The notes: generated from the sequence alone by a model not told the origin. A stretch of 32,000 nt of DNA from Raphidiopsis brookii D9 (GCA_000175855.1 ACYB01000037.1:1-32000), one strand, 5' to 3'. Counted from the first letter of the stretch, positions 1 to 32,000 are shown. Numbers and translations: made by a program.

Positions 1-167
1 ACTAGGTTATGTTTAGACATGTTTTCCAAACCTGCTGGATACAGATTGAATCCGGTCTCTTTATATCTCTTAATGATTATGATGTCTAGCAGTTGTTTTC
101 TGATAGTTAGATCCTTTTCTACTTCCACCTCATAAGGACTATTATAGAAGTGGATGGTCATAAACAT
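1..167 (-). CDS. hypothetical protein, N-terminal part only (runs off the left edge)
   Basis: Not in the ORF track because it is partial. A minus-strand ATG at 165-167 opens MFMTIHFYNSPYEVEVEKDLTIRKQLLDIIIIKRYKETGFNLYPAGLENMSKHNL... with no stop before position 1. No family recognised. Confidence 0.3.
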   Translation of the reverse strand, partial: MFMTIHFYNSPYEVEVEKDLTIRKQLLDIIIIKRYKETGFNLYPAGLENMSKHNL

Positions 168-320
168 TCCTAAAAGGCGGTGCCAGTCTCTATTTGGATT
201 TTGGGAAGACTTTTTTTCTGAGGTTTGGGTTTTTTACTTACCATGACCGGACTATTCACATACTTTATTATTGAATGTGGGTTTGGTTAATTACCCCATG
301 TCAATTGAGAAAATTTGAAA

Positions 321-698
321 CTAAGCAAAACGATCAAACCCCACCTCTAATAAATTCCTTATAGAATCGCCAAAATCAGCTCCTTCTTTTGTCTTATCCA
401 GTTCATCAAAAATATCTCCATCAGGAGGTTGTTGAGTTAGAACTTGACGTTGCAAGGTGTAAAAGTGTGTATATATCCCCTCTGTTTCCAGTTCTGCTGT
501 CACCAAATAAAAGCCCTGGGCACCCAAATAATTTAAAAACTCGTGTATAGTCTTTACCCTGGGTCTAAGACGTTTACCATTCACATATATGTTCATAATT
601 TCATTTGTCATACCTCGACCAAGCAACTGCACACCAATCTGAATAAATTGATAAGCCTTTCTTGTCCTTTCAGAACTAGTATTCATAACCATACCCAA
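321..698 (-). CDS. hypothetical protein (125 aa)
   Basis: Clean ORF with no overlapping competitor. No signal peptide and no motif I recognise. Confidence 0.45.
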   Translation of the reverse strand: MGMVMNTSSERTRKAYQFIQIGVQLLGRGMTNEIMNIYVNGKRLRPRVKTIHEFLNYLGAQGFYLVTAELETEGIYTHFYTLQRQVLTQQPPDGDIFDELDKTKEGADFGDSIRNLLEVGFDRFA

Positions 699-976
699 TG
701 AATATTTATCCGTAATAAAAGTCGTATTTTATACGATAAATGAAAATACTGACCTTTAAATTTAACAAAGGCTTTTGTATCCATTATCAAAATAAAACCA
801 GATATTTACTTAAATGTAACAATTCAAACAATAAGTAATTAGATTATATTTAAACATCTATCTTGGGATAGATATTTACCAAACCCGATTCCTAGTCAAC
901 AACTTTCCATAAAGCGCAGTGCTACTAATCGGTGAGAAAACCCAGAAAAATGCAATCGCACTGGACTTACCCTCAT

Positions 977-984
977 GCGATCGC
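977..984. repeat. HIP1 octamer GCGATCGC (one of 19 copies in the window)
   Basis: Exact copies start at 977, 1243, 1872, 5997, 6450, 7100, 8001, 11805, 12303, 12741, 13885, 14877, 15411, 15641, 18529, 20674, 30394, 30888 and 31458. HIP1 over-representation is a hallmark of many cyanobacterial genomes. Confidence 0.9.
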
Positions 985-1158
985 CCTTTAATCACCTTCA
1001 ATATTTGCCTTGAGAAGAATGAGGGAAATGGGGACTACAGAAGTTCCAGGTTTTTAAAAACCTTGATGAAGGATTTCAATTAATTCCACTTCCTAGGTGA
1101 AAGTGGACTGTTCCGTCTATTTTAATCCCTTGTAATACTGTATACTTAAAGTCGAGAT

Positions 1159-1491
1159 TTAGCGGCAAACCTTTTGTCCGTTGGCGTTGGTGATTTGTAA
1201 AACATCAAATTCGCGGCCTTCGTATTCACCAACAACTGTCAGGCGATCGCCCACACGAACATGACGCGCAGTGAAGTCACCGCAGACACCCCAGGTATCT
1301 GTGATGATGCTGCGGTTATCCACTCGTAACCGGAATCCATCTTCCCAAACACTCTCTACAATCTCAGTTAAACTCCTAGTATCACCACGGACTGGTTCAA
1401 CGCCGCTAAAGAGTGCAGCAGTAAAACTGGTGACACCAAGAGTTAACCAGGTGGCGATAATAGCAATGTGGGAAACAGGTAATTTAATCAT
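1159..1491 (-). CDS. small exported or membrane-anchored protein, possibly OB-fold (YgiW/BOF-like)
   Basis: Hydrophobic N-terminal stretch IAIIATWLTLGVTSFTAALF. The C-terminal beta-rich segment (FRLRVDNRSIITDTWGV...VGDRLTVVGEYEGREFDVLQI) resembles bacterial OB-fold proteins. The family assignment is by eye only. Confidence 0.5.
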   Translation of the reverse strand: MIKLPVSHIAIIATWLTLGVTSFTAALFSGVEPVRGDTRSLTEIVESVWEDGFRLRVDNRSIITDTWGVCGDFTARHVRVGDRLTVVGEYEGREFDVLQITNANGQKVCR

Positions 1492-1777
1492 AATCTGTTT
1501 TTTGTAGAATGTATATATTGTTGCTAGGCTATTATGTGTTCCTATTCAATCAATAACACAATAGCTAGATACTGTCCATCTAATTTTAGAATTATAATAA
1601 TTGGAATTGCTTATACTTTTGGTAAAGGTCACAACATAGATTATCATGGCGATCAAGAGCTTCCTGATGACTTTAACCCCATGACTTGTATTTTCAACTA
1701 GTCCGTATTTTTTCGGATATGTTCTAGCCCAACCCATATACAAAATGTCAGGGTTAAAAGTATCAGCGAATGAGCTA

Positions 1778-2233
1778 TCACGCTTTATCAGGCCAAAAGT
1801 CAGGACTCATGACCTGTTCCAAGGAAAATGGAGACACTTGGGGAAACTGTTCATCTGGTAAATCAGTTTCGGCGATCGCTAAATCCCTAGCTTCCGACCA
1901 GCTTTCATTTAACGCTTCCTCTAAACGGGATTTTAGACCGGGATTTCTCCTCAACAGTTTAGCAATGGCTGTGCGTTGAACACGAATAGTTGCTCGCCAA
2001 CTATTGGTCTGCTTCCAAGGCTGAATTTGCCATTTGAGTAGATGGGCAATTAGTTGCATCAAACGAGATTCAAGTTGGTCATAATGACGATTCCCCAAGT
2101 CTTCTAATTCCTCAATCAAATGACCTAAATCTAATTGTTCAAATTTCCCTTCTCGTAACAGGTTAGATTGCTGGTAAACCCAGCTATAGAAATCCTTTTC
2201 ATAAGTAGTTTTACTCATTAATATATGCTCCAA
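1778..2233 (-). CDS. DUF29 domain-containing protein
   Basis: YEKDFYSWVYQQSNLLREGKFEQLDLGHLIEELEDLG...LIAHLLKW is the typical cyanobacterial DUF29 signature. The true start is probably the second Met (MSKTTYEKDFY, nt 2218). Confidence 0.85.
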   Translation of the reverse strand: MEHILMSKTTYEKDFYSWVYQQSNLLREGKFEQLDLGHLIEELEDLGNRHYDQLESRLMQLIAHLLKWQIQPWKQTNSWRATIRVQRTAIAKLLRRNPGLKSRLEEALNESWSEARDLAIAETDLPDEQFPQVSPFSLEQVMSPDFWPDKA

Positions 2234-2387
2234 AAAGCACTTACTGGCAGAATAATCACTCAGGGACTTTGGCTTTGAGTCTTCCGTTAATTCAAATAAT
2301 TACGGATAATTCCTTTAGATTTAAATATATGCTATGATAAAATCAATATAGCATAAATTCGAATCTCTTATATAAGGTTAATTAACT

Positions 2388-3653
2388 ATGGAATCAGAAT
2401 ACCGACAACGTCGTGAACAGGTAATGGCAAAAATCAGTACGGGGGCTGCAATATTTCGCAGCGCTCCCACAGCTGTCATGCACAACGATGTCGAGTATGT
2501 TTATAGACAAGATAGTGATTTCTATTATTTAACTGGTTTTAATGAACCGGAAGCAGTCGCAGTTTTAGCACCTCACCATGGGGAACACCGCTTTATCTTA
2601 TTTGTACAACCTAAGGACAGGGAAAAGGAGGTGTGGAGTGGTTATCGTTGTGGGGTGGAGGGTGCAAAGGAAATTTATGGCGCGGATATGGCCTACCCTA
2701 TCACCGAATTGGATGACAAGCTACCACAATATTTACAAAAAGCTGAACGGATATATTATCACTTGGGGAGGGATAGCCATTTTAATGATAGGGTGATCAG
2801 ACATTACCAAAATTTACTGGTTACTCGTCCCAGAAGGGGTACTGGACCGATCGCTATTGAAGATACTGGACCTATCCTACATGGTTTAAGACTACATAAA
2901 ACCAACTTTGAACTAGATCTTATGCGCCAAGCGGCGGATATTGCTGTGTCAGCACATAACCACGCCATGAGTATTGCTAGACCTGGCAGTTATGAATATG
3001 AAATCCAAGCGGAAATAGAGCACATTTTCCGCTTGCAGGGCGGTATGGGTCCTGCTTATCCTTCTATTGTCGCAGCTGGTAAAAATGCTTGCGTTTTACA
3101 CTATATAGAAAACAACTACCAAATGCAAGAACAGGAATTGTTACTAATTGATGCTGGTTGTGCCTATAGATATTACAATTCAGATATTACTAGAACATTT
3201 CCTGTAAATGGTAAGTTTACACCAGAACAAAAGGCTTTATATGAAATAGTATTGGAAGCACAAAAACAGGCAATTCAAGAGGTAAAACCGGGTAATGGAT
3301 TTGATGCACCTCATAAGAAAGCAGTACAGGTTCTTACAGAAGGGTTAATAGAAGTCGGTTTACTTAAAGGAGAGGTTAACCAGCTCATACAGGAAGGAAA
3401 ATATAAACAATTCTATATGCATCGCACTAGCCACTGGTTAGGATTAGACGTACATGATGTTGGTGTTTATCAACATGGGGAAGTTCCACAAGTTTTACAA
3501 CCAGGACAGGTGTTAACCATAGAACCAGGTCTTTATGTTGTGCCACATACCCCATCCGCTGAAGACCAACCCCCTATTGATGACCGTTGGGTGGGAATTG
3601 GTATTAGGATAGAGGATGATGTATTGGTTACCCCCAAGGAAATGAGGTCTTAA
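2388..3653 (+). CDS. pepP: Xaa-Pro aminopeptidase (M24B, PepP); C-terminus displaced by a frame break at a C5 run
   Basis: Full-length similarity to aminopeptidase P: creatinase-like N domain and the pita-bread motifs HYIENN...LLLIDAGC...YNSDITRTFP...HRTSHWLGLDVHD...TIEPG...GIRIEDDVLVT. The canonical tail (P)QGNEVLTGGVPKEIADLERT* is present in the -1 phase at 3635-3697. Confidence 0.9.
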   Translation: MESEYRQRREQVMAKISTGAAIFRSAPTAVMHNDVEYVYRQDSDFYYLTGFNEPEAVAVLAPHHGEHRFILFVQPKDREKEVWSGYRCGVEGAKEIYGADMAYPITELDDKLPQYLQKAERIYYHLGRDSHFNDRVIRHYQNLLVTRPRRGTGPIAIEDTGPILHGLRLHKTNFELDLMRQAADIAVSAHNHAMSIARPGSYEYEIQAEIEHIFRLQGGMGPAYPSIVAAGKNACVLHYIENNYQMQEQELLLIDAGCAYRYYNSDITRTFPVNGKFTPEQKALYEIVLEAQKQAIQEVKPGNGFDAPHKKAVQVLTEGLIEVGLLKGEVNQLIQEGKYKQFYMHRTSHWLGLDVHDVGVYQHGEVPQVLQPGQVLTIEPGLYVVPHTPSAEDQPPIDDRWVGIGIRIEDDVLVTPKEMRS

Positions 3654-3728
3654 CTGGAGGAGTTCCTAAGGAAATTGCTGATCTGGAACGAACCTGATGA
3701 GCAAATTAGTTACGGTCAACTATCTGCT

Positions 3729-4820
3729 ATGATTGACCTGGCTTTACTAATTTTTATTTTTGCGGGAGCTGAAAATGGGCAAAAATATGATGTTTATGGT
3801 GTGGGTAACGCTCTGGTAGATATAGAATATGAGGTGTCTACTGATTTATTGGAAAAGTTACACATTGATAAGGGTGTAATGACACTCTTAGACGAAGAAA
3901 CTCAACATCATATTTTGGAAAATCTCCAACACCTGGATCATCATAAAAGTTGTGGGGGTTCAGCAGCAAATACGATGGTAGCTATTGGACAACTGGGAGG
4001 TAAGCCTTTTTATTCCTGTAAGGTGGCTAAGGATGAGTTTGGTAGGTTCTACACTCAAGATCTACTTGATTCCCATGTGCAAACTAATCTCCAAAACGCT
4101 GATTTACAGTCGGGAATTACAGGCAAATGTTTAGTCTTGGTTACCCCTGATGCTGACCGCACTCTCAACACGTTTCTGGGAATCAGTGCGGAACTTTCTA
4201 CCCAGGAATTGGTTCCGGAAGCAATTACAGCTGCTGAATATTTATATATTGAGGGTTATTTAGTTACCTCCCCCACTGCTAAAGCAGCAGCTATTCAAGC
4301 TAGAGATATTGCTATAGCTGCTGGTGTGAAAACTACCATGTCCTTATCGGACTATAATATGGTACGGTTCTTTGGGGATGGTCTATTGGATATGATTGGA
4401 CCAGGTCTGGATTTTATTTTTGCTAATGAAACCGAAGCTCTAGGTTTGGCACAAACTACGGACTTTCAGGTAGCTATAGATAAAATGAAGCTCCTTAGTC
4501 GGGGATTTGCTATTACTCGCGGATCTCAGGGTTCTATAGTATTTGATGGCGAACAGTTAATTGAAATCCCTGCACCCCCAGTTCATGCTGTGGACACTGT
4601 TGGTGCAGGAGATATGTATGCGGGAGCTTTTCTTTATGGTATTACCCACGGGATGAGTTATCCCCTAGCAGGAAAGTTAGCATCCACCGCAGCTTCTCAA
4701 ATTGTCACGGTCTACGGTCCTAGATTGAAAACTTCTCAACTGCTGGAACTGCTCCAAAGTTTCTCCACTACTAACCACCAGCAACTGCAGGAACAATACT
4801 TATCTCGTCTCCATCCTTAA
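3729..4820 (+). CDS. PfkB-family carbohydrate/adenosine kinase
   Basis: [17 protein letters not shown] near the N-terminus, GGSAANT, and the C-terminal [16 protein letters not shown] anion-hole/catalytic-Asp motif of ribokinase/PfkB kinases. The start is uncertain. The track's TTG at 3675 overlaps the restored pepP tail. An in-frame ATG lies at 3729. A better SD+ATG at 3775 is one base out of frame (see findings). Confidence 0.8.
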
Positions 4821-5046
4821 GAGCTGTTTTTGTGCCTTCCAAAAAACGAATGTCCTCGCTGTTCACATACAAATTCAAAAACTTGCGAGGAGTTCCTTCC
4901 TCATCACGCAATCTACCCTTAATCCCGGGAAAGGTTTTTTCTAGGGTGTCTAATAATTCGTTGACACTGCTACCACTACATTCTACCACCGGTTGGTTAT
5001 TGGTTTCTTTTTGTAGCATTGTGGGAACTAAAACTTTTATGGCCAT
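4771..5046 (-). CDS. MoaD/ThiS-family ubiquitin-fold sulfur-carrier protein
   Basis: 91 aa ending in ...[13 protein letters not shown]. The C-terminal Gly-Gly and the beta-grasp-like pattern are typical of MoaD/ThiS/CysO carriers. It lies immediately downstream of thrC on the same strand. Confidence 0.8.
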
Positions 5047-5161
5047 AGTTAATTTTTGGTTGGTTCGTTAATGAATTTAATTAGTTTTTGGTTGGTTTGT
5101 TGCATTAATTAGGTATTAATCCAAAAACCAACACGTCATTGCGGTTTGATAGACAATCCAA

Positions 5162-6466
5162 TTAAACAAGAACTTGTTGCCATTCCAGACGATCTAGAGT
5201 GCGAGACCTCTCCAATGCCCGCTCGAAACTGTCTAGTTTAGCTTCAATGGTCAGCGGTTCGCCTACATAACCCTGTAATGCTTCCTGGGTTTTCAAACCA
5301 TTGCCAGTGATATATACCACTGTGGTTTCATCTGGGTCTATTTTACCAGCTTCCACTAATTTTTTCAACACCGCAATGGTCGTACCACCTGCAGTTTCTG
5401 TGAAGATACCTTCGGTTTCTGCTAGTAGTTTAATGCCTTCGATAATTTCGCTATCATTGACTGATTCTATATTACCACCGGTTTTCTGAGCTATTTCTAC
5501 TGCGTAAACCCCATCCGCAGGATTGCCAATGGCAATGGATTTGGCAATTGTATTCGGTTTTACTGGCTGGATAAAGTCTCTACCTTCTTTAAATGCTGTG
5601 GCAATTGGGGAGCAGCCTTCTGCTTGAGCACCACTAAAGCGAACTTTTTTACCTTCTACTAAGCCAACTTCTGTAAATTCTTGGAAGCCTTTATAAATCT
5701 TGGTGAATAGGGATCCAGAAGCTAGGGGTGCTACTATATGATCCGGTAATTGCCAACCTAGTTGCTCCGCAACCTCAAACCCAAGGGTTTTAGACCCTTC
5801 GGAATAATAGGGGCGCAAGTTAATATTTACAAAACCCCAGCCATGGGTATTAGCCACTTCCGAGCAGAGGCGGTTTACTTGATCGTAATTCCCTCTCACA
5901 GCCATTAATGTGGGACTATAAATTAAACTCCCTAATACTTTACCAGCTTCTAAATCAGCAGGAATAAATACACAACAGTCTAAACCAGCATGAGCCGCGA
6001 TCGCTGCTGTGGAATTAGCCAGGTTACCAGTGCTAGCACAGGAAACGGTTGTAAAACCCAGTTCCCTAGCTCTGCTCAAAGCCACAGATACCACCCGATC
6101 CTTAAAGCTCAGGGTGGGCATATTCACTGCATCATTTTTAATATAAAGTTTATTTAAACCCAAGCGTCGCGCTAAACGGTGAGAACGTACCAGGGGTGTC
6201 ATACCTGTTCCCACATCTATATAGTTTTCAGTAGCTACGGGTAAGAACTGACGATACCGCCAAATTGAATGGGGACCAGCTTCAATAGTTGCTCGACTTA
6301 CAGACTGACGCAAAACATTATAGTCGTATTTCACTTCTAGTGGACCAAAACAAAACTCACAAACGTGTGTAGCCTGCAGTTCATATTCTGTTCCACATTC
6401 CTTACACTTGAGAGCTTTTAATATGCTAGGATTGGCTGTGTTTAGATTTGCGATCGCCTGAGTCAT
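5162..6466 (-). CDS. thrC: threonine synthase (PLP-dependent, with N-terminal zinc ribbon)
   Basis: N-terminal CKECG...CEFCFGPLEV (CxxC...CxxC). PLP-lysine motif PTLSFKDRV. GNxxxS and the glycine-rich PLP phosphate loop (ASGSLF) are present. Start chosen at MTQAIANL (ATG 6464-6466) rather than the upstream 6514 Met. Confidence 0.9.
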   Translation of the reverse strand: MTQAIANLNTANPSILKALKCKECGTEYELQATHVCEFCFGPLEVKYDYNVLRQSVSRATIEAGPHSIWRYRQFLPVATENYIDVGTGMTPLVRSHRLARRLGLNKLYIKNDAVNMPTLSFKDRVVSVALSRARELGFTTVSCASTGNLANSTAAIAAHAGLDCCVFIPADLEAGKVLGSLIYSPTLMAVRGNYDQVNRLCSEVANTHGWGFVNINLRPYYSEGSKTLGFEVAEQLGWQLPDHIVAPLASGSLFTKIYKGFQEFTEVGLVEGKKVRFSGAQAEGCSPIATAFKEGRDFIQPVKPNTIAKSIAIGNPADGVYAVEIAQKTGGNIESVNDSEIIEGIKLLAETEGIFTETAGGTTIAVLKKLVEAGKIDPDETTVVYITGNGLKTQEALQGYVGEPLTIEAKLDSFERALERSRTLDRLEWQQVLV

Positions 6467-6536
6467 AACTATTTTTCCCCGTAAGTCCTTTAACTTTGAT
6501 AAAAATACTAACATGACTGAAAATTACTCGTCAAAC

Positions 6537-6561
6537 ATATCCGACTAAAATAGTCGGATAT
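6537..6561. promoter_or_regulatory. perfect 11-bp inverted repeat (ATATCCGACTA-AAA-TAGTCGGATAT) in the thrC / secreted-protein divergent intergenic region
   Basis: Read directly from the sequence: 6537-6547 is the exact reverse complement of 6551-6561. It lies about 70 nt upstream of the thrC ATG at 6466. Confidence 0.3.
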
Positions 6562-6671
6562 AGGACAATCCTATGTACACAAATCCATTTGATTAAGAAA
6601 AGTCACTAAAATATTGATTTTTCCTACTTTTCAGTTAATGTACTGTCATACACAATACTCAATAAACCCCA

Positions 6672-7055
6672 GTGAAAGCACTTATATTCGTTTCAACAGG
6701 TCTCCTAATTTCCTCTATTGCAGTATCTCCTGAGAGTTTTGCCCAAGGCATACCCAGTCTAAGCAAACCCACTCTCCCTTTCAAGTTCGGTAGCCCTTGC
6801 GTGACCGATCCTAGACATGACGGTACACAAGCTGTGACTAATGTTAAATATGTGGCTCCGGAAATTACTTATGATGATGCTGTTGCTGGTCCCCAGCGTT
6901 CGCTATGGCAGGTTGGCGTATCTCAAGCTTGTTTAGGTGGTGTTGTAGAACCTGTAATTAAAATTCCAACTACTGCAAGCTGTAGTCTTACTCACACCAG
7001 TGGTACTGGGAAATTTGCAGGTAGTAGAGTGGTGCTACAGTTAATTTGCCCCTAG
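6672..7055 (+). CDS. secreted hypothetical protein (127 aa, Cys-containing)
   Basis: GTG start. Sec-type signal peptide MKALIFVSTGLLISSIAVSPESFA/QG. No family recognised. Confidence 0.5.
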   Translation: MKALIFVSTGLLISSIAVSPESFAQGIPSLSKPTLPFKFGSPCVTDPRHDGTQAVTNVKYVAPEITYDDAVAGPQRSLWQVGVSQACLGGVVEPVIKIPTTASCSLTHTSGTGKFAGSRVVLQLICP

Positions 7056-7208
7056 GAATATTGGGATAGTGAAAAGCCAGGTGCGGGAGCAGGGGAAGAG
7101 CGATCGCACTTTACCCCTCCTAGTTAAAAATTTGTTGAACGGTTTATCCAATCTTTATCCTGAAATAGTCTAAAATAGGGGGAATAACGGCAAAAAAGGG
7201 AACTTGGC

Positions 7209-9773
7209 ATGTTAGAAGAATACCAACGACACACTCAAGAACGGGAAAACCTAGGTATACCCCCATTACCGCTAGATGTAGAACAAACATCTCAGCTGTG
7301 TGAATTACTTAAAAATCCTCCCCTAGGACAAGAAGAGCTATTATTACATTTATTACGGGATCGCATTCCTCCAGGAGTAGACCAATCAGCTTATATTAAA
7401 GCTGGGTTCCTCACCGCTATTGCTAAACAAGAAATTACCAGTCCTTTAATTTCCCCTCTCACCGCAGTGGAACTGCTAGGAACCATGGTGGGAGGTTATA
7501 ACGTACAGTCATTAATTAACTTGCTCTCCTCACCAGTAGCTGGATATGCAGCAACAGCACTAAGTAAAATTCTACTTGTATATGATTCATTCAATGATGT
7601 ATTAGAACTCTCTCAGACTAATTCCTATGCTAAACAGGTCATAGACTCCTGGTCCGCAGGAGAATGGTTCACCTCCCGTCCTACCCTACCAGACAAAATT
7701 ACGGTTACAGTTTTCAAGGTTCCAGGAGAAACCAATACCGATGATTTATCACCCGCTACCCACGCCACAACCCGTCCTGATATTCCCCTGCACGCCTTGG
7801 CAATGTTGGAAACCAGACAACCGGGAAGCTTGGAAACTATTGCCCAACTTAAACAAACAGGATATCCCATAGCATACGTGGGAGATGTGGTAGGTACGGG
7901 TTCATCACGTAAATCGGCAATTAACTCCGTATTATGGCATATAGGCAATGATATTCCCTTTGTTCCCAACAAAAGAGCAGGTGGTTATATTTTAGGCGGT
8001 GCGATCGCCCCTATCTTTTTCAACACAGCTGAGGATGCGGGTGCACTACCAATCCAGTGTGATGTAACTCAAATGGAAACGGGTGACATTATTACTATTT
8101 ACCCTTACCAGGGTGAAATCACTAAAGAAGGAAAAATCATTGCCACCTTCAATTTAAAACCAGACACGATTTTAGATGAAGTTCGCGCTGGTGGAAGGAT
8201 ACCTCTGTTGATTGGACGAACTCTCACAGATAAGACTAGACAAGCATTAGGTTTAGCACCCAGTGATTTATTTATTCGTCCCCAACTACCAAAAGACACA
8301 GGTAAGGGTTACACCCTAGGGCAAAAAATGGTTGGTAGAGCTTGTGGTCTCCCAGGTGTGCGACCAGGTACTTCCTGTGAACCAATTATGACCACGGTTG
8401 GTTCCCAAGATACTACAGGACCAATGACCAGGGATGAATTGAAAGAACTTGCTTGTTTAGGTTTCAGTGCGGATCTGGTGATGCAAAGTTTTTGCCATAC
8501 TGCAGCATACCCTAAACCAGTAGATGTGAAAACCCATCAAGAACTACCAGACTTTTTCGCATCCCGTGGAGGTGTAGCTCTTCGTCCAGGAGATGGGATT
8601 ATTCACTCCTGGTTGAACCGGATGTTATTACCAGACACCGTGGGAACTGGTGGAGACTCCCACACTCGTTTTCCTTTGGGCATATCTTTCCCCGCTGGTT
8701 CAGGACTGGTTGCATTTGCAGGTGCTTTGGGTGTAATGCCTTTAGACATGCCTGAATCAGTTTTGGTCAGATTTAAAGGAGAATTACAACCGGGAGTAAC
8801 TCTGAGGGATATTGTTAATGCTATTCCCTACGTTGCTATCCAAAAGGGACTATTAACAGTGGAGAAGAAGAACAAGAAAAATATCTTCTCCGGTAGAATT
8901 ATGGAAATTGAAGGATTACCAGATTTAAAAGTGGAGCAGGCTTTTGAATTGACTGATGCTTCAGCAGAACGCTCTTGTGCTGGTTGTACTATTAAACTAA
9001 GTGAAGAAACAATTGCTGAATATTTACGTTCTAATATTGCCCTGTTAAAAAATATGGTAGCCAGAGGTTATGGTGATGGGCGCACCATTATGAGACGAGT
9101 GGCTAAAATGGAAGCATGGTTAGCTAACCCCTTACTATTAGAAGCAGACCCAGATGCAGAATATGCAGAAGTGATTGAAATTAATTTAACTGAAATCAAG
9201 GAACCTATTGTCGCAGCCCCTAACGATCCTGATAATGTTAAATTATTATCGGCAGTTGCTAACGATACAGTACAGGAAGTATTTGTAGGCTCTTGTATGA
9301 CCAATATTGGACATTATCGCGCCACCGCTAAGGTCTTGGAAGGCGCAGGCCCAGTAAAAGCAAGACTGTGGATAGCACCACCAACCAGAATGGATGAGTA
9401 TCAATTAAAGCAAGAAAAGGTATATGATGTTTTTGTCAATGCCCAAGCAAGAACAGAAGTTCCCGGATGTAGCCTATGTATGGGAAATCAAGCAAGAGTA
9501 GAAGATAATACAACTGTATTTTCTACATCAACTCGCAACTTTAATAATCGCATGGGTAATGGTGCGCAAGTGTATTTAGGTTCGGCAGAATTGGCAGCGG
9601 TTTGCGCTTTATTGGGACGCATTCCTACACCAAAGGAGTATATGTCTGTTGTAATCGAAAAAATTAACCCCTTTGCCGATAATTTGTATCGCTACTTGAA
9701 TTTTGATCAAATTACCGGTTTTGAAGATCAAGGTAGGGTCATTAGCAAGGAACAGCAAGCTACTTTGATTTGA
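7209..9773 (+). CDS. acnB: bifunctional aconitate hydratase 2 / 2-methylisocitrate dehydratase
   Basis: The N-terminus [38 protein letters not shown] matches the AcnB HEAT-like domain. Fe-S ligand context VGSCMTN...[11 protein letters not shown]. 854 aa. Confidence 0.95.
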
Positions 9774-9783
9774 TACGGTCACG

Positions 9784-9808
9784 GTCACCGATACAGAACG
9801 TCGGTGAC
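9784..9808 (+). terminator. hairpin downstream of acnB (possible terminator)
   Basis: GTCACCGA (9784-9791) pairs with TCGGTGAC (9801-9808) across a 9-nt loop, 11 nt after the acnB stop. The following T-tract is weak (TTAAT). Confidence 0.4.
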
Positions 9809-10005
9809 TTAATAGATTAGTGTTTCCTTATACAACTAATCAGAAATACTTATAAATTTTTACGGCAAAAATTTACCTGGTTTGTTATTATTTACAATAA
9901 ATCATACTCCTGGTTAAAAAGTAGTTTCACATACTAGGTTAACCTGTGGTGTAAGTGTGGCCTGCTGGTTTAGTCAAAATTATAGATTGTTGATCACAGA
10001 GAGTT

Positions 10006-10692
10006 ATGGTTGTAAATTTTGCCCCGACTACTGCTGGTAGAGAATACCTGAGACGAGTCTTTCAAGGACTTGATAAACAAAGTTGTCCCAAATTGTTCAA
10101 CTTCCATGCACACACGGTATTTTCTGATGGTAAATTGCATCCCCATATACTTATGGAACAGGCGATCACCATTGGCTTAAAGGGCTTAGCCATTACAGAT
10201 CATCATAGTGTTGAAGGATATGAAAAAGCGAAAAATTGGCTAGAAGAATGGCAATGGCATCATCCTTTTAGTCCTGTACCCCATCTATGGAGTGGGGTGG
10301 AAATTAATGCTGAATTACTAGATGTGGAAGTACACATTTTAGGTTATGGCTTTGAAGTGGGACACCATCGGATGAAACCCTATTTACAGCGGGAACCAAC
10401 TAGAGGGGAAGACCACAAAGCATTAAATGTTATTGCGGCTGTTCATGACGCTGGGGGAATAGCTGTACTTGCCCATCCAGTCCGTTACAAAAAATCACAC
10501 TTTGAATTAATACCCAAAGCAGCTGAGCTTGGTATTGATGGAGTAGAATCTTTTTATGCTTACAAAAATCCCATTCCCTGGGAACCCTGCCCTCAACCAA
10601 CTGCTGAGGTACAAATGTTGGCGGAGGAGTATAGCTTAGTTAGTACCTGTGGGACAGATACCCATGGATTAAACTTATTACAACGTTTGTAA
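10006..10692 (+). CDS. PHP-domain metal-dependent phosphoesterase
   Basis: FNFHAHTVFSDG, LAITDHH, VLAHP and GTDTHG form the His/Asp ladder typical of PHP (polymerase and histidinol phosphatase) domains. Confidence 0.8.
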   Translation: MVVNFAPTTAGREYLRRVFQGLDKQSCPKLFNFHAHTVFSDGKLHPHILMEQAITIGLKGLAITDHHSVEGYEKAKNWLEEWQWHHPFSPVPHLWSGVEINAELLDVEVHILGYGFEVGHHRMKPYLQREPTRGEDHKALNVIAAVHDAGGIAVLAHPVRYKKSHFELIPKAAELGIDGVESFYAYKNPIPWEPCPQPTAEVQMLAEEYSLVSTCGTDTHGLNLLQRL

Positions 10693-10811
10693 TTGAGATT
10701 TGGGAAGAAATTGTTAAAATCTGATTTAGAAATTGCCATTGATATAAAAAAATGGTACAAGTGGTAGTACAAAAGAAAACCCTGATAAATTAAACACTGG
10801 GATATTCTGCA

Positions 10812-11693
10812 ATGATTACAGCAACTGCTAATAGTAAGTTCGACTTTGAAGACGAAAAATTTAATGCCCCACCTTCCCAAGTTCTCCCTTGGTGTCAAAT
10901 GATCAATCCTCGCTACGGGGAGGACGGGTTACAAAGTTATGGTTTGGCTATTAAACAAGATAATGCCCAAGCTGTAGGTTTCAAACCAGATGATAATTGG
11001 CAAGAGATAGAATACGAATTTGGATCCGGGGATGTGGATACGGTCTACATTACCACCACTCCCAGGTTGGTGATTATTCGTAGAGGACCTTTGTCAGTTC
11101 AGGACCGAGAAACAAAAATTAGGTTAGGTACTTTCAAAGACTACAAAGATGATTTTTTAGCGAATAAACTTAAATTTAAAATCTATACTCGCCATCTGAT
11201 TTTTTTAGTTGGCGAAAATAAAAAGTTTTTACACCATTCACCTTTACAATTGACCCTGAGTGGTGTGTCAGGTGCTAGTTTTGGTAAGAGTTATGCTGAA
11301 TATCAACAAGGTAAACTCTCGGGAGGTTTTGCGGGAGAATTAGAAAAGGCTTATGCTGGATTTCAAAAGAAATCCCCAGTTTCCAAAGGCTCTTTGTTTC
11401 ACGCCCATGGGATTTTTTGCCCCATCATTGAGTGCGAAGAAAGAGGTGTGGAACCAAATATTATTCCAGTTGCTTGTACGGTGGATTATAAACATCCTAC
11501 CCCTTCTACCTTGACTGATTATATGATTGCCTCAGATTCCCCAGAATCCCAAATCATTTGTCGCACTTTTGAAGAACATAAAGAATTCGGTAAGGAAGCA
11601 ATAAAACCGGAAATTTCTAAGGGAGAAGTTCCCGGTGTTACCAGTTCCTATGTTTACGCTGATGATGAGGATTTTGCCTATCCTCCCTATTAA
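10812..11693 (+). CDS. conserved-looking hypothetical protein (293 aa)
   Basis: Long clean ORF, soluble, acidic C-terminus. I do not recognise a family or catalytic motif. Confidence 0.55.
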   Translation: MITATANSKFDFEDEKFNAPPSQVLPWCQMINPRYGEDGLQSYGLAIKQDNAQAVGFKPDDNWQEIEYEFGSGDVDTVYITTTPRLVIIRRGPLSVQDRETKIRLGTFKDYKDDFLANKLKFKIYTRHLIFLVGENKKFLHHSPLQLTLSGVSGASFGKSYAEYQQGKLSGGFAGELEKAYAGFQKKSPVSKGSLFHAHGIFCPIIECEERGVEPNIIPVACTVDYKHPTPSTLTDYMIASDSPESQIICRTFEEHKEFGKEAIKPEISKGEVPGVTSSYVYADDEDFAYPPY

Positions 11694-11708
11694 GTCGCTT
11701 AGACTTTT

Positions 11709-12998
11709 TTAATTCCCTTTGTTAACTTTTTGGCACGGACTAGCTTTGGTCTCTTCCTTGAGCAGTAAGTAGTACAATGTACCGTTGTTACCCGTGACTC
11801 CAGCGCGATCGCCTGCTACTTTCCCGGTTCCTATGAAGTAGTCTACTCGACCGGGTCCTTTAATCGCACTACCCGTGTCTTGGTCTAGGACAAATCTATC
11901 CACCCGGCGGTTTTCTGTTCTGTTGTTACCTACAACAAAGGGAAAAGAGCTATTAATTAACGCTAATGCGCCCGGGGGCATAAGGGACTTATCTGTAGCA
12001 ATAGAACGCTCTGCAGTTACGGGAACACCCAGACTACCCGTAGCTGGATTGCCATTGGTTTCTCTAAAAAATACAAACCTTTCCCAGCGGGGTAAGTAGT
12101 TATCCATTTCTAGGGGATTAGCACGGAAATAACTGAGTAATTGTGGCATGCTACCACCAGTTAGTTTGCCATCTTTTACCAGTTCCCTACCTATACTCGT
12201 CCAAGGGTAGTCTGTACCCCCCGCAAAACCTATGGAGGTTCTTGTTCCATCAGTTAGTATAATTTGGGCAGATCCTTGAATTTGAATGATGTATGGATCC
12301 AGGCGATCGCTAAACCAGAGTAGTTCCAATCCGTTTAATTTGCCCTTATTCCCTTGTAAACCATCTTTCCCCTCTAAGTCAACCCTTTTAGGATGAGGTT
12401 TTGTCCATTGTTTAAAATCCGGTGGAATCCTGTATATGGGATATTGATACATAGCTGTGCGTTCCCGACTAGCTACATACTCAGGTTCATAATAAGCAGT
12501 AAATTTTACCGTACCATTGCCATCGTTACCTATAGACTGGTAGAAGACGAACTCGCGGTTCACAGCTGCTTGTAACTCTGCTGCTGACCGGGAATTTACC
12601 ACTAGTTCCCGAAACCGTAATAAACTGCGACGCACCCTGTCTAAACTAATTTCCTTAACGGCGTAATTCGCGTATGCTTGAACCGCTCTATTAGTGCTTA
12701 GATAATTTAAACTCAGATCAATAGCAGTTAATAAAGACTGGCGATCGCCATTTCTTCCCCATAGTTGTTCATCCCAACCTAGGCATCTTTGAGAATTGCA
12801 GGCGCTTTCTGATGTGATTAGTTGTAGCGGTGGGACAACCGGGGGGGGAGTATTTATTACCTCTGGAGTATTGATCACGGGAACTTGTATGGGTATTGGT
12901 TTTGGACTCGGTGTGTTTTGAGCCATAACTGAAACTACGGGACTTGCAAGAGTAATTCCCAGACCCAAGAAAAAGAAACCAAAAGTTTTGATGATCAT
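11709..12998 (-). CDS. mltA: murein transglycosylase A (MltA domain plus 3D domain), exported
   Basis: KFTAYYEPEY...YPIYR...IQGS..I.L.DG...IGFAG, and the C-terminal RFVLDQDTGSAIKGPGRVDYFIGTG (3D domain). Start moved to MIIKTFGFFFLGLGITLASPVVSVMAQ (ATG 12996-12998, signal peptide). This removes the overlap with the upstream gene. Confidence 0.85.
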   Translation of the reverse strand: MIIKTFGFFFLGLGITLASPVVSVMAQNTPSPKPIPIQVPVINTPEVINTPPPVVPPLQLITSESACNSQRCLGWDEQLWGRNGDRQSLLTAIDLSLNYLSTNRAVQAYANYAVKEISLDRVRRSLLRFRELVVNSRSAAELQAAVNREFVFYQSIGNDGNGTVKFTAYYEPEYVASRERTAMYQYPIYRIPPDFKQWTKPHPKRVDLEGKDGLQGNKGKLNGLELLWFSDRLDPYIIQIQGSAQIILTDGTRTSIGFAGGTDYPWTSIGRELVKDGKLTGGSMPQLLSYFRANPLEMDNYLPRWERFVFFRETNGNPATGSLGVPVTAERSIATDKSLMPPGALALINSSFPFVVGNNRTENRRVDRFVLDQDTGSAIKGPGRVDYFIGTGKVAGDRAGVTGNNGTLYYLLLKEETKASPCQKVNKGN

Positions 12999-13083
12999 TT
13001 TTGCTGTGTGTACACCAGGAACAAAGTAATTATTATCAGTACCAATATAGCACTCCTCAGAAGTTGGTATATGATTTCCACAG

Positions 13084-13854
13084 CTATCCAAAAAGTCTAA
13101 ATCGTGAGAGTTTGCTTTCAATAGCAACAGTTAAAAATTGCTTAATCTCATCTGCATCAGCAAATTCTGCTATATGCTCCGCACTTAAATCAAAGGGAAA
13201 TTGTCCCTCCAATTCTGGACGATGGACATGCACGAATATAATTTGTTCTGTTCGCTTGTGTTCAAGCGCGTAACCTATTTCTATACAAACATTGGGACTG
13301 GGAATTAACTCAGAGAAATCTTTCCCCTCAATGCTAGTAATCGGTGTGGTATCAGCAATGAACAACAGACTCTTACGGATCTTCCGCATAATTGTGCGGT
13401 TTAATCTTAAAGGTTTATTTCTTGACCGGGATGATTCTATCAGTGTTAAGGGCACCCGGGACCTGCTATTTAGGGTTTTTATGGTTTCCTGTAGGTTCTC
13501 CCTGAATAGGTCACTGGACCTTGCATACTCGGTTTGAAAGGAGAAAAAAATAGTTGGTTCTAACTGTGATAACAAACTTTGTTTTGTCAAGTAAATTTCA
13601 TGACTAATCAAATCAACATTAGCTACAGAATAACCACCACTACCCTCAATATAAAATTCTATGGAATCACCTTCCAAATACTGTTTAAACCAGGTTGCTG
13701 TTCTTACCTGGTCAGCATCTTCCAAAAAATCAGCCCGCAAACCAGACTTGAGCAAACTTTTCTTACTCAAACGAATGTCTGGGGGTCGTTTTTCCAACTC
13801 TGTAATTGGTTCATAATCCTGTATATACCATGCTCTGAGCGCAATTATTGACAT
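13084..13854 (-). CDS. hypothetical protein: unknown N-terminal domain plus a TIR / nucleoside 2-deoxyribosyltransferase-like C-terminal domain
   Basis: The C-terminal half (about residues 100-250, nt 13084-13557) shows a strand-helix pattern: TIFFSFQ..., SLLFIADTTP..., PSPNVCIEIGYALEHKRTEQIIFV. This resembles the xNVxxExGYAxg motif of TIR-like/NDT-like flavodoxin-fold domains. Assignment is by eye, not by search. Confidence 0.45.
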   Translation of the reverse strand: MSIIALRAWYIQDYEPITELEKRPPDIRLSKKSLLKSGLRADFLEDADQVRTATWFKQYLEGDSIEFYIEGSGGYSVANVDLISHEIYLTKQSLLSQLEPTIFFSFQTEYARSSDLFRENLQETIKTLNSRSRVPLTLIESSRSRNKPLRLNRTIMRKIRKSLLFIADTTPITSIEGKDFSELIPSPNVCIEIGYALEHKRTEQIIFVHVHRPELEGQFPFDLSAEHIAEFADADEIKQFLTVAIESKLSRFRLFG

Positions 13855-14303
13855 AAACCGCTGTTGACATTATTGAAACTCTCTGCGATCGCTAATTATA
13901 TCACAAAAATAGGGGAAAATCAGTACAGAATTACCATCAGGAAAAAGTTATATCCACACAGCGCAACACCCAACATCTACCGACTTGGTGATTCCCTACT
14001 TTTGCTGAATCCTATCCAGGGATGCGCCTGCTTTCACCACCTTGATCTACTAAGGAATGAATACTGGCCACATTACCCCCTTTACTAACTTGAGGGAATA
14101 CAAGCACTCGCGTTGGGCGTTGTGGTGTTCAGACGAGACAGATTGTAATTCAACAGCGTTTTTAACCTCTTACTACTTTTTGACTCTAACTCTAGCTGTT
14201 CGATCTGCCAGGGAAGCTTCTTTTTTAGCTTCAACTATAGAATAGCACCTTTAAATTAGAGTTACCAGAGATTTGCCATTTTGGTAACAAAACGTAATAT
14301 TCT

Positions 14304-14762
14304 TCAATTACGCCGCAAACCGAACCGAATTTGGTTTCGTATACCCATGAGAATTTTCCCAAGATGGTTTTCTCCTGTCTTATCAGCACCACAACCCCAG
14401 AAATAATCTATCGGTGAGTTTTCTACTAATGTTTCATCTCCCGTTCCCAACAAAACCTCCTGGATTTCCTGATGGCTGAGAAATTTCTGCCAAACTGCTG
14501 TTTTCATCACATCAATTTTAATCAAATTCCAGTCTGGACGTGATTTACGTGTTTCACATCTTCCTAAAGCAGCAGCCATTTCAGGAGTGGGAGCACTGCG
14601 AATTAGAGGTATAATGACATTGTCCTCGGTGTGAACAAATTTTTGCGCCTGATAATAATGTTCAACAGTTGCCCAGTAAACACCGTGAATTTCAATCGGA
14701 TGGGGGGAAAAGTTGGAGAAACAGCCATAAGGTTCCCAAACTTTGTAAAAATAAATTGTCAT
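14304..14762 (-). CDS. NADAR (DUF1768 / YbiA-like) family protein
   Basis: FYKVWEPYGCFSNFSPHPIEIHGVYWATVEHYYQAQKF...E...YFWGCG...G.N.LG..LM..R is the characteristic YbiA/NADAR pattern. Confidence 0.85.
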   Translation of the reverse strand: MTIYFYKVWEPYGCFSNFSPHPIEIHGVYWATVEHYYQAQKFVHTEDNVIIPLIRSAPTPEMAAALGRCETRKSRPDWNLIKIDVMKTAVWQKFLSHQEIQEVLLGTGDETLVENSPIDYFWGCGADKTGENHLGKILMGIRNQIRFGLRRN

Positions 14763-14969
14763 TTGAAAATTACTCCAAGCTTTTGTTGATAAGTATTGAG
14801 ACTTATTATTAATATATTATACCCAATTACACCCATAGCTACTCTCCAAAAAACTATATAGCTCAGGGAATCTCAGGCGATCGCCCACCCATTCCCCACC
14901 CCTATATTTTGTCAGCTACTTGCTATACCTTCCCTATTCCTGTACAATTTCCCAAAAGTCAGTTGCAAG

Positions 14970-15605
14970 ATGTCTATTAAAAATACGATAGTTATGGGCA
15001 ATAATACTTGGGAAAAAACAACATGGGAATGGGAATTATATTTGTTCAATCAGCGAATACAACAATGGTTAGAATACCAATACTCTCAACTTTTTAAAAA
15101 CATCCCAGAAAATTCAAGATTGTCCATTAGTGAACAAATCCTGAAAATTCTACAAGTATTATTTTGGCTGATATTGGTTTTATTCTTGGCTTGGGTAATT
15201 TGGCGTTTATGGCAAGAATTTTACCCGGAAATACATACCTGGTGGAAAAATCTGAATTCTCCCTTTGGTCATCCCTCGATCCCTGATTCTCCTCCTCAGC
15301 TCTCTGGCAATTTCCTATTGGCTAAATCTCAAGAATTTTACCACCAGGGTGACTATCAAAAAGCCTGTCAGTTCCTATATTTTTCCATGCTGCAACAATT
15401 GCACGAAAGAGCGATCGCCCTTCAACAACCAAGTCGCACCGATGGAGAATATTTACAACTGCTCCTGGGCACTGTTGCTTCCATTCAACCCTATGAGACT
15501 TTAATTACTACTCATGAGCAGTTATGCTTTAGTAAGCATAAGATTTCAGCTGAGAATTATCAACACTGTCTTCATTCTTATCAAGAATTATTCAACTCTC
15601 CTTAA
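14970..15605 (+). CDS. DUF4129-like membrane protein (first gene of the MoxR operon)
   Basis: One TM helix (ILQVLFWLILVLFLAWVIWRLW). C-terminal SRTDGEYLQLL...YETLITTHEQLCFS resembles the DUF4129 module found with MoxR/DUF58/transglutaminase clusters. The stop lies 2 nt before the next start. Confidence 0.65.
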   Translation: MSIKNTIVMGNNTWEKTTWEWELYLFNQRIQQWLEYQYSQLFKNIPENSRLSISEQILKILQVLFWLILVLFLAWVIWRLWQEFYPEIHTWWKNLNSPFGHPSIPDSPPQLSGNFLLAKSQEFYHQGDYQKACQFLYFSMLQQLHERAIALQQPSRTDGEYLQLLLGTVASIQPYETLITTHEQLCFSKHKISAENYQHCLHSYQELFNSP

Positions 15606-15607
15606 TT

Positions 15608-16723
15608 ATGCTCCCCCTTAAACGTCGAATTTATCTAAGTGCGATCGCCTTGGTAATGGTGATCTTGGTTATTTTCAGCTTTACTCCTAGTCAGAATATC
15701 AAAAATGGTTCTAGTTATAATCGCGGTCCAGAAGGCTATGCTGGTTGGTATACTTTTATGCAAAATCAAGGGGTGAAGATCCAGCGATGGCAAAAGCCTT
15801 TTGTAGAAATTGAGCCAGTAACCAAACCAGTAACCTTGATTCAGGTCAATCCTGAATTAGTGCAAATCAACCGAAATTTGGTAGAAGGCAATTTTGAAGC
15901 TCAACAACTAAAATGGATAGAGCAAGGTAATACATTAGTTATTTTAGGGATCAAACAACCATCAACAGCAGCAGAATTTACTACCTATCAAGAATCACCC
16001 TTGGGTAGGGTCAAGATTGACACTAGCAGAAGATATGTTGAACCTACTCAGGAAGAAGTTTTATTGGGAGATCGTTTTGGTGCTGTGGTTTGGCAGTGGA
16101 AATCTGGTAAAGGAAAAGTAATATTTGCCACTACTATCCATCTCGCTGCCAATGCTTACCAAGATGAAGCCAACTTTAAGTACTTAGCAAAATTAGTTAC
16201 TGATGGGAGTGAAAAAATTCTTGTAGATGAATATATTCATGGATATAAAGATGTTAATCGAAACACTAATTATCAGGACAAGGAAGGAAATTTATTAGAT
16301 TACTTCGCCAAGACTCCATTATTTCCAATGCTATTACAATTAAGTATAGTAGTAATATTATTAATTTGGTCTGGCAATCGTCGTTTTGGTAGAGCTATCA
16401 AGCTAGATCTACCGATTACAGAGAACAGTCGGGCTTATATTCAAGCATTAGCAGCAGTTTTACGCAAAGCCCAATCTAGTGATTTTGTTTTAGAAATGAT
16501 TGGCAAAGAAGAGCAGTTGCAACTACAAAAGGTATTAGGAATGGGAAACACACCAGTAAACCAAGAGGATTTAATTAAAACTTGGCAACAACAAACTGGT
16601 AAAAGTCCAGCGGAGCTAGAAGAATTACTAAAAGTACAGACCAGCAAACAACGTATTAGTGAAAAGAACCTGTTAAACTGGTTAGCTAAATGGCAAAGTC
16701 TACGGAAAAATCAATCCATCTAA
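15608..16723 (+). CDS. DUF4350-like membrane protein
   Basis: N-terminal TM helix, a large extracytoplasmic domain, a second TM (LFPMLLQLSIVVILLIW), and a position between DUF4129 and MoxR as in the conserved cluster. Confidence 0.65.
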   Translation: MLPLKRRIYLSAIALVMVILVIFSFTPSQNIKNGSSYNRGPEGYAGWYTFMQNQGVKIQRWQKPFVEIEPVTKPVTLIQVNPELVQINRNLVEGNFEAQQLKWIEQGNTLVILGIKQPSTAAEFTTYQESPLGRVKIDTSRRYVEPTQEEVLLGDRFGAVVWQWKSGKGKVIFATTIHLAANAYQDEANFKYLAKLVTDGSEKILVDEYIHGYKDVNRNTNYQDKEGNLLDYFAKTPLFPMLLQLSIVVILLIWSGNRRFGRAIKLDLPITENSRAYIQALAAVLRKAQSSDFVLEMIGKEEQLQLQKVLGMGNTPVNQEDLIKTWQQQTGKSPAELEELLKVQTSKQRISEKNLLNWLAKWQSLRKNQSI

Positions 16724-16756
16724 ATTCACCCCTAGGAATAGATACAATAAAGACAC

Positions 16757-17707
16757 ATGAGCATAACACATTCAGCCGTAATTAACCTGGGAAAAGAAGT
16801 AAGCAAGATTATTGTGGGACAATCAGGTTTAATCAAGCAATGTTTAATTGCATTCTTAGCAGGTGGTCACATAATTTTGGAGGGAGTTCCCGGAACTGGA
16901 AAAACTTTGTTGGTTAAAGTTTTGGCACAACTGATTCAAGGAGAGTTCAAAAGAATCCAACTGACACCAGATGTGTTGCCATCCGATATCACAGGTACCA
17001 ATATTTTTGATTTAAACACCCGCAACTTCTATTTGAGGAAGGGACCGATTTTTACAGAAATCTTACTTGCTGATGAAATTAACCGTACTCCCCCAAAAAC
17101 CCAAGCTGCATTACTAGAAGCTATGGAAGAATTACAGGTGACCCTAGATGGTGAAAGTTTACCATTACCCGATTTATTTTGGGTGGTTGCTACCCAAAAC
17201 CCCCTAGAATTTGAAGGGACCTATCCCCTACCAGAAGCTCAATTAGATCGGTTTCTATTTAAACTAGTGGTAGGTTATCCAGATCAAGTAGCGGAAAAAC
17301 AAATGTTGTTTAATCGTCAATCTGGTTTTACAGGAAGAAGAATAGACATTTCTAATTTAAATCCAGTTACCACTGTAAACAATATACTACAAGCTAGACA
17401 AGCTGTAAAACAGGTGAATGTAGCTGAAGCTATAGTGGATTATATTCTAGAAATAGTGAGTAAGACCCGTAAACATCCTGATTTAGCCCTAGGCGCATCT
17501 CCCCGTGCTGCTGGAGCTTGGTTACAAACATCCCAAGCATGCGCTTGGCTTGCTGGTAGAGATTTTGTCACCCCCGATGATGTGAAAGCAGTTGCTGCTC
17601 CCCTATTGCGTCACCGTTTGATTTTAAACCCAGAAGCAATGTTAGATGGCTCAAAAATTGATTCGGTCATAACCACTGTAATTAATCAAGTTCCCGTTCC
17701 TAGATAG
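16757..17707 (+). CDS. MoxR-family AAA+ ATPase
   Basis: Walker A GVPGTGKT, Walker B LLADEINR, ATQNPLEFEGTYPLPEAQLDRF, and a C-terminal lid helix region. Typical AAA_3/MoxR. Confidence 0.92.
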   Translation: MSITHSAVINLGKEVSKIIVGQSGLIKQCLIAFLAGGHIILEGVPGTGKTLLVKVLAQLIQGEFKRIQLTPDVLPSDITGTNIFDLNTRNFYLRKGPIFTEILLADEINRTPPKTQAALLEAMEELQVTLDGESLPLPDLFWVVATQNPLEFEGTYPLPEAQLDRFLFKLVVGYPDQVAEKQMLFNRQSGFTGRRIDISNLNPVTTVNNILQARQAVKQVNVAEAIVDYILEIVSKTRKHPDLALGASPRAAGAWLQTSQACAWLAGRDFVTPDDVKAVAAPLLRHRLILNPEAMLDGSKIDSVITTVINQVPVPR

Positions 17708-17708
17708 T

Positions 17709-19028
17709 ATGATTCCAGCTAAAAAAGTTTATTTCTTATTGAGTTTAGGAATAGTTATTTCACCCATTTTATCGGTGATTGTGGGTATTTACCAAAGTAT
17801 TACCCTCACCCTACTATTTGATTTGGTGGTCATGGCACTGATGGTCATTGACTGCTTCAATATCAGAAAACATCGGGTCAAAATTAGTCGTCAATTACCT
17901 CTACGTTTATCTATTGGACGTGATAACTTAATAATATTGAACGTAGAGTCTGGGAATGTCAATAGTGCTATTCAAATTCGTGATTACTATCCTACAGAAT
18001 TTCCCGTATCCACATCTAACCTGGTAGTTAACCTTCCCCCTAATCATACTCAGGAAGTAAAGTACACCATTCGACCTAATCAACGGGGAGAATTTTGGTG
18101 GGGAAATATTCAAGTTCGACAGCTGGGAAATTGGGCTCTAGGGTGGGACAATTGGCAAATTCCCCAAAAAACTGTGGCTAAGGTGTATCCTGATTTGTTA
18201 GGACTCAGATCCCTCGCTATTCGTTTAACCCTACAATCTTCTGGATCTATCACTAAATTGCGTCAACGGGGAATGGGAACGGAATTTGCTGAACTCCGTA
18301 ATTACTGCATGGGGGATGACCTGCGGTTAATTGATTGGAAAGCTACAGCTAGACGTGCTTATGGAAATGTGAGTCCCCTAGTAAGAGTTCTAGAGCCTCA
18401 ACAGGAACAAACTCTGCTTATATTATTAGATCGTGGTAGACTAATGACAGCTAATGTACAAGGGTTAAAACGATATGATTGGGGTTTAAATACCACCTTG
18501 TCTTTGGCATTAGCAGGATTATATAGGGGCGATCGCGTGGGGGTAGGGATATTTGACTCTCAGGTACACACCTGGATACCTCCTGAACGAGGACAAAATC
18601 ACCTCAATCAACTTATAGACAGACTTACACCTATTGAACCAGTGTTAGTGGAGTCTGATTATTTAAATGCCATTACCTATGTGGTAAAACAAAAGACTCG
18701 TAGATCTCTAGTAGTGTTAATTACTGATTTAGTCGATGTTACTGCTTCCCATGAACTACTAGTAGCGCTGTGTAAATTAGTGCCTCGATATCTACCTTTT
18801 TGTGTAACACTCAGGGATCCTGGGATTGATCAAATAGCTCATACTTTTAGTCAAGACTTAACACAGGCTTATAATCGAGCAGTTTCTTTGGACTTGATAT
18901 CACAAAGAGAAATTGCTTTTGCTCAGTTGAAACAACAGGGAGTTTTGGTGTTGGATGCACCAGCAAATCAAATTTCCGAGCAGTTGGTGGAAAGGTACTT
19001 ACAAATCAAAGCCAAAAATCAGATTTGA
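17709..19028 (+). CDS. DUF58 domain protein (vWA-like, MoxR partner)
   Basis: Two N-terminal TM helices. GTEFAELRNYCMGDDLRLIDWKATAR is the DUF58 hallmark. The start is 1 nt after the MoxR stop. Confidence 0.85.
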   Translation: MIPAKKVYFLLSLGIVISPILSVIVGIYQSITLTLLFDLVVMALMVIDCFNIRKHRVKISRQLPLRLSIGRDNLIILNVESGNVNSAIQIRDYYPTEFPVSTSNLVVNLPPNHTQEVKYTIRPNQRGEFWWGNIQVRQLGNWALGWDNWQIPQKTVAKVYPDLLGLRSLAIRLTLQSSGSITKLRQRGMGTEFAELRNYCMGDDLRLIDWKATARRAYGNVSPLVRVLEPQQEQTLLILLDRGRLMTANVQGLKRYDWGLNTTLSLALAGLYRGDRVGVGIFDSQVHTWIPPERGQNHLNQLIDRLTPIEPVLVESDYLNAITYVVKQKTRRSLVVLITDLVDVTASHELLVALCKLVPRYLPFCVTLRDPGIDQIAHTFSQDLTQAYNRAVSLDLISQREIAFAQLKQQGVLVLDAPANQISEQLVERYLQIKAKNQI

Positions 19029-19307
19029 CTCCTGGAATCATCTTTTTAGGTAGATTATCATAAGCTCCCGCACTTAATAGCTAAGACATGCCCAAACGCA
19101 TTAATAATGCTGGTCCCTGCCAATCTGATATCTACTATATTTACTATATGATCATGATCTCCGGATTGGCCTGCTTACCGGATGTAAAAGCGTTAATTGG
19201 CAATTAGGGCGATCGTCTCTTGTCGGTAACTTATTACCCGGAAACCCCTGCTACATAATAGCAAAATCCCTAATTGGCAAATTTATTAAATTTTTTGTAG
19301 AAACCCC

Positions 19308-19336
19308 TTTACAAAACTAAATATTTATCTTAATAT
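19308..19336 (+). promoter_or_regulatory. putative psbA promoter (TTTACA - 17 nt - TAATAT)
   Basis: -35 at 19308-19313 and -10 at 19331-19336, about 70 nt upstream of the psbA ATG. The layout resembles known cyanobacterial psbA promoters. Confidence 0.5.
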
Positions 19337-19375
19337 AAGTTCACAAGGTAAAAACACCTAGCCAAACATACATAA

Positions 19376-20488
<1,113 letters not shown>

Positions 20489-20510
20489 TAATCAATACTG
20501 GTAAATCAAA

Positions 20511-20539
20511 AGCTCCTCACTGGTTGGGGGGCTTTTTTT
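20511..20539 (+). terminator. rho-independent terminator of psbA
   Basis: AGCTCCTC (20511-20518) pairs with GGGGGGCT (20526-20533), using two G-U pairs, across a 7-nt loop. A T7 run follows (20533-20539). Confidence 0.7.
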
Positions 20540-20815
20540 ATGGGGTAGGATCACTGATCGGTTCATTCTCAATTGTTACACCTTTTGATCCCCCCAACCC
20601 TTTAAAAAAGGGCGCTAGATGCTTTTAAGTAATTTATATTTTATTTATATATGTTTTTTCTAGAAGTTAATGAGCGATCGCAATCCAACCCATGTTCCAA
20701 CCAACATCCCTCCTCAAAACCACAAATAAAAACCCGACTTTGGCTCACCCACTCACCGATAATAATTTACCTCATTTTGTAGTTTAAATACATGAAAATA
20801 GCTGTAAACACAAGG

Positions 20816-20858
20816 TTGACAAGAAATTTAGAATATTGTACAATATAGTTGTACAACT
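20816..20858 (+). promoter_or_regulatory. consensus sigma70-type promoter overlapped by two adjacent TGTACA-core palindromes (YefM-type operator)
   Basis: TTGACA (20816-20821), 17 nt, TACAAT (20839-20844). The perfect 14-bp palindrome ATATTGTACAATAT (20833-20846) abuts the perfect 12-bp palindrome AGTTGTACAACT (20847-20858). Confidence 0.6.
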
Positions 20859-20872
20859 TATTAAAAAAGAGA

Positions 20873-21469
20873 ATGTTAAACAAAGAAACCACTTACTCTC
20901 AAGCAAGGTTGAATTTAGCAACTATCTTAGATCAGGTGTGTGATCAACGGGAAATTGTAGTCATTAAACGTCGTAATGAGAAAAATGTCGCGTTAATTGC
21001 AGAAGATGAACTTTCCAGTTTATTAGAGTGTGTTTATTTATTAAGATCACCTGAAAATGCTAAACGTTTATTTCGAGCTTTAGAATGGACACAAACAGCA
21101 ATGGAAACTCCTCAAACATTGGCTGAATTAAAAGAGGAGTTAGGAATTGAGTGTAAGAAAAAAAAGCCGGATACTCATAATGAAGAAAAAGAATTATGTG
21201 GGTATTTTCCGGTTTTCAGTCCTGATTTTAAAGCAGATTTGGCTTGGTGGTATAATCATGATAGAAAAAAAGGGGATAAGATATTAGATTTAGTAGCGGA
21301 TATTCTTGATGGTCAACCGTTTACAGGCTTAGGTAAACCTGAACCTCTTAAATATATTGCTCCTGATACTTGGTCACGACGCATTGATTTAGAACATCGT
21401 TTGGTTTATAAAGTAACACAAAATAAAGTTTATTTTTTACAAGCTCGTTATCATTATGAATCAGATTAA
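20873..21469 (+). CDS. yefM-yoeB: YefM/Phd antitoxin domain and YoeB/Txe toxin domain in one reading frame (fused type II TA module)
   Basis: N-terminal TYSQARLNLATILDQV...VVIKRRNEKNVALIAEDELSSLLECVYLLRSPENAKRL matches YefM. C-terminal FSPDFKADLAWW...PFTGLGKPEPLKYIAPDTWSRRIDLEHRLVYKV...ARYHY matches YoeB, with the catalytic E (KPEPL), R (EHRLVY) and H-Y (RYHY) retained. The linker CKKKKPDTHNEEKELC (21152-21199) contains an A8 run (21158-21165). Start taken at ATG 20873 rather than TTG 20849. Confidence 0.8.
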   Translation: MLNKETTYSQARLNLATILDQVCDQREIVVIKRRNEKNVALIAEDELSSLLECVYLLRSPENAKRLFRALEWTQTAMETPQTLAELKEELGIECKKKKPDTHNEEKELCGYFPVFSPDFKADLAWWYNHDRKKGDKILDLVADILDGQPFTGLGKPEPLKYIAPDTWSRRIDLEHRLVYKVTQNKVYFLQARYHYESD

Positions 21470-21728
21470 AATCGTAAATCTATTTATTCCTTGACGGGTG
21501 TAGAAGCCAACAGATAAGCTATTGGTTCGGGGGTTCTGATAGAAGGCGATGGAGGCGTTACGGATCTGACATTGAAGTAGGTTTGAGGTAAAACTGTATA
21601 CAAAATGTTGATGGGAATACCAGCATTAAATCCTGTTTTTACCTGAAAAGATCTGCCTGACTCTGTTAACCTAGTTGTGCCGATTGTCTAAGTATGTCCT
21701 TGCATAAATTATTGTTTTATCTAGTTTT

Positions 21729-22967
21729 TCATTGTTTGTGTATCTGAAAATCTGTGGCTTTAACCGATATTTTATCTCTTTTTCTATCATAACTTTCTTG
21801 TAAAATAAAGCTGACTCTCTGCTTTTCTTTACGCAAAAATTTAGGTAACTCTCGTTGTAAGAAGAAGACACGATTGCCAGTATCATCTATAATCCATCCA
21901 TGAGCCTTGTTAGGCGGTAATGATTCAATTGTACCGCAATAACGGGGAATTTCCCGATATATAATTTCTTTCCAGTATTTCCGACATATTTGATTTAACT
22001 TAGTGATATCTCCCTCAAATTTAGTGAATGTTAATTGCTGGTTAGTGATTTCCTGGTTAATTTTTGCTTGTAATTGTTGTAAGGTATCTTTGGCTTTCCA
22101 ACCTTCTCTTTCTCGAATTACCTTGCATAGTTCTAAATGTTGTGCAGACATTTCTAACTTTCCTAGTAATAAGCTTTGCTGACAAATTTTTTCATATAAA
22201 GTAACTTTAATTGTATCTTCTCCCGGAGATAATGCTGCTTGGCAAGCAAACTTTAGGGCTATTTCTGGCTGATTAATACGTAAATATATATCTGATAAAT
22301 CCTGATAAATATACCATTCTTCTCGATGTTTTAGCAAGATATCCTTCAACTCGAGAATAGCTTTTTCTTCTTCTGCTAGATTAGCTAATGCCAAAGCGAA
22401 GAATCTGTAAAAATTGATTTCTTTGGGGTAAAATTTAATTGCTTCTAACGCACAAGCACGAGCTTCTTGCCATAATTCAAGTCCAACCAGGCTTTTTACT
22501 TTAGCAAAAAACCATTGTTCTTTTTTAGATTTCCCCATTCTACCATCAACAAGTACTGGTTCATCACTCAGATCTTCCGATTTTATCAGATTACACCATT
22601 CTAAGACAATATCCCATTTCTCCTTTTGTTTAGCAGCTTTAATCACAGTGAGGACAGTTAATTCTTTAGGTAAAGTATCTGGCTGTAAACTTAAAATTTT
22701 TTCTGCTGATTGTACTAATTGGTGTAAATTTTCTTTGGATGCTTCTGGTTTAATACCATAATCATAATATGACCAAACTAATTCATTCTTAATATATTTA
22801 TTACCAGGAAATTGATTAATTGCTTTATTTCCTTGTTGAATAGACCCTGATGGATACCCACCTTTACGTAAACAATAAAGATAACGACTTGCAGCATAAG
22901 CATTATTTTGATTTTCCCATACTTGGCGAAAAATAGTTCCTGCTTCCTTCCATTGCTGTTGTTTCAC
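21729..22967 (-). CDS. TPR-like helical-repeat protein with a C-terminal cold-shock/OB-like domain
   Basis: GTG start. The helical-repeat character is judged by eye (e.g. WQEARACALEAIKFYPKEINFYRFFALALANLAEEEKAILELKDIL, YQDLSDIYLRINQPEIALKFACQAAL). The last ~70 aa (nt 21732-21944), GTIESLPPNKAHGWIIDDTGNRVFFLQRELP...RVSFIL, follow the G-x-V...GxGFI..D.G..VFFH pattern of cold-shock domains. It lies 69 nt downstream of the helicase gene on the same strand. Confidence 0.6.
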   Translation of the reverse strand: MKQQQWKEAGTIFRQVWENQNNAYAASRYLYCLRKGGYPSGSIQQGNKAINQFPGNKYIKNELVWSYYDYGIKPEASKENLHQLVQSAEKILSLQPDTLPKELTVLTVIKAAKQKEKWDIVLEWCNLIKSEDLSDEPVLVDGRMGKSKKEQWFFAKVKSLVGLELWQEARACALEAIKFYPKEINFYRFFALALANLAEEEKAILELKDILLKHREEWYIYQDLSDIYLRINQPEIALKFACQAALSPGEDTIKVTLYEKICQQSLLLGKLEMSAQHLELCKVIREREGWKAKDTLQQLQAKINQEITNQQLTFTKFEGDITKLNQICRKYWKEIIYREIPRYCGTIESLPPNKAHGWIIDDTGNRVFFLQRELPKFLRKEKQRVSFILQESYDRKRDKISVKATDFQIHKQ

Positions 22968-23036
22968 TAGTTCCGTTGCATTGTTTTATTAATTCATTTT
23001 CATTCATGATAATTAATTCCTGATATATGAATACTC

Positions 23037-24941
23037 CTATGAGTTGAACATGTCAAAACTTGAATCGTTTTTTAATTCCCGTACTAGTTTAGATTGATGA
23101 TGGACATACAAACTCAAATGTTCTTGAGCGCGAGTCATGGCAACATAAATCTGTCTTCTTGCTAAAATTTCAGCGTCTTTTTTACCAATAGAATCATCAA
23201 ACTGTTCTAACCAAATTAATAATACTGCTTTAAACTCTAACCCAAGAGATGAATGCATGGTTATAATTTTGACACCTTCTCTCTTTCCATTATATTGTCT
23301 TTTAGAATTATCATTTTGATTAACCCAGTAAGTGGATATACCTTGCTGATTGAATTTTCTGATAATAGAATCTAATCTTGGTACATATTCCTGACTTTTT
23401 TTTCTATATAAGATAGCTATATCGCGATCATCAATATTTAATGATTTCAAAGAATGGATAGTTGATATAATACATTCCTCTTGTTGATCAGGTGTGCTAG
23501 TTATATAAAGTTTTGGTTTATCCCCCTGTCTCAATGCTAAATCAGGTTTAACCAGAGGGAAAGTGACATCTTCTTCTTCTAAAGGTTCAACTAAATCAGA
23601 GACAGGGTTTAAAACATTCAAAGCAGATGACAGAATTTGATAAGTGTTACGGTAGTTTTTATCTAAGTCAAATTTCTTGCTAATAGTACGACCCTGCGCT
23701 CTAATTCCCACATCGGCCCACCTAAAATTAGACCTTTTATAAAGGCTTTGGTTGCCATCTGCAACAATCATTAAATCACTATTTTCACTATCTTTCAGAG
23801 CATTCAAGCAACACTGAAACCAAATAGGAACAAAAGTATGAGCTTCATCAATAAAAATAGCATCCCATTTCTGTTCTTGTGAATATTCAGATAATTTATT
23901 AATAACTAGGTTACCTATATATTCGTCACGATTTCCTTCAGATTGATTAGGTAATCTACCTAATACAGATTTTGCCCACTCATCAAAATTTCTGACTTCA
24001 ATATTTTGATAATGCTGATTTTGTGAATCTTGATGAAAAACTGATTTTATATGAGCTGCCAAACATACATTGAAACACAGTATTAATATTTTCGCATTAT
24101 GATTTTGGTTGATTAAGTATTTAGCGCGTGAGATTAACAATAGAGTTTTCCCCGAACCAGAGACACCGAAAAAGATACGATGACCATCTCCTATACTTTT
24201 AGACAAAGATTCTTGCTTACTGTCTAATGTTCTTAATATAACATCGCTTGGTAAAATTGAAAATTCAGAATTAAGACTTTTCAATGTAGCTTTTTCTGGT
24301 CTAATAACAATTTCAGGATATATAATTCCCCTGATAGTGCTAATCTGATCAGGTGTTAAAGGAGAAAAAACAAAGTCAATTCCAAACATTTTTTGAAAAC
24401 GCTGGATAATAGTTTTTTCTTGAATATCATCTTCTTCCCATGCCAATAATTCATCACGATAAATTACACTTTGAGTCGGTAGTACATCAGTTAAATTTTT
24501 TCTGTGAGCTTGTTCATAGGTCAAGTTAGACATAACTGCACCAACACCAATGGGAAAACATAAGTTCCCCTGATATTTGCCACATTGATTAGTTAATATT
24601 CTAGTTTCTTTCAGCAGATTTAATAATTTATCCAGATAGTCCTTACCCTGTCGTAAAGGAGACTTCTGTTTTTCAGTTGTCTCTAAATCATTACGATTAT
24701 TCTGAATTTTAAAAGTATCATAGGAAGCTGTAAGTATGTTTTTGGCATACCATCCCTTAACTTCTATAACAAGTAGCCCAAAATCAGGAGACAAAATAAT
24801 AAAGTCAGGATAACGACCATCTATTCTGGGTTCATACCAAACATAGAAATTATCTGATAACTTATTTCTGAGAATATTGTATAATTTCCTTTCTCCCTCA
24901 CTAGCTTTTCCAGGAATAGAGAACGGTATTATAGTTGCCAT
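23037..24941 (-). CDS. NERD-domain PD-(D/E)xK nuclease fused to an SF1 UvrD/Rep-like helicase (634 aa)
   Basis: N-terminus ERKLYNILRN...YPD46FIILSPDFGLLVIE60VK62GW is a NERD/PD-ExK core (nt ~24756-24806). Walker A GVSGSGKT (K265 = nt 24147-24149). Walker B IFIDEAHTF. SF1 motifs DKNYRNT, ITMHSSLGLEFKAVLL and IYVAMTRAQEHLSLY. Confidence 0.85.
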   Translation of the reverse strand: MATIIPFSIPGKASEGERKLYNILRNKLSDNFYVWYEPRIDGRYPDFIILSPDFGLLVIEVKGWYAKNILTASYDTFKIQNNRNDLETTEKQKSPLRQGKDYLDKLLNLLKETRILTNQCGKYQGNLCFPIGVGAVMSNLTYEQAHRKNLTDVLPTQSVIYRDELLAWEEDDIQEKTIIQRFQKMFGIDFVFSPLTPDQISTIRGIIYPEIVIRPEKATLKSLNSEFSILPSDVILRTLDSKQESLSKSIGDGHRIFFGVSGSGKTLLLISRAKYLINQNHNAKILILCFNVCLAAHIKSVFHQDSQNQHYQNIEVRNFDEWAKSVLGRLPNQSEGNRDEYIGNLVINKLSEYSQEQKWDAIFIDEAHTFVPIWFQCCLNALKDSENSDLMIVADGNQSLYKRSNFRWADVGIRAQGRTISKKFDLDKNYRNTYQILSSALNVLNPVSDLVEPLEEEDVTFPLVKPDLALRQGDKPKLYITSTPDQQEECIISTIHSLKSLNIDDRDIAILYRKKSQEYVPRLDSIIRKFNQQGISTYWVNQNDNSKRQYNGKREGVKIITMHSSLGLEFKAVLLIWLEQFDDSIGKKDAEILARRQIYVAMTRAQEHLSLYVHHQSKLVRELKNDSSFDMFNS

Positions 24942-24978
24942 GTTGAATTACTTATTATTTATAGTTTTACCACTGTTA

Positions 24979-24987
24979 ATTATAACA
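24979..24987 (-). promoter_or_regulatory. possible extended -10 element (TGTTATAAT) for the helicase operon
   Basis: The reverse complement of 24979-24987 reads TGTTATAAT, about 38 nt upstream of the ATG at 24941. No good -35 was found. Confidence 0.3.
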
Positions 24988-25094
24988 CTGTATAACCTTG
25001 TATGAGTAACTTAACAACATTTCTTAATATAGCCTTGCGCCAAAACCAAACCGCCCACCCCATAATAAATGGAGTGAGCGATTGTGTAATAATA

Positions 25095-25214
25095 AACCTG
25101 GCATCGAGCTATTTTGACATAGGGCAACCCCCATACTATCGTCGCCGCAACAGCGTTTCACCTCTGAGTTCGGGAAGGTATCAGTGTGGTTCCACCGCAC
25201 CATAGACACCAGGA
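25095..25214 (-). rRNA. rrf: 5S ribosomal RNA
   Basis: The reverse complement reads TCCTGGTGTCTATGGTGCGGTGGAACCACACTGATACCTTCCCGAACTCAGAGGTGAAACGC...GCTCGATGCCAGGT, with the terminal helix CCTGG/CCAGG. Ends are +/- a few nt. Confidence 0.9.
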
Positions 25215-25291
25215 AAACCTCTCGGTTTCAAAGTAGTAACTTCAAAACCCTGAAGACTGCATATATTTCGATAAGAGTAAATTTAATTTCT

Positions 25292-28112
<2,821 letters not shown>

Positions 28113-28212
28113 ACTTACTCTTACTCTTATCTTTCTATATGCAGTTTTCAAGGTTCTGGCTGGTTTATCACCAGCAGTCTAGGTCTTTCCTAGTTGCTGA
28201 AGATACCCAATG

Positions 28213-28285
28213 TGGAGGTTAGCGGACTCGAACCGCTGACATCCTGCTTGCAAAGCAGGCGCTCTACCAACTGAGCTAAACCCCC
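28213..28285 (-). tRNA. tRNA-Ala (anticodon UGC)
   Basis: The reverse complement is GGGGGTTTAGCTCAGTTGGTAGAGCGCCTGCTTTGCAAGCAGGATGTCAGCGGTTCGAGTCCGCTAACCTCCA. It forms a cloverleaf with the G3:U70 identity pair and anticodon loop CTTTGCAAG. No encoded CCA. Confidence 0.97.
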
Positions 28286-28291
28286 ATCAGG

Positions 28292-28365
<74 letters not shown>

Positions 28366-28484
28366 TCTCGCGAACCAAATATTAGTTTGAAAGACTTCAC
28401 AATCTCACGTCACCGACCTAGAGTAGACCATTTGATTCTCTATTCGCTTTCCGCTTTCGATTCTTCAATGGGTAGGTCTCCCTA

Positions 28485-29972
<1,488 letters not shown>

Positions 29973-30133
29973 GTTAAGTTTGTTTTTAGCTCTTTCTTTG
30001 ACTGATTATCTCAGTCTGTCATTATTTTCTTGACGAGTAGATTGCTTTGTACTGTCTTTCAAACTATATTGTTTTCAAGGTTCGGGTGTGCTTGGGAGTC
30101 GCTGTTTCTTGCGTCTCTCTCAGCCACTTAATC

Positions 30134-30162
30134 AATATAGCGAACCTCTTTGAGAATGTCAA
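30134..30162 (-). promoter_or_regulatory. rrn operon promoter (TTGACA - 17 nt - TATATT)
   Basis: The reverse complement of 30157-30162 is TTGACA and of 30134-30139 is TATATT, with an exact 17-nt spacer. It lies about 160 nt upstream of the mature 16S 5' end. Confidence 0.6.
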
Positions 30163-30296
30163 CTACTTTTTCCACTTTTTTTCTAAAAAAGTTTTTTGCC
30201 AAAATCTTAGGGGCTGAATCCTTTACGGGTCAGGCATTTGAGCCACGGGTGACCTGTTGAAATCTCTGTTTAAGCTTGATTACATTTAAACAACTG

Positions 30297-31190
30297 ATGG
30301 AAAATTCGATTAAAAATTTATTGGGTGTATTACCACCGGTTTTGTTGCTTGACCCCATGCTGCGGGTCTGGTTGATGGAAGATATTGGCAGGGGCGATCG
30401 CACGACTCAAGCCCTATTATCCGATCGCCATACTATTGTACAAGCTAGGTGGGTGGCTAAAGCACGGGGGATAATTGCCGGGTTGCCAATTGCAGCTAGG
30501 GTGTTTTACCTATTAAATGACAAAATCAATTTTGTGCCACTCAAGGCTGAGGGAGACCCGTGTCAATCTGATGAAGTAGTAGCAGAAATTACAGGGGCTT
30601 GGGATGGGTTATTGATGGGGGAGCGGGTGGCACTGAATTTGGTCATGCGGTTAAGTGGAATTGCTAGTTTGACTAATATGTATGTGGAAAAAATAGCAGA
30701 TCTGTCCGCTAAGTTTGTTGATACTCGTAAGACCACTCCCGGTTTGAGAATTTTAGAAAAGTATGCTAGTTCGGTGGGTGGAGCTATTAATCATCGTATG
30801 GGATTGGATGATGCGGTGATGATTAAGGATAATCACATAGTGGCAGCTGGCAGTATTACTAAGGCTATTCAACAAGTGCGATCGCAAATCCCATATCCAC
30901 TGACCATTGAGGTAGAAACTGAAACTATAGAGCAGGTTGAGGAAGCGCTACAATGTCAAGCTGACATTATTATGTTGGATAATATGTCTCTGGATATGAT
31001 GACCCAAGCAGTAAGTTTAATTCGTCAACAGGATAAACGGGTGAAAGTTGAAGCATCGGGCAATATTAGCTTAGAGACTATTCGTAGTGTGGCACAAACG
31101 GGTGTGGATTTTATTTCCAGCAGTGCCCCTGTAACTCAATCACGATGGTTAGATCTGAGTATGAGGATAGAGAGTAATTTAGATGACTAA
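30297..31190 (+). CDS. nadC: nicotinate-nucleotide diphosphorylase (carboxylating) / quinolinate phosphoribosyltransferase
   Basis: EDIGRGDRTT, ERVALNL..RLSGIA, DTRKTTPGLR..EKYA...GG..NHR.GL.D..MIKDNH, and MLDNM are canonical NadC motifs. Start taken at ATG 30297 (the track's TTG 30276 is possible). Confidence 0.9.
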   Translation: MENSIKNLLGVLPPVLLLDPMLRVWLMEDIGRGDRTTQALLSDRHTIVQARWVAKARGIIAGLPIAARVFYLLNDKINFVPLKAEGDPCQSDEVVAEITGAWDGLLMGERVALNLVMRLSGIASLTNMYVEKIADLSAKFVDTRKTTPGLRILEKYASSVGGAINHRMGLDDAVMIKDNHIVAAGSITKAIQQVRSQIPYPLTIEVETETIEQVEEALQCQADIIMLDNMSLDMMTQAVSLIRQQDKRVKVEASGNISLETIRSVAQTGVDFISSSAPVTQSRWLDLSMRIESNLDD

Positions 31191-31196
31191 AAGTGA

Positions 31197-31919
31197 CTAT
31201 AACTCCCTATCAGGAAGATTATAGGTCCAGATAGTTTGAGAACGGGCCATATTTAACCACTGATGGTCAGTGGTCAAATACCCAATTTCCGTCATGTACT
31301 CATGATGGGTTCTGGGAATGGCTAAGTAGTAATCTGACCCTGATTCCTCACACTCATATTCCTTAACCAAAGGAGGAGATTGAACACTCAGATCCAGATT
31401 GGTCACATCATAAAGTCTAATAGCTAGAATGTTACCTCCTCTCTTTTTTGCCAACTGGCGATCGCTCTCGGAAATGTACCAGTGAACATAGGCCCATTTA
31501 GCCGAGCGCGGTACAAAGACAATGGAGCTTCCGGTACCGATTTGAGAATTATTTGGGGGAATGTGATTCTCTATGACTGTTAGAGGAGGGTTGTTGACCA
31601 CTCCAACTGGTGCTTCCATATCCCAAACCAACTCCCCGAAATCTAAGCCTACCGCTTGATCAAAAACATCGGAGTCACTGGCAATTACTTTTTCCGTGGC
31701 GGAGTAATTAACTAGACTCTCATTACTATTCTTGTCCGTGTTGTCCGTTTCTTTCAGAATTCTCCTTTTGGCCCTTTGACTAGAACCTGATATCCCCTCA
31801 GTAGCAAGATTTTTCTTTCGTGGGGATTTTTTACTCATTAATAGCCAAAGTAAGAACGTTAGGACTATTACTAGAAAGAATAAACCAATTAACACTCCTA
31901 GGAGTTTTCCGTTTCCCAC
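31197..31919 (-). CDS. membrane-anchored DUF4912-like protein
   Basis: TM helix LLGVLIGLFFLVIVLTFLLWLL. C-terminal AYVHWYISE...ILAIRLYDVTNLD...YYLAIP resembles DUF4912. The reading frame stays open upstream of the GTG at 31919 all the way to position 32000, so the true start may lie outside the window. Confidence 0.65.
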   Translation of the reverse strand: MGNGKLLGVLIGLFFLVIVLTFLLWLLMSKKSPRKKNLATEGISGSSQRAKRRILKETDNTDKNSNESLVNYSATEKVIASDSDVFDQAVGLDFGELVWDMEAPVGVVNNPPLTVIENHIPPNNSQIGTGSSIVFVPRSAKWAYVHWYISESDRQLAKKRGGNILAIRLYDVTNLDLSVQSPPLVKEYECEESGSDYYLAIPRTHHEYMTEIGYLTTDHQWLNMARSQTIWTYNLPDREL

Positions 31920-32000
31920 AACACTGGAAAATAGCCGACTAGCATAGCCAAAATAATTACCATTATTTATTCCTGGGGAGACAGAACTTGACAGCAGCCC

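Follow-up and report, generated by a model that had tools for sequence, protein, structure and literature searches.

Two co-directional genes at positions 21729–24941 of a 32,000-nucleotide stretch of the Raphidiopsis brookii D9 genome (hereafter the window) form a cassette that is probably defensive. On a slightly favourable balance we place it among the predicted TOTE-like conflict systems, a nucleic-acid-targeting (anti-phage or anti-plasmid) class, as a minimal member with only two genes. It is not a wholly new kind of system, its cyanobacterial form being a two-gene TOTE-type variant without the TBP-like domain. The original prediction had called the pairing undescribed, which did not hold since PADLOC contains profiles for both proteins, homologues occur in loci with Pfam TOTE domains and a preprint deals with TOTE and TALON systems. 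The two open reading frames (634 and 412 aa, both on the minus strand) and the 69 nt between them were confirmed.

Gene 1 (23037..24941, minus strand; ORF, Pfam, PADLOC and AF2) encodes the putative effector, in which a NERD (PD-(D/E)xK) nuclease and a UvrD/Rep-type SF1A helicase are joined in one polypeptide. Pfam recognizes NERD, UvrD-helicase and UvrD_C in the 634-aa protein. The NERD domain (PF08378, E 2.6e-9, 38 bits vs a cut-off of 22.1) covers aa 13–111 (24609..24905, minus strand) and includes D46, E60 and K62. The SF1 helicase core (aa ~250–620; 23082..24194, minus strand; motifs, Pfam, PDB profile search and Foldseek) contains the Walker A motif GVSGSGKT at 259 (with K265), IFIDEAH at 362 (DEAH 365–368), Q398, NYRNT at 429, HSSLGLEF at 563 (GLEF 567–570) and YVAMTRA at 599 (VAMTRA 600–605). 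All predicted NERD residues and helicase motifs were thus located, and their postulated integrity is shared by the family: D46/E60/K62, Walker A and B, Q398, R431, E569 and R604 show no substitutions in 40 homologues with identities down to 23%. By domain match and catalytic motif gene 1 is a NERD PD-(D/E)xK nuclease with predicted nuclease activity, and by motifs and modelled core fold it is an SF1A helicase of the UvrD/Rep/PcrA type with putative translocation polarity. The AF2 model (pLDDT 85) has UvrD/Rep/PcrA as top Foldseek matches, and a profile search against the PDB gave UvrD/PcrA (E 1e-17) as well as Rep. Pfam matches to ResIII and SWI2_SNF2 span only the shared P-loop region, and Helicase_C and DUF1998 are absent among the Pfam matches listed at E up to 1.

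Gene 2 (21729..22967, minus strand; ORF, PADLOC, Pfam and AF2) is readable as a TPR-CSD protein of 412 aa from an internal GTG and represents a putative sensor/adaptor, the TPR-OB component of TOTE-type systems. The PADLOC profile PDLC01170, described as ‘TPR repeats containing protein fused to cold shock-like domain (OB-fold)’, matches its full length (E 7.8e-36); Pfam yields DUF7017 and weak TPR matches (TPR_14/TPR_15). The AF2 model (pLDDT 92.9) comprises 17 helices (residues 6–337) followed by five strands (342–409), and its best PDB matches are TPR superhelices. The C-terminal cold-shock/OB domain (aa ~340–410; 21738..21950, minus strand), with the predicted HGWIIDD at 356 and RVFF at 366, is modelled as a five-stranded OB/CSD barrel, in agreement with the fold originally proposed. 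The Pfam CSD model gives no direct match to gene 2 at reporting level; the assignment follows from the AF2 model, from homologues (P0035–P0039) in which PF00313 (Pfam CSD) matches at the corresponding C-terminal position, and from a profile of the C-terminal domains that finds CspC/CspA structures (E 7e-9), 3 of its 11 sequences being canonical CSDs. The RNP1 and RNP2 motifs are divergent (K-A-H-G-W-I and V-F-F-L-Q, with K-G-F-G-F-I and V-F-V-H-F as canonical references), and of the five aromatic/His positions typical of canonical RNP motifs just three are kept, namely H356, W358 and F367. With such divergence and the missing Pfam match, the ligand may be other than nucleic acid. In the family alignment distant members have canonical RNP motifs, and Y-x2-C-L-R-K-x-G and W-[YF]-F-A-[KR]-[VI]-K are unchanged among variants with different partners. 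This invariance of core motifs irrespective of the partner fits a shared sensing role of the TPR-CSD protein.

In cyanobacteria the two genes are true partners. NERD-UvrD adjoins TPR-CSD in 18/18 informative loci, i.e. those with enough flank (the window, 11/11 from a genome scan, 4/4 from a metagenome scan and two found from the helicase), so the expected conservation as neighbours was verified. As 13 of these pairs are co-directional and five convergent, adjacency has outlasted an inversion. When pairwise identities are tabulated for each protein, the two matrices correlate with r = 0.976 (0/2000 Mantel permutations as high), which shows co-inheritance and leaves co-evolution and shared species history undistinguished. 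The distribution is patchy: two peptide patterns, run against 185,579 species representatives, matched just 11 cyanobacterial species genomes. No member of the family turned up in the viral contig collection or in PHROGs, a result that is neutral for defence, yet provides no positive phage link.

The TPR-CSD family is large (471 clusters of 50% identity at E<=1e-30), and its neighbours elsewhere include RNase HIII/TBP-like proteins, RnlA, Lon, a kinase, a primase (“AEP-TOTE” in Pfam), Cas1 and an XPD-helicase. Every locus with identifiable neighbours has an adjoining enzyme gene; in the short loci L018 and L019 the neighbours are not identifiable. Among the partners are NERD-UvrD together with a TBP-RNaseHII-XPD helicase (L012, L025, L043, L056), a mega-helicase with RNase H (L028, L048), Lon-RNaseHII (L029), kinase-RNaseHII (L011), RNase HIII with RnlA/RnlB (L059), and TPR-AEP(TOTE)-MuGam with Cas1 and a Cas10-palm-like protein (L014, L015, L017, L022, L051–53, L057). 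In P0253 RNase HII and TPR-CSD are fused in one protein.

TOTE (TPR, OB, TBP, Effector) conflict systems are credited to Aravind, Iyer & Burroughs 2022 (cited in PMC12458937); according to a 2025 preprint, the systems of that work are defined by TPR-CSD and TBP genes. Pfam holds the TOTE conflict-system entries PF22548 (AEP-TOTE) and PF22709. Their signature protein of ~420–450 aa consists of arrayed TPRs with a CSD/OB barrel at the C-terminus, and gene 2 is built likewise. It is full-length homologous to TPR-CSD proteins beside AEP-TOTE, RNase HIII/TBP, RnlA and other effectors; with the one that follows the AEP-TOTE and Cas1 genes in L014 it aligns over residues 2–408 (28% identity, E 3e-48). 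The principle of one constant module with a variable enzyme is also shared, the enzyme here being the adjacent NERD-UvrD. In contrast, the cassette consists of two genes only, its effector is a NERD-UvrD fusion, and a TBP-like domain, of the kind known from the N-terminus of RNase HIII, and an RNase H-fold gene are absent from all 18 cyanobacterial loci. An HMM built from the TBP-like domains of eight TPR-CSD-linked genes recovers every RNase HII-type partner outside the cyanobacteria (E 1e-20 to 1e-62), and neither the window nor the 17 cyanobacterial loci, translated in six frames, yield a match (best E 0.5, inside rRNA). A defining TOTE part is therefore missing here. The same HMM is also without match in the AEP/Cas1 variants labelled TOTE by Pfam, so that TBP may not be universal in TOTE. 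In the literature searched, where the 2022 TOTE paper is represented by work citing it, the TBP-less minimal two-gene cyanobacterial form is unreported.

Among related systems, TALON (2025 preprint) resembles the cassette in having both a NERD-type PD-(D/E)xK nuclease and a TPR-CSD protein, but it also has a TBP protein and its helicase is a YprA-family SF2 enzyme with an inactivated C-terminal RNase H domain, whereas the sole helicase of the cassette is of the SF1 UvrD type, NERD-fused and without TBP. Moreover, TALON is largely restricted to Chloroflexota, and the cassette belongs to cyanobacteria. Three-gene operons from Anaerolineales (L012), Chloroflexota (L013) and metagenomes (L025, L043, L056) match the cassette in architecture and order of their first two, often overlapping, genes, but their helicases are only ~23–24% identical to that of the window, and they possess a third gene, for TBP-like domains and an XPD-type helicase, which the cassette lacks. 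PADLOC assigns gene 1 to C3a187 ‘NERD+UvrD’ (PDLC01087, E 7.8e-94, residues 8–624 on profile positions 10–554 of 559), a candidate type III CRISPR accessory family (Shah et al. 2018, PMC6546367). Despite this full-length match neither cas genes (among the ORFs tested) nor a repeat array are present in the 32-kb window, and the partner of this clade is TPR-CSD. Nhi (Bari et al. 2022) and Nhi-like (Millman et al. 2022) proteins are protective single-protein nuclease-helicases. The predicted resemblance to Nhi is valid at the level of an N-terminal nuclease and an SF1 helicase in one polypeptide, with NERD present in Nhi-like, but not beyond: Nhi acts alone, these helicases are of the DUF2075/SLFN-g3 type, and gene 1 is UvrD-type, scoring 22.7 bits with PF09848 (DUF2075; cut-off 24) and matching the UvrD models well. 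No Nhi profile occurs among the best 25 of 30 PADLOC matches to gene 1 (all 25 with E up to 3.2e-4). By analogy only, the human antiviral STAND proteins SAMD9/SAMD9L also have a C-terminal regulatory region in which a five-stranded OB barrel comes after TPR arrays, in their case fused within one giant protein.

For the TOTE-type model we propose that the TPR-CSD protein would act as conserved sensor/adaptor, the best reading of gene 2 in combination with effector logic, as originally suggested. Its cold-shock-type OB barrel might bind a product of an invading replicon, either nucleic acid in single-stranded form or the strand displaced in an RNA-DNA hybrid, and the TPR superhelix would retain or free the partner enzyme. 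NERD-UvrD would be the effector: once licensed, either by activation or by release from inhibition, its SF1A motor could load on invader DNA and translocate 3'->5', and the PD-(D/E)xK NERD domain could cut this DNA. For the defence model we counted the cyanobacterial linkage and co-divergence, the alternative enzymes beside TPR-CSD in other phyla, the folds, the invariant catalytic residues, the TOTE/TALON literature and NERD+UvrD as type III accessory. Patchy distribution, low GC compared with the flanks, repeated decay, helicase relatives beside CRISPR, DarT-Macro or RM genes, and TA genes near the pairs of L030 and L031 were counted as defence-type behaviour. Counted against it were the frameshift at codon 8 of gene 2, the divergent CSD, the lack of TBP, helicase homologues without TPR-CSD, and the non-island context (psbA, rRNA operon, transporters in relatives). 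A further point on this side is that the literature searched yielded no experiments on TOTE-type systems, this pair included.

Whether the cassette of this particular genome still functions is a separate matter. The predicted 412-aa frame exists, but homologues of gene 2 have 425 aa, starting MNENELINNATELVKQQQW (MNENELI...). An alignment at DNA level with L001, L003 and L004 reveals a 1-nt insertion in the window only: the A-run at 22984–22987 has one extra A (codon 8), so that the ancestral ATG at 23005–23007 (region 22984..23007, minus strand) is out of frame, and the readable frame begins at an internal GTG without the first 13 residues. Given this insertion, the system may run from the GTG or be inactive, or the extra base may be a sequencing error. 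It is possible, though rather doubtful, that we see a decaying remnant in which the frameshift abolishes TPR-CSD translation and renders the system non-functional regardless of what the family does elsewhere. The deviation from three relatives and from a 98%-identical 425-aa protein would agree with this, as would clear inactivations in other strains (L002 with 643 bp deleted, L008 and L039 with internal stops). On the other hand, the remainder of both ORFs is intact and 97–98% identical to intact relatives, the in-frame GTG 40 nt downstream costs just 13 poorly conserved residues, and a homopolymer sequencing error is conceivable.

The frameshift also bears on toxin-antitoxin-like logic, by which NERD-UvrD is intrinsically toxic and TPR-CSD mainly an inhibitor or chaperone, released or degraded upon infection or stress, so that the pair could be an abortive-infection or addiction module and not a direct restriction system. 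We judge this unlikely. It overlaps the TOTE-type model, from which only the sign of control separates it, and it could account for the tight coupling even in convergent loci, for the TA genes often nearby (as in L030 and L031), for a Bacillus TPR-CSD homologue directly beside RnlA/RnlB and for the repeated decay in several lineages, which is expected of a costly module; the autoinhibitory TPR-OB region of SAMD9 offers an analogy only. However, in the window it is the putative inhibitor gene that is hit and the nuclease-helicase that is intact, a state that the cell would not survive if it needed the inhibition and translation from the GTG were not enough, and there are helicase relatives without any such partner.

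These relatives, at <=52% identity, indicate that the helicase may do without TPR-CSD. One of them (48% identical) lies directly upstream of cmr2-cmr3 (type III-B CRISPR) on a Planktothrix plasmid, others adjoin DarT-Macro (DarTG) or RM genes, the latter on a conjugative-type contig, and further ones have a HEAT-repeat protein or an AAA_16 ATPase alongside. Together with the full-length C3a187 match and the protection conferred by Nhi-type single proteins they would suit an enzyme acting on its own, as single-gene defence or CRISPR accessory, with TPR-CSD as independent neighbour or dispensable modulator. Such independence is nevertheless improbable, since in the clade of >=55% identity all 18 loci keep the adjacent TPR-CSD across an inversion and down to a TPR identity of ~44–51%, the two proteins co-diverge, and TPR-CSD, where its neighbours are identifiable, is never alone, lying beside an enzyme gene and once being fused to it. 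Least probable of all, and very much so, is a housekeeping role in resolving R-loops, RNA-DNA hybrids or stalled transcription/replication near highly transcribed rRNA operons. In its favour, the 5S end of an rRNA operon is directly followed by the cassette both in the window and in Sphaerospermopsis kisseleviana NIES-73 (intact pair at AP018314.1 1,837,900–1,841,110), RNA-DNA hybrids are the substrate of the RNase H-type enzymes with which TPR-CSD is paired elsewhere, and relatives have housekeeping genes in the flanks. This is opposed by different positions in other cyanobacteria, the patchy occurrence in 11 cyanobacterial species genomes, the low GC relative to the genome, the inactivation in several strains, relatives on plasmids and beside CRISPR, RM and DarTG, and the classification of the family with conflict systems by Pfam and the literature.

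Regarding the locus itself, the GC content of the cassette is 0.327 (GC3 0.23) vs 0.405 (GC3 ~0.29–0.31) for housekeeping genes of the window. The AT-rich character given in the original prediction is thus real, but the supposed defence island is weak: apart from the toxin-antitoxin genes the neighbours are psbA and the rRNA operon, and the far flank in two relatives is housekeeping (ABC transporters, ExoD, aldolase). Of the adjacent toxin-antitoxin module the YefM and YoeB domains are present, but both lie on a single 206-aa ORF. Upstream of gene 1 an extended -10-like element, TGTTATAAT (24979..24987, minus strand), was read from the sequence as candidate promoter; a full -35/-10 site is not listed there in the consensus scan. 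Homology with relatives reaches position 25032 and so covers this element. A terminator-like hairpin with a 15-bp stem and a T-tail (25049..25083, minus strand; sequence scan) separates the cassette from the rRNA operon, whose 5S rRNA is located at 25096–25213 on the minus strand.

The cassette comprises two genes on the minus strand, a helicase ORF (23037..24941, 634 aa) and a TPR-CSD ORF (TPR repeats plus a C-terminal cold-shock/OB domain, CSD; 21729..22967, 412 aa), separated by 69 nt. Both ORFs are present as the original prediction described them, and on checking the sequence every quoted motif was found at its quoted position; the structural reading, i.e. the folds and the intact catalytic motifs, was accurate as well. 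In the 634-aa protein Pfam detects NERD (aa 13–111), UvrD-helicase and UvrD_C, and across an alignment of 40 homologues, the most distant of them 23% identical, the residues D46, E60, K62, Q398, R431, E569, R604 and those of Walker A and B are invariant. The PADLOC profile “C3a187, NERD+UvrD” matches this NERD-UvrD enzyme at full length (E 7.8e-94); the C3a187 cluster was first described as a candidate accessory of type III CRISPR (Shah et al. 2018, PMC6546367). Its nearest solved structures are the ordinary SF1A helicases UvrD, PcrA and Rep. The stretch between NERD and Walker A (residues 112–250, ~140 aa) is a confidently modelled alpha/beta region rich in invariant residues (e.g., F129, P130, W168, R181, Q199 and P209), for which no family assignment was found.

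For the 412-aa protein Pfam gives DUF7017 and TPR matches below threshold and does not report CSD. The AlphaFold2 model, based on a 24-sequence alignment, has a pLDDT of 92.9 and comprises 17 helices (residues 6–337) followed by five strands (342–409), with TPR superhelices in the PDB as matches to the helical part. At the aligned C-terminal position distant full-length homologues (database proteins P0035–P0039, 31–35% identity) carry the Pfam CSD PF00313, and a profile of C-terminal domains, canonical members included, matches CspC/CspA structures (E 7e-9). The CSD of the window protein is divergent, with K-A-H-G-W-I for RNP1 and V-F-F-L-Q for RNP2. Throughout the family alignment YxxCLRKxG and W[YF]FA[KR][VI]K are invariant sensor motifs, whatever the partner. 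When both proteins were compared with the PDB by Foldseek, only generic TPR and generic SF1 matches were obtained and no solved defence complex.

Homologues of the TPR-CSD protein are 425 aa long with the N-terminus MNENELINNATELVKQQQW, and the ATG that matches their start lies at 23005–23007. In the A-run at 22984–22987 the window has one base more than three relatives. This means that the ancestral frame ends early and the 412-aa ORF starts at an internal GTG. The extra base could reflect either a recent frameshift or an error in sequencing the homopolymer. At 98% identity, the closest protein in the database is intact. Decay of the cassette is common. In Dolichospermum circinale AWQC310F (NZ_KE384669.1, 1759–1764) it is inactivated by a 643-bp deletion across both genes, corresponding to window positions 22889–23531, that takes out the helicase C-terminus, the intergenic region and TPR-CSD codons 1–28. 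Furthermore, the Dapis helicase contains an internal stop, and a metagenomic TPR gene (locus L039) contains two.

Conservation of the neighbourhood was assessed with a pattern derived from the TPR-CSD alignment, which yielded 24 loci in a scan of one genome per species and 24 further loci in metagenomes. A NERD-UvrD gene adjoins the TPR-CSD gene in all cyanobacterial loci whose flanks are long enough (11 from genomes, 4 from metagenomes), so the pair is conserved as neighbours elsewhere, as the original prediction required. Searching from the helicase, a DUF7017/TPR gene was found next to its homologues in Planktothrix serta (57% identity) and Cyanobacterium aponinum (55%). With the window included, 13 loci are co-directional and 5 convergent, and the intergenic distance is 27–90 nt. 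Between the two proteins, the matrices of pairwise identity are correlated with r = 0.976, a value reached by none of 2000 Mantel permutations. The helicase and TPR-CSD genes are thus partners and form a real, well-conserved pair.

This fixed pairing is confined to a helicase clade at or above ~55% identity, and homologues at 52% identity or less have no TPR-CSD neighbour. In Limnospira the genes after a 52%-identical helicase encode DarT and a Macro-domain protein, and on a Planktothrix tepida plasmid (LR882971.1, 5001–11893) a 48%-identical NERD-UvrD directly precedes cmr2, cmr3 and a RAMP gene of type III-B CRISPR. For other relatives the neighbours are a restriction-modification-like pair (L061, on a conjugative-type contig), a convergent gene for a HEAT-repeat protein (L034) or an AAA_16/22 ATPase gene (L032). 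From these varied contexts it follows that the helicase is an enzyme of defence contexts, combined with several partners.

The TPR-CSD family itself is large. Its profile recovered 471 of 1.84 billion cluster representatives at E<=1e-30 (50%-identity clusters) and 1179 at E<=1e-10. In the Chloroflexota-type loci (L012, L013, L025, L041–43, L046 and L056) NERD-UvrD lies upstream of TPR-CSD, and the downstream gene encodes TBP-like domains, RNase HII and an XPD-type helicase. The TPR-CSD gene is found beside a 1753-aa helicase and RNase H in L028 and L048, beside a Lon-RNase HII in L029 and beside a protein kinase-RNase HII in L011, and one database protein (P0253) fuses RNase HII to TPR-CSD. 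On a Bacillus sp. BR3 plasmid (NZ_CP152438.1, 6009–9768) rnhC (RNase HIII), a TPR-CSD homologue, an RnlA-family toxin and the RnlB antitoxin are annotated co-directionally, which resembles a canonical TPR-OB/TBP/effector arrangement with a known toxin–antitoxin pair attached. A further type (L014, 6760–12622; L015, L017, L022, L051–53, L057) has the order TPR-primase (with the Pfam domains AEP-TOTE and Mu-Gam-TOTE), stand-alone Cas1, TPR-CSD and a Cas10/Cmr2 second-palm-like protein. A conflict locus that is not CRISPR thus contains both Cas1 and a Cas10-like cyclase/polymerase palm. A single TPR-CSD family is therefore combined with varied enzyme partners, a pattern of one sensor with many effectors. 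The third gene of the Chloroflexota-type locus L012 (11270–14395) has two tandem TBP-like domains, a degenerate RNase H motif (DELDQGE for DESGKGD) and then the XPD-type helicase; judged by this motif its RNase H module is apparently inactivated.

The original prediction regarded the cassette as an undescribed system, a claim that has to be abandoned. The class is already named as TPR, OB, TBP, Effector (TOTE) conflict systems (Aravind, Iyer & Burroughs 2022, as cited in PMC12458937) and has Pfam domain models, and both proteins have PADLOC-DB profiles, the full-length one for a [quoted passage not shown] matching the window protein with E 7.8e-36. The PADLOC candidate PDC-M16 was rejected as identity of the cassette, since it is a separate two-gene candidate and matches the DUF7017 stretch alone and weakly. 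According to PMC12458937, TOTE systems are defined by the combination of TPR-CSD and TBP genes, and TALON is composed of a NERD nuclease, TPR-CSD, TBP and a YprA helicase. A TBP-like HMM was built from the domains preceding RNase HII in eight TPR-CSD-linked genes and recovers all such partners. When the window and 17 other cyanobacterial loci were translated in all six frames, it found nothing there, so that the cyanobacterial cassette is a two-gene form that differs from TOTE in lacking the TBP-like and RNase H-fold genes. As far as TOTE is described in the citing preprint, the cassette is a TBP-less, two-gene NERD-UvrD variant of an already named, predicted class. No experimental work on TOTE-type systems was found in the searchable literature, only computational predictions.

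Upstream of the cassette and on the same strand lies the rRNA operon (16S 29972–28485, two tRNAs, 23S 28112–25292, 5S 25213–25096), followed after 5S by a strong terminator-like hairpin (25083–25049, minus strand). Anabaena sp. UHCC 0451 and Sphaerospermopsis kisseleviana NIES-73 are homologous to the window only over 21731–25032, i.e. both genes and ~90 nt of upstream sequence; the rRNA operon adjoins the cassette in NIES-73 too. On the far side of the cassette both relatives have housekeeping genes, unlike the YefM-YoeB/psbA flank of the window. A search for insertion scars revealed no direct repeats flanking the cassette, and the 32-kb window contains no CRISPR repeat arrays. Regarding the predicted toxin–antitoxin neighbour, YefM and YoeB domains are present but in one ORF (20849–21469, plus strand, 206 aa; Phd/YefM antitoxin aa 13–81, YoeB toxin aa 123–203) and not in two genes. 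A separate yoeB would lack an in-frame start codon, and an A8 run lies in the linker between the domains; the ORF is either a genuine antitoxin–toxin fusion or one made by a frameshift. With an rRNA operon and psbA as neighbours and housekeeping genes in the relatives' far flank, the defence-island argument is locally weak.

A phage origin of the cassette was rejected because the family is missing from viral contigs and PHROGs: no TPR-CSD relatives were found in the viral contig collection and there is no PHROG for the protein. The plasmid search gave one distant match, a canonical RNase HIII-type locus. The GC content of the cassette is 0.327 and its GC3 ~0.23, compared with a GC of 0.405 in the first 19 kb of the window and a GC3 of ~0.29–0.31 in its housekeeping genes. 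The patchy occurrence, the low GC and the frequent inactivation are more in line with an accessory conflict module than with a housekeeping function, and on balance we slightly favour the view that the cassette is a linked, TOTE-like conflict module. The CSD would bind single-stranded nucleic acid; the recurrent RNase H and TBP partners of other variants hint at RNA–DNA hybrids or priming intermediates of invading replicons as its target. The TPR array would relay the signal to the NERD-UvrD enzyme, which would then unwind and cut DNA. This specific ligand and direction of control are doubtful, and a toxin–antitoxin-like alternative, where TPR-CSD restrains the enzyme, differs from the activating scheme only in the sign of control.

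Going beyond a linked conflict module, the cyanobacterial pair could tentatively be regarded as a self-sufficient, TBP-independent immune system, in which the divergent CSD on its TPR scaffold would detect an invader-specific nucleic acid or protein and directly license the nuclease-helicase. If so, the whole TOTE class would have its irreducible sensor–effector core in this pair, which as a two-gene model could allow the trigger of the class to be found. The cassette is not categorically new. It is of moderate interest, chiefly because it offers a minimal experimental handle on TOTE systems, which are widespread to judge from the TPR-CSD clusters. As simplest entry point the two-gene form has one sensor candidate and one effector with easily assayed predicted ATPase, helicase and nuclease activities, and could reveal what TPR-CSD senses and how one module controls enzymes as different as helicases, RNase H, Lon, a kinase and primase/Cas1. 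In bloom-forming Nostocales, whose resistance to phages matters ecologically, the pair would be an additional defence candidate.

Upstream of psbA the window contains an operon-like run of DUF4129, DUF4350, MoxR-type AAA_3 ATPase and DUF58/VWA genes (14970–19028, plus strand), a MoxR-vWA type module unrelated to the cassette. Aconitase B is encoded at 7209–9773, ~12 kb from the cassette; it immediately adjoins the helicase gene in Planktothrix serta (locus L030, 3165–5768) and lies nearby in an Oscillatoriales metagenome-assembled genome (L006, 5577–7976), which may reflect residual synteny or coincidence.
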